A stretch of DNA of 64,000 bases, taken from NCBI GenBank assembly GCA_010092885.1, contig JAADYX010000381.1:6144-70143 (forward strand). The letters run 5' to 3'. The position numbers and the translations under genes were made by a program. The notes beneath the pieces were generated by a model. That model was not told where the DNA came from. It ran no database searches and saw only the letters and a program-made list of their open reading frames with translations. Positions 1 to 64,000 of the stretch are shown here, in pieces. Origin of the DNA: Chloroflexota bacterium (GTDB lineage Bacteria > Chloroflexota > Anaerolineae > Aggregatilineales > UBA3940). Numbering within the stretch: the first letter of the stretch is position 1; each line of letters opens with the position of its first letter.

Positions 1-1182
1 GCGGCCCAGGTCCGTGGTGATGTCGGTGTTAAGCGGCACGTCACGCAGCAGAACTTCGCTGCCCAGCACGTGGTAGCGCAAGATACGGGCGAGAACGTCT
101 TCATCAACGTTTGCCACGAGGTCAGCGGCGTCGGAGAAGCCCAGAGCAGTTGCCAGATCCTCAAAGGCCTGGTCGTCCGGAGCAAACACCGTATAGCTGC
201 CAGGGTCACCGAAGATCGGGGTCAGACCCGTCTCATTGAGAGCAGCCACAAGGTTGTCGAAGCCATTGGCAACGGCAATCTCAGCGATGGTCAGGGAGGT
301 GTCAGCGTTTACACCGAGGCCCAGGCCGTCGAACGCGAGGAGGCCGCCACCCAGGTTTTGCTGACCGATGCCGACCTCAACCTCGTCAAAGGCAGCTGTG
401 GCGGTCAGTGCACAGGTGTCCTGTGAGAAGTTGAATGTGCCACGTGTACCGAACTGGCACAGTTCCGTATCGACAGGTGAACCGGCATCGAACGTAGTGA
501 TCTGTGCGGCAATGACGCCACCAGAGGGGATGTTCTGACCAGCGATGTAGTAGTCAAAGGTCACCACATCACCGGAGACACCAGCGAGACCCGTCACGTT
601 CTGAATCGCACCGCGGGGGCCAGAGCCACCATTGATGAGCAGCACGTCGGTGCCTTCCTGAGCGACCCCAAGACCCGCATCGAAGACGCTGGCACCACCG
701 ATGAGGTTCCACTCACCGCTGATGGTGTCTTCAAAGCTGGCGTTCACAGCCAGGTTGTCGCGGATGTACACGTCAAGGCTGGCGGTCAGGCCATCGTAGT
801 TGCCATCACTGCTGGAAGCCGTGAGGTCAACCGGGTTTGCCTGCTGGCCTTCTACCAGGCCATCGTTCGGGGCGAACACCACAACTTCCTGGGGCTGATC
901 CCAGTCGCTCATGGTGAAGGTCAGCTGCGTCGGGCTAACACCCAGCTGGCCTGCGCTCAGTGTGAAGTCGATGGTCACGTCATCGCTGGGCATTTCATCC
1001 AGCACGACGCTGAACGTATCTGCGTTGCCAGCTTCGTAGATCAGAGTATTGGTATCGGTCTCTGTGATGGTGATGCCAGCAGCGTCGATGGTCTGCGCGA
1101 AGGCATATGGAGCAGCAGCCAGTGCAGCTGCAACAACCGCAACAGCGGTAAGAACAGTACGCAGATTAAACTTGAAGCTCAT
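1..1182 (-). CDS. Secreted multidomain protein with a fasciclin (FAS1) domain; 3' end runs off the window and it is absent from the ORF track
   Basis: Manual translation: ATG at 1182 with a GGGAGA RBS; signal peptide MSFKFNLRTVLTAVAVVAAALAAAPYAFA; Ig-like segment (FSVVLDEMPSDDVTI...LTFTMSDWDQPQEV); FAS1 motifs YTVFAPDDQAF and ILRYHV. Confidence 0.85.
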   Translation of the reverse strand, partial: MSFKFNLRTVLTAVAVVAAALAAAPYAFAQTIDAAGITITETDTNTLIYEAGNADTFSVVLDEMPSDDVTIDFTLSAGQLGVSPTQLTFTMSDWDQPQEVVVFAPNDGLVEGQQANPVDLTASSSDGNYDGLTASLDVYIRDNLAVNASFEDTISGEWNLIGGASVFDAGLGVAQEGTDVLLINGGSGPRGAIQNVTGLAGVSGDVVTFDYYIAGQNIPSGGVIAAQITTFDAGSPVDTELCQFGTRGTFNFSQDTCALTATAAFDEVEVGIGQQNLGGGLLAFDGLGLGVNADTSLTIAEIAVANGFDNLVAALNETGLTPIFGDPGSYTVFAPDDQAFEDLATALGFSDAADLVANVDEDVLARILRYHVLGSEVLLRDVPLNTDITTDLGR

Positions 1183-1384
1183 TGTAGGTTTGTCTCCCTT
1201 GGTTGTTGGTAGGAATCAGATGTGATCAAGTAGATGGACAAAGGACACGTGTCAATGGATACGATGCTCTCGACTGGAGCGTCTCCTTTCCGCATCAGCT
1301 CAAGGCTTTTGCGTTCGGGTAACTTACGTCCATGTGTAAGCGTAGCGAGTGCGGAGGGGAGATTTACATCAGAACAACCTAAGA

Positions 1385-1423
1385 AGAACATAAGAATGTG
1401 GGGAAGGCAGCTGCCTTCCCCAC
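1385..1423 (-). terminator. Intrinsic terminator after the yitJ-like gene
   Basis: Perfect palindrome GTGGGGAAGGCAGCTGCCTTCCCCAC (1398-1423) followed on the minus strand by U-rich ATTCTTATGTTCTT. Confidence 0.7.
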
Positions 1424-1454
1424 TGACCAATTTGTCAGTCTCACATATAGGTGT

Positions 1455-3323
1455 TTATTGCGCGGGTTGTTTGACAGCTTCGATCACATCGGCGGCCAGA
1501 TCAAAACGCCCAAACTGCGGTGAGAGATACAAACCGGCTGCTACCTCGGCGAACTGAACGGCCAGCTCCTGCGCAATCCGTACTCCTTCACGGCGAGGAT
1601 CGTCAGCGTGTTTCATACGGTCAAGTATCGATTCGGGGATAAGGATGCCGGGCACTTCATTATGCAGGAACAACGCATTGCGTAGGCTGTACAGTGGCAG
1701 GAGGCCGACCAACACAGGACGGTCCAACGGCCCGTGCTGCTCTGCGTAACGCTCCATGAAACGCTTGTATGCATTCACGTCATAGATGGGCTGTGTGAGG
1801 AAGTAGTCCGCGCCGTTGACTACCTTCTTGCGCAGAACTCTTACCTCACGATCCGGGTCAGGAGCATTGGGGCTTAGCGCGCCGCTTACAAGGAAATTCG
1901 TGGGCTGGCCGATGCTGTTGCCCGCCTGATCGATGCCAGCATTAAGATTCTCCTTCACCAGCTTGATCAAACCAGATGGCACGATGTCATAATTGTCGTG
2001 GGCGTCGGGATAGTCCCCGATGCGAGTTGGATCGCCCATCACAACAAACAGGTTGCGGACACCGAGCGCATGAGCAGCCAGCAGGTCGCCTTGAACACGC
2101 AGCAGATTGCGTCCGCGCGTGGGGAAATGCAGAACGGTCTCGATGCTTAATTGGTTCTGCAGCAGAGAGCATAGGGCCCAAGGGCTCATACGCATGCGGG
2201 CCATGGGGCTGTCCAGCACATCGATTACATCAGCGCCGACCTCGGCCAACATGGCGACGGCCTGCAGTTCCTTCTCGGTGGCCACCCCTTTTGGTGGGGA
2301 CATTTCAACAGCAACGACCAGCTCACCGGCGGCCAGTTTTCCAGCCAAACGACTGGGGGCAAACAACTCATCGCCTGAAGTCTCCTCGTCGTCGCTTTGG
2401 AGGGTGACAGAGACCGGCTCGCGGATCGGAGGGGCCGGTTCATTCAGTACAGAGCGCATGGCAGCGATATGTTCTGGCGTAGTGCCGCAGCAGCCGCCAA
2501 CAGCGGCCACACCGATCTCCCGCATGGATTGCGTAAACGAGGCGAAATAGCCGGGTGAGGCGATATACAGGGCTCGCCCACCAACGTTCTCTGGGAAGCC
2601 CGCGTTGGGAACAGCCGTCAGAGGGATACCCGGATTCACCTGGCGCATTCGGGCAATGATACGCCTGACCTGTGCCGGACCATTGGAACAATTTACACCA
2701 ATGGCATCGGCGCCATCCAAACGGTTTACGACCTGGCTGGGTGTCTCACCCATCAACGTGCGGTCATCACGTGTGAAGGTCATCTGTGCGACAACAAAGA
2801 GATCCGGGTTGACATCACGGGCGGCACGAATAGCCTCAGCCAGTTCGACTGTGTTGGAGAATGTCTCCAGAATGAGGAGATCCACTCCAGCCTCGTTCAA
2901 GGCGGCGATCTGCTCGTGGAATGCGTCGTAGGCACTTTCTGTCGTGACTCTGCCGATGGGAGCCAGCCTGACACCTAACGGGCCGACAGCACCCGCGATG
3001 TACACATCCCCTCGGCCAGCCTCCTCCACGGCACGGCGCGCAAGGTTTACACCTGTCCAGTTGATGCGCGCCACCGAATCGGCCAGGCCGTGTTCCTCCA
3101 ACTTGAACCGGTTGGCTCCAAACGTATTGGTTTCGATGACTTCAGCTCCCGCCTCCAGATAATCGCGGTGGATGGAGACCACCAGTTCAGGATCGCTGAT
3201 GTTGGTGGCATCAAGGCAGACATCCATTGGCACACCCTTCTGGTTGAGCAGTGTACCAAAAGCACCGTCAAACAGGACGGTGCCCGCTGCAAGCCGTTCG
3301 CGGAAAGACTGCTTTTCTATCAT
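1455..3323 (-). CDS. yitJ: Bifunctional homocysteine S-methyltransferase / 5,10-methylenetetrahydrofolate reductase (YitJ-like)
   Basis: FDGAFGT, ETNTFGAN, GVNC and GGCCGTTPEHI Zn motifs; C-terminal MTHFR domain (GDP, LTQPIYD); start at MIEKQ with a GGGGAG RBS. Confidence 0.9.
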   Translation of the reverse strand: MIEKQSFRERLAAGTVLFDGAFGTLLNQKGVPMDVCLDATNISDPELVVSIHRDYLEAGAEVIETNTFGANRFKLEEHGLADSVARINWTGVNLARRAVEEAGRGDVYIAGAVGPLGVRLAPIGRVTTESAYDAFHEQIAALNEAGVDLLILETFSNTVELAEAIRAARDVNPDLFVVAQMTFTRDDRTLMGETPSQVVNRLDGADAIGVNCSNGPAQVRRIIARMRQVNPGIPLTAVPNAGFPENVGGRALYIASPGYFASFTQSMREIGVAAVGGCCGTTPEHIAAMRSVLNEPAPPIREPVSVTLQSDDEETSGDELFAPSRLAGKLAAGELVVAVEMSPPKGVATEKELQAVAMLAEVGADVIDVLDSPMARMRMSPWALCSLLQNQLSIETVLHFPTRGRNLLRVQGDLLAAHALGVRNLFVVMGDPTRIGDYPDAHDNYDIVPSGLIKLVKENLNAGIDQAGNSIGQPTNFLVSGALSPNAPDPDREVRVLRKKVVNGADYFLTQPIYDVNAYKRFMERYAEQHGPLDRPVLVGLLPLYSLRNALFLHNEVPGILIPESILDRMKHADDPRREGVRIAQELAVQFAEVAAGLYLSPQFGRFDLAADVIEAVKQPAQ

Positions 3324-3409
3324 GGCTCTTTCTCCCCTACAATGATGTTGCAGAATGTACATGCTCGGTTGACAATAGGCAAGCATCCACCGACAATGAG
3401 GAACAGATC

Positions 3410-4336
3410 ATGCCTCGCAAAAAAACAACCCCACTGACTACGTTTGCCCTGATCGGTGCGGGGATCGTTGTGGGTTGGCTGGCTGTGCGTCAGGCACGCT
3501 TGGCCGCTGCTAAGGGTGAATTTGCAGGCAAGGTTGTACTGATTACTGGCGGTTCACGCGGGATCGGCCAGGCTCTGGCTGAAGCGTTCGCAGCACAGGG
3601 TGCCTCATTAGTGCTGGCTGCTCGCAGTGCAGAGCAGCTGGAACACGTGGCGGCCACCTGCCGGGTTTTGCATCCGCAGGTTGAAACGCTGTGTGTACCT
3701 ACCGATGTCGGCGACCCGACGCAGCTTGAAAACCTGATTGACCAAACCATCGCACGCTTTGGGCGCATTGACATTCTGGTGAACAATGCGGGGATCTCAC
3801 AGGGTGGACGCTTTGAGGAGGATGAAGAGCTTGGTAGGTTCCAGCGCCAAATGGAGATCAATTTGATGGCTGCTGTCCGGCTGACCCAACTCGCACTGCC
3901 CCATATGCTCGCACGCAATACCGGTTGGATCGTGAACATCTCATCTATTATGGGGCGCTTCGGGTTTCCGTTTGTGCTTGGCTATGTGACAAGCAAGCAC
4001 GCCTTGAACGGTTTCAGTGAGGGCTTGCGCCGGGAGCTGTATCATACGGATGTCCGCGTATTGTCTGTGATTGCGGGTTTTGTGGAGACTGACATGATTG
4101 CCGGAGATACGTCTCGCCTCGTACGCAGTTCGCCCTTGAGCCTCGTGACGCCCGAGCAGGTTGCACGGCAGACTCTCAACGCTGTTGCATTAGGACAGGC
4201 TCAGATATTCACCGGATGGTTCGAATCACTCATGAGCGGTCTGAATGTGTGGGTTCCCCGGTTGATGGACCATGTTTTCTTTAAGCTTGCTCCACCAGAG
4301 ATGGTTGGTACAGCTTCTTCGCACTACACAGAATGA
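3410..4336 (+). CDS. Short-chain dehydrogenase/reductase with N-terminal membrane anchor
   Basis: TGGSRGIG, NNAG and YVTSK (YxxxK) motifs; start at MPRKK with a GAGG RBS. Confidence 0.9.
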   Translation: MPRKKTTPLTTFALIGAGIVVGWLAVRQARLAAAKGEFAGKVVLITGGSRGIGQALAEAFAAQGASLVLAARSAEQLEHVAATCRVLHPQVETLCVPTDVGDPTQLENLIDQTIARFGRIDILVNNAGISQGGRFEEDEELGRFQRQMEINLMAAVRLTQLALPHMLARNTGWIVNISSIMGRFGFPFVLGYVTSKHALNGFSEGLRRELYHTDVRVLSVIAGFVETDMIAGDTSRLVRSSPLSLVTPEQVARQTLNAVALGQAQIFTGWFESLMSGLNVWVPRLMDHVFFKLAPPEMVGTASSHYTE

Positions 4337-4351
4337 CCAGAGGAGAGCTTT

Positions 4352-5884
4352 ATGAGCTGCACAGCCCGAATCAAAGGCATTCCCCAGATGCCGACAGTCA
4401 ATGCCCGAGGTGGACCGGCTCTGTCCTACCCGATTGTGTATCAGGCGACGGTCGGGACAGCCAACCTACCTGTACTCGATGTGCAGGTTGATGAACAGGG
4501 GCTTGCGTTGGATGGCAAGGTCTACCGGTGGCTTAAGGTTGTGTTCCCCAACAATACGGAAGGCTGGGTGCGTGACGACCTGATCGAGATAGCCGGAGAC
4601 TGCTCCGCGTTGGGTTACAAGAACACATCCGATGCACTTGTGCTGGCATTCAGTCTCTCGCATGAAGCCCCCTCTGTAACGCTGGGCAGGCAGGGGCCTG
4701 ATCAGGGAGCCGATGAGCAGGAAGTACGCGGCATCGGTGGCGATGTCTGCCTCGTCACCCTGACGGGGGATCCGAACCTCCCGCTGGTCAACGCGCGCAG
4801 CGGGCCTGGCCCGAACCACGGCGTGATCTTCCAGATGGAGCGCGGCACGAGTCGGATCTATGTGATCGATGTGGCCGATGACGAAAGCGGCGCAGATCAC
4901 CGGTGGTTCAATCTGGCGTTTCCAAACGGTCAGACCGGGTGGATGCGCGATGATGTGATTGCCATCCAAGGGGACTGCACACCCGTGGGCTACGAGCATC
5001 TGGATGAACCCGTGTTGGCCAGCCGCGCGCCCCGGCTTTCATCCGAACCGGTGGCGGTTGAACCAGTTGCCGGAACAGCACCTGACTCGGGATGCGAAGG
5101 CACGGTGATATCGACGATCCCAGCGAAGGTCCGCAGTGGGCCAAATGTGACCTATAATATTGTGACGACCGTTGAACCCAATACCGTCCTTCCCATAGAT
5201 GACTCACGCGCACAGGATGACGGCGGGGACTTCATCTGGCTGCTGGTCACCACGCAGGAAGGTCAGACAGGTTGGATCCGCAGCGACCTGATGCGATATC
5301 AGGGGGACTGTGCTGATTTCGGCGTGGTGGCAGCTTCCGACGATCTCTATCCTTCGCCGATGCGACGTTACTTCTTCACACAAGGGTACGGCGGGATCAA
5401 CGGTCACCGTGGTTGGGATCTGGCGTTAGAGGATGAAGCCATCCTCTCCGGGCCGATGGGCGGGCGTGTGGTCCGTGCTCACCCGTGTTCACGGTGTACA
5501 CCGGATAAACCCGCCTGGCGGCATCATGGCATCCCCTATGGGGACCAAAACGCTCTGCGTGATCCCGGTTGGGGATGGGGCTATGGCAACCATGTGATCG
5601 TCCGGTACCTGCATGACCGGCTGCCACCGAGCACACGGCAGAAGCTCGCTGAGCTAGGTTTGGCAGGCCATCATCTGTACGTGGTGTATGCCCACCTGAA
5701 GGAGATGTATCCATCCGTTGGCGATGAACTGACCGCCGAGACAGAGCTTGGTACATGTGGTGATACGGGTTGGTCTTCCGGTCCGCATCTGCATCTCGAA
5801 GTTCGGGCGGGCCCCAATCCGGACAGCATGGGCTCCTGGCTGAGTTTGGCCCTGCTCGACCCGGCTGTCCTGTTTAACCGCTAG
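4352..5884 (+). CDS. Three SH3b-like repeats plus an M23 metallopeptidase domain
   Basis: Repeats NARxGP...W...GWxRxDL; M23 motifs HRGWD, YAHL and GPHLHLEVR. Confidence 0.85.
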   Translation: MSCTARIKGIPQMPTVNARGGPALSYPIVYQATVGTANLPVLDVQVDEQGLALDGKVYRWLKVVFPNNTEGWVRDDLIEIAGDCSALGYKNTSDALVLAFSLSHEAPSVTLGRQGPDQGADEQEVRGIGGDVCLVTLTGDPNLPLVNARSGPGPNHGVIFQMERGTSRIYVIDVADDESGADHRWFNLAFPNGQTGWMRDDVIAIQGDCTPVGYEHLDEPVLASRAPRLSSEPVAVEPVAGTAPDSGCEGTVISTIPAKVRSGPNVTYNIVTTVEPNTVLPIDDSRAQDDGGDFIWLLVTTQEGQTGWIRSDLMRYQGDCADFGVVAASDDLYPSPMRRYFFTQGYGGINGHRGWDLALEDEAILSGPMGGRVVRAHPCSRCTPDKPAWRHHGIPYGDQNALRDPGWGWGYGNHVIVRYLHDRLPPSTRQKLAELGLAGHHLYVVYAHLKEMYPSVGDELTAETELGTCGDTGWSSGPHLHLEVRAGPNPDSMGSWLSLALLDPAVLFNR

Positions 5885-5955
5885 GTTGTCTGATGGCTAC
5901 CAAGCATGCTATAGTGCGGACGAATATTCTGCCTTCACCCCGGAGGTTTGGCGTA

Positions 5956-6795
5956 ATGAAGAGACTTATCCATCTGCTGCTGGTCATGATTACAGCGGTG
6001 CTTGTAGTAACGGGCTGCCAGGTATCTGGGTCAGCCCCTGCCCCGGAATCCACATTCCCACCAGTTGATGTAACAGACGGCGGCGAGGCTGCGGAAGTCC
6101 CGCCGGAACCAGACGAAACCGAAGAAGACATCCCGGTGCCAACCGAAGCTGACACACCTGATGTCTTTGGCACCCAAACTGCTGAGGCTCCCGTAGAGGA
6201 AGACGGTGGAGTCGAAGAGGGTGCGACCGACGAGGGTGATACGATCCTGCCCGGGGATGATGAAGGCACCGCAGACACCGGTGAGGGCGAAGGTCAGGAT
6301 GATGGGCTGCTGCCTACCCCAACAACGGAAGAAGGTGGACTTCCGGGCGAAGGTGAAGAAGACCAAACTGCTGAACCCACGCCCACGACGGAGATCCCCA
6401 CACCACTCCCGGCTGACGCTACCGAACCACCGGCCTCATCGCCCGATGAGTGCACGTATGTGGTACAGGCTGGTGACAATCTCTTCCGGATTGCGCAGCG
6501 GTTCGGCCTGACGACTGAGCAGTTGGCCGCCGCTAATGGCATCACCAACCCAGAGCTGATCGAAGTCGGGCAGGTGCTCAATCTGCCAATCGCGGGCTGC
6601 CCTGGCGGTGGCGATGGGGCACCGACACCCCCTGGCGGTGATGTGGCCGAGGTCTATATCGTGCAGCCCGGCGACAATCTTTTCCGAATCGCTTTGAGCT
6701 TTGGTTTGACGGTTGAAGAGCTGGCCGCCTTTAACAATATCACAGACCCGTCGCAGATCTTCGTGGGCCAGGAGATTCTGATTCCGGCGCAATAG
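5956..6795 (+). CDS. Lipoprotein with an acidic linker and two LysM domains
   Basis: Lipobox VTGC; two YxVQxGDNLFRIA...GLT repeats. Confidence 0.9.
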   Translation: MKRLIHLLLVMITAVLVVTGCQVSGSAPAPESTFPPVDVTDGGEAAEVPPEPDETEEDIPVPTEADTPDVFGTQTAEAPVEEDGGVEEGATDEGDTILPGDDEGTADTGEGEGQDDGLLPTPTTEEGGLPGEGEEDQTAEPTPTTEIPTPLPADATEPPASSPDECTYVVQAGDNLFRIAQRFGLTTEQLAAANGITNPELIEVGQVLNLPIAGCPGGGDGAPTPPGGDVAEVYIVQPGDNLFRIALSFGLTVEELAAFNNITDPSQIFVGQEILIPAQ

Positions 6796-6825
6796 GATCG
6801 CGTTGTTTGAGCAGCGGAACAAACA

Positions 6826-6851
6826 AGGGGCGCATTGCGCCCCTGTTGTTT
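6826..6851 (+). terminator. Probable terminator hairpin
   Basis: AGGGGCGC-ATT-GCGCCCCT followed by GTTGTTT. Confidence 0.55.
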
Positions 6852-6868
6852 AGGCCGGAGGCACACCG

Positions 6869-7414
6869 ATGAATAATGACAGCCTGCGTGAACAGATTCT
6901 CAGCAGTGAGCAGATCTTCAAAGGGCGCATAGTCGACCTGCGCATCCTGGATATTAAACTGGCGGATGGCACTGTTACCCGGCGTGAGATGGTTTATCAT
7001 CCCGGAGCCGTTGCCGTCGTTCCAATTGATCAAGATGGTAGGGTGGTGCTTGTTCACCAATATCGTCATGGGGCAAGTGGTGTTCTGCTGGAGCTGCCAG
7101 CAGGAGGCCTCTACCCGGGTGAGGATCCGATTGAGGCAGCCAAGCGTGAGCTGCAAGAAGAGATCGGGTATGTGCCACGCCAACTGACCCACCTGGGCAG
7201 CTACCATGTAGCGGCAGCCTATACGACCGAGGCAATCACAATCTACCTTGGGCGGGATCTTATCCCGTCACGTCTCAAGGCAGACTACGACGAGCGTCTC
7301 ATCGTGGAGCGGATCGCATTTAACGAGGCCTTGCGTATGGCTGAGACCAATGAGATCAGGGATGCCAAGACCATTATTGGTCTGATGTGGGCCGTACGTT
7401 ATCTTGAGAGTTGA
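6869..7414 (+). CDS. NUDIX hydrolase (ADP-ribose pyrophosphatase-like)
   Basis: Nudix box LELPAGGLYPGEDPIEAAKRELQEEIG; HPGAVAVV; DAKT. Confidence 0.9.
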   Translation: MNNDSLREQILSSEQIFKGRIVDLRILDIKLADGTVTRREMVYHPGAVAVVPIDQDGRVVLVHQYRHGASGVLLELPAGGLYPGEDPIEAAKRELQEEIGYVPRQLTHLGSYHVAAAYTTEAITIYLGRDLIPSRLKADYDERLIVERIAFNEALRMAETNEIRDAKTIIGLMWAVRYLES

Positions 7415-7417
7415 GCG

Positions 7418-7756
7418 GTGGACGAGCAGCGTATTGCCCTGGAAAACGCATTTATCCTTGAAAATCGGCTGAACATTGCACGTTTCGGCCCGGAACAGTT
7501 TGCGCAGCAGGGTGAAAAGGGTGTGGTGCTTGTTCAACCGGTGCAAGGCGAAACAGCGGAAGTGCGGTACCTTACGATCAGTGCCTTGCAAAATGCCGGT
7601 CTGGTGGGGAAGGATGGTCCGCCCATTCAGCAGTCGGTGACGCAAGCGTTAGAGCAGTACGATCCCTACCAGCAGATCGTGCTGGTGTTCTTGTATGCTG
7701 GTGATGGAACGGTATATTTGCTGGATATCGAAGAGCTGGAGCAGGAAGACTCTTAA
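7418..7756 (+). CDS. Hypothetical protein
   Basis: 112-aa ORF tightly packed between its neighbours. Confidence 0.65.
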   Translation: MDEQRIALENAFILENRLNIARFGPEQFAQQGEKGVVLVQPVQGETAEVRYLTISALQNAGLVGKDGPPIQQSVTQALEQYDPYQQIVLVFLYAGDGTVYLLDIEELEQEDS

Positions 7757-8829
7757 TGAAGAAGTGGCAGCAGTGGTTGTTATTTGCTGTGGGTATCGCG
7801 GTCAGTGCGATCTTTTTAGCCCTGGCCTTACGCGGCCTCAACCTGCGCGAAGTATGGATCGACATGAGGCAGGCACGTTACGGTTGGCTGATCCCTGGTG
7901 TGGCCGTGTACTTCATTGCGGTCTGGGGAAGAACGTGGCGATGGCACTATCTGCTGCGACCGGTGAAGCGCATCAGCCTTAAGGCGATGTTCCCGGTAGT
8001 GGTAATCGGCTATATGGGCAACAATGTCTACCCTCTACGCGCGGGTGAAGTGATCCGGGCCTACGTGCTCAAGCGCAATGAGGATGTCAGCATCAGTGCT
8101 TCGTTGGCTACGATCATTGTGGAGCGCATCTTTGACGGGCTGGTCATGTTGATCTTCGTGTTTGCAGCCCTGCCCTTTGCCCCCATTCCGGCGCCATTTG
8201 ACCAGATCGTGCTCTATATGACGGGGCTTTTCTTTGGCGCGCTGCTGGTCTTCTTCTTATTGGCTCTCAGGCCAGCGTTTACCCGCAAATTGTATACAGG
8301 CATCTTCAACCGGCTCATCCCCGTTGAGGCCCTGCGCGATAAGACAATTGACCTGGCTGATCGCTTTATGGACGGCCTGGCCTCGCTGCGCAGTCCGGGA
8401 GATATGCTGATGATCCTCGTGACGTCAGTATTTATCTGGCTGACGGAGACAGGCAAATATTGGTTCGTAATGCATGCCTTTGATTTCCAGGTGAGCTTTT
8501 TCGTCCTGATGTTGATGACGGCTGTTGTCAATCTCGCGACTACACTGCCGAGCTCCCCTGGTTATGTGGGCACATTCCATGAGCCAGGCATCGAGATATT
8601 GAAGGTCTTTGGGGTGCCTGCCAACACCGCAGCAGCCTATACCGTGGTACTGCACGCGGCGCTGTGGCTGCCGATCACCTTGCTGGGCGGCTTCTACATG
8701 ATCAGGCAGGGGGTACGCTGGCGGGATTTTGCCGAGGCATCACGCAGTGTTGAACAGCTAAATGAGGCGGACCACGATAGTCAGGTACCGCAGTCCGCCC
8801 CGGCGGGTTCGTCTATGGGGACGCGATGA
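7756..8829 (+). CDS. Lysylphosphatidylglycerol synthase TM / flippase-like membrane protein (UPF0104)
   Basis: NNVYPLRAGEVIR, ERIFDG and PSSPGYVG motifs; multiple TM helices. Confidence 0.85.
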   Translation: MKKWQQWLLFAVGIAVSAIFLALALRGLNLREVWIDMRQARYGWLIPGVAVYFIAVWGRTWRWHYLLRPVKRISLKAMFPVVVIGYMGNNVYPLRAGEVIRAYVLKRNEDVSISASLATIIVERIFDGLVMLIFVFAALPFAPIPAPFDQIVLYMTGLFFGALLVFFLLALRPAFTRKLYTGIFNRLIPVEALRDKTIDLADRFMDGLASLRSPGDMLMILVTSVFIWLTETGKYWFVMHAFDFQVSFFVLMLMTAVVNLATTLPSSPGYVGTFHEPGIEILKVFGVPANTAAAYTVVLHAALWLPITLLGGFYMIRQGVRWRDFAEASRSVEQLNEADHDSQVPQSAPAGSSMGTR

Positions 8830-9505
8830 CCAATGAGCCCACCGTGTCGTCGAGCACGCGCAGGTTGGGGGTAAAGCTTTCCGGTGGTTGCCCCTCTGTC
8901 TGAGTACCCGATTCAGGATGCGAGACCGGGAATATGCCCAGTATGTACGAGGTTCCATCCGTGGTCAGACCCTGAAAGACGTATACCAGCCCCATATCGG
9001 CCAACGGTCCATCATCAATTTGTGTGACATAGCGAATGCCTTCCCCTACCGGGAAGGTAATTTGCTGCTGTTGGGCAGCAAAAGTACTTGTGCCACCCGG
9101 ATCAGGAATGGACAGTGATGCGGCGTCGGCTGAACCATCCAGCACGGCCCGCAGCGGAGCAAAAACGCCCGGTGATATCGCTTCAAAGTCGGCCACTGGA
9201 TAGATGGTCAGCCGTGGGATACCAATCGGGTACCCATTGAATTCGAACTCCAATGTTGACGGCAGAGTCTCCGTCGCCGGAAGGGGCCTGTAGTCTACTG
9301 ACCGGACAAATCCCGGTTCAACGTAGAAACGCACATCCTCAAACGCCGTGTTAGGCGCTGGCGCTGGCTGCTCTTCGACTGTCTCCGGCTGCTGTTCAAC
9401 GATTTCCGCTGTTGGGCGCAAAGGGCTGAAGTTCACTTCTGGGGTGGGGTCAGTGCCGCAGGCGGCCAACCACACAACGATAACTGCTGCTACCCACTGC
9501 CGCAT
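8813..9505 (-). CDS. Hypothetical lipoprotein
   Basis: Lipobox LAAC; GGAGAGG RBS. Confidence 0.75.
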   Translation of the reverse strand: MRQWVAAVIVVWLAACGTDPTPEVNFSPLRPTAEIVEQQPETVEEQPAPAPNTAFEDVRFYVEPGFVRSVDYRPLPATETLPSTLEFEFNGYPIGIPRLTIYPVADFEAISPGVFAPLRAVLDGSADAASLSIPDPGGTSTFAAQQQQITFPVGEGIRYVTQIDDGPLADMGLVYVFQGLTTDGTSYILGIFPVSHPESGTQTEGQPPESFTPNLRVLDDTVGSLVIASP

Positions 9506-9513
9506 GGCCTCTC

Positions 9514-10695
9514 CTAACTGATAACATCCAGTTCTTTACCGACCTTTTCAAACGCGGCCAATCCAACCTCCAAATCAGAAGGTGAGTGAGCGGCTGTGTT
9601 CATCACACGGATGCGTGCCTTGCCACGCGGCACCGTAGGATAGGCGATGGCCATGGCAAAGACACCTTCCTCAAACAAGCGTTTGCTGAAAGTTTGTGCG
9701 AGCTCTGCTTCGCCGAGCATGACAGGCACAATGGGTGTGACTGTGTGACCTGTATCAAAACCGAGTTTGTTCATCTCGGTTTTGAACCACTCAGCATTGG
9801 ACCACAGGCGGTCGACCTGTTCAGTGCTTTCTTCGAGCAGATCGATGGCAGCGATACAGGCCGCAACGTCAGGTATTGTCATGGCGGAGGAAAACAGGAA
9901 TGGGCGGGCGCGCTGCTTCATCCAATCGATGATCTCTTGGCGGCCAGCGATAACGCCGCCAACAACGCCAAATGCCTTGGACATGGTGCCGATCTCGACA
10001 TCAACTTTGCCGTGCAGCCCAAAATGGTCCACAATGCCACGTCCACCTGTGCCGAGTACACCTTCGCCGTGTGCATCGTCAACCATCAGGATACAACCAT
10101 GTTCATGGGCGATTTCATACAAGTCAGGCAGAGGTGCGATATCGCCATCCATGCTGAACACGCCGTCGGTAACGATTAAGCATCGGCCTGTGATCTCGGT
10201 CTCAGCTAATTTGGCGCGCAGGTCGTCGGGATCCGCATGATTGAAGCGAACCACTTGAGCACGGGAGAGACGGCATCCATCAATGATGCTGGCATGGTTC
10301 AACTCATCAGAGAAGATGACATCTTGCTTGCCGACAAGCGCCGGAATAGCAGCCAGATTGGCGGTGAACCCGCTCTGAGTTGTCACAGCGGCTTCCACCC
10401 CTTTGAACCGCGCCAGGCGGTCTTCCAGCGTGTTGTGGAGGCTCATAGTACCGGCAATGGTTCGTACTGCACCTGGCCCAATACCGTATTCATCTATCGC
10501 CTGTTTGGCAGCTTCCTTGAGCCGAGGGTGGTTGGCCAGGCCAAGGTAGTTGTTCGCGCAGAAATTGAGCACCCTGCGGCCATCGATTTCAACCCAGCCT
10601 TCCATCGGGCTCTCAATGGTGCGGATTGTGTTGAATAGACCTTGCTCTTTCAGTGAGGTGATCTCTTCGTTCAGGTAGGCGGTTGGGGTCGCCAT
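9514..10695 (-). CDS. kbl: Glycine C-acetyltransferase / BioF-family PLP enzyme
   Basis: [42 protein letters not shown]; start at MATPT. Confidence 0.85.
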
Positions 10696-10801
10696 TTGAA
10701 CTCCTTGAGGTATTATTTTGTCGCTTGATAGGTGCATTGTACACTGCTGTGTGGAAAGTCGCATCGTATCGTTGAACACACAAATGATGGATTTTGGGAC
10801 C

Positions 10802-12397
10802 ATGGAAAATAAACAGCCAAGCGATCCAGCATCTGCCCCCGCACAGCCACATCGCCGCCGACTTGTATTAGAAGTGTTTCTCGTCTTCTTGGCTTTCCTT
10901 GCGATCTATCTGATAACAGCAAGTGATGCCGCATGGCACACTGATGGCCTTGTGCGGATGTATGTGGCTCGCAACCTTCTAGAATACGGCGACCCCATTT
11001 TGCGAGAAGCTGAGCAAGGTGAGGTCTCAGCAACGGTGTGGGCTGTCACTGGGCACGATGGTCGATTCTATAGCTTCTATGGGCTGGGGCACTCTTTGTT
11101 CATTATGCCTGGCTATGCGCTTGCTAATTGGATTGAGCAAAGTATAGGAGGAATCCCGTACATTTGGGATGAGCACCGCTTTTTCTTAGGGATGCTAGCA
11201 CCTGTTTTGTCAGCGTTGGTGGCGTCGTCGGTTTTCGCGACCACATCGTTGCTGGGGTACCGTCGCTCAAGCGCCCTATTAACGGCAGGCGTTGTGGGCC
11301 TGGCTACAATAATCTGGCCCAATGCGCGTGATTTGCAAGATAATCTACTGGAAACCAGTCTCATCATGGTGTCAATTGCTTTGCTGGTTGCCCATCATCG
11401 CTTCCCCGAGCTTAAATGGCCCCCTCTTGTGGCTGGTGCCTCGTTTGGCCTGGCATTTGTGACACGCTCATCGGCAGCATTGGCCTTCCCAGGTTTGATG
11501 CTCATCTTGATTATGCCCACCCTTCTTGAAGAGAGGGCGTTGAGCCAGAAACTTCTGACCGCAGCCGTGCTGTTTGGTCTCGGGGCTTTGCTGACGGCAT
11601 GGATCTGGCCCGTGTACAACCAAGTGCGCTTTGGCGATCCGATGGAAACTGGCTATTCACAAATGTTCTTGCGCGACGCTCCAGCACCCGGCCAGCCCCT
11701 TCTGCCCGGGTTGGCGACATGGCTGTTTAGTCCATGGCATGGGCTGCTTATTTACACGCCGCTGCTTCTCCTACTGCCGTTCCTTGCCAGACACTTCGCA
11801 GAGAATCGGGTTGGGCTGTGGGTATTGGTCGGCGGCATACTGACACTCATTTCTGTGACATTGTTCTATTCAACGTTCAGGGGCCTTGGGAAATGGACAT
11901 ACGGCCCAGGCTACTTGATGATGGGCATTCCCTGGGTATTGGTGACTCTTGTCGTGTTCTTTGAGAACTTCAAAAACATGATGTTGAGTGTGCGCGTGTT
12001 GGGAACCATTCTGCTAGGACTCAATGTGATTGCAACCTTGCCAGGTGTCTTTCTACCGATCGGCTACGCTGCACTGTACATTGGTCAACAGATTTCCCTC
12101 CAAGGTGGCGACGATCTCTCGTGGATACCCATGATATATTCGCCAATTGTCACGATGGGAGAACAAAGTATTCAAGCTATCGGTAATGTGCTCAGCGGGC
12201 GCGCAGCAACTTTCGACGTGATCCCTAATTCGGCGACATGGCTGGAGAGTTTCGTGGGCCTAAATGCACCAGACTGGTGGTGGGTGATGATCTTCTACCG
12301 TGGCTTCCGGCCGATAATCCTGATTCCGATGGGGCTGCTTGCCAGCGTCGCTGTGACCCTTTTCTTTTTGCTGCGTCTCCCCGAACCTGAGTCTTAG
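10802..12397 (+). CDS. Polytopic membrane protein, putative GT-C (ArnT/PMT-like) glycosyltransferase, copy 1
   Basis: Many TM helices; Asp in the first external loop (WHTDG); YSFYGLG; [13 protein letters not shown]; [12 protein letters not shown]. Confidence 0.65.
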
Positions 12398-12723
12398 CGG
12401 TCATCGCCGCTGCCATGAAGCTGCCCACGTGCGCCGCGTGAGGCAAGTTTCTTGAGATTGCTTGAAGCAATATCGTCCAGATTAAGGCCCAGTTCGTCGG
12501 CCAGCATAGCAACGTACCACAGCACATCCCCCAATTCCTTTTTGATAGCTGCAACTGCTGCGGGCGAAAACTCGCCATTCTGGTCGCGGATGACTTTTTT
12601 GACCTTTTCACATACTTCGCCGGCTTCCCCAGCCAGGCCAAGCGTTGGATAAATCGGATTGCTGCCCCGCTCGGGGTAGCGGGCGGTATCTGCAGCGCGT
12701 TTCTGATAGGTATTCAGATCCAT
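12394..12723 (-). CDS. MazG-like nucleoside triphosphate pyrophosphohydrolase
   Basis: LGLAGEAGEVCEKVKK...KELGDVLWY...NLKKL motif. Confidence 0.9.
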   Translation of the reverse strand: MDLNTYQKRAADTARYPERGSNPIYPTLGLAGEAGEVCEKVKKVIRDQNGEFSPAAVAAIKKELGDVLWYVAMLADELGLNLDDIASSNLKKLASRGARGQLHGSGDDR

Positions 12724-12765
12724 GGTATGCTTACTCCGTTTTGTTACGTCATTGAGGGAAAGCTA

Positions 12766-14349
12766 ATGCGTAATCCTGGACAGCGAATCGGCCTGGAAGT
12801 CCTGCTCATCTTTACGATGTTCCTCTCTGTCTATTTGATTACAGCGAGCGATGCAGGTTGGCACAATGATGGCCTTGTCCGCATGTATGTTGCTCGCAAC
12901 CTGCTGGAACATGGTGATCCTATTCTACGTGAGGCAGAACAGGATCAGGTTGACCAGCTGTGGGCAGTTACCGGTCGTGAGGGACGTTTGTATAGCTTCT
13001 ACGGTATTGGCCATTCACTTCTCATCATTCCAACGCAGATCGCAACTGATCTGACGAGAGATATCTTTGGCAGTCGTCCAAATCAGTACGTTCCGGAAAT
13101 GGACCGCTTTTGGTTGGGCATGATCGCCCCTGTGATGTCTGCTATGGTGGGTGCCGCCGTATACAGCGTGATCCGCCAGATGGATTTCTCACGGTCAACA
13201 GCTTTGTGTACCGCAGCAGTCATTGGCTTGGGTACGTTAATCTGGCCGCATGCGCGTGACCTACACGACAATCTGGTGGAAACAGCTTTTGTGATGGTTT
13301 CACTGGCACTCATCGTTACATACAATCGCACGGAGCAAGTCCCTTTTCTGGTTGGAGCAGGGGCTCTCTTCGGATTTGCCTTCATCACGAGAACGAGCGC
13401 CGTGTTTGCTTTTCCTGGCTTGATGCTTGTCCTGCTGATGCCGCCTTTGCTTGACAGGGGTTTCGAACCCAGACTCCTTCTGCGGATTGTTTGGTTTGGC
13501 CTGGGTTCATTGATCTTCGCATGGATATACCCAGCTTACAACTTCTGGCGGTTTGGTAGTCCATTTGAGACAGGCTACACAGAGATGTTTGCACGCGATT
13601 CTCCTGCTCCTGGGCAGCCCCTCCTGCCGGGGTTGGCAACCTGGTTGATCAGCCCGTGGCATGGATTGCTAGTATTCACACCGCTGGTCTTACTGATTCC
13701 GGTGCTCGCGAAGCGCTTCATGGCGCACCGGATGGGCAAATGGGTGCTTCTTGGAGGCGGTTTCGCCCTCGCTTCAGTGACACTTTTCTACTCGACGTAT
13801 CGGGGTCTGGGTAAGTGGGCTTACGGCCCTGGCTATCTTATGATCGGCATTCCATTCTTTCTGCTTGGCATCGCACCCCTCTTTGAGTATTGGCGGGTGC
13901 TGCCCAGCTGGCAGCGACTGAGTGGAGTTCTTCTCACTTCGCTCAATATCCTTGTTTCATTGCCCGGAGTCTTTCTGCCCGTTGCCTATGCGGCGTTGCT
14001 GATAGGTAAGTTGGTTCCTGTCAAAGGGGGTGACGACCTCTCCTGGATACCCGCATCACATTCGCCAATTGTGCTGATGGGGAGGCAGAGTCTGCGTGCG
14101 CTTGGCAATGTGTTCAGCGGACGTGCAGCTGCTCTAGAGACCATCCCTGATCCATCAACATGGCTCGACACCTATGTAGGGCTCAATGCACCAGATTGGT
14201 GGTGGCTGTTGGCCTACTATCGTGGCTTTGAACCTGCACTTATCATTCCCGTGATCCTGCTGGGAGTGGCGGGGGCGGCACTATACGGCTGGCATCAGCT
14301 TGGGGGGCAGGTTATGCTTGGTGTCAGAGACATGGAGCCGATTGATTGA
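12766..14349 (+). CDS. Putative GT-C glycosyltransferase, copy 2 (paralog of 10802-12397)
   Basis: Shares long near-identical blocks with copy 1 ([37 protein letters not shown]; [15 protein letters not shown]; GLNAPDWWW). Confidence 0.65.
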   Translation: MRNPGQRIGLEVLLIFTMFLSVYLITASDAGWHNDGLVRMYVARNLLEHGDPILREAEQDQVDQLWAVTGREGRLYSFYGIGHSLLIIPTQIATDLTRDIFGSRPNQYVPEMDRFWLGMIAPVMSAMVGAAVYSVIRQMDFSRSTALCTAAVIGLGTLIWPHARDLHDNLVETAFVMVSLALIVTYNRTEQVPFLVGAGALFGFAFITRTSAVFAFPGLMLVLLMPPLLDRGFEPRLLLRIVWFGLGSLIFAWIYPAYNFWRFGSPFETGYTEMFARDSPAPGQPLLPGLATWLISPWHGLLVFTPLVLLIPVLAKRFMAHRMGKWVLLGGGFALASVTLFYSTYRGLGKWAYGPGYLMIGIPFFLLGIAPLFEYWRVLPSWQRLSGVLLTSLNILVSLPGVFLPVAYAALLIGKLVPVKGGDDLSWIPASHSPIVLMGRQSLRALGNVFSGRAAALETIPDPSTWLDTYVGLNAPDWWWLLAYYRGFEPALIIPVILLGVAGAALYGWHQLGGQVMLGVRDMEPID

Positions 14350-14888
14350 CTATGCCAACAAAACGACTTGTGTTGTTCGTCACGGTAGTAGGCGTTGTTC
14401 TTCTGATTGATCAGGTGGCTAAATGGCTGGTCATGCAGAACCTGGAGCTGGGACAGTCCTGGCAGGCGCTGCCGTTTCTACAACCCTTGTTTCGAGTGAC
14501 ATACAGCTATAACACCGGAGCCGCTTTTGGGATGTTTCCCATGGCTTCATCGGTGTTTCTGGTGCTGGCCTTTATCGCGTCGGTAGTTTTCGCTGTGATG
14601 TACTTCAACTTTGGCAGCGAAGTCACCTGGCTTTCACTGGTCGGAGTTCCGATGATAGTCGGCGGTGCCTTGGGTAATGCCATTGACCGCCTGCGATTTG
14701 ATTATGTAGTTGACTTCTTCCATGTGCAGGTAGCCAACTTTGCCAACATCTCCAATTTCGCCGATCATGCGATAACGCTAGGGGTCATTCTGTTGTTCAT
14801 CGATCAGGTGCGGATCGAGCGAGAAGAACAGGCTCAAAAGCAGGAGGTAACAACGGCACCGGTTGAAGAGCATGAAGGGATATCGTAA
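14346..14888 (+). CDS. lspA: Lipoprotein signal peptidase II
   Basis: DQxxK, NTGAAFG, GGALGNAIDR, VVDF and NFAD motifs. Confidence 0.92.
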   Translation: MTMPTKRLVLFVTVVGVVLLIDQVAKWLVMQNLELGQSWQALPFLQPLFRVTYSYNTGAAFGMFPMASSVFLVLAFIASVVFAVMYFNFGSEVTWLSLVGVPMIVGGALGNAIDRLRFDYVVDFFHVQVANFANISNFADHAITLGVILLFIDQVRIEREEQAQKQEVTTAPVEEHEGIS

Positions 14889-15928
14889 TGCGGCGTTTGC
14901 TTGCTGTTGGTGCCATTCTCTTAGCTGGCTGCATCTCGGTTGAGAATTACGAAGAACCTCTTGTTGTCGCTGAGCAGGTTGAGTCGCCAACACCGCCCGG
15001 GATCCCAACGGATGTAATCGTCTCCGCTACACCGTCATTGGCCCCGACAGTTACACTGACTCCGACTCAGTCGATGACTCCGAGACCCTCGGCAACGCAG
15101 TCGCTAACACCTTCAGCGACCTTCACTCCGCGACCATCGAACACTCCACGCCCCGCAACCAACACACCGCGTGCGACCACGCCTGCCCCTTCTGCTACGG
15201 TGACGGCTGTGCCTACGACCGTTGTGCCCACTACAGCGGTTCCGACAGTTGTCGTGACACCACCCGACAGCGAAGATGGCAATCTGTTTGTCAATCCGGG
15301 CATGGAGGGCGATACACGCTGGGTGGGGTTCGTCGAGATCAACGTGGTGGAGAGCTGGTGGCCATTCTATTGTGACGATCCCTACGTGAGCGGCGGATGC
15401 GAAGCCCCTCAGCCCTGTGAAGATGGCACGGCCAGCGGCTGCAATCCTGACGGCCTGATGATGGGTCGACCCGAATTCAAGGCATCTACCGAAGAGACCC
15501 GTTATCGGGGCGGCGAAAGCGCCCAACAGTGGTTCTGCTTCTACAAGGTGTGTACAGCAGGGATCTACCAAACCATTGCAACTACACCTGGCGAAACCTG
15601 TACGATCACCGCATGGGTGCGAACGTGGAGCACGAATGAGATCGGGTATATCGACACGCCCTCTGATACCAGCACGGCAGATGCCCGCGCAAACTCACGC
15701 TGGGTGATCAAGGTCGATCCGACAGGCGGCACATATGCGTTTGCCGGTGATCTGTTGGAGAGCACGGAGTTCCTCTATGAGGACGGCCATTTCGATGCGT
15801 GGGCACAGATCAGTTATTCGTTCACGGCGCAAGGGCAAAGTGCCACTGTGTTCTTCGAGAACCGGCGTTTGTGGCCAATCCGGCACAACGACTCATTTGT
15901 GGACGATGTATTTGCGAGCTGCAACTAG
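14888..15928 (+). CDS. Lipoprotein with a Thr/Pro-rich linker and a C-terminal carbohydrate-binding-like domain
   Basis: Lipobox LAGC; long TPS/TPR linker; NLFVNPGME, GIYQ and DPTGG motifs. Confidence 0.75.
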   Translation: MRRLLAVGAILLAGCISVENYEEPLVVAEQVESPTPPGIPTDVIVSATPSLAPTVTLTPTQSMTPRPSATQSLTPSATFTPRPSNTPRPATNTPRATTPAPSATVTAVPTTVVPTTAVPTVVVTPPDSEDGNLFVNPGMEGDTRWVGFVEINVVESWWPFYCDDPYVSGGCEAPQPCEDGTASGCNPDGLMMGRPEFKASTEETRYRGGESAQQWFCFYKVCTAGIYQTIATTPGETCTITAWVRTWSTNEIGYIDTPSDTSTADARANSRWVIKVDPTGGTYAFAGDLLESTEFLYEDGHFDAWAQISYSFTAQGQSATVFFENRRLWPIRHNDSFVDDVFASCN

Positions 15929-15933
15929 GAAGC

Positions 15934-15959
15934 AAAAAGGCGGCAGTAGTGCCGCCTTG
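15934..15959 (-). terminator. Terminator between the convergent lipoprotein and tRNA genes
   Basis: AAAAAGGCGGCA-GTAG-TGCCGCCTT; the U-tract lies on the minus strand. Confidence 0.7.
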
Positions 15960-15962
15960 TGA

Positions 15963-16035
<73 letters not shown>

Positions 16036-16059
16036 GGGCGCTCATATGGAGCAATGCAA

Positions 16060-16088
16060 AGTCTAACGAGTTGAGGATGAGTTGTCAA
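16060..16088 (-). promoter_or_regulatory. Sigma70-type promoter of tRNA-Ala
   Basis: TTGACA-N17-TAGACT on the minus strand. Confidence 0.75.
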
Positions 16089-16089
16089 G

Positions 16090-17598
16090 GTGCGCCAACT
16101 GATCATCTGCCTGACAGCCTTAACCCTGATAGGATGTCAGGCGGCTCTTTCCAGCCCTGTTTTGCCTTCTTCCACGCGGACTCCGTCGCTGGCTACTCCC
16201 ACGCGAACACCTATTCCCACTGCGCAAGCATCACCAACAAGCGCCCCCACCCCTACGCTTCTTCCGGAAGACAGCCTGACTTTTGGAGCCGATTTGCCCA
16301 TTGTGGAACTTGATGTCGAACTTTTCTACAGTGAGCGGTGGATGCGCGCCGTCCAGAGGGTGCAACTCACCAATACCACTGATAGTGCATGGACAGAGGT
16401 GGTTTTTAATGTGCCGTTGAATGCAGTGGAAGATGCATTCTATCTTGATGCGGTCACTGTCACTCTCGGCGAGATAGTACAGGAAGAAACCTGGGAGATG
16501 GCAGCTGGCAACGGGATCGTTCGGGTGCCGCTGCCACAGCCCGCTACTCCTGGTGAGGAGCTCTCCGTGGTGATGAACTTCCGCGTGGTGATCCCACCTG
16601 TTTCACAGGCATCCTGGCCGCCAATCGGCACCACCGGATGGACGGCCACCTTGATTCAAGCTGGGGAGTTCTATCCCGCACTGGTACCGTACATTGATGG
16701 TGAATGGGTGACATGGGACTATCACCCTGTGGGCGACCCGACATTCTACCCTGCTACGGATTTTCGGTTGACGGTCACCACAGACGACCCTGGTGTGACG
16801 GTAGTTTCTGGTGGTTTTCAGGGGCGCGCTGACAACATCTGGTCCTTCGCGGTTGAAGGCGCACGGGGCATCGCGTTTTTCGCAAGCCCGGACTATGTGA
16901 TGGCCAAAGGCGAGGCGGTCGGAGTCCCGGTCTACAGCTACTATCTACCAGACCACGCACAGGCTGGAGAGGACGCGGTGGAGGTTGCGGAGCGCTCACT
17001 GGAGCTTTTCACGGAACTGTATGGCCCTTACCCTTACGCAGACCTTGTGGTGGTGGAAAACGGATTCTTCGGGGGCATGGAGTACTCTGCGCTGGCCTCC
17101 ATTACGGACTATGCCTATCATGTCTATCAGGGCGATCCGCGTTCTGTGCTGCACACCCTCATCGCGCATGAGGTAGCGCATCAATGGTGGTATGGAGCAG
17201 TTGGCAACCATCAGGCGGTAGAAGCCTGGCTTGACGAGTCACTCGGCTTTTACAGTGAACTGCTGTACTACGAGGCGTACTATCCGGATATGGTCACCTG
17301 GTGGTGGGAGGCCCGCGTTTTCCGCTACGAGAGGTATGGCCCGGTGGATGCGACGATCTACAGTTACTCCGTGAGCAGCGATTTCATCCTCTCCATGTAT
17401 GGACAGGCGGCTCTGTTCGTCGACACGCTGCGCGAGACGATGGGGGATGAGGCTTTCTTCGCCTTCCTTCAGGACTATTACCGTACACACTACGGGGGCA
17501 TTGTGACCGGAAGGGACTTCTTCGAGGCGGTACGGCGACACACCAGCGAGGATCTTAATCCGCTGTTGGAGGCCTATTTCGCTGAGACTGCCTATTAA
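16090..17598 (+). CDS. M1 family aminopeptidase, lipoprotein
   Basis: Lipobox LIGC; GGMEY; HEVAHQWW...WLDE. Confidence 0.9.
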   Translation: MRQLIICLTALTLIGCQAALSSPVLPSSTRTPSLATPTRTPIPTAQASPTSAPTPTLLPEDSLTFGADLPIVELDVELFYSERWMRAVQRVQLTNTTDSAWTEVVFNVPLNAVEDAFYLDAVTVTLGEIVQEETWEMAAGNGIVRVPLPQPATPGEELSVVMNFRVVIPPVSQASWPPIGTTGWTATLIQAGEFYPALVPYIDGEWVTWDYHPVGDPTFYPATDFRLTVTTDDPGVTVVSGGFQGRADNIWSFAVEGARGIAFFASPDYVMAKGEAVGVPVYSYYLPDHAQAGEDAVEVAERSLELFTELYGPYPYADLVVVENGFFGGMEYSALASITDYAYHVYQGDPRSVLHTLIAHEVAHQWWYGAVGNHQAVEAWLDESLGFYSELLYYEAYYPDMVTWWWEARVFRYERYGPVDATIYSYSVSSDFILSMYGQAALFVDTLRETMGDEAFFAFLQDYYRTHYGGIVTGRDFFEAVRRHTSEDLNPLLEAYFAETAY

Positions 17599-17984
17599 CG
17601 TTGGACGAAGGTCACCCGGGTCAGATTGCGGGTGCAGGCAGGGAAGTGCTCAACAACGACGGTGTCACTGAGATCATCCTCAGTACGGGAAAGACGTAGA
17701 AAGTACGTGGTTTCTTCACTGGCGGCGGTGAAGACTGCCTCACCGTTACTATCGGTTGTCTGGGTTGTCTCGACTCCATCCGTGCCGACAGTGCGCAAGG
17801 TGGCGGTGATGCCTTCAACCGGGTTTCCAGCAGTGTCGTTCACGTGGATAGCAATGGCCTGTGCCTCACAGCCCTCTGGGTGGGGCTCATGCTCAACCGC
17901 CTCCAGCGTGAAGATGCTCACCGGAGCGGATTGACAAGCCACAAAAAGGAGCACTGCTGCGGCCAAAGGGGCTAAAGCCCTCAT
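17595..17984 (-). CDS. Small lipoprotein with a carboxypeptidase-regulatory-like beta-sandwich
   Basis: Lipobox FVAC; VNDTAGNPVEG...TTDSNGEAVF. Confidence 0.7.
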   Translation of the reverse strand: MRALAPLAAAVLLFVACQSAPVSIFTLEAVEHEPHPEGCEAQAIAIHVNDTAGNPVEGITATLRTVGTDGVETTQTTDSNGEAVFTAASEETTYFLRLSRTEDDLSDTVVVEHFPACTRNLTRVTFVQR

Positions 17985-18424
17985 GCTTCGGGAACGAAGA
18001 TCACGGTCATCAGATTGAGCGCACAGTCCGGTATCGACTCGGCAACAGTGATATCGCTGACAGGCTCGCGGCTTACCGGGTCGAGGACCTGCACACGATA
18101 CACACGCTGGACCAATGCATCGGAAACGACGATGGTGAACAATCCATCGTCCTGTGTTTGGGTCGTTTCGTCGAAATCGCCATCTTCTGTTGTGATGTGT
18201 ACCGGGATACCGGATGCTCGCGCCCCATCCGGAAGGAGGACGGCACCTTGTACCACGATCCGGTCACACCCTTGTGAGGCTGCACTGTATTCGACCGCGT
18301 TGCCTTCCAGCATGAAGGTCAACCCGGGCGGCAGTGTAGCCTGGGCCGTTGTTGTATGCTGGCAGCCGGTTGCCACACCAGCCAAAGCCAGGATCTTCAA
18401 TACTGCGCGGCGAGAAACATTCAT
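17981..18424 (-). CDS. Tat-signal lipoprotein with a carboxypeptidase-regulatory-like domain
   Basis: SRRAVLK twin-arginine signal, ATGC lipobox; QGAVLLPDG...TQDDGLF. Confidence 0.7.
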   Translation of the reverse strand: MNVSRRAVLKILALAGVATGCQHTTTAQATLPPGLTFMLEGNAVEYSAASQGCDRIVVQGAVLLPDGARASGIPVHITTEDGDFDETTQTQDDGLFTIVVSDALVQRVYRVQVLDPVSREPVSDITVAESIPDCALNLMTVIFVPEA

Positions 18425-18447
18425 ACAACGAGTATACCCAACTATGG

Positions 18448-18744
18448 CTAGGTGGCAATCCAGGCCGAACCGCCGTTAATAAGCAGTGTTGGATTCTCGT
18501 AGCGCTCGCCGTCTTCCGCTTCAAGAACGATTCCCATTGTCGCTAACTGGCCGTATACGTCGTCCCAGGTTCCGTCATCGCCGGCATGATAGGCATCAAA
18601 GGCACGCGTAAACCACGGTGCGAAGTTACCCCAGTGGTCGCCTTCATGAAAATTAGCCTCGATCCAATCGCCAGAGTTACCAACTGGATCAACGGTACCA
18701 ACCCATGAACTGCCGACATAGACATACCAGGTTTTGCCCAGCAT
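18448..18744 (-). CDS. Hypothetical Trp-rich small protein
   Basis: ORF with an AAAGGGGGG RBS before MLGKTW. Confidence 0.6.
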   Translation of the reverse strand: MLGKTWYVYVGSSWVGTVDPVGNSGDWIEANFHEGDHWGNFAPWFTRAFDAYHAGDDGTWDDVYGQLATMGIVLEAEDGERYENPTLLINGGSAWIAT

Positions 18745-18882
18745 GATCAACCCCCCTTTTGTTACCTGCTGCCAGTCCATTTTATCTTAACCGATTTCAA
18801 ACGTCTAGCGGAGCCGATGTTGGTGCGAGCGATCTATTCTGGTTATGCTCAGATTGAACCCACACCACGAAAGGACTTCCGG

Positions 18883-19764
18883 ATGTCCGTCACAGTTGGC
18901 CTCTACAGTCCGGGGGACATGGGCAGTACGGTTGGGCGGGTGCTGAGCGAACACGGTCTGCGTGTCGTGGGCTGCGTGCAGGGGCGCAGTGAACGAACCC
19001 GGCATCTGGCGGAGAACGCAGAAATCGAGCTGCTTTCTTCTTATGCGGACTTGGTGGCTGAAAGCGACCTTATCCTCTCTATATTGGTACCCGCTGAGGC
19101 CGTAAAGGCAGCCGAGTTTTTGGCTCACCATTTCACAGGTGCTCGCGTAACCTATGCCGACTGTAACGCGATCTCTCCAGAGACCACACGTCACATCGGA
19201 CGGATCATCACAGACGCGGGTGCGGACTACATTGATGCATCAATTATCGGGCCGCCCCCGCACAAGCCAGGGGTGACACGTTTCTACGCATCCGGTGAAC
19301 ACGCTGCCCGGTTGGCTGCACTCAACGAATATGGTCTTGATGTCCGGATTGTGAGCGACGAGATTGGGCAGGCATCCGCTGTCAAGATGTGCTATGCAGC
19401 CCTGACCAAAGGCACCGGCGCCCTGATGGCCCAACTGCTGATCGGTGCAGAGGCCCTGGGTATCCGCGAGACACTCATGGCGGAGTTCAAAATCAGCCAG
19501 GCGGACCGGGTTGAGCGTATCGAACGGGCGACACGTTACGTACCTGCTAAAGCCCGCCGCTATGCCGGTGAGATGGACGAGATCGCCAGGACATTTGCTT
19601 CGGTAGGCCTGACGCCCAAAATCCACGAGGGCGCGGCTGCCATGTACCGTTTCATCGGAGAAACTCCCCTGGCGGATCGCAATCCGGAAGACCCCGAACC
19701 CCCTCCGGATATTGAAGAAACCCTCCGCGTTTTGCTCGCTCATTTGAAGCACACGGCAGAGTAG
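18883..19764 (+). CDS. NAD(P)-dependent oxidoreductase (6-phosphogluconate/3-hydroxyisobutyrate DH-like, DUF1932)
   Basis: SPGDMG, DCNAISP, IIGPPP, ASAVKMCYAALTKG, GEMDEIA. Confidence 0.85.
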   Translation: MSVTVGLYSPGDMGSTVGRVLSEHGLRVVGCVQGRSERTRHLAENAEIELLSSYADLVAESDLILSILVPAEAVKAAEFLAHHFTGARVTYADCNAISPETTRHIGRIITDAGADYIDASIIGPPPHKPGVTRFYASGEHAARLAALNEYGLDVRIVSDEIGQASAVKMCYAALTKGTGALMAQLLIGAEALGIRETLMAEFKISQADRVERIERATRYVPAKARRYAGEMDEIARTFASVGLTPKIHEGAAAMYRFIGETPLADRNPEDPEPPPDIEETLRVLLAHLKHTAE

Positions 19765-19776
19765 GCAGGTGAATCC

Positions 19777-20505
19777 GTGGACTCGTGGCTTTTAGTCTCT
19801 GACGTTGACGACACGCTGCTGGGCGATGACGAAGCGCTCAGGCATCTGGCCAACAGACTGGCTGGTGCTGAGCATATCACCACTGTTTGGAACTCAAGCC
19901 GTCCCTGTGCCAGTCTGCGTGCCTCGCTGGCAGAGAACGAAGCGCTCCCCACGCCAGATTACCTGGTGGGTGCCCTGGGCACAGAAATTGAAATCCGGGA
20001 TACAGGTGAGCGGCATACGGCCTATGATGAATTCCTCGACAAAACATGGGACCGTGCGCGGGTGGCGGAAGTCATGGATGGATTGGGGTTCACGCCGCAT
20101 CCACCCGAATACCTGACTCGCTTCAAGCTGAGCTATGACATCCCAGGGGAGCAGGCTTACCTGAAGGCGAAGGAAGCCCTTGCCGAAGCCGGCCTAAAGA
20201 CGCATATCATCTTCTCAGGAGGGCACAACCTGGATATCATCCCGGAAGAGGCTGGCAAGGGCCGTGTTGTGGCCTACCTGCATGACTGGTTGGGCATCCC
20301 GGCGGAGAGAGTGATTGTCGCGGGAGACTCCGGCAATGATGTGGATATGTTCATCGCCCCCTACCGGGGAATCGTCGTAGGCAATGCATCGGATGCGCTC
20401 AAGCAGATGACAGAGGATCACATTTATCATGCACGCGCACACCAAGCAGAAGGTGTGCTGGAAGGTCTTATCTACTGGAAGGTTCTACGGGAGAAAACCG
20501 AATGA
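19777..20505 (+). CDS. HAD-IIB phosphatase, sucrose-/mannosylfructose-phosphate phosphatase-like
   Basis: SDVDDTL, FKLSY, LDIIP...GKG, GDSGND. Confidence 0.85.
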   Translation: MDSWLLVSDVDDTLLGDDEALRHLANRLAGAEHITTVWNSSRPCASLRASLAENEALPTPDYLVGALGTEIEIRDTGERHTAYDEFLDKTWDRARVAEVMDGLGFTPHPPEYLTRFKLSYDIPGEQAYLKAKEALAEAGLKTHIIFSGGHNLDIIPEEAGKGRVVAYLHDWLGIPAERVIVAGDSGNDVDMFIAPYRGIVVGNASDALKQMTEDHIYHARAHQAEGVLEGLIYWKVLREKTE

Positions 20506-21800
20506 ATTCACCCAACCAAACACCACGTTCTATACTGATGCTCTCGCTGCACGGCTATGTTAGCGCTGAACCTGAACTGGGAAAGCCAGACACAGGCGGT
20601 CAGGTTGTCTATGTACTTGAACTCGCCAAACGGTTCAGCCGGTTAGGCTACCAGGTCGATCTGGTAACACGTCAGTTCGAAGATCAGCCTGAGTATGATG
20701 AAGTCAATGAGGGTTTCCGCGTCTGGCGGATTCCCTTCGGCGGCCAAGATTTCATTCGCAAAGAAGATATGCACGATCACCTCAGTGATTTCGTGACCAA
20801 TGCGCTGTCGAGTATCCGCAATCGTGGGCGGCAGTACGGCTTTGTCTATTCGCATTATTGGGATGCCGGTTGGGGTGGTCAGAAAATCGCTGAAGAGTTG
20901 GGCATTCCCCACATTCACACCCCGCACTCACTCGGATGGTGGAAGAAACACAATATGGGCGAGGAGATGTCCGAAGAGGATATGGAGCGCGAATATCGCT
21001 TTGAGGAGCGCATCCGCACCGAGTTCCTCATCTACCGGACCTGTGACCATATCATCGCTACGACGCAGCACCAAACGGAAATCATCCAGGAACACTATGA
21101 TGTGCTCGACAGGCACACTACAGTGGTACCGCCCGGCATGGATGAAAATCGGTTTTCGCCTGTCCGGCAGGAGGAAGTGGATGACCTGCGCAGCCGGTAC
21201 GAGCTGGGCGAATTCGATGTGCTTGCACTCGGGCGAATGGCCGAGAACAAGGGCTACGATCTCCTGATCAAGGCGCTGCCGACGCTGTTTGAGCTCAAGC
21301 CTGAAGCACGGCTGATTGCAGGCATCGGCGGGGAAGACAATGAGCAGGACTCCGGCGGTGTCAGTTCGCTTAAGGAACTGGCTGCTGAGCTTGATGTCAA
21401 CGACAAGATCGTCTGGAAAGGCTATATTCCCGACGATGATCTGGCCAACTACTACCGCGCGGCGAGTGTGTTCTCACTCTCATCCCGCTATGAACCGTTC
21501 GGTATGGTGGCTATCGAGGCAATGGCCTGCGGCACCCCGGCGATCATCACCGTGCATGGTGGCCTGGCTGACCTCATCGACTACGGCACACAAGCGTTGT
21601 TTGCTGATCCCTACCGTCCCATTGAATTCGGTACCATGCTGGCCACCCCAATGCTGTATCCAAAGCTGGCCGACGAACTTGCCATCGAAGGCTCACGTTT
21701 TGCCCGCCGCACCTTCGGTTGGACAGGCATTGCCAAGCGCATCTTGGGGATCTTCGATCGCGTGCGGGCAGCCAAATATGACCAGGAAGCACGAATGTGA
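20502..21800 (+). CDS. GT4 mannosylfructose-phosphate synthase / sucrose-phosphate synthase-like
   Basis: HGYV...DTGGQVVYVLELA, SHYWDAG, HTPHSLG, SRYEPFGMVAIEAMACG; no fused HAD domain. Confidence 0.8.
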   Translation: MNSPNQTPRSILMLSLHGYVSAEPELGKPDTGGQVVYVLELAKRFSRLGYQVDLVTRQFEDQPEYDEVNEGFRVWRIPFGGQDFIRKEDMHDHLSDFVTNALSSIRNRGRQYGFVYSHYWDAGWGGQKIAEELGIPHIHTPHSLGWWKKHNMGEEMSEEDMEREYRFEERIRTEFLIYRTCDHIIATTQHQTEIIQEHYDVLDRHTTVVPPGMDENRFSPVRQEEVDDLRSRYELGEFDVLALGRMAENKGYDLLIKALPTLFELKPEARLIAGIGGEDNEQDSGGVSSLKELAAELDVNDKIVWKGYIPDDDLANYYRAASVFSLSSRYEPFGMVAIEAMACGTPAIITVHGGLADLIDYGTQALFADPYRPIEFGTMLATPMLYPKLADELAIEGSRFARRTFGWTGIAKRILGIFDRVRAAKYDQEARM

Positions 21801-22675
21801 GGAACTCCGTGATCGAAATCGGTTCGATCGCCATCGATCTGATCAATGAGTCGCAAATCATGGCGGATGCAGGGGGGCCGTTTGGGCTCGTTCCATCGCT
21901 GCTGTGGTCGCGCCACTATGACCAAGATGACCAGTACCGGGTACCAATGCATCACATCAATCTGTTGGTGCGTACCGGGGGCCGGACCATCATTGTGGAT
22001 ACTGGCAACGGCACGCGAATTCCAGAGAACCGGGCTGCTGCAATGATGCTCCAGCATCCGGAGGGAGGGTTGGTGCAGGCATTGGCCAACCGCGGTGTCA
22101 AGCCTGAGGATGTGGATCTGGTGATCAATACGCATCTGCACTCTGACCACTGCTCCACCAACACCCAACCGGACGGCAGCGGTGGATTCATGCCGACCTT
22201 CCCCAATGCGGAGTATGTCGTTCAGTACAGGGAATACGCGGATGCCATGTTCCCTAACGAACGCACACGCGGCACGTACTTCAAAGAGAACTACCATCCC
22301 CTCGTGGAAAGCGGCCACATGCGCCTGCTGAAGGGTGATGAGGTCATTGTGCCGGGGATCCGCGGTGTGGTCACGCCGGGGCATACACCCGGCCACCAAT
22401 CGATCCTGTTCGAGTCGGAAGGGCAGGTTGGTTTGTTTGTTGCGGATATGGCAAGCTTTGCCATTCACTTTGCCAAGCTTGCCTGGATGACCGCTTACGA
22501 CGTCGAGCCGTTGGTCACGCTTGAGACCAAGCGAAAATGGCAGCGTTGGGCATTGGAGCACGACGCACTGCTGATCTTCCAGCATGACCCGAAGACCTAT
22601 GCCGGGCGGCTTGCCGAGGATGAGCGTGGCAAGCTGCGCGTTGAACCCGTTCTCACGCCGGAGAGCGCAGGCTGA
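21797..22675 (+). CDS. MBL-fold metallohydrolase (YtnP-like)
   Basis: THLHSDH, TPGHTPGHQ. Confidence 0.85.
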   Translation: MRNSVIEIGSIAIDLINESQIMADAGGPFGLVPSLLWSRHYDQDDQYRVPMHHINLLVRTGGRTIIVDTGNGTRIPENRAAAMMLQHPEGGLVQALANRGVKPEDVDLVINTHLHSDHCSTNTQPDGSGGFMPTFPNAEYVVQYREYADAMFPNERTRGTYFKENYHPLVESGHMRLLKGDEVIVPGIRGVVTPGHTPGHQSILFESEGQVGLFVADMASFAIHFAKLAWMTAYDVEPLVTLETKRKWQRWALEHDALLIFQHDPKTYAGRLAEDERGKLRVEPVLTPESAG

Positions 22676-23442
22676 TGCATATTCTGGTCACCAACGATGA
22701 TGGCATCCGGGCACCGGGTATCAAGGCGTTGTATGGTGCTATGCGCACCCTGCCGGATGCTCGTGTCACTGTGATGGCCCCCGATCGCAACCAGAGCGCC
22801 ATCGGGCATCGCAAAACCCTACGTGAACCGCTGCGCGTGGACGAAGTGACTCTCTCCGATGGGACCCAGGCCTTTGCCTGCTCTGGTTCGCCCTCTGATT
22901 CAATTGCGCTCGCGTTGATGGGATTTGTTGAGGATCCGGTCGACATTGTGGTGAGCGGGATCAACCAAGGGCCAAATATGGCTCAGGATATCACCTACAG
23001 TGGTACGGTTACAGCAGCAATGGAAGCCGCACTCTACCAGATACCGGCCATCGCATTCTCCCTTGACTCGCAAACCGAGCCCGCCTTTGAGGCCGCCGCA
23101 GCCTTTGCCCGGCACATTGTACCGTTGACTGCTGAACGAGGTCTGCCGGATCTGACCCTGCTCAACGTCAATATCCCGCATACGACTGCCATTAAAGGGG
23201 TGAGAGTCACCTGGCAAGGCAGGCGGCAGTATCACGACGAACTGGTCAGGCGTGTCGACCCGGGTGGACGCCCCTACTACTGGATCGGCGGAAAGGCACC
23301 CACCGGTGACCGGGAAGAGGTCGGTTCCGATATTTGGGCGGTCGCGCAGGACTATATCTCTGTGACACCGATCCGGCTTGACATGACTCACCGGCAGATG
23401 ATCGACGACTTGGAAAATTGGTTGGACGACTTTAGCTTGTGA
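22675..23442 (+). CDS. surE: 5'/3'-nucleotidase SurE
   Basis: ILVTNDDGI, SGINQGPN, YSGTV. Confidence 0.95.
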   Translation: MHILVTNDDGIRAPGIKALYGAMRTLPDARVTVMAPDRNQSAIGHRKTLREPLRVDEVTLSDGTQAFACSGSPSDSIALALMGFVEDPVDIVVSGINQGPNMAQDITYSGTVTAAMEAALYQIPAIAFSLDSQTEPAFEAAAAFARHIVPLTAERGLPDLTLLNVNIPHTTAIKGVRVTWQGRRQYHDELVRRVDPGGRPYYWIGGKAPTGDREEVGSDIWAVAQDYISVTPIRLDMTHRQMIDDLENWLDDFSL

Positions 23443-24499
23443 GCACCGCGTAGACCACATAAGCGACATAGGCGAGGATCAACACGGAGCCTTCCGCCCG
23501 TTTGAAGACGCGCCCTGTGAACAGAAAGGCATACAGCAGCAGCACAGTGCCGCTCAGCAAAAACACAGATACCAGCAGGTCATCGGTGCCCACGCTGACG
23601 GTCGGTTCAATGAAAGAGATAGTAACCAGCCAGGGCAGCCCCAAGCCGATCAGGATATCAAAGATGTTGGAGCCTACCGCATTAGCAACAGCCATTCCGC
23701 CGCGTCCGTCGCGCGCCACACTCATCGATGCGATCATATCAGGGGCGGAGGTGCCAGCGGCCAGAATGGTCAGTGATACGATCACCGGAGGTATGTTGAT
23801 CGCCTCAGCCAGGATAACGGCGGCCTCCACCAGGATGTAACTGATGCCCGCAATCAGGGCGATGGAAATAACAAGTGCCCAAACGAAGTTCTTTTCAGGG
23901 TCGCGGGCGACGATACCAATAACACGGCTTATGATCTGGTTGATAGATTTGAGAATGGAGTTTGAGCCCTCCTCTTCAACCTGAGGGGGATGGGGTATCT
24001 CGGTCTCGTCATAGGGGTTGTTGTTACCCCAACGCCACAAGATGAACAGGTAGACTACATACGTTGCCAGCAGGAGCAGTGCTTCCCACAACAGAATAGT
24101 CCCATCCCAGAAGACAACTAGCAGCAGCCCCACGCTGACCAGGTAGAAAAAGATATCCCTCCGGACAGAATTGGCCTGTACGGTCAGCTGCCCCGCCACC
24201 AGGGCTGAAGCGCCCGTGATCACCAGGATATTGAAAATAGCAGAGCCCACAATGGTCCCAATGCCAACATCACTGTGCCTGCCTCCCAGAATGACTGCCA
24301 CCATCGCGATGCAGAGCTCAGGGGCTGACGAACCGATCGCCATGAGCGAGGCTCCGGCCACATCAGATGGCATCCTTAAACGGCTGGCGACCACGTCCAG
24401 GCTGACGATGAAAAACTTATCTGTCACCACCGCCAGGATGTATGTCGCCGCGACAATGACGAGAAGGCTAACTACAGCAACCATGTTGGCACTCTCCAA
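23432..24499 (-). CDS. Ca2+/Na+ antiporter (CaCA family); start may be 24484
   Basis: Alpha repeats GSSAPE...GSAIFN and GTSAPD...GSNIFD. Confidence 0.9.
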   Translation of the reverse strand: MESANMVAVVSLLVIVAATYILAVVTDKFFIVSLDVVASRLRMPSDVAGASLMAIGSSAPELCIAMVAVILGGRHSDVGIGTIVGSAIFNILVITGASALVAGQLTVQANSVRRDIFFYLVSVGLLLVVFWDGTILLWEALLLLATYVVYLFILWRWGNNNPYDETEIPHPPQVEEEGSNSILKSINQIISRVIGIVARDPEKNFVWALVISIALIAGISYILVEAAVILAEAINIPPVIVSLTILAAGTSAPDMIASMSVARDGRGGMAVANAVGSNIFDILIGLGLPWLVTISFIEPTVSVGTDDLLVSVFLLSGTVLLLYAFLFTGRVFKRAEGSVLILAYVAYVVYAVLTS

Positions 24500-24554
24500 G
24501 TTGAGCTTGTTGAAACCGGTAGGAAGCGTATCAGAAAGTTGGTATTCCAGCGAC

Positions 24555-24582
24555 TTGACAACCGGCTTAGATCGCCTATACT
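24555..24582 (+). promoter_or_regulatory. Sigma70-type promoter for the HTH-minCDE unit
   Basis: TTGACA-N16-TATACT. Confidence 0.65.
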
Positions 24583-24588
24583 ACAAGT

Positions 24589-24849
24589 ATGAAACAGTTG
24601 CATTATGCAACAAATTCACCTCAGCGAATGGATAAGCCTGTGAGCCAGAACGGACTCGAAAGCTTTGTCACAGTTGCAGATGCAGCTAAACGCCTGAACA
24701 TTCATCCCGAATCGGTGCGCCGTCTGATCCGCAGTGGCAAGCTGCCAGCGCGCAAATTCGCCAACACATGGTTGATCGAACGAACAACGTTGGATCAATT
24801 CGCCAGCAACTACGATCCACGACCCGGTAAGAAAGCACGTCTCTTGTGA
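24589..24849 (+). CDS. Small excisionase/BldC-like (HTH_17) DNA-binding protein; start uncertain
   Basis: VTVADAAKRLNIHPESVRRLIRSGKLPARKFANTWLI. Confidence 0.85.
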   Translation: MKQLHYATNSPQRMDKPVSQNGLESFVTVADAAKRLNIHPESVRRLIRSGKLPARKFANTWLIERTTLDQFASNYDPRPGKKARLL

Positions 24850-24903
24850 CAGATACACACTTGTAATACAATTCGGACAATCCACATTGCAGGGAGAACA
24901 AGC

Positions 24904-25587
24904 GTGACACAGGTCTTGATTAAGGGACTGCGAGAAGGCCTGCTGGTAACGGTCAACGGATCGGATACCTGGCAGGAAATTGAGGCCGCGCTTGTGGCGC
25001 ACATCGAAAAACAGGGCGATTTTTTCCGTGGCGCACAGATCGCCCTCCAGGTAGGAGACCACATCTTGGATAGAGAAGACATCCGTAAACTCCAGGAAAA
25101 GCTGGCCAAACATGATGTGCGGCTCTCAGCCCTGCTGGGGACATCACCCGACACCATCCGCGCCGCCCGGCGCATGGAACTCGATACCGATATGCCTGAG
25201 ACCGGTGAGCAGCCTCTCACCGAAGACGGCGAACTGCCCCCCATTGACAACAACGAATATGGCAGCAGCGGCGTTCTGGTGAAGGGCACGCTGCGCTCCG
25301 GTAAGGTGATCAGGCATATGGGCCATGTGGTGGTCATCGGGGATGTGAACCCCGGATCGCAGATCATCGCGGGCGGTGATGTACTGGTCTGGGGTAAACT
25401 CCGAGGGACTGTACATGCAGGCGCACAGGGTGATACAGAGGCAATGGTCTGTGCACTGGACATGCGCCCGACTCAGCTGCGCATCGCGAACTTTGTGGCA
25501 ATCGGCCAGAATGACCGCAATGCCAGACCAAGCCCTGAGATCGCCTTCGTACGTGACGACCAGATCGTTGCTGAAGAGTGGGGCTAA
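24904..25587 (+). CDS. minC: Septum site-determining protein MinC
   Basis: IKGLREG; TLRSG...GDVNPG...WGKLRGTVHAG...QLRIA. Confidence 0.95.
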   Translation: MTQVLIKGLREGLLVTVNGSDTWQEIEAALVAHIEKQGDFFRGAQIALQVGDHILDREDIRKLQEKLAKHDVRLSALLGTSPDTIRAARRMELDTDMPETGEQPLTEDGELPPIDNNEYGSSGVLVKGTLRSGKVIRHMGHVVVIGDVNPGSQIIAGGDVLVWGKLRGTVHAGAQGDTEAMVCALDMRPTQLRIANFVAIGQNDRNARPSPEIAFVRDDQIVAEEWG

Positions 25588-25602
25588 CCAAGGGAGACAG
25601 AC

Positions 25603-26454
25603 ATGACCGCTAAAGTTATCACCGTCACATCGGGTAAAGGTGGCGTTGGCAAAACGACGACAACAGCCAACCTGGGCGTCGCATTGGCGTCACTCGGCAA
25701 GAAAGTTGCATGTGTGGATGCTGACATCGGCCTGCGCAATCTGGACGTTGTCATGGGGCTTGAGAACCGCATTGTCTACGATCTGGTTGACGTGGTGGAA
25801 GGCCGGGCCAAGCTGCGCCAGGCGATGATCAAAGACAAGCGGCTGAAAGAGGATCTCTACCTCATACCGGCTGCCCAGACCCGCGACAAGACAGCGGTGA
25901 GCCCCAGTGATATGGTGCGGCTGGTTGACGAACTCAAACCGCTCGTTGACTATGTCATCGTCGATTCCCCAGCAGGAATTGAGCGCGGTTTTCGCAATGC
26001 GCTGGCCCCGGCTGATATCGTCATTGTAGTCACCAATCCGGAGGTTTCCTCTGTGCGTGATGCCGACCGCATCGTCGGTTTGATCGAGACTGAGAACAAG
26101 GGACCGGGCCAGCTGATTGTAAACCGCGTGAAGCGGGATATGGTCAAGCGAGGCGATATGCTTACACCGGAAGATATCATCGATTTCCTCGCTATCAAGC
26201 TGATCGGTTTGGTTCCGGAGGACGAACGCATCCTGATCTCCAGCAACCAGGGTACACCTGCCGCTATGAACCCGGGAGAGTCAAAGGCCGGTCAGGCGTT
26301 TATTAATATCGCCAAGCGGTTGACGGGTGAAGAAGTGCCTTTCATGGAGATGGAAGAAGAAGAGGGCTTCATGCAGAAGGTGCTCAAATCGCTGGGATTT
26401 GGTGGCGGCAATGGCAAGTCCAAGAGCGAGAAGCCCGCACGCGCGGCCAAATAG
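25603..26454 (+). CDS. minD: Septum site-determining ATPase MinD
   Basis: SGKGGVGKTT, DIGLRNLD, DSPAGIE, SVRDADR. Confidence 0.97.
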   Translation: MTAKVITVTSGKGGVGKTTTTANLGVALASLGKKVACVDADIGLRNLDVVMGLENRIVYDLVDVVEGRAKLRQAMIKDKRLKEDLYLIPAAQTRDKTAVSPSDMVRLVDELKPLVDYVIVDSPAGIERGFRNALAPADIVIVVTNPEVSSVRDADRIVGLIETENKGPGQLIVNRVKRDMVKRGDMLTPEDIIDFLAIKLIGLVPEDERILISSNQGTPAAMNPGESKAGQAFINIAKRLTGEEVPFMEMEEEEGFMQKVLKSLGFGGGNGKSKSEKPARAAK

Positions 26455-26467
26455 GGGGACAAAACGT

Positions 26468-26755
26468 ATGGCAAACTGGCTGGAACGCCTGTTCGGCGGA
26501 CGCAAACAAGCAAGTGGCTCTGTGGCCAAAGAGCGGCTGCAGCTGCTGCTGGTCCATGATCGCAGCGACCTCACACCACAGCAGGTCGCAGCGATGAAAG
26601 ATGAAATCCTGGAAGTGATCGCCCGCTATGTGGAGTTCGATGCGGAAAATGTATCCATTGACTTGACCAGCCATGATCGCGAGAGTGTGCTCATGGCCGA
26701 GATCCCGATTGTGCCGGCGGCACGCCAGAATCAGACAGCACCCTCTGACGCGTAG
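26468..26755 (+). CDS. minE: Cell division topological specificity factor MinE
   Basis: SGSVAKERLQLLLVHDR; start at MANWL with a GGGGG RBS. Confidence 0.93.
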   Translation: MANWLERLFGGRKQASGSVAKERLQLLLVHDRSDLTPQQVAAMKDEILEVIARYVEFDAENVSIDLTSHDRESVLMAEIPIVPAARQNQTAPSDA

Positions 26756-26758
26756 GGG

Positions 26759-27532
26759 TCAAGTCAGGATCACATCACCCGCCCGTGATTGGACCGCGAT
26801 GCTGATCTGAGCGGGTGCCGATTCGAATTCTGGCGTAACGTATTCGCTGATGCCATAGGGCTGAAGCCGGTCATTCTCTACCTTCACGGTTACAAGGCCT
26901 GTCCGGGGTACCTTTATGTGAACCCCTACCTCTGGCGGGATGCGTATCTCAACCTCACCAATACCGGTGTATAACGCCATATCAACCACGCCGCGCCGCG
27001 GGCAGGCAACCGTCATGCGACCGGCACCTGTGCTGGCAACGATCCGGTCAAGGCGTAGATCGGTCAGGTTCAGGACCATATCGCCGGTTGAACTGTGCAC
27101 GTCAACCGTCCACAGTACGTTGCCCGCCAGCCCGGTCTGCCATTGAGCGATGCTCGGCGGAATCACCCGCTGCTTGAGCCTGAGCGAGGCGACCCCATCC
27201 TTCGACTCGAAAAACGGCCTGCCGGATGAACGCAGCATCGCGATACGGTCGTTGGGGCAGTCACCGACGGCCATGCTGCTCCAGCCAGACCGCGCTTGGA
27301 AGTGCCCGCGCACGACCTGACCGCGTGCCGTAAACAGCCGAGGGGAGCGGCCCAACACGAGATCGCCATGGATGAGGACGCTCAGCGCAATGGCGACAAT
27401 GCCCCCACCGATCACCGGGCCGGGCAGCAACCCCGTACCTGTTGCCGCAAAAATCAGCCCGGCGATGATAGCAAGCAAACCCGGCCAAAACAGAACGAGT
27501 GCAACACGGCGGCTAAAGGTGCTCATAAGCAT
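26759..27532 (-). CDS. Membrane protein with a C-terminal beta-repeat (LiaF/DUF4097-like) domain
   Basis: Two N-terminal TM helices followed by repeated beta-strand-G motifs (STGDMVLNL, TGAGRMTV, TGIGEVEI). Confidence 0.6.
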   Translation of the reverse strand: MLMSTFSRRVALVLFWPGLLAIIAGLIFAATGTGLLPGPVIGGGIVAIALSVLIHGDLVLGRSPRLFTARGQVVRGHFQARSGWSSMAVGDCPNDRIAMLRSSGRPFFESKDGVASLRLKQRVIPPSIAQWQTGLAGNVLWTVDVHSSTGDMVLNLTDLRLDRIVASTGAGRMTVACPRRGVVDMALYTGIGEVEIRIPPEVGVHIKVPRTGLVTVKVENDRLQPYGISEYVTPEFESAPAQISIAVQSRAGDVILT

Positions 27533-27548
27533 GATCTCCGGTAGGGAA

Positions 27549-27574
27549 CGGGGGCGGTGTTCGCCGCCCCCGTA
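27549..27574. other. GC-rich intergenic hairpin
   Basis: ACGGGGGCGG-TGTTCG-CCGCCCCCGT after the DUF4340 gene; no clear U-tract. Confidence 0.5.
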
Positions 27575-27583
27575 GTGATGGAC

Positions 27584-28264
27584 TTACCCGCCGGGGTCCA
27601 CAGTGGCGTCCGGGTCCGGGGCGGGTTGTACGTAGGGCGGCTGTGCGGTCCAATCGATGATAGTGCTGATTGTGAGCGCGTCCACGATATAGATCGCAGG
27701 ATCGTCTGGCACCTGTACGTAGTAACCTGCCCCGGTCGGAGTCCGGCTGCCGACTTGCAGCGTGTAGGTCGGGCCGAAATCCGTGACGAATTCAATCGTG
27801 TGGAGTGGGTCATCGAGCCCATAGTCGCCCACGGCTCCCTCGATATCAGTTAGCCGGCGGGTCGGGGTGAGGCTGGGTAGACCGGCCACGGCTCCCTGTA
27901 TGGCATCCGTATCCGCACCAAGGCCGGTATCAGTATCCTCCGGCGCTTCGGCGACGCGCCAACGCAGCGTAAGCGGATTGGCGGGTGTATCTTCCTCTGT
28001 GTCCATTCCCTCCTCGATAGCACTCACTTGTTCAACGGTGACGCTTTCGCCCTGGCGGTTGTCGGTTACAGTCAGGGCTGTGACCACAGCCAACGTCTGT
28101 GAGGCTTCAGGATAGAGCGGGTCCAACACCTCGATAGTTGGTGTGGGCTCGGCATCCGTGGTGTCCTCACGGTTGCCGAGCGCCTGTGCGCCAAGGAACA
28201 AGGCCAGCGCGATGACAAGAACAATCCCGATGGCTATTAGCCGCTGTTGGGTTTGGCGCTGCAT
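27584..28264 (-). CDS. DUF4340-like membrane-anchored protein
   Basis: N-terminal TM; YGLDDP...LQVGSRTPTGAGYYV; follows the GldG-like gene. Confidence 0.75.
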   Translation of the reverse strand: MQRQTQQRLIAIGIVLVIALALFLGAQALGNREDTTDAEPTPTIEVLDPLYPEASQTLAVVTALTVTDNRQGESVTVEQVSAIEEGMDTEEDTPANPLTLRWRVAEAPEDTDTGLGADTDAIQGAVAGLPSLTPTRRLTDIEGAVGDYGLDDPLHTIEFVTDFGPTYTLQVGSRTPTGAGYYVQVPDDPAIYIVDALTISTIIDWTAQPPYVQPAPDPDATVDPGG

Positions 28265-28279
28265 GGCTGCCTCCTCCCC

Positions 28280-30790
28280 TTAGCGACGGCGGCGGCGGGC
28301 AAACCACACACCCGCACCCACGAGAAGCATCACACCGGGCAGCAGACAGGTCATCGCGATGCTGAGTACGTTCACACCAATCGGAGGCAGTGGCTCTTCG
28401 ATGGTGTTCTGCCCGAAGTCATCGGTCGGGATATCAAGCGCATTTTCGCCCTCTGTCAACCAGTTGGCAGCGTTGATAACCAGCTCCGCGTTGTTGAAGT
28501 TGGCACGGTTCTGCAGAAATGTGTTTGAAGCGAAGTCCGCATCGCCGAATATCACAGCGCGGTAGTTCTCCTCGATGTTTTCTACGCTGACAGCCACTGT
28601 CACCGGCCCGGGGATATCCTCGCCAGGGTTGAATTCCACCCCACCCCCGCTGACCGTCGGGTCGCTGGTTTCACCCCAGGAAAGCGGTTGGCCGGTATTC
28701 CCGGTGCCCGCCGTTTCGATCAGACTGACCTGAACGACATTCTCTGATGGTGCGTCAAGCAGCATGCTCTGAGCGGTGAACATCACAGGCCGTGTGCCGC
28801 CATCATCAAGTGTTTCCACAATGGGCGAGTTGCCGAAGTTGTTGAGAACTGGTGTGGCGACATCCCCCACCAGACCTTCAGAAGTCACATCAATGACCAG
28901 GTCGTTGTTCAGCTGAACGCCCATCTCTTCGATCAGGTACTCACGCAGCACATCAACCGATGTATGTGGGGCTTCGATTAACCCGATCTGCTCTTCGGCT
29001 TCGAGGCTCCACAAGCGGATGTTGCCATCAGCACTCACACTGACCAGCGTATCATCGTCCGGACCGAGGGAGGCATCCCACACTGTGTTTTCGTGGCGCT
29101 CGAATGAGACATCCTCGCCAACCCGGATGGTGGCGTCAAACAGCGCATAGATGGCCTGCCCCTCTTCAGTCACTGCGATGCTGGTGATGCCTGTTTCCTC
29201 AAAGAGCGTGGTTGTTGTCGCTTCGCCACTTGAAACATCGTACGTGCCCTGCGTGCCATCTACTGCTACGGTGAGTATCTCTGAGCCGTCGGGTGTGTAG
29301 GCTAGCGAAAAGGCAACATCGCCGTGCACACGGGCGTTGTCAATCTGTTCGCCAGAGGCCGCATCCCACAGGTAGAGCAGCCCCTCGACGGAGCCAGTAG
29401 CGGATTGGCGCCCAGCCACGACAGCGATGCTTTCGCTGTCGGGTGAGAAGGCAACATCAAACATCTGAGCGGGCACGGCGATCGGCGAGAAGCTGGCTTC
29501 CTCGTAGGTGTCGGTGTTCCACACACGGATGATCTGGTCACCGGCGGCACTGGCCAACAGCGCCCCATCGGGTGAATAGTCGATGCCACCCACATCAGAT
29601 TGGTGGCCTTCCAGCACAGTCAGTTCTTCACCTTCGGTATCCCAGATACGTACTGTGCCGTCAAGGCTAAGCGTGGCGATATCACCGGTCGAAGACACAC
29701 TGACATCGACTACGGCACCGCCATGGCCGCGCAGAATGGCGATTTCATCACGTGACCCCGCATCCCAGACACGCGCTGTGCCGTCCGAACCGGCAGTTAC
29801 GAAGAAGTCGCCGCTGGGAGCAAAGTCGACACCGAGCACACCGGAGCCCAGCGCACCACCACTCACCAGGCCAGCCTCGGCGAAGACCATCAGAGCCCCC
29901 CCACCGGTCAGATAGGCGTCGAGAATCTCTATTTCACGCGGGGCAAACTGCGCTTCCGGGCCTGCGATGATCAGCATATCGGCATCGTCGGGGATCGCAC
30001 CATCCTCAAGCTGAAGCAGGTTCAGCGTTTCGACCTCAAAGCCAAAACGCCCGAGCTCGTTGACGATCTCCGAGTAGGCCTCGCCTTCAAATCCGCTGAT
30101 ATCACGCTCGCCATGGCCAGTGACCGCGTACGCTTTGCGCTCCTCACCGATCAGGACTTGGAGGAGGGCATTGCTTATCGAGCGTTCGCTGGCGCCCGTG
30201 GCTTCCGCGGTGCGGTCGCCTTGGGTGAGCACGATCACGTTTGTGCCGGTTACTCCGAACTGTTGAGCGAGCAGCGGCTCACGATCAGGATCAACAAAAC
30301 GGAAAGTGAAATTGCCTTCGGCTTCGCGTTCATAGGCGCGCAGCCACAGATCGGCCTCTTCACGTGCGGCAGGCGATTCGCCATAAAAGGCAATGGCCTC
30401 AACAGGCTCCTCTAACCGGTCAAGGAGTTCTTGGGAAGACTCCGAGAGCCGGTACCGGCTTCCTTCAGTAGCGTCAACCGGGGCGAAGTTCGCCTGGCTG
30501 ATGAGCACGTTCAGGCCGATCACCGCGGCGATCGCCACGGCACTCAGCAGGATAGAGGTGAGTGTGTACTGTCCGGCGCGCCCCGTTACCGATTCAACCA
30601 GAGCCTCAGGATCGAGGGCGATAAAGCCGGCCAGCGCAAGCACCACGACGCCAAGCGCTACGTAGCTGGTTGTGGTGAACCGGTTGCCAGGGGTCACGAT
30701 AAACGCGATGGCAAAGACGATCAGCGCGACTACGCCCAAACCGAGCAGAATATAGCGCGCTGTGTTGCGGTCGATGCGGATGTCATTCAT
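28280..30790 (-). CDS. GldG-like ABC auxiliary component with an inserted WD40 beta-propeller
   Basis: DATE...YRLS, FVDPDREP, TGHGE, IIAGP, YLxGGGAL, GDADF and NAANWL motifs; seven GH..WD repeats inside. Confidence 0.85.
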   Translation of the reverse strand: MNDIRIDRNTARYILLGLGVVALIVFAIAFIVTPGNRFTTTSYVALGVVVLALAGFIALDPEALVESVTGRAGQYTLTSILLSAVAIAAVIGLNVLISQANFAPVDATEGSRYRLSESSQELLDRLEEPVEAIAFYGESPAAREEADLWLRAYEREAEGNFTFRFVDPDREPLLAQQFGVTGTNVIVLTQGDRTAEATGASERSISNALLQVLIGEERKAYAVTGHGERDISGFEGEAYSEIVNELGRFGFEVETLNLLQLEDGAIPDDADMLIIAGPEAQFAPREIEILDAYLTGGGALMVFAEAGLVSGGALGSGVLGVDFAPSGDFFVTAGSDGTARVWDAGSRDEIAILRGHGGAVVDVSVSSTGDIATLSLDGTVRIWDTEGEELTVLEGHQSDVGGIDYSPDGALLASAAGDQIIRVWNTDTYEEASFSPIAVPAQMFDVAFSPDSESIAVVAGRQSATGSVEGLLYLWDAASGEQIDNARVHGDVAFSLAYTPDGSEILTVAVDGTQGTYDVSSGEATTTTLFEETGITSIAVTEEGQAIYALFDATIRVGEDVSFERHENTVWDASLGPDDDTLVSVSADGNIRLWSLEAEEQIGLIEAPHTSVDVLREYLIEEMGVQLNNDLVIDVTSEGLVGDVATPVLNNFGNSPIVETLDDGGTRPVMFTAQSMLLDAPSENVVQVSLIETAGTGNTGQPLSWGETSDPTVSGGGVEFNPGEDIPGPVTVAVSVENIEENYRAVIFGDADFASNTFLQNRANFNNAELVINAANWLTEGENALDIPTDDFGQNTIEEPLPPIGVNVLSIAMTCLLPGVMLLVGAGVWFARRRRR

Positions 30791-31542
30791 CCGACGTATC
30801 TCCTTGAGCCAAGGATCTGAGAAGCAAGCAGCAGTGCAATGATGATCATGCCGATGAAGTACGCGATATCCACCGGGTCAATGATCGAGTTAACGATCAG
30901 GGCATCGCCATGGTCACGCAGTGACAGCGATGCGATGAAATCTGAGACATTCGGGTTGGCGACCAGCCCCGCGAAGAGATCGACAATCCACAGCACAAGG
31001 CAGGAACCAATTCCGACGAACAGTGCCACCAGCTGGTACTGCGTCAGGGACGAGGCCAGAATGCCAATCGCCATCATGGTGCCTGTGCTCAACAGGAGGC
31101 CGAGATAGCCCGCCGCAATGGCCCCGATATCTGGTGAGCCGCGCAATGCGAGCACCACGGGGTAAAGCAGTGTGATCGCAATAAAGACAGCCACTGCCCC
31201 GAACGCGCCGAGCCATTTGCCGACGATGATCTCACCATCGCGAATGGGCGATGTAAACAGGAGTTCGTGTGTGCCCTCGCGCAGTTCGTCGGCAACCAGC
31301 CGCATGGAAATCGCCGGCGCGAAGAACACCATCAGGAAGACCATGGTGTTAATCAGAGGGGCCATGTCAAGTGGGGCCACACCCTGGTTCCACTGCTGAC
31401 CGAAGTAGAAGGAGAAAAAGGCCCCATTGATCAGCAGCCAGATGGCCCCGATGAAGTAAATCAACGGCGAACCAAACAGAAGCGAGAACTCCTGCTTGGC
31501 GATGATCCAGATCGTTCTGAGAGAGCGGCCTACGCTTTGCAT
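30787..31542 (-). CDS. ABC-2 permease (GldF-like)
   Basis: PAISMRLVADELREGTHELLFTSP...GKW. Confidence 0.9.
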   Translation of the reverse strand: MQSVGRSLRTIWIIAKQEFSLLFGSPLIYFIGAIWLLINGAFFSFYFGQQWNQGVAPLDMAPLINTMVFLMVFFAPAISMRLVADELREGTHELLFTSPIRDGEIIVGKWLGAFGAVAVFIAITLLYPVVLALRGSPDIGAIAAGYLGLLLSTGTMMAIGILASSLTQYQLVALFVGIGSCLVLWIVDLFAGLVANPNVSDFIASLSLRDHGDALIVNSIIDPVDIAYFIGMIIIALLLASQILGSRRYVG

Positions 31543-31546
31543 TTGG

Positions 31547-32479
31547 TCACCTCGTTTCAGCATCTTCGCCGGTCAGCCGGAGGAAGACATCCTCAAGCGA
31601 CGTGCCAAGCGGTTTGAGTTCAAGTAGATCCCATTCGTTGCCGACAACCGTGGTGGCCACGATGGGACGTACATCGAGATCTTGGGGATGGGCAACTTCT
31701 ATCCCATCGTCCTTGACGACAGCGGTCAGCACGCCTTCAATCTGGGTGATCAGATCGGCAGCGGTTTGCAGGTCGGCGTTGCCCAACCGCAGAAAGAAGC
31801 GGCGTTCGCCTTCCAGGCGGGTGGCGAGTGCATCCGGTGTGTCTTCGGCGACGATCTGCCCTTTATGGATCATCAGGACACGGTCAGCGACTTTTTCCAG
31901 CTCAGCCAGATCGTGGCTGCTGAGGAAAACTGTGCGGTCTTCACCGATCTCGTCAATGATGGCGCGCATCTCGGCGCGTTGGTCGGGGTCCAGGCCGATC
32001 ATCGGCTCGTCAAGGATGAGCACTTCCGGATCGTGCACGATGGCTTGTGCAAGACCCACACGCTGGCGCATACCCTTGGATATGCTGGTGATCATGCTGT
32101 TTTCCCGCTCCAGCATATTGACCTTTTCCAGCGCGATTTCGACCCGCCGCTCGCGATCAGCCCCGGATAGACCACGCAGGCTGGCGAAGTATTCCACGTA
32201 CTGCCAGACGGTCATTTCCCGGTAGAGGGGAACCGTCTCTGGCAGGTAGCCGAGCTTCTGCCGCATGTCGATCGGTTGTTCGAGCACATCATAGCCAGCG
32301 ACGGTGACGGATCCTTCGTTGGGCGGCATATAGCCTGTCAGGATGCGGATGGTGGTCGTTTTGCCCGCGCCGTTGCGCCCGACAAAGCCGACAACTTCTC
32401 CCACATCAGCAAAGAAGGAGATCCGGTCGATGGCTTTGTAGTTGCCGTAGTACTTGGTTAAGCCTTCAACCTGTATCAT
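31547..32479 (-). CDS. ABC ATP-binding protein (GldA-like)
   Basis: GRNGAGKTT, ISKGMRQR, LILDEP, SSH. Confidence 0.93.
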   Translation of the reverse strand: MIQVEGLTKYYGNYKAIDRISFFADVGEVVGFVGRNGAGKTTTIRILTGYMPPNEGSVTVAGYDVLEQPIDMRQKLGYLPETVPLYREMTVWQYVEYFASLRGLSGADRERRVEIALEKVNMLERENSMITSISKGMRQRVGLAQAIVHDPEVLILDEPMIGLDPDQRAEMRAIIDEIGEDRTVFLSSHDLAELEKVADRVLMIHKGQIVAEDTPDALATRLEGERRFFLRLGNADLQTAADLITQIEGVLTAVVKDDGIEVAHPQDLDVRPIVATTVVGNEWDLLELKPLGTSLEDVFLRLTGEDAETR

Positions 32480-32592
32480 GGTTTGTTCTCCCGAACCTGA
32501 GATGGAGCTGGGTGACTCCGCTTGAAGAAGAAAACCCCGTGCTATCCAACAGCGCAGAGTTTACCGTGACTGCTCCAAAGAGTCCGCCGGAT

Positions 32593-32622
32593 ATGATACA
32601 ACACAGCGGGAATCATTGTCAA
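32593..32622 (-). promoter_or_regulatory. Probable promoter of the Gld-like ABC operon
   Basis: TTGACA-N18-TATCAT on the minus strand. Confidence 0.5.
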
Positions 32623-32676
32623 CACAGCCGGAGTGCGGGTAGCATCAGAGTACATAAATGGTGGCAGGAGGGTGCC

Positions 32677-33429
32677 ATGCGACAGTGGATGACGAGTGCG
32701 ATCATCGTGATGATGCTGGTAGGGTGTGGAACGCAGACTCCGGTGGCAGAGGTGCCTCCTGCCGGAACGCCGCCAACCGCTATCCCTTCACCAACGTGGA
32801 TACCTACACCAACGTTTACACCCATCGCGACGTTTACGGCCACCGTTTCACCCACCCCAACGGCGACCGGCACAGCAACAGAGACTCCCCTGCCGCCGAC
32901 TGTCACCAACACGCCAGGGCCGACCTCAACACCCGGACCCAGCCCAACCCTTACCCTGCCGCCGCCCAAGCGAACCGTGCTGTTTGAAAAAGACACACCG
33001 ACCCCAAAGCCGCCTACACCAGCACCGAGTGCACCGCTGCTCGATCCCGACCGCAGCGGTGACCAAGACGCACTGACCGATGCGGAACAGGCTGCCGATC
33101 AGGCGGGTGTGCAGACCTATTCCGGCATGCGCTGTCGTGTCAATACAACGACGTACGAATGCGGCTGTGTCCCGGACGCAGTGACGGCGTCATTCACCTT
33201 TTACGGGCCTAATGACCTGCGGATCGTGCTGACCTCCCCGGCTGGAGATACCTCTGTTTTTCTCCTCGACCGGTTGGGGATCAACGCGTGGGAAGGCACC
33301 AGCACAGGCGCAGAAGGCACTCAATTGGAGTTGATAGTGGTATTCCGTCCGCGAGGTTTTGACCAACAAACACAGGTCACCTTTCCTGTTGGGGAACAGG
33401 CGACCTGTGTCAATCAGTGGATGCGGTGA
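32677..33429 (+). CDS. Pro/Thr-rich lipoprotein
   Basis: GGAGGG RBS, lipobox LVGC, long PT linker, Cys-containing beta domain. Confidence 0.75.
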   Translation: MRQWMTSAIIVMMLVGCGTQTPVAEVPPAGTPPTAIPSPTWIPTPTFTPIATFTATVSPTPTATGTATETPLPPTVTNTPGPTSTPGPSPTLTLPPPKRTVLFEKDTPTPKPPTPAPSAPLLDPDRSGDQDALTDAEQAADQAGVQTYSGMRCRVNTTTYECGCVPDAVTASFTFYGPNDLRIVLTSPAGDTSVFLLDRLGINAWEGTSTGAEGTQLELIVVFRPRGFDQQTQVTFPVGEQATCVNQWMR

Positions 33430-33465
33430 CATATGCCCCACCCCTCAAGGTGGGGGCTTCTACCG

Positions 33466-34539
33466 TCAGGGGACTGCATCTTCCGGCTCGCGCACGAAGA
33501 AGGGAAAATCGTAGATCGAAGCAGGCAGTGCCTCATCCAATGTATAGGAAAAGACATCTGACCATTGTGGTGTGGCACTGTCAATCAGATCATAGGCGTA
33601 TTCGGTGATGCCTGTGCCAGCGTCAACATAGGTCGAGAATTCAGCGGGCTCGATCACGATGTAGTGCGGACTGCCCATCCAGATGACTTCACCCCAGCCA
33701 AATGCACCATACACGAAGAGCTCGTTATTAGGGTTAGAGTCCCAGTGATAGGCGACTTTGCGCTCAACATAGACCTCCGAACTCACAGGATCGTACTCGC
33801 GGATCGCGATGCGGTACGCGCCATTGGTGGAGTCAAATTCGTAAGGCTGCCATGTGAGGGTGAAGTCCCCATCGTAGTTGAATTTGTTATACAGACCCAG
33901 CATCAGATAGTAGCCCGGGACAACGCCGAGATCCCAGTACGCCGGGTCGTTCTCCAGAGCGAACGGTGTCTGGAACTGCACGGTGGTCGGTTCCTTTTCC
34001 GGTGGGATATTGACCGGCATGTTGACTGTATCAACGATGTGGATCGTACCGTTGGACAGTTCGATATCGGCATCAAGGACGATGGCTCCATGTACGAACA
34101 GTTCACCATACAGGTCCTGCAGATAGATGTCCTGGTTATTCAGTTCACTTTCAATGGTGGTTAGGCCGTTGAGGTCAGATGCATCATACTCGCCAACCAC
34201 AATGTGAAACCGGGTGAAGTACTCCAATGTGGCATAGCCGTTGGCCGCATCGTCAAATATGTCGAAGTCCTCGCCAAACGCCGCGTTGAGTGTATCCCAG
34301 GCGTTGTTGTCCGGGACGAAGACCGTAAACGGACCACTTGTGTCACTGTCCAGATTGTATGTGTCATCGAGATCGGTCAGGCCGAGAGCCAGTTCCATCC
34401 TGGAGAGGGTAGGATCGTCGGAAATATAGTCCATGATAGTCTGGCTGGTTTGCGCCTGCACAACGGCTGCGTCTACCGCAGCAGCCAACAAAGCGGCCAC
34501 AGCCAGCACCAAACTCACAGCGAGGTGTTTAAATGTCAT
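33466..34539 (-). CDS. Secreted fasciclin-domain protein with an unknown aromatic-rich C-terminal domain
   Basis: Signal peptide; FTVFVPDNNAW, FHIV, NGTIHIVDTV. Confidence 0.85.
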   Translation of the reverse strand: MTFKHLAVSLVLAVAALLAAAVDAAVVQAQTSQTIMDYISDDPTLSRMELALGLTDLDDTYNLDSDTSGPFTVFVPDNNAWDTLNAAFGEDFDIFDDAANGYATLEYFTRFHIVVGEYDASDLNGLTTIESELNNQDIYLQDLYGELFVHGAIVLDADIELSNGTIHIVDTVNMPVNIPPEKEPTTVQFQTPFALENDPAYWDLGVVPGYYLMLGLYNKFNYDGDFTLTWQPYEFDSTNGAYRIAIREYDPVSSEVYVERKVAYHWDSNPNNELFVYGAFGWGEVIWMGSPHYIVIEPAEFSTYVDAGTGITEYAYDLIDSATPQWSDVFSYTLDEALPASIYDFPFFVREPEDAVP

Positions 34540-34716
34540 AGATCACCTCCGGATGATCGCAGATTCATGGCTATTGTACAGGCAGCAGACTGTAGGCGTC
34601 AATGGCACTTACTTACCGGCCCGCATGTGCTTTGTGGCACTTGTCCGCACCGAATGCTACGATCCATCAGATATATGATCCCGTACATGATAAAGTGACT
34701 TATCCATCAGGTGCCC

Positions 34717-36225
34717 ATGCAGATCAAACGCGATCCTCCCGGTTCGGGGAGGCTTACTTTCCGCAGACGACGTAAACGCTTCCCCATCCTGCCTGTGCTG
34801 CTCTATGTCGGCGTGTTGGCGGCAGCGGGTGTTGTCTGGCTGCAGCGCGACTCACTGCAGCCGCAGGTGGTGGCTGCGTTTGGACCAACGCCAACACCCA
34901 CACCTTCTATCGTTGAATTGACCACACAGGGCGAGATCGCCTTCTATGAGGGACGTTTGGCTGTGGCGGAAACGTACTACCGGCAGGCTGTCGAGGTTGA
35001 CCCCAACAACGTTGATGCGTTGTTTTGGCTTTCCCATGTGCTCACGTTGGAATACATCCAGAGCCGTGACATTGAAAAACTTGAGGAAGCGCTCGCCGTA
35101 GCGGAGCAGGCGATCACAGTTGATCCGGAGGATCCACAAGGCTATGCAGCGCGCTCAAGGGCATTGAACTGGCTGGGTGACTACAGCGCATCGGCGAATG
35201 CAGCGAGCAAGGCGCTTGAAATCGATCCGAACTATGCCCTGGGCAGGGCCTATCTGGCTGAGGCCTATGTGGATTTAGGCCGGCTGCGCCAGGCTCTGAC
35301 TGAGGCCGAGCGCGCCGTGGAGCTTGACCCATACAGTGTGGAGGCACGACGCAACTACGCCTGGGTGTTGGCCCACTACGGCAGCTACAACAACGCGATC
35401 ATCCAATACGAGCAGGCGCTGCGCATCCAGCCAAACCGCCCCGATTTGATGTATGAACTCGCGTTGAACTACCGTTGGTCTGGCGACTATGACTCGGCCA
35501 TCGCGACGTTTGAGGAGATCCTACTCCTCAGCCCGGACAATCCGGTGACCTTCTATGTTGAGATCGGCAAGACCTATTTTGAGCAGCGTGAAGACGGGGC
35601 CGCTCAGGAGTTCCTCGGTGCGGCGGTGCAGTTGGTCTGCAATGAGCAGCCCGAAGGTGAAACGGGTTCCACAGAAGATCAGGAGTGTCCGCGTAACCCG
35701 GGTGTCTGGGAGCTTTCTGACAGCCAGTATGATCAGTGGCGCAGCAGCCCAGACAATCTACCAGATAACGTCTTCATGCCCGCCTGGACCCTCCTGGGGC
35801 AGGTGTATTACACACGGCGAAACTTCGAAGACGCGGTTGATATCTTTGAAGAGGCCATTGCCTATGGTGAAGAAAATGACGTCGAGGTGCCGATCGAGAC
35901 CTACTATCTGACCGCGCTGGCCTACTACTACCTCAATGAGTGTGACCGCGGTGTGCCGTTAGCGGAGTATGCATTCAACCGGCTTCAGGACGACATTGCC
36001 TCCAGCAATGAACCGCCCGATGCCAGCACGCTGACCGTACAGAACAACATTCTGAGCGTGTTCGTATTGTGCCGTGACTTCGCGGGCGACCCCTATACCT
36101 CAACCGCTTCTGGCTTTACCAATGGCTTCCCGGAAGGCTTCACCGAACCGGATGTGGTGATCCGCCGCAGCGATGGCTCTGTGGTTGAAGAGAACGAAGA
36201 AGAGATGATGGATGATGAGGAGTAG
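34717..36225 (+). CDS. Membrane-anchored TPR protein
   Basis: Basic N-terminus, TM helix, many A-x-x-x-x-P TPR repeats. Confidence 0.85.
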   Translation: MQIKRDPPGSGRLTFRRRRKRFPILPVLLYVGVLAAAGVVWLQRDSLQPQVVAAFGPTPTPTPSIVELTTQGEIAFYEGRLAVAETYYRQAVEVDPNNVDALFWLSHVLTLEYIQSRDIEKLEEALAVAEQAITVDPEDPQGYAARSRALNWLGDYSASANAASKALEIDPNYALGRAYLAEAYVDLGRLRQALTEAERAVELDPYSVEARRNYAWVLAHYGSYNNAIIQYEQALRIQPNRPDLMYELALNYRWSGDYDSAIATFEEILLLSPDNPVTFYVEIGKTYFEQREDGAAQEFLGAAVQLVCNEQPEGETGSTEDQECPRNPGVWELSDSQYDQWRSSPDNLPDNVFMPAWTLLGQVYYTRRNFEDAVDIFEEAIAYGEENDVEVPIETYYLTALAYYYLNECDRGVPLAEYAFNRLQDDIASSNEPPDASTLTVQNNILSVFVLCRDFAGDPYTSTASGFTNGFPEGFTEPDVVIRRSDGSVVEENEEEMMDDEE

Positions 36226-36233
36226 GTCGGGCT

Positions 36234-37550
36234 GTGGGCATTCCGCTGAAGACCGGCCGCAAACGCCGGAGTTACGCTGACTACAAACCGCCGAAGCGCA
36301 AACGCCCGCGCGATCCGTTTCTGATCCTACTCATAATCGCCCTCATCGCGGGTGGGTTGTGGGTGTCTGCAAACAGGGATACGATGCGTGCGGAAATCAC
36401 CTCGTTGGTCGATGAGGACTCCAACCCGATAAGCCAGTTAATCGGCACGCAGCAGGTACAAGACACTGCTGGATCTCCAGGCGGCTCTACGCCGACAGCA
36501 GCCCCGGATGAGACCGATCTGGTCAATCAGGCGCAGGAAGCACTTGGGACCGGAGACATCACGCGCGCTGTTGAACTCTACGAGCAGGCTGCCGACCTCA
36601 ATCCGAACGAGCCCTCCTATCCCTACCAGATGGCGCGCTTGCTGTTGTATCAGTCTGCACTGCAGTATGGTGACGAACGCGATGCCACACTGGAAGCGGC
36701 TTTCCAGGCGGCAAATCGTGCTATCCGTTCCGATCCACAGAGCCCGCATGGCTATGCAATTGCGGGCAAAGTGCTTGACTGGCAGGGGCAGCCGGAGGAC
36801 GGACAGAATGAGGTGCTGCGCGCGCTGGAGTTCGATGACAGCTTTGCGCCGGCATACTCGTTCCTGGCGGAGATCCAGATCGACCTGCAGCGCTACGAAG
36901 AAGCAGATGCGTCGATTCAGACCGCCCTATCCCTTGATCCGCAGAACCCGGATGTTCTGCGCGATTATGCCTATGTGCTGGAAAGCCAGACACTCTATGC
37001 TGACGCTGTGGATCAATACCAGCAGGCAATTGCCGTAAGCCCAGAGATCGCATTCTTGCGCCTGGCATTGGCGCGAAACTACCGTGTGCTGACGGATTGC
37101 CAGGCTGCCTTGGACGAGCTCTTTGCCGCAGAGCCGTTTGCGCAGGGAAGTCCCGTGCTTCAGTTTGAGATCGGGGTGACATACGAGTCCTGCGTGGGCG
37201 ATCTGGCTACCGCTGTGCAAAGCTATGAGCAGGCTCTTGAAATTGATGAGGACTTCGCGCTTGCCTGGGAGCGCATCGGCACCATCAGCTACTATCAAAA
37301 TGACTACGTGCGCACTACACAGGCGCTCGGCAGAGCATATGAGCTGGGGCGGGACAGTCTCGCCATTAATTTCCAGTTGGGGTATGCACTCGCCCAGCAG
37401 CAGCAGTGTGCTGAGGCACAAACTTACCTGACCAGTGCCCAAGAGCTGGTGACAGAGGAACAAGAAGCCATTCAGGATGTGATCAATGAGGCGGTTGAAC
37501 TCTGTTCGCTGCCACCTTCCACACTTGAACCTGAAACCGAGGCTCCATGA
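36234..37550 (+). CDS. Membrane-anchored TPR protein
   Basis: Same architecture as the upstream gene. Confidence 0.85.
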   Translation: MGIPLKTGRKRRSYADYKPPKRKRPRDPFLILLIIALIAGGLWVSANRDTMRAEITSLVDEDSNPISQLIGTQQVQDTAGSPGGSTPTAAPDETDLVNQAQEALGTGDITRAVELYEQAADLNPNEPSYPYQMARLLLYQSALQYGDERDATLEAAFQAANRAIRSDPQSPHGYAIAGKVLDWQGQPEDGQNEVLRALEFDDSFAPAYSFLAEIQIDLQRYEEADASIQTALSLDPQNPDVLRDYAYVLESQTLYADAVDQYQQAIAVSPEIAFLRLALARNYRVLTDCQAALDELFAAEPFAQGSPVLQFEIGVTYESCVGDLATAVQSYEQALEIDEDFALAWERIGTISYYQNDYVRTTQALGRAYELGRDSLAINFQLGYALAQQQQCAEAQTYLTSAQELVTEEQEAIQDVINEAVELCSLPPSTLEPETEAP

Positions 37551-38233
37551 CAACGGTACTCTTGGTTGACGACGAACAGAACATCATCGAATTGGCGCGC
37601 ATGTATCTCGAGCAGGAAGGCTACTCCATTCTGGAGGCCGGTGACGGGGTAACTGCCCTGGATATGATTCTCGGGGATGAGCCGGATCTGGTTGTGCTCG
37701 ATCTGATGCTGCCTGAGCTGGATGGGTGGGAAGTCTGCAAGCAGACACGTGCCAAGTCCGATGTGCCCATTCTGATGCTGACGGCCCGCGATGATGATAT
37801 CGACAAGATCGTGGGGCTGGAACTGGGTGCAGACGACTACATGACCAAACCCTTCAACCCGCGGGAATTGGTCGCACGCATTAAGGCTATCCTGCGCCGG
37901 GTGGGTGGTAATGCTCGCGCAGATGAGACCCGTGAGACGCTGACCGTGGGCGATATTGAGTTGGATCCGGGCGGACGAGAGGCTGTCGCCAACAATACCA
38001 CGCTTGACCTGAGAGCCAAAGAGTTCGATCTGCTGCATGTCCTGATGGAAAACGAGGGACTTGCTTTAAGTCGGGAGAAACTTCTGAGCCTCGCGTGGGG
38101 TTTCGATTTTTACGGGCAGACACGCACGGTTGATGTCCATGTGGCGCATCTGCGTAAGAAACTGGCTGATGCCAACAGCAGCGTGGAAATCGAGACGGTG
38201 TGGGGTGTCGGGTACAAACTCAATGCATCTTAG
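37547..38233 (+). CDS. OmpR/PhoB-family response regulator
   Basis: VDD, LDLMLP, ADDYMTKPF, RTVDVHV, ETVWGVGY. Confidence 0.95.
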   Translation: MTTVLLVDDEQNIIELARMYLEQEGYSILEAGDGVTALDMILGDEPDLVVLDLMLPELDGWEVCKQTRAKSDVPILMLTARDDDIDKIVGLELGADDYMTKPFNPRELVARIKAILRRVGGNARADETRETLTVGDIELDPGGREAVANNTTLDLRAKEFDLLHVLMENEGLALSREKLLSLAWGFDFYGQTRTVDVHVAHLRKKLADANSSVEIETVWGVGYKLNAS

Positions 38234-38235
38234 GC

Positions 38236-38264
38236 TTGACAAATCCAATGTCACGCCGTATCCT
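38236..38264 (+). promoter_or_regulatory. Sigma70-type promoter of the aro-tyrS operon
   Basis: TTGACA-N17-TATCCT. Confidence 0.75.
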
Positions 38265-38311
38265 GATGAAGTAGTAAGCAGCGTGCAAAGCGCCGAGAAG
38301 GGAACCCAGGC

Positions 38312-38392
38312 GTGAGAAGCCAAGGACCAAACGTCCTGTTTTCAAGCTATTATTATGGCCCGCTTGCGTGGAGGATTTCTCCGTCCGCCTGA
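38312..38392 (+). CDS. Putative aromatic amino acid leader peptide MRSQGPNVLFSSYYYGPLAWRISPSA
   Basis: GTG start after GAAGGGA; TTT, TAT-TAT-TAT and TGG codons; lies between the promoter and a terminator upstream of aroH. Confidence 0.75.
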   Translation: MRSQGPNVLFSSYYYGPLAWRISPSA

Positions 38393-38425
38393 TGGCGGCT
38401 GCCTGCTGACAGCTAAGTGTGCAAT

Positions 38426-38454
38426 GGCGCGGAGTTAAACTCCGCGCCTTTTTT
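38426..38454 (+). terminator. Attenuator terminator in the aro leader
   Basis: GGCGCGGAGT-TAA-ACTCCGCGCC followed by TTTTTT. Confidence 0.85.
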
Positions 38455-38480
38455 GTTTTGTTCTGTGGAAAGAGGTGACA

Positions 38481-38855
38481 ATGCGCGGTGTGAGGGGAGC
38501 AACCACAGCACCCACCAATACCAGACAAGCCATGCTGGACGCGACACGGGAACTGCTCGTGCGCCTTGTAGAGGAGAACGACATCCGCACGGAAGATATC
38601 GTCAGCATCTTTTTTACTGCGACAACGGATCTCAATGCTGTCCATCCGGCCCTTGCCGCCCGTCAGTTGATGGGCTGGACCTACCTGCCGCTGTTGTGTG
38701 CACAGGAGATCGCGGTGCCGAACAGCCTACCACGTACGATCCGAGTTTTAATCCACTGGAACACACCAAAAACGCACGACGAGATCAGACACGTGTACAT
38801 CAACGGCGCAGAAGTACTGCGCCCCGATTTCGCAGGAAAGGAAGAACCGACATGA
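38481..38855 (+). CDS. aroH: Chorismate mutase, AroH class
   Basis: [39 protein letters not shown]. Confidence 0.93.
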
Positions 38856-39865
38856 TCATCGTGATGGAGCAGGGTGCCGCCGAGTCGGATCGCCAAGGGG
38901 TCATTGAGTGGGTCGAGGAACATGGCTTCCGGGTCCACATCTCAGAGGGTGAGGAGCGTACAATCATCGGTGTGATCGGCAACGACCGCCCCGTTGATCG
39001 CGATCAGGTTGCGCGACTGCCGGGTGTCGAACGTGTTGTGCCCGTGCTGGCCCCGTATAAGCTGGCCAGTCTGGATATGCACCCCCAGCCGACAACGATT
39101 CCGCTCAATGGGAGGCAGGTAGGCGGCAGCCGGGTACTGGTCATTGCCGGGCCGTGCTCGGTGGAAAGCCGCGAACAGATCCTTGAAACCGCGCATGCGG
39201 TCAAGGAGGCCGGAGCAACCGCACTGCGAGGGGGCGCCTACAAACCCAGAACGTCGCCTTACAGCTTTCAGGGCCTTGGGGAAGAGGGTCTGGAGCTCCT
39301 GGCAGAAGCGCGCGAGGCGACCGGACTTCCAATCGTGACCGAGGTGATGGCTCCGGAGTTGGTCGAGCTGGTCGGGCAGTATGCTGACGTGTATCAGGTT
39401 GGGGCGCGCAACATGCAGAACTTCGCTCTGTTAAAGGCGGTGGGCAAAACAGACAAACCTGTGCTGCTCAAGCGTGGGGCTTCCAATACGATGGAAGAAT
39501 TGCTGATGGCCGCCGAGTACATACTGAGCAAAGGCAACCTGAATGTGATGTTGTGCGAGCGGGGCATCCGGACATTTGAACCGTACACACGCAATACATT
39601 TGATGTGAATGCCATCCCAGCATTGAAGATGCGCACCCATCTGCCAATCATCGCGGATCCGAGCCATTCGACCGGACACTGGGAGCTGGTTGGTCCGGCG
39701 GCCCTGGCTGCGGTCGCTGCCGGTGCCGATGGTTTGATCATTGAGGTGCATCCACGCCCTGAGGAAGCACTGAGCGATGGACTGCAATCACTCAAACCGG
39801 ATCGCTTCTCCGATCTGATGGGCCGGATGCGTGCGGTGGCTGAGGCCGTAGGGCGCAGCCTGTGA
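38852..39865 (+). CDS. aroF: DAHP synthase type I-beta with N-terminal regulatory domain
   Basis: [36 protein letters not shown]; real start MIIVM at 38852. Confidence 0.93.
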
Positions 39866-41154
39866 GCACCCTCACTGTCTCGCGAACGCCGGCCCTGCGG
39901 GGGCGAATATCTGTGCCTGGCGACAAGTCAATCAGCCACCGGGCGCTGATCCTGGGGATGCTGGCCGCGGGTGAAAACCGCGTGCGCGGCTGGCTCCCCG
40001 CAGGTGATACACTCGCCACGCTGGGGGCGGTGCGAGCTTTGGGAATCGATGTCCTGCGCGAGAATGAGACCAGCCTGCGCTTTCAGGGAGGGGGGCTGCG
40101 TGAACCTGCGGCCCCGCTCGACTGCGTGAATGCCGGAACGTGTATGCGGCTGCTGGCAGGTGCTCTCGTCGGGCAGACGTTCCCGTCTGTATTGGATGGA
40201 TCGCCGCAGCTGCGCCGCCGCCCGATGGCACGCATCACAGGGCCGCTGCGTGCTATGGGGGCCTCAATCTCCGACACGGATGGGCGTGCACCCCTGCATA
40301 TTGAACCGGCACCGCTGCACGGTCATGAGCACACACTCAGTGTTGCCAGCGCTCAGGTGAAGAGCGCGATCCTGCTGGCAGGTCTACATGCTGAGGGTGC
40401 GACGGTTGTTCATGAACCTGGACCCAGCCGCAACCATACGGAAGTGATGTTGCAAGCCATCGGGGCTGACTTAAAGGTCGATAAGCACACCGTGCACCTT
40501 GCTGCGGCACAGCCAAGGCTGGAACCGCTCGAGCTGGATGTACCGGGGGATATCTCCTCGGCGGCATTTGTGCTGGTCGCGGCGGCCTGTCTGCCCGGTT
40601 CGGATGTAGTGATCGAGCATGTCGGTTTGAACCCGACACGTACAGGCATCCTGGAGGTGCTGGCACGAATGGGATCCGACGTGGCGAGCACGGAGCGGGA
40701 AGAGTCAGGTGGTGAGCCTCTGGGCACGCTGCGCATCCGCGGTGGCGATCTGCGCGGTGTCAGTCTTGGTGGCGATCTGATAGTGCGGGCCATTGATGAA
40801 CTGCCGGTCATCGCAGTGGCTGCAGCACAGGCAGCCGGGGAAACGCGAATCACCGTTGCTGCCGAACTGCGCGTCAAAGAGGTGGACCGGATCGCGGTGG
40901 TGGCACAGGAGCTGCGAAAATTGGGAGTGCAGGTCAGCGAGCAGCCAGATGGCATGGTCGTTGAAGGTGGCCATCCGCTCAAAGGGACAGCGGTAGACAG
41001 CCACGGCGATCATCGTATCGGTATGATGTTGGCCGTGGCTGGGCTGTTTGCTGAGGGCGAGACCCATATCCAGAATGCGGGCTGCATTGCGGATTCGTTC
41101 CCCGGGTTCGCCGCGACGTTGGCCGCACTTGGGGCGGAGGTGCGCACCGCATGA
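39862..41154 (+). CDS. aroA: EPSP synthase
   Basis: [31 protein letters not shown]. Confidence 0.95.
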
Positions 41155-41951
41155 CCACACGTGCGGGGCTGCTCGGCTGGCCGGTTGAACACAGCATCTC
41201 ACCGGTGATGCACAACGCGGCCTTCAGGGCGCTTGGGCTTAACTGGTCCTACGATCTGCTGCCGGTTGAACCGAGTCGCCTGCAGGCTGAAATCATGACC
41301 CTGCTAGAGGATGGCTATGTGGGCTTCAATGTCACGATCCCGCATAAGCAGCAGGTGCTTAACCTGCCCGGTGTGGAGCCTGAGCCGGCTGTGCAAACCC
41401 TCGGTGCAGCGAATACCCTTGTCCGGCAAGGCGATCGGCTGCGTGCCCACAACACTGATTGGACTGGCTTCCGCGACGATCTGGAGGCGCATGACGTGCA
41501 CCCCGCTGGTTGGGACTGCCTCGTGCTCGGTACGGGTGGATCCGCAGCGGCGGTGGCCTATGCGCTCCGACGGATGGCTGCGGCTTCGGTAACGTTTGTC
41601 AGCCGTAGCCCGGAAGGCAGGGCAGACACCATCGGCTACGCGGACCTGGACGATCATCAGGCTGTGCGCCTGGTTGTCAACTGCACCCCGCTTGGTATGC
41701 ATCCGCGTGTGGAAGGTTCCCCCTGGCCACAAAAACTCCCTCTGCCAGATTGTGCAGTCATCTATGACCTTGTCTACAATCCCGTTAGAACACAGTTAGT
41801 GGCACAGGCTGAAGCGGCTGGCCTGCGTGCCCTGTCCGGGCTAGGGATGCTGGTTCGGCAGGGTGCTGCGGCATTTGCACTGCGGACCGGTCAACAACCG
41901 CCACTGCCTGTGATGCTAAACGCTGCACAAACTGCACTGGGGGGGTCATGA
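41151..41951 (+). CDS. aroE: Shikimate dehydrogenase
   Basis: HSISP, NVTIPHK, NTD, DLVYNP, GLGMLV. Confidence 0.93.
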   Translation: MTTRAGLLGWPVEHSISPVMHNAAFRALGLNWSYDLLPVEPSRLQAEIMTLLEDGYVGFNVTIPHKQQVLNLPGVEPEPAVQTLGAANTLVRQGDRLRAHNTDWTGFRDDLEAHDVHPAGWDCLVLGTGGSAAAVAYALRRMAAASVTFVSRSPEGRADTIGYADLDDHQAVRLVVNCTPLGMHPRVEGSPWPQKLPLPDCAVIYDLVYNPVRTQLVAQAEAAGLRALSGLGMLVRQGAAAFALRTGQQPPLPVMLNAAQTALGGS

Positions 41952-42622
41952 TATCTTTCTTTCGCACACGGATTCCGGGCATGCTGCAGAAACGCGTTTT
42001 TCCTGATTTTCATTCGCGTTTGCAGTGGGTAACGGACCGGACAGACTCATACAAAATCATCATTGGAGCAGGCGGACACGCCCAAAGAGGGTGGGTTCGC
42101 TCAGAGATCGACGAACTGAATCTACTTGAGGAAGCGGACTGGGCAAAGTACTTTGAACCGGGCCAGATCGATGCTATGGTGGCCGAGCATGTGTGGGAAC
42201 ACCTGACGCGAGAGCAGGGCCTTGAAGCCGCACGGCGCTGCTGTCAGTATCTCAAGCCGGGGGGGCACCTGCGGATCGCCGTGCCAGATGGTTTGCATCC
42301 GGAGGCCGCTTACATCGAATGGGTGAAGATCGACGGGGTCGGGCCTATGGCCGACGATCACAAGGTGCTTTACACGTACCGGACACTCTCCGACCTGGTG
42401 AAGGAAGCGGGCCTAGTGCCCCGTTTGCTCGAATACTGGGATGAGGATGGAGTGTTCCACCAAAACCCTTGGGATCCGGACGATGGCTACATCAGCCGGA
42501 CACCCCGCTTTGACTATCGCAGGCGGCATGGCATCGAACAGTATACCTCGCTGCTGATCGATGCCGTCAAGCCGCTGTCAGGAAAGGATATAAGCAATGG
42601 AGCAGCAAGCAGCAATCGCTGA
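41948..42622 (+). CDS. Class I SAM-dependent methyltransferase-like protein
   Basis: IIIGAG, AEHVWEHL, LKPGGHLRIAVPD. Confidence 0.8.
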   Translation: MISFFRTRIPGMLQKRVFPDFHSRLQWVTDRTDSYKIIIGAGGHAQRGWVRSEIDELNLLEEADWAKYFEPGQIDAMVAEHVWEHLTREQGLEAARRCCQYLKPGGHLRIAVPDGLHPEAAYIEWVKIDGVGPMADDHKVLYTYRTLSDLVKEAGLVPRLLEYWDEDGVFHQNPWDPDDGYISRTPRFDYRRRHGIEQYTSLLIDAVKPLSGKDISNGAASSNR

Positions 42623-43895
42623 GAATTTGGTTGAGGAACTGCGCTGGCGTGGGTTGATCAACGATGCAACCGAAGGCGCACTTGACGTGTTGGCCGAGCA
42701 GGCCGTTACAGCCTACATCGGGTTTGATCCCACGGCAGACAGTTTGCACGTTGGGTCGCTGGTTCCGATCATGACGCTGGTACATCTTCAACGCCATGGG
42801 CATACTCCCATTGCGCTGGTTGGGGGCGGCACCGGCATGATCGGCGACCCGAGTGGCAAGTCTAAAGAGCGCAGTCTCCTCGATGAGGAGACGCTTGCGC
42901 ACAACCTGCGGAGTATTCGCGCACAGCTGGAGCGTTTTCTCGTCTTTGACGGCGTGACCAATCCGGCCGTTATGCTCAATAACGGCGATTGGCTGGGCGA
43001 GCTCAACCTGATCGCCTTTCTGAGAGATGTGGGCAAGCATTTCACCGTCAACTACATGATGGCCAAGGACTCAGTCAAGAGCCGGTTGAGCAGTGAAGAA
43101 GGCATCAGCTACACGGAATTCACATATATGCTCCTGCAAGCGTATGACTTCCTCGCGATGTACCGCTCACACGGCTGCACCTTCCAATTCGGCGGGAGCG
43201 ACCAGTGGGGCAACATCACCGCAGGCACGCAGTTGATCCGGCGGATGGACAGCGGCGAGGCTTACGGTGTCACCCTACCCTTGGTGACCACAGCCAGCGG
43301 AGTGAAATTCGGCAAGACGGAGGCGGGCACCGTCTGGCTGGATGCCGAGCGCACATCACCGTTCCGGTTCTACCAGTTTTGGATCAATACCGCCGACGAC
43401 GATGTGCTTGACTACTTGAAGTTCTTCACGCTGCTGAACTCCGAGGAGATCGATGAGCTTGCAGCCAGTCTCAGTGAGGAGCCGTGGAAGCGTGATGCAC
43501 AGACTCGCCTGGCTGAAGAGGTCACACGGTTGGTACATGGTGATGATGCCCTCCAGCGCGCCCAACAGGCCACCGAAGTCCTGTTCGGTGGGGCGTCATT
43601 TGCGGATATGGACGCTGACGAACTCCTCGATATTTTCGCGGAGGTGCCTTCCAGTGAGGTGACCCCTGAGCAGTTGGAGGATGGGTACAGCATCGTTGAT
43701 GCTTTCGTTGATGCGGACCTGGAAACATCCAAGAAGCGGACACGCCAACTGATCGAAAATGGCGGTGTGTATGTCAACAACGAACCCGTCGAGACCACTG
43801 ATGCTGCGCTCCATCTGGCTGATGCTATTGATGGCCGCATCATTGTGCTGCGCAAGGGTAAGAAGAAGTACCATCTCATTCGGGTGATCGAATAA
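42597..43895 (+). CDS. tyrS: Tyrosine--tRNA ligase
   Basis: YIGFDPTADSLHVG, GGSDQWGNI, KFGKT, C-terminal S4 domain. Confidence 0.97.
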   Translation: MEQQAAIAENLVEELRWRGLINDATEGALDVLAEQAVTAYIGFDPTADSLHVGSLVPIMTLVHLQRHGHTPIALVGGGTGMIGDPSGKSKERSLLDEETLAHNLRSIRAQLERFLVFDGVTNPAVMLNNGDWLGELNLIAFLRDVGKHFTVNYMMAKDSVKSRLSSEEGISYTEFTYMLLQAYDFLAMYRSHGCTFQFGGSDQWGNITAGTQLIRRMDSGEAYGVTLPLVTTASGVKFGKTEAGTVWLDAERTSPFRFYQFWINTADDDVLDYLKFFTLLNSEEIDELAASLSEEPWKRDAQTRLAEEVTRLVHGDDALQRAQQATEVLFGGASFADMDADELLDIFAEVPSSEVTPEQLEDGYSIVDAFVDADLETSKKRTRQLIENGGVYVNNEPVETTDAALHLADAIDGRIIVLRKGKKKYHLIRVIE

Positions 43896-43929
43896 GATTT
43901 GCGACCTGCCTGCCGACAAACTAATATCG

Positions 43930-43969
43930 ACACAGCATTTCGGGGATCTACGTCCCCGAAATGCTGTGT
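43930..43969 (+). terminator. Long hairpin after tyrS
   Basis: 17-bp perfect stem ACACAGCATTTCGGGGA / TCCCCGAAATGCTGTGT with a 6-nt loop; no U-tract. Confidence 0.55.
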
Positions 43970-43996
43970 GGGACTGTATCGTATGATAAGGGCACT

Positions 43997-45166
43997 ATGA
44001 TCGCCAACCAGGATTTTGTCATCCTCTCCACCCAAGATTGGGATGCCCTGCCAACCCGCAAGCATCGCTTTGCACGCCGTTGGGCACAGCAGGGCAACCG
44101 GGTGCTGTATATTGAGCAGCAGATGCACTGGGCAGGCTGGCTGGCGGATATCGGGAATCAGTTCAGCCGGGCATGGTCCTTTCTGGAAAGCCCGCAAGAA
44201 GTAGAGCCGAATCTCTGGGTTTACACCCTGCCGCTGGTGCTTCCGTTCTTCCAAATGGTGGCCGCGATCAATACGGTCAACAACGCTTTCCTGCTGCCGG
44301 TCATCAAAAGGCAGACCGCCCGTCTTGGCTTTCACCATCCAATCCTGTGGGCGTACACACCCCATTCAGCGGATTTCATCGGCCGGTTGGGCGAACGCCT
44401 CGCCGTCTATGAGTGCGTGGATGACTTCACCGCCTCGAAGGGACTCGTACATCCGGCGACAATCGGGCGGTTGGAGGAGCGCCTCATCAGACGGGTGGAT
44501 CTACTCATCACGACGGCACCGGCGCTGCACGATCACAAATCGGACCATGCAAAACGGGCGGTGCTTGTCCCCAATGGTGTGGATGCCGACCACTTCGCAC
44601 AGGCTGCTGACGACTTGCAGCCTGTACCGGCAGCCATGCGGGATCTGCCGCGGCCCGTGATAGGCTTTCTCGGGTCGTTAAACTACTGGATTGATACGGG
44701 TCTTTTGGGGCGCATCGCACGGGAGCATCCCGATTGGACAGTGGCACACGTCGGCCCGGTGGATATGCTGGCGGATATGTCGCCACTGCAAGGGCTGCCC
44801 AACGTCGCGCTGATCGGTCGGGTGCCCTATGCTCAGGTGCCCGATTATGTACGTGCATTTGATGTCTGTGTAAACCCATACCATCTGGATGGAGTAGCTG
44901 AGCATTGCAGCCCATTGAAACTCTACGAGTACATTGCAACGGGCAAACCCGTTGTCTCCGTAGATATGCCCGAGGCCCGGCAGTTTGATGGGTTGATCGC
45001 TATCAGCCAGGATGCCGAGGATTTCGTGCGGTTGGTAGGCGAGGCTGCTGTACAGCACGTCAACGGTACGCAAGCCCGCATTGAGGAAGCGCGCAAACAT
45101 GACTGGGCACGCCGTTTTGAAGCCGTTGAGGCCGCACTGGCTGAGGTGCTGAGGGCGACAGCATGA
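43997..45166 (+). CDS. GT-B glycosyltransferase (TuaH-like)
   Basis: YECVDD, VPNGVD, PLKLYEYIATGKPVV. Confidence 0.88.
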   Translation: MIANQDFVILSTQDWDALPTRKHRFARRWAQQGNRVLYIEQQMHWAGWLADIGNQFSRAWSFLESPQEVEPNLWVYTLPLVLPFFQMVAAINTVNNAFLLPVIKRQTARLGFHHPILWAYTPHSADFIGRLGERLAVYECVDDFTASKGLVHPATIGRLEERLIRRVDLLITTAPALHDHKSDHAKRAVLVPNGVDADHFAQAADDLQPVPAAMRDLPRPVIGFLGSLNYWIDTGLLGRIAREHPDWTVAHVGPVDMLADMSPLQGLPNVALIGRVPYAQVPDYVRAFDVCVNPYHLDGVAEHCSPLKLYEYIATGKPVVSVDMPEARQFDGLIAISQDAEDFVRLVGEAAVQHVNGTQARIEEARKHDWARRFEAVEAALAEVLRATA

Positions 45167-45867
45167 GCGGTGTGTTGATCATCGTGCCTGCTTACAACGA
45201 GGAAGAAAGCCTCCCTCGGGTGATAAGCGCAGTCCGTCAGTCGGTACCCCACGCTGAGATCGCTGTTATCAATGATGGCTCCACCGACGCCACCGCGCGG
45301 GTGGCTGCCGAGTGTAGTGTGGTTGTGCTCAACCAACCCTACAATCTGGGGATTGGTTCCACCATGCAGACAGGCTATATGTACGCCATGCAGCAGGGTT
45401 TTTCAGTAGCGGTGCAAGTCGATGGGGATGGCCAACATAATGCCGAGGAAATCCCCGTGCTGCTGGAAGCCCTGACCGAACCCGATGTGGACGTGGTTAT
45501 CGGCTCGCGGTTTATGCATGAGGATGGATACCGTCCGCCTGCGATGCGCCGCCTGGGTATCGTGATCCTTTCCGGCATTCTCTCACTGGCAACCGGGCAG
45601 CGCATCACGGATCCGACGTCTGGCTTCCGGGCAGTCAACAAGCGTACGATCGCGTTCTACGCACAGGATTATCCCTTTGACTATCCAGAACCGGAGGCGA
45701 TCATATTGCTGCACCGGGCAGGGCTGCGCATCCGCGAGGTACCTGTTCGCATGAGCGAACGGCTGGGTGGGCAGTCGTCGATCACACCGATGCGCTCCGC
45801 CTATTATATGATCAAAGTCGTTCTGGCCATCCTGATCAATTTACTCCGGCATCGGCCTGAGGTGTAA
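45163..45867 (+). CDS. GT2 glycosyltransferase (polyprenol-phosphate glycosyltransferase-like)
   Basis: PAYNE, DGSTD, DGDGQH, DPTSGFR. Confidence 0.9.
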   Translation: MSGVLIIVPAYNEEESLPRVISAVRQSVPHAEIAVINDGSTDATARVAAECSVVVLNQPYNLGIGSTMQTGYMYAMQQGFSVAVQVDGDGQHNAEEIPVLLEALTEPDVDVVIGSRFMHEDGYRPPAMRRLGIVILSGILSLATGQRITDPTSGFRAVNKRTIAFYAQDYPFDYPEPEAIILLHRAGLRIREVPVRMSERLGGQSSITPMRSAYYMIKVVLAILINLLRHRPEV

Positions 45868-45871
45868 GTAT

Positions 45872-46243
45872 ATGCTCATTCCCTTTGACGCGCGTATCCA
45901 TCTGCTTTCTATCGCTGGACCCCTGGTGATGATCCTGGTCGTCCTTGAGATGGTCCGCCGCCGCCGTCTGCGAGAGGACTATTCGCTGCTGTGGCTGGGC
46001 GCATTCGGCGTGATCATCGTGTTGGCCATTCTGCGTGATGCACTCCTGGAACGCATCGCGGCGATCATGGGCATCTATGAGGCTGCAAACGCCATGTTTG
46101 TTATCGGGTTTGCATTGCTCGTTCTTGTCCTTTTCCAGTTCTCAATCGTGATCACCCGGTTGGCTCGTGAGAACAAACAGGCTGCCCAGCATATCGCGCT
46201 GCTGACCCAACGCATCGCTGAGCTTGAGCGCAAGCTGGACTAG
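45872..46243 (+). CDS. DUF2304 family membrane protein
   Basis: VRRRRLREDYSLLW; 3 TM helices plus a coiled tail; follows a GT2 gene. Confidence 0.8.
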   Translation: MLIPFDARIHLLSIAGPLVMILVVLEMVRRRRLREDYSLLWLGAFGVIIVLAILRDALLERIAAIMGIYEAANAMFVIGFALLVLVLFQFSIVITRLARENKQAAQHIALLTQRIAELERKLD

Positions 46244-46245
46244 CT

Positions 46246-47337
46246 GTGCATTGTGTCCACATCAGCAAGGTGACCGGTGTCGCGGGCTCGGAGCGGCATC
46301 TGCTCAGTCTGCTGCCCGGTCTGGCTGAGCGCGGTCTGCGGATCACGATGCTCGTGCTTGAAGAACCGGCCCGACCAGCGGACGATTTCGTAGATGCTCT
46401 TATTGAACAGGGCGTCACAGTACAACGGGTGCCCATCCGGTCGCATCTTGATGCGCGCCTACCGGGTGAGTTGCGGCGCCGCTTGAAACGCCTCCAGCCC
46501 GATGTCGTTCACACGCACCTGGTGCATGCTGATTTCTATGGTCTGCCTGCCGCCCATCAAGCCGGGGCGGCATTGTGTATTTCATCGCGCCATAATGACA
46601 ATGCGTTTCGGCGCAATCTACTGTTCCGGGCAGCGAACCGGCGCGTGATGCGGCATACCGATCGTGTGATCGCGATCAGCAGGGCACTGGCACGTTTTGT
46701 CGCTGACGTGGAGGGCATTGACCCTGAGAAGGTTGTTGCCATTCCTTATGGGATGCAGCCACCGATCTACCCTGCCAACATCCGGACACAGGCGCGGAAA
46801 GCGCTGCACCTTTCACCGGGGGCGGTTGTGATCGGGTTTGTGGGCCGTCTGATCAGGCAGAAAGGCGTGGACGTGCTGCTGCAGGCGGTAGGTCATCTGC
46901 CGGATGTCCAAGTCGTCATTATAGGCGATGGGCCGCTGCGCGCCGAACTGGAAGGGACAGCGGGTGAGCACGTCCGGTTTGTAGGGTGGCGTCACGATGC
47001 GCGTGAACTGATGGCTGCTTTCGATGTGCTGGCGGTGCCCTCCCGTTGGGAGGGATTCGGGTTGGTAACTTTGGAAGCGATGAGCCACGCACTGCCGGTG
47101 GTAGCTGCCCGCGTGAGCGCTCTACCTGAGATCGTGGTGGATGGTGAGACCGGCCTATTGGTGCCAGCTGAGGACGCTGCGTCTCTGGCTGCCGCGCTTA
47201 ACACGCTTGTCACAGATCTGGATCTGGCGCGCCAGATGGGCCAAAAGGGCTATCAGCGTCTCTGTCATCACTTCTCTGAGCAAGCCATGATACAATCGAC
47301 CTACGACGTGTATACGAATAAGGACGGAGTTGTATGA
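46246..47337 (+). CDS. GT4 glycosyltransferase
   Basis: VGRLIRQKG, PSRWEGFGLVTLEAM. Confidence 0.9.
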   Translation: MHCVHISKVTGVAGSERHLLSLLPGLAERGLRITMLVLEEPARPADDFVDALIEQGVTVQRVPIRSHLDARLPGELRRRLKRLQPDVVHTHLVHADFYGLPAAHQAGAALCISSRHNDNAFRRNLLFRAANRRVMRHTDRVIAISRALARFVADVEGIDPEKVVAIPYGMQPPIYPANIRTQARKALHLSPGAVVIGFVGRLIRQKGVDVLLQAVGHLPDVQVVIIGDGPLRAELEGTAGEHVRFVGWRHDARELMAAFDVLAVPSRWEGFGLVTLEAMSHALPVVAARVSALPEIVVDGETGLLVPAEDAASLAAALNTLVTDLDLARQMGQKGYQRLCHHFSEQAMIQSTYDVYTNKDGVV

Positions 47338-49256
47338 GTGGAATCTGCGGCATGCTGGCCCTAAAGGGCGCAGTGCCCGATGAACACGCATTGATCAGAA
47401 TGGTCGACAGCCTTCACCACAGCGAGGGCGAACGCGCAGGGCACCGCATCATCGGCCAATGCGGTCTCGGGCTGCAAACACATATCACCACGCATGAGAA
47501 TCCGCTCTTTGTCAGCCATGCCGCGCCTGATATACCGGTACGCGGCAGCCCACAGCAAGCCGTAGAAGCCTGGATTGTCAAGGATGGATTGGCTTTCAAT
47601 CATGCAGATATCCGGGCCGCGCTGACCGCCATGCGCCATCGCTTCAAAACCGGGGAAGATACAGAAACACTCCTGCGCTCCTATATTCAGTTTGGCCCAG
47701 AGAACTTCATCAAACCCTACCGGGGGCAGTTCACTCTCGCCATCTGGGATGAAACCCACCACCGGCTGACGCTGCTGCGCGACCGGTTGGGTCAGAAGCC
47801 GATCTACTATGCTATCACCGATGAATGGGTTGTATTCAGCTCAAAGATCAAGTCCGTATTGGAACACCCTGCGGTGGGCAAAAGGCCCAATCTGGCAGCA
47901 ATTCCCTATCAGCTCGCTGTAGGCTTCCCACCGCCAGGCCAGACGATGTTCGAAGGCGTGAACATCCTGCCGCCAGGGCACATGCTGACTGTGCAGCTGT
48001 ACACCGAACAGGACGCCTTCCCTGATATCGAGCCCTACTGGCAGCCTCCGTTGACAGAAACGGGTGACGATCCCCGCAGTGAAGAGGATATCGCTTACGA
48101 ACTGCTGGCCCATCTGCGGTGGGCCACAGGGCTGAACCGCTTTGGGGCACGTGAAATCGGGATATTTCTACAGGGTGGCCTGAGCTCCTCGGCACTGTTG
48201 GCGCTGCTCTTGCAGCAGACTTCCGACCAGGTCACCACGTTTTCGGTTAACCTGCCAGGCGGCTTTGCCCATGATGAGATGTCGGTGATCCGCAAGCTGC
48301 GCGCCCGCTATGTGACACGTCACATAGATATTGACATTGATCCAAACGTACCTGCTTTGATCGACCGTCTGCTGTGGCTGAATGATGAGCCGTTTGGTGA
48401 TGCAGGCGTGGTCATGGCTCATGCAGCCTATGAGGCAATGAGCGAGCATGTCCCCGTTGTGCTGATGGGCAATGGTGGCGATGAGCTGTTTGCAGGTTAC
48501 GAGGACTTCCGTATTGCTCAGATTGCACGGCAGTATGATCGTCTGCCGGATATCGCTCAGCGGGCAATCGGTGGCGCAGTGGAACGTCTGCCCACGTCAT
48601 CGTCACGACAGGGCGTGGCCTGGCGGATCTCCCAGGTGGCACAGACCGCGAACCTTTCACTGGCTGAGCGCTATCTGGAGTGGATCCGGTATGTGCCGGA
48701 TGAGTGGTTCAACCAGATATTGGGCACAAGTGCGGCGACAGCTGTGCGGCGACAGTACAGCACCCATTTTGATCTGGAAGGCGCCGATGGGTTTATCGCC
48801 CCGCTGTTGGATGTCAATATCCGGGTGCACCTGCCTTACGATCAGCTGGTCCGGCTTGACCATGTGGCCGGGGCTGCCGGGTTGAACGTCCGCCTGCCGT
48901 TCATGGACCATCATCTGGTACAATTTGCCGCCGGTATCCCTGCCTCCTTAAAGCTCAAACGCGGCATCTCACGGTACATCCTACGGCAGGCACTTGCCGA
49001 AGTCCTTCCCCGCCGTGTGTTGGACAGCCGTGGCGAGACCGGCCTGCCCGCCCCGGTTGACGACTGGTTCCGGGGAGACGTAGGCAGCATTGCTCAGAAA
49101 GCGCTGCTCAATGAGAAGGCGGCAATCGCAGGCCTGTTTGACACTGACCCGGTGCACGTTATGCTTGAACAGCATCGCAGTGGCGCGGCGGATCTGGGAC
49201 GGGCATTGTGGCCCATCCTGATCCTGGAGCTCTGGATGCAGCGGTCCTTCGTCTGA
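47334..49256 (+). CDS. Asparagine synthetase (AsnB)-like protein with degenerate catalytic motifs
   Basis: RDRLGQKPIYY, DEPFGD, GGDELFAGY and RLPFMDH retained; N-terminal Cys and SGGLDS altered. Confidence 0.8.
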   Translation: MSGICGMLALKGAVPDEHALIRMVDSLHHSEGERAGHRIIGQCGLGLQTHITTHENPLFVSHAAPDIPVRGSPQQAVEAWIVKDGLAFNHADIRAALTAMRHRFKTGEDTETLLRSYIQFGPENFIKPYRGQFTLAIWDETHHRLTLLRDRLGQKPIYYAITDEWVVFSSKIKSVLEHPAVGKRPNLAAIPYQLAVGFPPPGQTMFEGVNILPPGHMLTVQLYTEQDAFPDIEPYWQPPLTETGDDPRSEEDIAYELLAHLRWATGLNRFGAREIGIFLQGGLSSSALLALLLQQTSDQVTTFSVNLPGGFAHDEMSVIRKLRARYVTRHIDIDIDPNVPALIDRLLWLNDEPFGDAGVVMAHAAYEAMSEHVPVVLMGNGGDELFAGYEDFRIAQIARQYDRLPDIAQRAIGGAVERLPTSSSRQGVAWRISQVAQTANLSLAERYLEWIRYVPDEWFNQILGTSAATAVRRQYSTHFDLEGADGFIAPLLDVNIRVHLPYDQLVRLDHVAGAAGLNVRLPFMDHHLVQFAAGIPASLKLKRGISRYILRQALAEVLPRRVLDSRGETGLPAPVDDWFRGDVGSIAQKALLNEKAAIAGLFDTDPVHVMLEQHRSGAADLGRALWPILILELWMQRSFV

Positions 49257-49273
49257 AAGGGGAATTCACTCTT

Positions 49274-50224
49274 ATGGAACGTGTGCTGGTCACCGGTGGG
49301 GCAGGCTTCATCGGATCCAATCTGGTTGATGCATTGTTGGCTCAGGGCTACGGCGTCCGCGTGCTGGACAATTTCTCAACAGGGCGCCGCGAAAATCTAG
49401 CCGCTGTGCTGTCTGATATTGAGCTGATCGAGGGCGACCTAACTGCTTTAAAGGATGTCCGCAACGCGGTTGATGGTGTAGATGCCATACTGCATCAGGG
49501 TGCAGTTCCTTCCGTGCCGAAGTCGGTCCAAGATCCACTCACCTCCAACAATGCAAACGTGACCGGAACACTCCATGTGCTGGTTGCTGCACACGATGCG
49601 GGCGTCCGGCGGGTAGTGTACGCGTCGTCCTCATCCGTGTACGGTGACCAGGCTCCGGATGCAGCCAAAGTCGAGGCGATGACCCCGCAGCCTATCTCCC
49701 CGTATGGGGTGGCCAAGCTGGCCGCTGAGCATTATATGGGGGTTTTTCACCACGTCTACGGCCTGGAAACGGTGTCACTGCGATACTTCAACGTGTTCGG
49801 GCCGCGGCAAAACCCCAGCAGTGCCTATGCTGCTGTTATACCGAAGTTCATCACCATGCTGCTGAACGGTCAGCCGCCGACGATCTATGGTGACGGAGAG
49901 CAAACCCGCGACTTCACCTTCATCGGCAATGTGGTGGCCGGCAACCTGCATGCCTTGACCGCCCCGGCCCCCGACGTGGCAGGCGAAGTCTTCAACCTGG
50001 CCATGGGTGGGCAGACTTCGCTTAATGAGCTGGTGGCCTATCTCCAACGGATCACGGGGCAGGCTGTCGAACCGGTCTACACAGACCCTCGCCCGGGGGA
50101 TATCAAGCACTCGCGGGCGGCGGTGGACAAATTCCGGCAGGCCGGATTTGAACCGTCTATTTCACTGGAAGAGGGACTGCGTCAGACGGTAGCGTGGTAC
50201 CGGCAGCATGCCGTTGTAGACTGA
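49274..50224 (+). CDS. NAD-dependent nucleotide-sugar epimerase (WbpP-like)
   Basis: TGGAGFIGS, ASSSSVYG, YGVAK, RYFNVFGPRQ. Confidence 0.92.
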   Translation: MERVLVTGGAGFIGSNLVDALLAQGYGVRVLDNFSTGRRENLAAVLSDIELIEGDLTALKDVRNAVDGVDAILHQGAVPSVPKSVQDPLTSNNANVTGTLHVLVAAHDAGVRRVVYASSSSVYGDQAPDAAKVEAMTPQPISPYGVAKLAAEHYMGVFHHVYGLETVSLRYFNVFGPRQNPSSAYAAVIPKFITMLLNGQPPTIYGDGEQTRDFTFIGNVVAGNLHALTAPAPDVAGEVFNLAMGGQTSLNELVAYLQRITGQAVEPVYTDPRPGDIKHSRAAVDKFRQAGFEPSISLEEGLRQTVAWYRQHAVVD

Positions 50225-51381
50225 TGACCCCTTACCGGATCATGCGCATTATCGCCCGCCTGAACGTAGGGGGGCCCGCCATCCATGTGTCGCTGCTTTC
50301 CAAGGGGCTGAATGATTCCCAGTTTGAAACCATGCTGGTCTCAGGAAAGCTGGGCCCGCATGAGGGCGATATGAGCGATCTCACCCATGGATTAAATGTG
50401 CAGACTATCCCCGCCATGCAGCGCTCGATCCATCCGCTGCGCGATGCGCAGGCCGTGCTGGCGCTGATACGCCTGATGCGATCCTACCGGCCGCATATCG
50501 TCCATACTCACACAGCGAAAGCTGGTTTCGTAGGGCGGTTAGCCGCCCGCCTGACGGGTGTTCCCGCTGTGGTACACACGTTTCACGGCCATGTATTCCA
50601 TGGCTATTTCGGCCCGCTTAAGACCGCTCTATTTCTCCGGCTGGAGCGCCTGAGCGCAAAAGCTTCTGATGTGATCCTGACAATCAGTGACCGACTGCGA
50701 GACGAACTTATCGGCTACCGGATCGCTGCTGCGGACCGGATCCGCGTGGTACCGTTAGGCCTCGACCTGACCAGCCTGACAGATGTAGAGGGCCTGTGCG
50801 GCAGGCTGCACGCTGAACTGGGCTGCCCGTCGGAGTATCCGCTGGTGGGAATCGTTGGGCGGCTGGTACCGATTAAGAATCACAATCTTTTCCTAGAGGC
50901 TGCCCGCCTGATGGCAGACCATCATGCGACGGTGCGGTTTGTGATTGTGGGCGACGGTGAGGAACGCAGCGCCATAGAGGCCCGTATTAAAGCACTTGAC
51001 CTCACTGATCGTGTCTACCTCACCGGGTGGCGGCGTGATCTGCCCGTCATCTATGCGGGGCTGAGCGCGCTTGCGCTAACCTCGCGCAATGAGGGTACGC
51101 CTGTATCGATCATCGAGGCGATGGCGGCAGGAGTTCCTGTTGTGGCGACCAATGTGGGCGGTGTCCCTGATCTGCTGGCGAATGGCTCGCTCGGCCGCAT
51201 GGTAGCGGATGGTGATGCTGAAGCGTTGGCTGAGAACATCCTCAATGTGCTTGAGGAAGCGCCACAAACACAGATCGATCAAGCTCGTGCGCATGTGCTG
51301 GCTCACTATGACTCCGCCCGTCTGCTCGACGATCTGCGCGTGCTGTATACAGAGGTGCTGGCCGCAAAAGGCTATGACTGA
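50224..51381 (+). CDS. GT4 glycosyltransferase
   Basis: RLNVGGPA, HTHTAKAG, NEGTPVSIIEAM. Confidence 0.9.
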   Translation: MTPYRIMRIIARLNVGGPAIHVSLLSKGLNDSQFETMLVSGKLGPHEGDMSDLTHGLNVQTIPAMQRSIHPLRDAQAVLALIRLMRSYRPHIVHTHTAKAGFVGRLAARLTGVPAVVHTFHGHVFHGYFGPLKTALFLRLERLSAKASDVILTISDRLRDELIGYRIAAADRIRVVPLGLDLTSLTDVEGLCGRLHAELGCPSEYPLVGIVGRLVPIKNHNLFLEAARLMADHHATVRFVIVGDGEERSAIEARIKALDLTDRVYLTGWRRDLPVIYAGLSALALTSRNEGTPVSIIEAMAAGVPVVATNVGGVPDLLANGSLGRMVADGDAEALAENILNVLEEAPQTQIDQARAHVLAHYDSARLLDDLRVLYTEVLAAKGYD

Positions 51382-52408
51382 GTTCATCCCGTTTATCCTG
51401 ATATCCGGCGTAGCCTCATTCGTGGCCACACCGTTGATGCGCCAGATCGCTGAGCGTATTGGGTTCGTCGCCAATCCGTCAGCCGACCGGGTGCATCGCA
51501 AGCCGACCCCCATGCTGGGTGGACTGGCTATCTATATTGGGCTGGCAGTTGGCATAGCGCTCGGCAGCACGGAACAGCCGCTGAGTGAGGTGTTGGCTGT
51601 TTTTGGGGGGATGACACTGGTTATGTTGGTCGGCCTGATCGATGATCGCTATGGTACGCCCCAACTGCTGAGAGTATTGGTGGAGATTGCTGCAGCGCTG
51701 ATGCTCATCTGGGCAGGTATCCAGATCCAACTGTTTGACAATGAGCTTATAGACATCCTGTTGACCCTTATGTGGGTGGTAGGCATCTGCAACGCCATCA
51801 ACTTCATGGACAACATGGACGGCCTGGCGGCCGGTTTGGCGGCTGCGGCTGCTTTTTTCTTCTTCATTCTTGGCGTGATCGAAGGATTGGGCCTGGTCAC
51901 GATGCTCAGTGCGGCCATGCTGGGCGCTACGGTGGGCTTTCTATATTACAACTTCAACCCGGCGACGCTGTTCATGGGAGATACGGGCAGCCTGCTGATT
52001 GGGTTTGTGCTGGCTGTGCTGGGGATCAAGCTGCGGTTTACCGGGGTGCCTAACAGCATCACCTGGATCATCCCGATTATCATTCTGGGTGTGCCCATCT
52101 TTGATACAACCCTGGTCGTCATCTCCCGGCTAAGGCGCGGTGTGCCGGTTTCTCAGGGGGGTAAGGACCATACCTCACACCGATTGGTAAGTATCGAAGG
52201 CATGCTGCCTTCACGGTCCGTGATGACCCTCTATCTGATCACGGTAGCGCTCGGTCTGATGGCATTGATGCTGCGCGATGCCACGCAGATCCAGGCCTGG
52301 ACTATATTGGGCATCCTGATTGTGCTGTTTTTGCTGGGCTTGGGATGGCTGGAACTGCGCTTCGCGCCAGAGCGGCTGGCGGAGAAAGTCAGCCCACCGG
52401 GGGACTGA
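51374..52408 (+). CDS. Undecaprenyl-phosphate GlcNAc-1-phosphate transferase (WecA/TagO family)
   Basis: PMLGGLAI, GLIDD, NFMDNMDGL, FMGDTG, DHTSH. Confidence 0.9.
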   Translation: MTEFIPFILISGVASFVATPLMRQIAERIGFVANPSADRVHRKPTPMLGGLAIYIGLAVGIALGSTEQPLSEVLAVFGGMTLVMLVGLIDDRYGTPQLLRVLVEIAAALMLIWAGIQIQLFDNELIDILLTLMWVVGICNAINFMDNMDGLAAGLAAAAAFFFFILGVIEGLGLVTMLSAAMLGATVGFLYYNFNPATLFMGDTGSLLIGFVLAVLGIKLRFTGVPNSITWIIPIIILGVPIFDTTLVVISRLRRGVPVSQGGKDHTSHRLVSIEGMLPSRSVMTLYLITVALGLMALMLRDATQIQAWTILGILIVLFLLGLGWLELRFAPERLAEKVSPPGD

Positions 52409-52445
52409 GGGCACGGCGGTCACCGCGCCCTCGTGACTGTCAGAG

Positions 52446-53153
52446 TCAGCCGATTTCAAGATCGGCGAACGAATAGCCAATGCCACGTTCGGTCAGGATC
52501 ACACGGGGGACCGTGGGATCATCTTCCAACTTTTGGCGGAGCCGGTGGATATGCACCCGCAGCACGTTGCGGTCGTTAACAGTAGGATCGGAACGCCATA
52601 CACGTTCAATGAGGGTATCAGCGTCCACAACATCACCCTTGTGCTTGATCAATACATGCAGCAGCGCGTTCTCAATGGGAGTCAACTTATGCCGTTTGCC
52701 CTGTACAGCGATCTCCCGCTGGACCGGGTCAATGACCAGCCAGTCGTAGATATGCAGCTTGGGCCCGGAAGCATAGCTGAAGTTGTTGATACGGCTGAGG
52801 ATGCGGCGAATGCGCATGGCAACTTCTTCAACATCGATCTGGCCACGCAGGAAGTCATCGGCGTATTGGAGCGCTTCCACTGCGCGCGGCGAGTCCGGAT
52901 TGTTGTCAATAGCAATGATGGGCAGCCCGGCGATATCGTAGAGGAGTTCACACAGTTCGAGACCATCCATGTCGGGCAGTTCGAGCGCAACAATCAGCAG
53001 GTGGGGGAGGCCCTGTTCGTCCGTGTACTCACGGGCCGCTACTCCACCTTCCAGGTGAACGACCTCAAAGCCAGTTTCGTCGAGCTCGGCTCTGAGTTCA
53101 TCTACATCGAAGGGTGAACCGACGACGATGATCTTCTTGAGATTCTCGGTCAT
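52446..53153 (-). CDS. Atypical OmpR-family regulator (pseudo-receiver plus winged helix)
   Basis: Winged helix LRVHIHRLRQKLE...TERGIGY; receiver lacks DD, the phospho-Asp and the conserved Lys. Confidence 0.85.
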   Translation of the reverse strand: MTENLKKIIVVGSPFDVDELRAELDETGFEVVHLEGGVAAREYTDEQGLPHLLIVALELPDMDGLELCELLYDIAGLPIIAIDNNPDSPRAVEALQYADDFLRGQIDVEEVAMRIRRILSRINNFSYASGPKLHIYDWLVIDPVQREIAVQGKRHKLTPIENALLHVLIKHKGDVVDADTLIERVWRSDPTVNDRNVLRVHIHRLRQKLEDDPTVPRVILTERGIGYSFADLEIG

Positions 53154-53270
53154 CTTACAAGTTCCTTTTGCATGTGTATAAAGCGTATACTCCCTAATAT
53201 ATTTATACATGGTAGACATGCTAAAATCAAATAGTACCCTAGTAACATCAATGCCACATGGAGCACAACA

Positions 53271-54695
53271 ATGACTACCGAAAATGAAGAAGCCACCCCT
53301 GAACCCATCGAAACGACGCACAGTCTCACACTCGGCAGCCGAACCCTGAACTACACGGCTACAGTCGGTATGCTTCCCGTTGAGCACGACGAGGCCGAGG
53401 CGGAGATCTTCTTCACCGCCTATACGCGAACCGACATCAACGAACTCAATCGGGCCCGCCCCCTTATCTTCGCGTTTAACGGTGGGCCCGGTTCTTCATC
53501 AATCTGGCTGCATCTGGGCGCGTTGGGACCCAAGAGGGTTCGTATGCAAAATGAAGGATGGATGCCTGCCCCACCCTACCACCTGGTACCCAACATGAGC
53601 ACCTGGCTGGAGTTCGCCGATCTGGTGTTCATCGATCCGGTTGGCACCGGGTACAGTCGTGCTGCCGATCCGGAGAAGAACGAAACCTTCTGGAACCTGG
53701 AAGGCGATCTGGCCTCTGTGGGCGAATTCATCCGCCTGTACCTCACCCGTTACGAACGCTGGTCCTCGCCTCTGTTCCTGGCTGGTGAAAGCTACGGTAC
53801 CACTCGGGCGGCGGGTCTGAGCGCACATCTCATTGACCGGGGCATTGGGCTGAACGGCATCATCCTCATTTCCACGATTCTCAACTTCCAGACGGTGCGC
53901 TGGGCCCCGGGCAATGATCTGCCATATGTGCTGTATCTACCAGGTTACACGGCAGCGGCCTGGTATCATGGTCGCCTACCTGAGGATCTGGATACCCGTC
54001 CACTGCGCGATGTATTGACCGAGGTTGAAGCCTGGGCGCAGAGCGAATATCTGGTTGCGTTAATGCAGGGGGATCGGATTACCTTGGCGGAACGGGAGCT
54101 CGTCGTGCAGCAGCTGGCACGTTACACGGGTCTGACTCCGATGTATGTCGACCAATCGGACCTGCGGATACCACTCAACTTGTTCAGGAAGGAACTGCTG
54201 CGTGATGTGGCGTTAGCTGTGGGGCGGCTGGACTCGCGGTTCACGGCCACTGAACCCATGCCTGTGACTGACTCGCCGAAGTTTGACCCCTCGCTGATGG
54301 CGATCACCCCACCGTACACGTCCATGTTGAATGCCTATATGCGTCAAGAACTGGGCTACCAGACAGATCGTAAGTACGAGGTGCTGAGCTTTGATGTCAA
54401 TCAGGCCTGGGCGTGGGAACGTGGTGTGTATCCGGATACGAGTGAAGCGCTGCGTGATGCCATGATGAAGAACCGGTATATGAAGGTGTTTATCGGATCC
54501 GGCCTTTATGATCTGGCTACTCCGTACTTCGCTGCGGAATACACACTCGCCCATATGCGATTGGGCCCTGAGCTGCGTGACAACATCCAAACGGCCGAGT
54601 ATCCGGCAGGGCACATGTTCTACATTGAAACGGAGTCCTTACGGCAGCTTCGCACAGACATCGAGGCATTTGTCGCTTTTGCGGTGGCGCTCTAA
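53271..54695 (+). CDS. S10 family serine carboxypeptidase
   Basis: FNGGPGSSS, DPVGTGYS, GESYG, YDLATP, GHMFY. Confidence 0.9.
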   Translation: MTTENEEATPEPIETTHSLTLGSRTLNYTATVGMLPVEHDEAEAEIFFTAYTRTDINELNRARPLIFAFNGGPGSSSIWLHLGALGPKRVRMQNEGWMPAPPYHLVPNMSTWLEFADLVFIDPVGTGYSRAADPEKNETFWNLEGDLASVGEFIRLYLTRYERWSSPLFLAGESYGTTRAAGLSAHLIDRGIGLNGIILISTILNFQTVRWAPGNDLPYVLYLPGYTAAAWYHGRLPEDLDTRPLRDVLTEVEAWAQSEYLVALMQGDRITLAERELVVQQLARYTGLTPMYVDQSDLRIPLNLFRKELLRDVALAVGRLDSRFTATEPMPVTDSPKFDPSLMAITPPYTSMLNAYMRQELGYQTDRKYEVLSFDVNQAWAWERGVYPDTSEALRDAMMKNRYMKVFIGSGLYDLATPYFAAEYTLAHMRLGPELRDNIQTAEYPAGHMFYIETESLRQLRTDIEAFVAFAVAL

Positions 54696-55402
54696 CGGTC
54701 GTTGACTACTTCATAGGTGGCCCGATCAATGAGCCGGTCACCGATGTAGAACTCAATCTCATAGACACCTGCGGGCCAGCCTTCTTGCGCCCCAAAAAAG
54801 AAGTAAGCAAATCCCTCTTCACCCTGGTCCCATGTGGAACTCTCGTTCAGCACGATTGACCCGTTTCGGATCAACACTTGGGACCAGGCGATGCCATCCG
54901 CCATATTGTCATACTCGAACCAGTAATAGATGCGTGGTATGCCAACCGGAAACGTTTCACTGGTATTGACGGGTGTCAGCGCTGCGGAGATATCACTGGA
55001 AATGGCGGTGATCGTCAGATCGGCCTCTGTCGCTGGCGTTACGGTTAGTTCCGCAGTGACAGCAGCCGGACTCGCACTGGGCGTTGGCGACGGTTGGGTG
55101 GGCGTGATGGTGGGCGGGGCACTGCTCAGCGGTGTTTCTGTGGCAAATACCGCCTGGGTCGGTTGCAGCGCGTTTGGCGTCGGGCTGGCCGCAAAACGAA
55201 GTGTCGGCAGGCTCTCGATCTGTAGGCTGATGATCAACAGGACGGCTGCACCAAAAGCAACCAGTATGGAGCGCCAGCCGCGCTGGCGTGCGTCCTTACG
55301 AATACTGAAGTAAGGGATGCTGCGCATCCGCCGGAATTGGCTGACTGCATAGACAACAGCGCCAATGATGATGAAAGCGAGTACAAGCCGGATGGCGAGC
55401 AT
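54692..55402 (-). CDS. Membrane-anchored protein with a PT linker and an Ig-like C-terminal domain
   Basis: Start at MLAIR; 2 TM helices, PT-rich linker, WPAGVYEIEFY. Confidence 0.7.
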   Translation of the reverse strand: MLAIRLVLAFIIIGAVVYAVSQFRRMRSIPYFSIRKDARQRGWRSILVAFGAAVLLIISLQIESLPTLRFAASPTPNALQPTQAVFATETPLSSAPPTITPTQPSPTPSASPAAVTAELTVTPATEADLTITAISSDISAALTPVNTSETFPVGIPRIYYWFEYDNMADGIAWSQVLIRNGSIVLNESSTWDQGEEGFAYFFFGAQEGWPAGVYEIEFYIGDRLIDRATYEVVNDR

Positions 55403-55528
55403 GTGGACTTCCCTGAGTAACGGTCGGGCCGCAGCAAGTATAACACGAGTTTGTAGACCCATTGCGACTTTCGTATACTTGAATGGTACATTGTGAGCAG
55501 CAACAGTCGCACTGGGGAACACACACAC

Positions 55529-58500
55529 ATGGCTCAAATCCTGGTAGTCGACGATGAACCAGAGAGCGTCGACTTGCTTGCGTCCTGGCTCGCTGCGCGT
55601 GACTTCGATGTCCTGACAGCCTACAGCGGTCAGGAAGCGCTCGAACTCGCTGCGACTCATCAACCTGATCTGATCATCTTGGATGTCATCATGCCGGTCA
55701 TCGATGGCATCGAAACGTGCCGGCGTCTCAGGCGTGACCCACGCACACACGAACTGCCTGTGCTGCTCATCACGGCTCATGATCCGGTTGAGGGTCGAGT
55801 AGCAGGCCTTTCGGCAGGGGCTAATGATTTCATCACGAAACCGGTCAACCTCCAGGATCTCGCCCGCCGTATCGACAGCCTTCTGGCCGGGCCACAGGCC
55901 AGTGCGGCACAGGGGCAGCGCCTGTTAGCTGATGTAGTCGAAGCGGCCATCCCTACTATGCCATGCAACCTGGCCTGGCTGTTGGAAGTCGACTCAAATG
56001 AACAGGTGCTGCGCAGTCGGGCGGCTGCCAGCTCACGCGGGGATTGGGCCACAGAGCAGTTTCTGCAAAATCTGGAGGAAAACGGTGAAATCCGCTTTTC
56101 GCTGGAGCACACCGAGCATCCTCTGATTAACATTGTGCTGAATGGCCATGCAGAGTTCAATGTAGCACTGTCCGATCTGCGATCGCATGATCATCGCCTC
56201 TACCGAGCGCTCACCAACCTCGATCTCTATTATGTGACTCTGCTGCCGCTTCAAGTGGGTGGCATACCGTTGGGCATTCTGTTGATCGGCACCCGTGAGC
56301 CGTGTGACGTGGAAACCACCCGCGGACGCCAGCTGCTCACAGCGCTGACCAGTCAGGCCACCTCCGTTGTGAACAATGTGCGCCTGACAAGGCTGCTGGC
56401 CGAACGCGAATCAGTATCACAGCGTGAGGAGTTGTTCCGTCAAACTCTGCTTGACGTGATGAGCGATGGTCTGTTGGTCCATGATAAGCAGGGGCGCATC
56501 CGCTTTGTGAACAAACGGCTGACCGTGATCACCGGATACAATGAGCAGCAGCTCAATACCATGATGCTGGAGGACCTTTTCCCCACAGGGGAAAAGAACC
56601 GGGTGCGCCGCCTGGCCAGCGATGCGGGTGATATCCGGCGTACGGTGGCTTTTGAGTTCCGACTGCGGCGGGCTGATGGTAGTATCCGTGAGGTTGTGCT
56701 GACGCGGTCGGGTTCGGCAGTGTCCCAGGCAAACGGCGGAGAGTATCTGCTGGTAGTAACCGACACCAGCGAGCGGAAAGCACGTGAGGCGACACTTGTC
56801 CGGCAGACGCACCATATCAACGCGCTGAGTCGGGCCACACAGATGGTCAGCTCATCCTTCTCGCTCGACCAGATCATCCTCACGATTCTAGAAGAAGCAC
56901 GGCGTGTGATGCGTGCCTCAAATTCGCTCATTCTCCTACGCGATGAAGAGCGTGCACGCATCAGTGTGCGCGCCGTGGTTGGGCCCAAACGGCGCATGCT
57001 CAACAGCATCTCGCTGAGCTGGGATGAGGCGCAGGGCGTGATCGGGCGTGTCTTCCAGGAAGGACAGCCCCTGGTGCTCGGCAATGAAGGCGGCATGGTG
57101 GAAACCGATGCGCTGGCGGGAACAATGACGCGCTCGGTTGCTGCGGCCCCGCTGATTATGCATGAGGAGGTATCCGGGGTGCTGCTGGTTCTTGATGAGG
57201 AACCGGACAACTTCGATGATCGTGATCTGGAACTGCTGCAAAGTCTGGCGCATTCGGCGGCTGTGGCTATTGAGAACGACAGCCTCTACGATGAGGCACA
57301 ACGCCGTGTCCGTGAGCTCACACTGCTGCTTGAGGCGAGCGAGGCGGCTTCATCGGCATTTGCCATTGAAGAGGTCATGGAAAAAGTGACCCACCAGCTT
57401 CTCGAGGCTCTAAACGTCAACTACTGTATGATAGCCGGGTGGGAGCACGATGAGGCCAGGTTGGTGCGGCTGGTTGAGACCGGGCAGCACAGCGAAGCAG
57501 CTATTCGACTGCGTCATCATAACGATGAGATTGCCTTGGCCGCTGCACGCAGTACCTCACCGTATGTGCTCTCGTTGGAGGATACGACCCGTGGATCCGA
57601 GGTAGCGGCGCTGTTGACGGATCTTGGCATCCACACGCAGGTGAGCCTGCCCGTCATCGTTGACCGGCGGGTTGTTGGCGTAGCCGAACTCTACGATGTT
57701 GCCAAGGCCCGCAGTTTCTCCGACGACTCGCTTGAGCGCGCTCGGGAAGCCATACGCGCATGGCGCGAACGACTGCCTGAACCTGACCGGTGGCACAGCC
57801 CGCCTTTTGTTAACGATCTGGCCTCTCGTCTGAGTGATGCCAGTGGCGTCGAGTGGTGCACAATAATGACCTATACCGATGACTCCCTGACCGCCTGCTA
57901 CGAAGAAGGGCGTGTTATCTGGTCGTTGGATGAAGGGCAGTTTTTCCCTGTGCACGAAGATAGTGTCTACTGGGCCGCCCTGCGTGACAATATCCCGTTT
58001 GTAATCCGTTCGGATGATCCCTCTTTGACCAAAGCGGATCGGGCGCTGCTGCCCGATCTTGAGGAGGGTGTGATGCTGGTCGCCCCTTTGATGTCACGGG
58101 GGCTGGCGGTAGGCATGGTTGTGCTGTTTGATCTGGACGGTGAGCGCCAGTTCACAATGAGCGAGATGTCTCTCGCGCAGACTATCGCCAATGTAACAGG
58201 GCACGCTTTGGAAAATGCCCACCTGTTCTCTGAGCTGTCACATCGGGCTGCCCAATTGGAAATGGCCTATAACCATCTGCGTGAAGCGGACCGCCTGAAG
58301 GATGAGGTCATCCAGAACGTATCGCATGAGCTGCGCACGCCGCTCACTCTGATCATGGGCTATGCTGAGCTGCTGGCCGATCAGGATATGGGCATGTTGA
58401 GCCCTAACCAAATGGAGGCAGTGGAGATCATCACCGAGAAGAGCAGCCAGTTGGCCCGGCTGGTGGAAGACATTCTGACTGTACGGCTGATCGAAAGCGA

Positions 58501-58993
58501 AAACCTGCGGCGGGCGCCGGCCCTGCTCAGCGAGGTATCCGAGATTGCGATACGCTCCATAGAGAGCGCCGCACGACGTGCCAATATTACGATTGTGACC
58601 CGCGTCGACTCACACGAGGCGCTCGTCAATATCAACAAGAGCCGGATGGTACAGGTTTTTGAGAATCTGCTCAGCAACGCAATCAAGTTTTCGCCGAGTG
58701 GCGCCACAATCGCTATTGAGATTGAGGATGGTGAGCACACTGTGGAGACCCGCGTGATCGACCGGGGTATGGGGATCCCGGAGGAGGAGCATGACCGTAT
58801 CTGGTGGCGGTTTTATCAGGTCGATGGCAGCACAACCCGTCAGTTCGGCGGGACAGGCCTGGGCCTGGCCATTGTCAAGCGAGTGGTCGAACAGCATGAC
58901 GGCCATGTCTGGGTGCGCAGCCGTCCGGGTGAGGGCAGCACCTTTGGGTTCACACTGCCTATCGCCGACAACACAGAGAATGTGCGCAATTAG
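55529..58993 (+). CDS. Cytoplasmic hybrid histidine kinase (REC-GAF-PAS-multi GAF-HisKA-HATPase)
   Basis: VDD, LDVIMP, KP; SHELRTPL; NLLSNAIKF, DRGMG, GTGLGL. Confidence 0.92.
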   Translation: MAQILVVDDEPESVDLLASWLAARDFDVLTAYSGQEALELAATHQPDLIILDVIMPVIDGIETCRRLRRDPRTHELPVLLITAHDPVEGRVAGLSAGANDFITKPVNLQDLARRIDSLLAGPQASAAQGQRLLADVVEAAIPTMPCNLAWLLEVDSNEQVLRSRAAASSRGDWATEQFLQNLEENGEIRFSLEHTEHPLINIVLNGHAEFNVALSDLRSHDHRLYRALTNLDLYYVTLLPLQVGGIPLGILLIGTREPCDVETTRGRQLLTALTSQATSVVNNVRLTRLLAERESVSQREELFRQTLLDVMSDGLLVHDKQGRIRFVNKRLTVITGYNEQQLNTMMLEDLFPTGEKNRVRRLASDAGDIRRTVAFEFRLRRADGSIREVVLTRSGSAVSQANGGEYLLVVTDTSERKAREATLVRQTHHINALSRATQMVSSSFSLDQIILTILEEARRVMRASNSLILLRDEERARISVRAVVGPKRRMLNSISLSWDEAQGVIGRVFQEGQPLVLGNEGGMVETDALAGTMTRSVAAAPLIMHEEVSGVLLVLDEEPDNFDDRDLELLQSLAHSAAVAIENDSLYDEAQRRVRELTLLLEASEAASSAFAIEEVMEKVTHQLLEALNVNYCMIAGWEHDEARLVRLVETGQHSEAAIRLRHHNDEIALAAARSTSPYVLSLEDTTRGSEVAALLTDLGIHTQVSLPVIVDRRVVGVAELYDVAKARSFSDDSLERAREAIRAWRERLPEPDRWHSPPFVNDLASRLSDASGVEWCTIMTYTDDSLTACYEEGRVIWSLDEGQFFPVHEDSVYWAALRDNIPFVIRSDDPSLTKADRALLPDLEEGVMLVAPLMSRGLAVGMVVLFDLDGERQFTMSEMSLAQTIANVTGHALENAHLFSELSHRAAQLEMAYNHLREADRLKDEVIQNVSHELRTPLTLIMGYAELLADQDMGMLSPNQMEAVEIITEKSSQLARLVEDILTVRLIESENLRRAPALLSEVSEIAIRSIESAARRANITIVTRVDSHEALVNINKSRMVQVFENLLSNAIKFSPSGATIAIEIEDGEHTVETRVIDRGMGIPEEEHDRIWWRFYQVDGSTTRQFGGTGLGLAIVKRVVEQHDGHVWVRSRPGEGSTFGFTLPIADNTENVRN

Positions 58994-59007
58994 ATAGAAC
59001 AGAAAGG

Positions 59008-59394
59008 TTGACGACTGTGCTCACTCAGATCCACATCTTTCTTTCGTCAGCTGTGCAGATCTTCTGCCTGTTGATCTTCTTCTATACGGTGTTTTTGCTG
59101 CTCGGCGGGCGTGAGATCGGTGGCGACTTCTGGGGAGCAGTGATCATCGGCTGGGGATTGATCGTGCTGCAGAGCCTGGTAGGCGTTGTCCTCGGGCTAA
59201 GCGGACAGGCTCCGGTACGTGGTGTGCACTATTTATACGGGCTGATCGCACTGATCACGTGGCCTGCAACCTTCGCCTTTACACAGGGCAAAACAGGCCG
59301 TCGCGAGGTATTCATCTGGATGTTTACCACCGCGTTCTTGTTCGGCGTTTTCTTGAGAACAGTCTTCACAGCCCTCAATGATGTGCCCTTTTGA
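59008..59394 (+). CDS. Small 4-TM membrane protein
   Basis: AGAAAGG RBS; hydrophobic; HYLYG motif. Confidence 0.7.
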   Translation: MTTVLTQIHIFLSSAVQIFCLLIFFYTVFLLLGGREIGGDFWGAVIIGWGLIVLQSLVGVVLGLSGQAPVRGVHYLYGLIALITWPATFAFTQGKTGRREVFIWMFTTAFLFGVFLRTVFTALNDVPF

Positions 59395-59400
59395 GCCCCA

Positions 59401-59429
59401 TTGACAAAGCCTCATAAACCGTATAGAGT
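59401..59429 (+). promoter_or_regulatory. Sigma70-type promoter of the ABC-2 exporter operon
   Basis: TTGACA-N17-TAGAGT. Confidence 0.7.
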
Positions 59430-59468
59430 AGAAGAACATCCAACTTCCACAGAAAGGCAGGTATCAGA

Positions 59469-59516
59469 ATGACGTATCCAACCAACAAAGTGATGTGCCT
59501 GCCTTTATCAACCTGA
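59469..59516 (+). CDS. Putative uORF/leader peptide MTYPTNKVMCLPLST
   Basis: ATG preceded by AAAGGCAGG; lies between the promoter and a terminator. Confidence 0.5.
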   Translation: MTYPTNKVMCLPLST

Positions 59517-59544
59517 AGACCATCGTTGTCAGGAGATTCTGCGT

Positions 59545-59569
59545 GGGCGCTGCGAAGCGCTCTTTTTTT
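59545..59569 (+). terminator. Intrinsic terminator inside the 5' leader of the ABC operon
   Basis: GGGCGCT-GCGA-AGCGCTC followed by TTTTTTT. Confidence 0.8.
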
Positions 59570-59588
59570 GTGCATGAGGAGATTGACC

Positions 59589-60614
59589 ATGCGTGACGAT
59601 GCAGCGATTGTTGTACAGGATGTGAACCGTATCTACAAAGTACGCGGCCCGAAGCGGCGCAGCGATCCGCAAGAGGTAACCGCGCTGGCCGACGTAAACC
59701 TGGATGTGAAACGGGGAGAGCTGTTTGGTCTGCTGGGCCCAAATGGAGCGGGCAAGACCACCCTGATCAAGATTTTGGCGACTCTGCTGCTGCCGAGCAG
59801 CGGAACTGCCCTGGTCGATGGCTTTGATGTGGTTAAGGAGCAGAAGGCCATCAGGCGGCGAATCAGTATGGTGAGCGGCGGCGAGACAAGCGGTTACGGT
59901 CTGCTGACGGTGGAAGAAAACCTGTGGATGTTTGCCCGCCTGTATGGATTGGACAATAAGACGGCCAAGGAGCGCATCGATTCCATGCTCAAGCTGATGG
60001 GATTGGCCGACCGCCGTCGTACGAAAATAGCGGACCTTTCTACGGGTCTGCGACAGAAGATGAACTTCATCCGTGGGTTCATCAGCGATCCGAGCGTGGT
60101 CTTCTTGGACGAACCGACACTCGGTTTGGATGTGGGAGCAGCACGCGACGTCCGTGCTTTTGTTGAGGAATGGATGGATGACCGGCCCGATCGCACCATG
60201 GTGTTGACCACCCACTACATGGCCGAAGCCGATGAACTGTGTGACCGGATCGCGATCATTGACCGCGGGCGGATCATCGCGTGTGACACACCGGAGAACC
60301 TGAAGCGCAGCCTTAAAGAGGAGACCGTCTTCCATCTGAAGGTGGCACCGCTTGGCAAACGCCCTGAAGCAAACGAGCACCGTATTGAAGCAGTCCATGG
60401 TGTGCGGCGGGTCTCGACAACTGAGGTCAACGGCCATACGGAAGTCACCCTCATCCTGGAGACGGAAGAAGCGTTGGCCGGGGTGATCGGTCATCTGGAG
60501 GCACGTGGATCCAACTTGCTGTCGCTGGAAAAACAGGAACCCTCCCTCGAAGATGTGTTTGTGCGGATGGTTGGGCGCAGCCTGTCCGTTGACACCTCGC
60601 AGAGGGACGAGTAG
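59589..60614 (+). CDS. ABC ATP-binding protein (DrrA-like exporter)
   Basis: GPNGAGKTT, LSTGLRQK, FLDEPT, TTHYM, PSLEDVF. Confidence 0.93.
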   Translation: MRDDAAIVVQDVNRIYKVRGPKRRSDPQEVTALADVNLDVKRGELFGLLGPNGAGKTTLIKILATLLLPSSGTALVDGFDVVKEQKAIRRRISMVSGGETSGYGLLTVEENLWMFARLYGLDNKTAKERIDSMLKLMGLADRRRTKIADLSTGLRQKMNFIRGFISDPSVVFLDEPTLGLDVGAARDVRAFVEEWMDDRPDRTMVLTTHYMAEADELCDRIAIIDRGRIIACDTPENLKRSLKEETVFHLKVAPLGKRPEANEHRIEAVHGVRRVSTTEVNGHTEVTLILETEEALAGVIGHLEARGSNLLSLEKQEPSLEDVFVRMVGRSLSVDTSQRDE

Positions 60615-60616
60615 CC

Positions 60617-61450
60617 ATGTATACCGATAACCGCGCACAAGGGTTGACGCTGTTCTGGCAGTCCATTTGGGCACGTGCCTATCCGCGCATCTTCGGCATG
60701 CTGCGGGAGCGCAGCTGGATGTTCTTTGACACGTTCCTGCCACTGCTTGGGACTCTGTCGTATGTGTTTGTATACCGGGCCATTCAGGCTCCGGAGGAGT
60801 ACATTGGGTTTGTAGTGGTAGGCGGGGCCATGACGGCTTTCTGGCTCAACATGTTGTGGAGCATGGCCAGCCAACTCTATTGGGATAAGGACATGGGGAA
60901 CCTCGAACTCTATGTGGTCAGCCCGGCGCCACTGCCCGCCATTCTGCTGGGTATGGCCATTGGTGGCTTGGTGAACACCACCATGCGGGCTACGGCGATC
61001 ATTGTCGTGTGCTCTTTGCTGTTTGCTGTTCCCTATGAGCCGGGCAGTCTCATCCTGCTGCTGATGGTCTTCATCGTGACGATGACCGCCCTATACGGAA
61101 TGGGCATGCTGTTCGCTTCGGTCTTTCTGGCCAGCGGCCGCGAGGCGTGGCATATGGCCAATCTGCTGCAGGAACCGATCTACCTGGCGAGTGGGTTCTT
61201 CTTTCCCGTCCGGGCGTTGGGCTTCTGGTTCGCGACGTTTGCTTCGATCCTGCCCCTTACTCTCGGGCTGGATGCGATGCGCCAACTGCTGTTCGCTGAC
61301 GCCGTGACTCTACGCTTTCTGCCGGTAGAGGTGGAATTGGGCCTGTTGGTGGTATCGTCCGTCGTGTTCATCTCAACAGCGATGCTCGCGCTGGCCAAGT
61401 TGGAAGAACGGGGGCGGCGTGAAGGCCGCCTCATCGAGAGACGGAGGTAG
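60617..61450 (+). CDS. ABC-2 permease
   Basis: 6 TM helices; SGFFFPV...LPLT. Confidence 0.88.
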   Translation: MYTDNRAQGLTLFWQSIWARAYPRIFGMLRERSWMFFDTFLPLLGTLSYVFVYRAIQAPEEYIGFVVVGGAMTAFWLNMLWSMASQLYWDKDMGNLELYVVSPAPLPAILLGMAIGGLVNTTMRATAIIVVCSLLFAVPYEPGSLILLLMVFIVTMTALYGMGMLFASVFLASGREAWHMANLLQEPIYLASGFFFPVRALGFWFATFASILPLTLGLDAMRQLLFADAVTLRFLPVEVELGLLVVSSVVFISTAMLALAKLEERGRREGRLIERRR

Positions 61451-61453
61451 TTG

Positions 61454-62341
61454 ATGATCACATCACGTCTGCTGGATCTGCCCCTGCTGCGCCGCAGCGA
61501 CGCATTGCGTACATTCAGCATTGCGGCGTGGTTGGGTTGGCAGATCGAGTCCAACTGGGCTGATCCGCTGTTGTTTGCGGTTTACGCAATTGCACGGCCT
61601 GTTGCCAGTGTCCTGATCTTGGTGGTGATGTACAGCGTCATCACGGAAGGGGCCACACAGGAACCGATCTTCGCTTACATCTATCTGGGCAATGCCCTGT
61701 ACATCCTGGTCAGCCAGGTGATCACGGGTACAAGCTGGGCTGTGATCGATGATCGGGAGCACTACCGCACGATGAAACAGCTGCACACGTCGCCTATGGA
61801 TGGGTACGCTTACCTGATGGGGCGTGGTGTCGCGCGCCTCATCATCGGCACGATCTCAGTGCTGATTGTGGTAGGCGTTGGCCTGATCGCCTTTGATCTG
61901 CCGCTCTATCCTCTGACAATCAATTGGGGATTGTTCCTGCTGAGCACAGTGTTGGGGATCCTCTCACTGGCTGCAATTGGGATCATGTTGGGCGGGGCGA
62001 CCATGATGATGGCGCGCCACTTCTGGTCTGTTGGTGAAGCAGTCGCCGGATCGCTGTATCTGTTTACCGGAGCCATCTTCCCGTTGGATGTGCTGCCAGC
62101 CTGGATCCGTCCGCTCGGGTTTGTGTTTCCTGTAACATACTGGCTGGAACTGGCCCGCCGGGCGCTGCTCGGCGACAATGTACCGCGATTTGAGACGCTC
62201 GCAGCCTTTAGCAATGGCCAGCTCCTCGGCATCCTTGTGTTGTTCACAATCGGCCTGCTTGGTCTGTCGATCCTCTTTTACCGGTGGGCGCTGCACCAGG
62301 CTAAAGAGCGCGGCATGATCGACCTGGAAACAAACTACTGA
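61454..62341 (+). CDS. ABC-2 permease
   Basis: 6 TM helices; TGAIFPLDVLP...PVTY. Confidence 0.88.
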   Translation: MITSRLLDLPLLRRSDALRTFSIAAWLGWQIESNWADPLLFAVYAIARPVASVLILVVMYSVITEGATQEPIFAYIYLGNALYILVSQVITGTSWAVIDDREHYRTMKQLHTSPMDGYAYLMGRGVARLIIGTISVLIVVGVGLIAFDLPLYPLTINWGLFLLSTVLGILSLAAIGIMLGGATMMMARHFWSVGEAVAGSLYLFTGAIFPLDVLPAWIRPLGFVFPVTYWLELARRALLGDNVPRFETLAAFSNGQLLGILVLFTIGLLGLSILFYRWALHQAKERGMIDLETNY

Positions 62342-63240
62342 TCCGCTTTGGGCGGTTTGTCGTCTTTCTTTTCCTTGGGCGAAGATGAGGCAGGCGCATC
62401 CTCAAGGGCTGCTGTTTTGTCTTCGTCCTTTTCGGCGACCGGTTTGTCGCTTTGCGGGGCGGCAGGCTTTTCCGCTGCTTTGCCCTTGAGCTCAGAGACC
62501 TTCTTGTCCTTCGCCAACTCCGCGGTTTTCACCGGCGGGTTGTCGGTCGCTGCCGGCTTCTCAGGCTCCTTTGATGGCTTGGCACCGACCAATGCCGCCA
62601 TGACACCCTCCTCTTTGGTGCTCTCCGGAGAAGCGTCATCGACCTTGGCTTCGTTTGGTCCGGCGATCAGGCGGATAGTGAATGACAAACGCCCCAGAGT
62701 GACCGTGTCACGGTCCTTGACTGGTTTGGCAACCCCTTTGCCGATCGGGACGGCGTTCAGCATGGTGCCGTTCGTGCTGCCCAGGTCAATAATATAGAGT
62801 TGGTTCTTGGTGGGGCGCAGCATCGCATGCCGCCGTGATACGCCCTTTTTGCCCGCACCGTATTCACGCAGATCGATATCCGGTTTGTCGTCGTTGTTGG
62901 TTCCCCGTCCGATGACCAGGTCGCCGGCAATGTCGATGCCCAAGGTACCAGTACCTGCCCCTTTAAGATCTTGGAGCTCAACACGCCACACAGGAGTCTC
63001 AGCCGGTATCTCTCCCCGCTTGAGACGTTCCGGCTTCAATGTGTATTTTTCGGCACGGGCGGCTTCCACCCCGAACGATCTCATCAGCAGACTGGGCAGC
63101 CCATAGCGCTCGCCCTCCTCGAATTTGGTGGTTGCGGAGCGGGCAAAGCTCTCATCCACCTTCTTCTGCAGCCGGGCCTCTTCCGCCTCTACCGCTGAGT
63201 CCTTCTTCTTCTGTTGCTCATCCTTCTTCTTGTCAGCCAC
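62335..63240 (-). CDS. FHA-domain protein with charged low-complexity termini
   Basis: IGR, VSRRHA, DLGSTNGT. Confidence 0.88.
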   Translation of the reverse strand: MADKKKDEQQKKKDSAVEAEEARLQKKVDESFARSATTKFEEGERYGLPSLLMRSFGVEAARAEKYTLKPERLKRGEIPAETPVWRVELQDLKGAGTGTLGIDIAGDLVIGRGTNNDDKPDIDLREYGAGKKGVSRRHAMLRPTKNQLYIIDLGSTNGTMLNAVPIGKGVAKPVKDRDTVTLGRLSFTIRLIAGPNEAKVDDASPESTKEEGVMAALVGAKPSKEPEKPAATDNPPVKTAELAKDKKVSELKGKAAEKPAAPQSDKPVAEKDEDKTAALEDAPASSSPKEKKDDKPPKADQ

Positions 63241-63373
63241 GTTCTACCTCATCATGTCTTCGATGGTACTCTATGCGCGCCATTGTAGCATAGGGACTGA
63301 TATACCACTATTAGGATTTGGTGTCTGTGTATCGATACAATAGGAACGTCTCACAACGAGTAGAAGCGCCACC

Positions 63374-64000
63374 ATGCGGATCACACACCTCTCCCTTACG
63401 AATTTCCGCAATTATGCCCGGTTGGAACTCACCATTCCACGCGGATCTGTCCTGCTGCATGGGGACAACGCACAGGGCAAAACGAGCCTGCTGGAGGCTG
63501 TCTACTATCTGGCCACCTCGCGCTCGCCGTATACGACATCCGACCGTGAATTGATCAACTGGCTGGTTGAAGAAGATCCTCTGCCATTTGCGCGGTTGGT
63601 AGCCGAGGTCGAGACGAAGGAGGATACCCGGCGCATAGAAGTGACCGTCGTCAACGAGCAGCGAGGTCGCCATCGGCGGATCGCCAAAGAGGTCCGGGTC
63701 AATGGTGTTCGGCGGCGCGTTATGGACCTGCTCGGGCAGGTTCGCGTCGTGATGTTTCTACCGCGTGACCTGTCGCTGATCGAAGGTTCGCCAAGTCTGC
63801 GCCGCCGCTATCTGAACATCACGCTTTGCCAGGCTGACCAGACCTACTGCCGCGCTGTGAGTGACTATGAAAAAACACTGCGGCAGCGCAATGCCTTACT
63901 GAGACAGTTTCAGGAACGTGGTGGGCAGGGTGACTTCTCCCAGTTCGACTTCTGGGATGAGCGTTTGGCGGAAGATGGCGCAACCATTGTGCGTGGACGG
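63374..64000 (+). CDS. recF: DNA replication/repair protein RecF (3' truncated; absent from the ORF track)
   Basis: Manual translation MRITHLSLTNFRNY...GDNAQGKTSLLEA...GSPSLRRRYL...LRQRNALL. Confidence 0.93.
   Translation, partial: MRITHLSLTNFRNYARLELTIPRGSVLLHGDNAQGKTSLLEAVYYLATSRSPYTTSDRELINWLVEEDPLPFARLVAEVETKEDTRRIEVTVVNEQRGRHRRIAKEVRVNGVRRRVMDLLGQVRVVMFLPRDLSLIEGSPSLRRRYLNITLCQADQTYCRAVSDYEKTLRQRNALLRQFQERGGQGDFSQFDFWDERLAEDGATIVRGR

Follow-up and report, generated by a model that had tools for sequence, protein, structure and literature searches.

A putative leader-peptide attenuator with tyrosine, phenylalanine and tryptophan codons upstream of a Chloroflexota aroH–tyrS operon

The aroH–tyrS operon and the features of its leader

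The window, a 64,000-nt stretch of DNA from an Anaerolineae (Chloroflexota) MAG, carries on its + strand an operon (38481..43895) in which neighbouring gene ends overlap or abut, and within 38460–44200 no promoter-like or terminator-like sites were found on that strand. The Pfam assignments of the genes agree with the first-pass annotation, which had described a shikimate-pathway plus tyrS operon downstream of the leader. The gene order recurs in relatives, whose operons contain aroH together with DAHP synthase (DAHPS) in 10 of 10 cases and tyrS directly 3′ of aroE in 5 of 10; prephenate dehydrogenase is also present at one tested relative locus. The features of the leader and the operon are as follows.

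38236..38264, + strand: promoter, with −35 TTGACA (38236–38241), a 17-nt spacer and −10 TATCCT (38259–38264); 10/12 consensus matches
38312..38392, + strand: leader ORF (uORF) MRSQGPNVLFSSYYYGPLAWRISPSA, GTG start at 38312, 26 codons, TGA at 38390–38392 (ORF call)
38339..38356, + strand: candidate regulatory codons TTT (38339–38341) and TAT TAT TAT (38348–38356), in frame with the uORF
38357..38403, + strand: protector domain, outer stem 38357–38364 with 38391–38403, enclosing the 1:2 hairpin (minimum-energy fold)
38369..38371, + strand: single TGG codon inside segment 1, in frame; regulatory role doubtful in the window copy
38379..38389, + strand: segment 2 CTCCGTCCGCC, predicted antiterminator strand in the last uORF codons, pairing with the terminator 5′ arm (folds and family complementarity)
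38426..38459, + strand: intrinsic terminator, stem-loop GGCGCGGAGT-TAA-ACTCCGCGCC at 38426–38448, then T-tract TTTTTTGTTTT from 38449 (fold and scan)
38481–38855, + strand: aroH, chorismate mutase type I (Pfam)
38855–39865, + strand: DAHP synthase (Pfam)
39862–41154, + strand: aroA, EPSP synthase (Pfam)
41151–41951, + strand: aroE, shikimate dehydrogenase (Pfam)
41948–42622, + strand: methyltransferase (Pfam)
42597–43895, + strand: tyrS, TyrRS (Pfam)

The first-pass annotation had proposed a TTGACA-17-TATCCT promoter followed by a 26-codon uORF with Phe, three TAT and TGG codons, and both are present, the coordinates being exact and all of the codons in frame. A scan of 37500–39500 returned 3 promoter-like sites, against 0.8 ± 0.9 in shuffled sequences, and TTGACA-type promoters precede the uORFs of relatives at the equivalent position, as judged from sequences read by eye. 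The uORF starts ~40 nt downstream of the promoter and has a weak Shine-Dalgarno-like stretch (4-mer test score 0). Its candidate regulatory codons, which include only one for Phe, are minor ones in their own genome, where TAT accounts for 37% of the codons used for Tyr and TTT for 29% of those used for Phe. A second, overlapping small ORF (38355–38438, ATG, 27 aa) was set aside; it lacks an aromatic run and enters the terminator stem.

The strong terminator that had been called just before aroH is likewise present, with a stem of 10 pairs, 8 of them G–C, and an energy of −20.2 kcal/mol; it lies far beyond chance, because its z score is −7.27 and none of 200 shuffles folds as stably. Mutually exclusive 1:2 and 2:3 pairings had also been claimed, and here the outcome is divided: both fold at the expected place, but neither is unusual for a G+C-rich spacer when judged on the window sequence alone. 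The minimum-energy fold of 38357–38456 reaches −44.7 kcal/mol (z = −3.08); the segment 1:2 hairpin (38367/38368–38375 with 38380–38388), which resembles a degenerate copy of the terminator, has an energy of −9.4 kcal/mol (z = −1.67, equalled by 14 of 200 shuffles), the segment 2:3 fold (38379–38434) has one of −24.1 kcal/mol (z = −1.70, equalled by 11 of 200), and the segment 2:arm duplex (−14.3 kcal/mol, z = −0.22) is no better than shuffles. What places the feature above chance is that the same layout is conserved in relatives.

Conservation of the leader in relatives

As DNA, the leader (query bases 1–245) was alignable in 0 of 40 relatives, and the matches found in 15 of the 40 begin inside aroH, at query base 249 or beyond. 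As codons, an in-frame uORF with 4–8 aromatic codons in 8 lies upstream of aroH in all 15 of the family/order relatives, with at least 5 such codons in 13 of them. We extended this comparison to 80 aroH loci, 53 of them Chloroflexota-labelled and 27 from Planctomycetota and other phyla; a uORF with 5–8 Tyr, Phe or Trp codons in 8 is found at 48/53 Chloroflexota-labelled loci versus 1/27 in the other phyla, and the antisense strands of aroH loci score mostly 2–4. MAGs of Roseiflexus and Chloroflexus, two genera with cultured members, are represented in this wider set. Lack of conservation of the uORF and its aromatic codons had been named at first pass as the finding that would speak against an attenuator, and these counts indicate that both are conserved. 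A uORF with an aromatic run is present in 60 of 60 tabulated leaders. That a single leader could read two or more aromatic amino acids, as had been suggested, is borne out across the family, the runs containing Tyr codons in 60/60 leaders, Phe codons in 59/60 and Trp codons in 22/60. What is kept across leaders is codon identity in one frame, with interchange of TAT and TAC and of TTT and TTC and with swaps between Tyr and Phe, together with a start codon upstream of the run and a stop codon where segment 2 ends. The window copy is a weak member of this family, with 4 aromatic codons of 8 where the others mostly have 5–8, and with a GTG start.

A terminator, called by a strict rule, was found in 55 of the 60 leaders, and its 5′ base lies 54–91 nt past the last aromatic codon in the family and 72 nt past it in the window. 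The check for covarying stems that had been proposed at first pass gave different results for the two helices. For the terminator covariation is strong, with 94.5% of cells in the family alignment paired, compensatory changes at 11 of 11 pairs and 0 of 500 shuffles equal, a count that, like the other shuffle-based counts for the family, overstates independence because the leaders are kin and related sequences can beat shuffles without structure. For the antiterminator there is complementarity across the family: cognate spacer and arm pair with a mean energy of −16.0 kcal/mol versus −14.19 ± 0.35 kcal/mol for permuted partners, a value reached by 0 of 20000 permutations, and in alignment A3, which includes 5 reverse-strand partial matches, fixed-register pairing accounts for 66.6% of cells versus 41–50% when slid, with 0 of 500 shuffles reaching it. 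Covariation of the antiterminator is modest, however, and its scores are not significant, being reached by 217 of 500 shuffles on alignment A2 (where 15 of 500 reach the paired cells) and by 87 of 500 on A3. Among 49 non-redundant leaders, 47 have their best segment 2:arm duplex beginning 12–27 nt past the last aromatic codon, and in 41 of the 49 the uORF stop lies at or beyond the end of segment 2. Taken together, the family comparison moderately supports the predicted antiterminator.

A covariance model built from the leaders, with the window copy in the seed, finds exactly one site in its own genome, namely the window leader, which scores 41.6 bits and ranks 80 of 87 forward matches despite being in the seed. 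When 150 other, evenly sampled Chloroflexota genomes were searched, 25 of the best 29 loci proved to sit immediately before aroH-DAHPS (20) or DAHPS alone (5). Four model matches in that sample (L129, L130, L132 and L138) were rejected as a gene end plus terminator, repeats, or a terminator only. A terminator-plus-run scan for other Tyr/Phe leaders in the window's own genome returned no run of at least 5 Phe, Tyr or Trp codons in 7, and the sequence upstream of a fused PDH-PDT gene on C373 contains nothing leader-like. On C12 a terminator is preceded by a Thr-rich frame, which was not counted as a leader; this frame lies in the last part of a 102-aa ORF, and a long ORF on the minus strand follows. 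The same genome does carry a His-codon leader, MIVKTNRHHHHSVTRG, with a terminator upstream of hisG-hisD, which points to attenuation as a strategy used generally in this lineage.

Searches against Rfam gave no match at E ≤ 1 in 37000–47000 of the window, T-box and Phe_leader included, and over the whole window the sole match at gathering score was a tRNA. Among the loci of 20 relatives there were 7 matches at E ≤ 1, none of them on the leader and none at gathering score. The sole sub-threshold Phe_leader match, of 39.5 bits at one of these loci (L024), falls on an unrelated long palindrome; the gathering score of Phe_leader (RF01859), 55 bits, was reached neither by the window leader nor by those of the 20 relatives. 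The T-box riboswitch (RF00230) likewise had no match at E ≤ 1 in 37000–47000 or at the 20 relatives' loci. Since Rfam returned no match, we take the window leader to be neither a T-box nor a Phe_leader.

The predicted switch and competing explanations

The window thus contains several classical elements of an attenuator, namely a short ORF after a promoter, clustered codons for the pathway's products, an intrinsic terminator and a conserved layout, and we consider it highly probable from these sequence comparisons that the leader is a ribosome-mediated (leader-peptide) transcription attenuator belonging to a family conserved in Chloroflexota before aroH and/or DAHP synthase. We infer that the uORF is translated, that the ribosome stalls and that a switch results; it would operate as follows. 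Transcription would start ~40 nt before the 26-codon uORF. With ample Tyr-tRNA (and Phe-tRNA), the ribosome would run to the stop codon and, because segment 2 (38379–38389) lies in the last uORF codons, would occupy that segment, so that the terminator (38426–38448 plus the T-run) would form and transcription would end before aroH. If charged tRNA-Tyr or tRNA-Phe is in short supply, the ribosome would stall at TTT or at TAT-TAT-TAT (38339–38356), and segment 2 would be free to pair with the terminator 5′ arm, permitting read-through into aroH ... tyrS.

Modelling of the ribosome's position is consistent with this scheme for the family. The mean probability that the terminator arm is sequestered is 0.67 for a ribosome stalled at the run, 0.28 for one that has reached the stop codon and 0.53 with shuffled spacers, the stalled value exceeding the at-stop value in 44 of 49 leaders and the shuffled value in 43 of 49; the 1:2 protector adds little (0.58 with no ribosome versus 0.67 stalled). 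For the window copy the equilibrium model gives about equal sequestration (0.64 stalled, 0.65 at stop, 0.67 with a shuffled spacer), and the states differ in energy only (−24.1 versus −7.5 kcal/mol). Two of the details proposed at first pass are modified by the same model. A ribosome stalled at the Tyr run was to mask segment 1; when a Tyr codon occupies the A site, its front edge would reach only ~38361–38367, covering the outer stem (from 38357) at the edge of the protector domain but not reaching the GGAG core of segment 1. A stall at the Trp codon was likewise to allow read-through, whereas a ribosome at TGG 38369–38371 is predicted to begin covering segment 2, and the modelled antiterminator is weakened from −24 to −17.8 kcal/mol, which makes Trp sensing by the window leader doubtful. 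For Phe the window copy has one codon only.

The simplest competing explanation is that the hairpin merely terminates the upstream response-regulator gene (37547–38233), or acts as a general insulator, and that the Tyr-Tyr-Tyr ORF is a chance frame. The terminator does lie ~190 nt past the response-regulator stop, regulator-like genes are also found upstream of several Chloroflexia leaders, and the short aromatic run and the ordinary alternative pairings of the window would, on their own, be compatible with chance. Against this, a near-consensus promoter separates the response-regulator gene from the hairpin, the uORF, run and terminator are shared at conserved spacing by 48 of 53 Chloroflexota aroH loci with differing upstream neighbours and by only 1 of 27 aroH loci from other phyla, and an insulator or a chance frame sits poorly with a family model that finds no second site in the same genome. 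We regard this explanation as very unlikely.

An account that dispenses with translation, in which a T-box, another riboswitch or an RNA-binding-protein site on the U/A-rich run senses the signal, appears scarcely probable. It draws on the control of tyrS and aromatic genes by T-boxes in Firmicutes, on the U/A-rich character of the aromatic run, which is itself conserved at the nucleotide level, and on the +1 frame across the run; in 32 of 60 leaders this frame, too, is open and has a start codon, so that an open frame does not by itself decide the matter. The Rfam results above and the length of the leader (only ~185 nt) count against it, as does the nature of the conservation, which is of codon identity in one frame with its start and stop; no conserved extended structure beyond the terminator was found in the family leaders. 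Equally slight is the chance that the uORF is translated but acts through its nascent peptide, by a TnaC-like arrest responding to free aromatic amino acids, or as a small functional protein. Aromatic-rich nascent chains can contact the ribosome exit tunnel, and the leader peptides are 20–78 aa long; yet they have no common sequence outside the aromatic run and vary widely in length, and the response would have the wrong sign, since stalling triggered by abundant Tyr or Phe would increase the output of a biosynthetic operon. Furthermore, the runs favour minor, wobble-read codons (TTT 148 versus TTC 36 across the family, and TAT three times in the window), as fits sensing at the level of codons.

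For the leader-peptide attenuator that we favour, a fuller description can be put forward only tentatively, as a possibility rather than an expectation: an uncatalogued aromatic attenuator family in at least two Chloroflexota classes may read the charging of tRNA-Tyr and tRNA-Phe (and of tRNA-Trp in about a third of members) via one leader peptide and govern shikimate entry together with tyrA and tyrS, mainly by the ribosome covering an antiterminator strand in the last uORF codons. If covering of segment 2 is indeed the main switch, the default without translation would be read-through, unlike in the trp paradigm.

Relation to known systems

To our knowledge, Chloroflexota is a large, mostly uncultured phylum in which almost no gene regulation has been characterised, and the leader offers it a concrete, widely conserved and easily annotated candidate regulatory element at the entry to aromatic amino-acid synthesis. 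Leader-peptide attenuation is a textbook mechanism and we claim nothing conceptually new; the Chloroflexota family appears to be uncatalogued. It is absent from Rfam 15, as judged by the lack of a match on the window leader or those of 20 relatives, and our full-text literature searches returned no description of it; a cross-phylum attenuator survey (Lopatovskaya, Seliverstov and Lyubetsky 2010, Mol Biol 44:128) might list such leaders. The family covariance model could be used to annotate these leaders in MAGs, and their mixed Tyr/Phe/Trp runs form a natural series on how codon composition sets attenuator specificity.

The E. coli trpL leader is the textbook case of the 1:2 / 2:3 / 3:4 layout that the first-pass annotation had recognised here, and the likeness extends to the mutually exclusive hairpin logic. 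Unlike in trpL, where the control codons lie inside segment 1, in the window a gap of 10–14 nt separates the end of these codons from the 1:2 core, the 3′ end of the uORF contains segment 2, and the main modelled switch is the ribosome covering segment 2, the protector contributing little. Tyr-specific T-boxes upstream of tyrS and aromatic genes in Firmicutes resemble the window leader in their tRNA-charging signal, antitermination output and similar target genes, and differ in binding tRNA directly, with no need of translation. The classical sensors of tyrosine supply are repressors (TyrR) or T-boxes, not leader peptides. An aroR leader upstream of the Corynebacterium glutamicum aroF operon was reportedly described by Neshat et al. 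in 2014.

According to the excerpts of the review PMC11802643, the aroR leader precedes the aroF (DAHP synthase) operon and has Phe-Tyr-Phe codons at which stalling raises transcription. It is the closest tested analogue, being, as in the window, a mixed aromatic leader peptide before a DAHP synthase operon; compared by description only, it is an Actinobacterial leader with three regulatory codons, whereas the Chloroflexota family has runs of 5–10. Those excerpts mention neither aroH nor tyrS for the aroR–aroF operon, and the window operon has both. The E. coli pheL-pheA leader, which is the Phe_leader of Rfam (RF01859), and the pheM-pheST leader, as presented in PMC11802643 and PMC3082878, place chorismate mutase-type and aminoacyl-tRNA synthetase genes under the control of charged-tRNA supply. 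Like the window leader, they combine a short uORF that carries an aromatic run with alternative pairings and an intrinsic terminator; they are gamma-proteobacterial and contain Phe codons only, whereas the window leader is Tyr-dominant. The Tyr dominance of the Chloroflexota family is of note in this respect, since aroR, the only mixed aromatic leader to have been tested, is described in the same excerpts (PMC11802643) as responding to Phe limitation and not to Tyr.

A leader before the aroH–tyrS operon

The region from 38236 to 38480 reads as the first-pass annotation had described it, with a promoter, an upstream open reading frame (uORF) containing Phe, Tyr and Trp codons, and a terminator, and that observation is confirmed. 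The features, all on the positive strand (genes assigned by Pfam), are:

38236-38264, +, near-consensus promoter TTGACA-17-TATCCT (10 of 12 consensus matches)
38312-38392, +, uORF of 26 codons with a GTG start and TGA stop (38390-38392), product MRSQGPNVLFSSYYYGPLAWRISPSA
38339-38341, +, in-frame Phe codon TTT
38348-38356, +, three in-frame Tyr codons TAT
38369-38371, +, in-frame Trp codon TGG
38426-38448, +, intrinsic terminator with T-run (10 pairs, 8 of them G-C; -20.2 kcal/mol, z = -7.27)
38481-38855, +, chorismate mutase type I (aroH)
38855-39865, +, DAHP synthase with ferredoxin-like N-domain
39862-41154, +, EPSP synthase (aroA)
41151-41951, +, shikimate dehydrogenase (aroE)
41948-42622, +, methyltransferase
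42597-43895, +, tyrosyl-tRNA synthetase (tyrS)

An OmpR-type response regulator gene (Pfam) ends at 38233, upstream of the promoter. Our promoter scan gave three promoter-like sites in 37500-39500 compared to 0.8 ± 0.9 in shuffled sequences. The operon starts 26 bases after the T-run, its genes (38481-43895) have overlapping or abutting ends, and a scan of the positive strand within 38460-44200 returned no promoter-like or terminator-like site. We note that a second small ORF without an aromatic run (38355-38438; ATG, 27 aa) lies in another frame over the 3′ half of the leader and extends into the terminator stem.

Among ten relatives from the same family or order, aroH is followed by the DAHP synthase gene in all ten, aroA-aroE occur together in nine, and tyrS follows aroE in five (L097, L098, L100, L102, and L104); of the remainder, four lack tyrS in the stretch fetched and one contig ends within aroE. 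Eight of the nine relatives having aroA show a gap of ~0.9 kb between the DAHP synthase gene and aroA, which at L097, the one locus where the content of the gap was tested (2027-2911), encodes prephenate dehydrogenase. The window operon passes straight from DAHP synthase into aroA (39862-39865), without a prephenate dehydrogenase gene. On another contig of this genome (C373; 1318-2691 of locus L139) a single 457-aa ORF combines a partial NAD-binding PDH_N domain with a prephenate dehydratase (PDT) domain and thereby resembles a fusion of TyrA and PheA; the sequence upstream of it showed nothing leader-like. By gene content, the operons under control would cover the Tyr/Phe side of the pathway as well as TyrRS, in agreement with the leader codons. 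The genome also encodes a His leader peptide outside the window, MIVKTNRHHHHSVTRG, with four consecutive His codons (contig C84; L107 324-374), followed by a terminator (~404-431), hisG (448-1470), and hisD (1467-2804).

Conservation of the aromatic run

The leader DNA of this genome (a 4.06-Mb MAG of 431 contigs, 61.5% G+C) cannot be aligned to that of relatives: DNA matches, found in 15 of 40, begin within aroH, at query base 249 at the least. All 15 matched relatives have a uORF that contains an aromatic run in frame (e.g. WYAYYFYF, FYFYFYF, FFFSFYFYFW), and in 13 the run reaches at least five aromatic codons in eight. In a wider set of 80 loci, obtained by an AroH-profile scan with one genome per species, this score was reached at 48 of 53 Chloroflexota-labelled loci (Anaerolineae, Anaerolineales, Aggregatilineales, Thermoflexales, Caldilineaceae, Ardenticatenaceae, Promineifilaceae, Roseilinea, Chloroflexaceae, Roseiflexaceae, Chloroflexus, and Roseiflexus) and at one of 27 loci of other phyla (mostly Planctomycetota), with antisense strands scoring mostly 2-4. 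Of the five Chloroflexota loci under the threshold, one has an upstream sequence of only 98 nt and the other four score 4/8; two of these four (L065 and L078) are still matched by the family model described below. The window, also at 4/8, lies at the low end among family leaders. The uORF and aromatic codons picked out in the first-pass annotation are thus conserved in orthologous leaders. The single locus from another phylum, L051 in a MAG labelled Lentisphaeria, has a full leader (1337-1457; run YYYWFYYY) before an aroH 63% identical to that of the window, which could reflect a binning error or horizontal transfer.

We tabulated 60 leaders. A terminator was found by a strict rule in 55, the other five having hairpins with poorer T-runs, and the distance from the last aromatic codon to the 5′ base of the terminator is 54-91 nt (72 nt in the window). 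An in-frame start codon is present in all 60 (ATG in 45), and the peptides, of 20-78 aa (median 34), have nothing in common except the run. Runs contain Tyr in 60 leaders, Phe in 59, and Trp in 22 (202, 184, and 24 codons in total) and favour U-ending codons (TTT 148 vs TTC 36; TAT 113 vs TAC 89), the window run having TAT three times and TTT once. Both are minor codons in the long ORFs of this genome (TTT 29% of Phe codons, TAT 37% of Tyr codons), and the preference may tune the sensitivity of stalling. One peptide, MKHINFFFSFYFYFWSHRRRSAAL, encoded by a uORF ~270 nt upstream of aroH (L015), begins much like E. coli PheL (MKHIPFFF...); the resemblance is probably convergence.

When this genome was searched with a covariance model built from the leaders, the window leader (41.6 bits) was the single hit; the model also matches at E ≤ 0.01 in 46 of 150 other Chloroflexota genomes sampled evenly (47/151 with this genome included). 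Among the 29 best loci, 20 immediately precede aroH-DAHP synthase, five lie upstream of DAHP synthase without aroH, and four do not represent leaders. Leaders of the second arrangement occur directly before the DAHP synthase gene in some Chloroflexota families (L131 and L133-L136, ~1501-1632 in each), and the enzyme at L131 lacks the ferredoxin-like N-domain.

Putative antitermination and the predicted switch

The first-pass annotation had proposed mutually exclusive pairings, segment 2 (38379-38389) pairing either with segment 1, just upstream, or with the 5′ arm of the terminator (segment 3). Both do fold in the window, the 1:2 hairpin (38368-38375 with 38380-38388) at -9.4 kcal/mol (z -1.67) and the 2:3 alternative (38379-38434) at -24.1 kcal/mol (z -1.70), but neither is clearly beyond chance there. 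The duplex of segment 2 with the arm (-14.3 kcal/mol) has a z of -0.22 relative to shuffled G+C-rich spacer. In the fold of 38357-38456 (-44.7 kcal/mol, z -3.08) an outer stem (38357-38364), starting at the codon next after the three Tyr codons, encloses the 1:2 hairpin. From the window sequence alone, only the terminator clearly exceeds chance.

Comparison across leaders adds to this picture, with counts that overstate independence because the leaders are kin. In a MAFFT alignment of 55 leaders, 94.5% of cells in the terminator helix are paired, with compensatory changes at 11/11 pairs, and none of 500 shuffles equalled any measure. In a non-redundant set of 49 leaders (ten near-duplicates removed: L018, L021, L030, L031, L034, L050, L071, L074, L084, and L085), the best spacer:arm duplex begins 12-27 nt past the last aromatic codon in 47, and the uORF stop lies at or beyond the end of the antiterminator strand in 41. 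Cognate spacer/arm energies average -16.0 kcal/mol vs -14.19 ± 0.35 when permuted (equalled by 0/20000 permutations), and the cognate arm ranks in the better half among non-cognate arms in 36/49 leaders. With a fixed antiterminator register taken from one Chloroflexia-type leader, 65.6% of cells in the MAFFT alignment are paired vs 40-49% when the register is slid, and shuffles equal the pairing in 15/500 cases and the covariation score in 217/500. In a model-made alignment of 92 rows, five of them reverse-strand partial matches, the corresponding figures are 66.6% vs 41-50%, with shuffles equalling the pairing in 0/500, double-change cells in 19/500, and the covariation score in 87/500. Clade-specific compensatory changes can be seen by eye (e.g. 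arm CAAC/GTTG vs arm CGAC/GTCG). Taken together, these comparisons give moderate support to a putative antiterminator pairing in the leader family.

We then modelled the ribosome by masking RNA behind its front edge, which was placed 13 nt from the codon in the A site; the transcript was folded as far as the terminator loop. The mean probability of arm sequestration across the 49 leaders was 0.67 for a stall at the final aromatic codon and 0.28 for a ribosome at the stop, compared with 0.53 for shuffled spacers and 0.58 without any ribosome; stalled exceeded at-stop in 44/49 leaders and shuffled in 43/49. The stalled, at-stop, and no-ribosome values point to occlusion of segment 2, which falls within the final codons of the uORF, as the main predicted switch, with the 1:2 protector predicted to contribute little at equilibrium. 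The first-pass proposal needs correction on what a stalled ribosome would mask, there taken to be segment 1, and on Trp. In the window the arm probabilities are not separated (0.64, 0.65, and 0.67 for stalled, at stop, and shuffled spacer), and the energies are (-24.1 kcal/mol stalled vs -7.5 at stop, the terminator being -20.2). The modelled antiterminator stays strong with the A site anywhere in 38348-38366 and falls to -17.8 kcal/mol when TGG (38369) enters the A site, as segment 2 then begins to be covered. Of the two stalls suggested to allow read-through, the one at the Tyr codons would therefore fit, whereas stalling at the Trp codon of the window copy would not.

Relation to known leaders

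A search of 37000-47000 of the window against Rfam 15 was empty at E ≤ 1, and a tRNA was the only match at gathering score in the whole window; the loci of 20 relatives gave seven matches at E ≤ 1, all of them outside the leaders and below gathering score. One of the sub-threshold matches, to Phe_leader at L024 (39.5 bits), was set aside as it sits on an unrelated palindrome. This long, near-perfect palindrome (1066-1158, upstream of the leader promoter) has sub-threshold Phe_leader and microRNA-family matches on both strands and is probably a bidirectional terminator. By these searches the window leader is therefore not a T-box and belongs to no catalogued leader family.

A full-text literature search found no description of aromatic leader peptides in Chloroflexota, and such leaders may already have been predicted in the cross-phylum survey of Lopatovskaya et al. 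(2010). In excerpts of the only paper found with both 'classical attenuation' and 'Chloroflexi', the phylum is mentioned solely as too sparsely sampled (PMC4833913). The leader family is apparently new and uncatalogued, in a poorly studied phylum. The comparative evidence supports reading the window leader as a leader-peptide attenuator. It is a real conserved element of the textbook kind, sharing its principle with E. coli pheL, pheM, and trpL. The nearest tested analogue is Corynebacterium glutamicum aroR-aroF, in which the leader of the aroF operon, aroR (Phe-Tyr-Phe), is reported in a review to respond to Phe and not to Tyr (PMC11802643).
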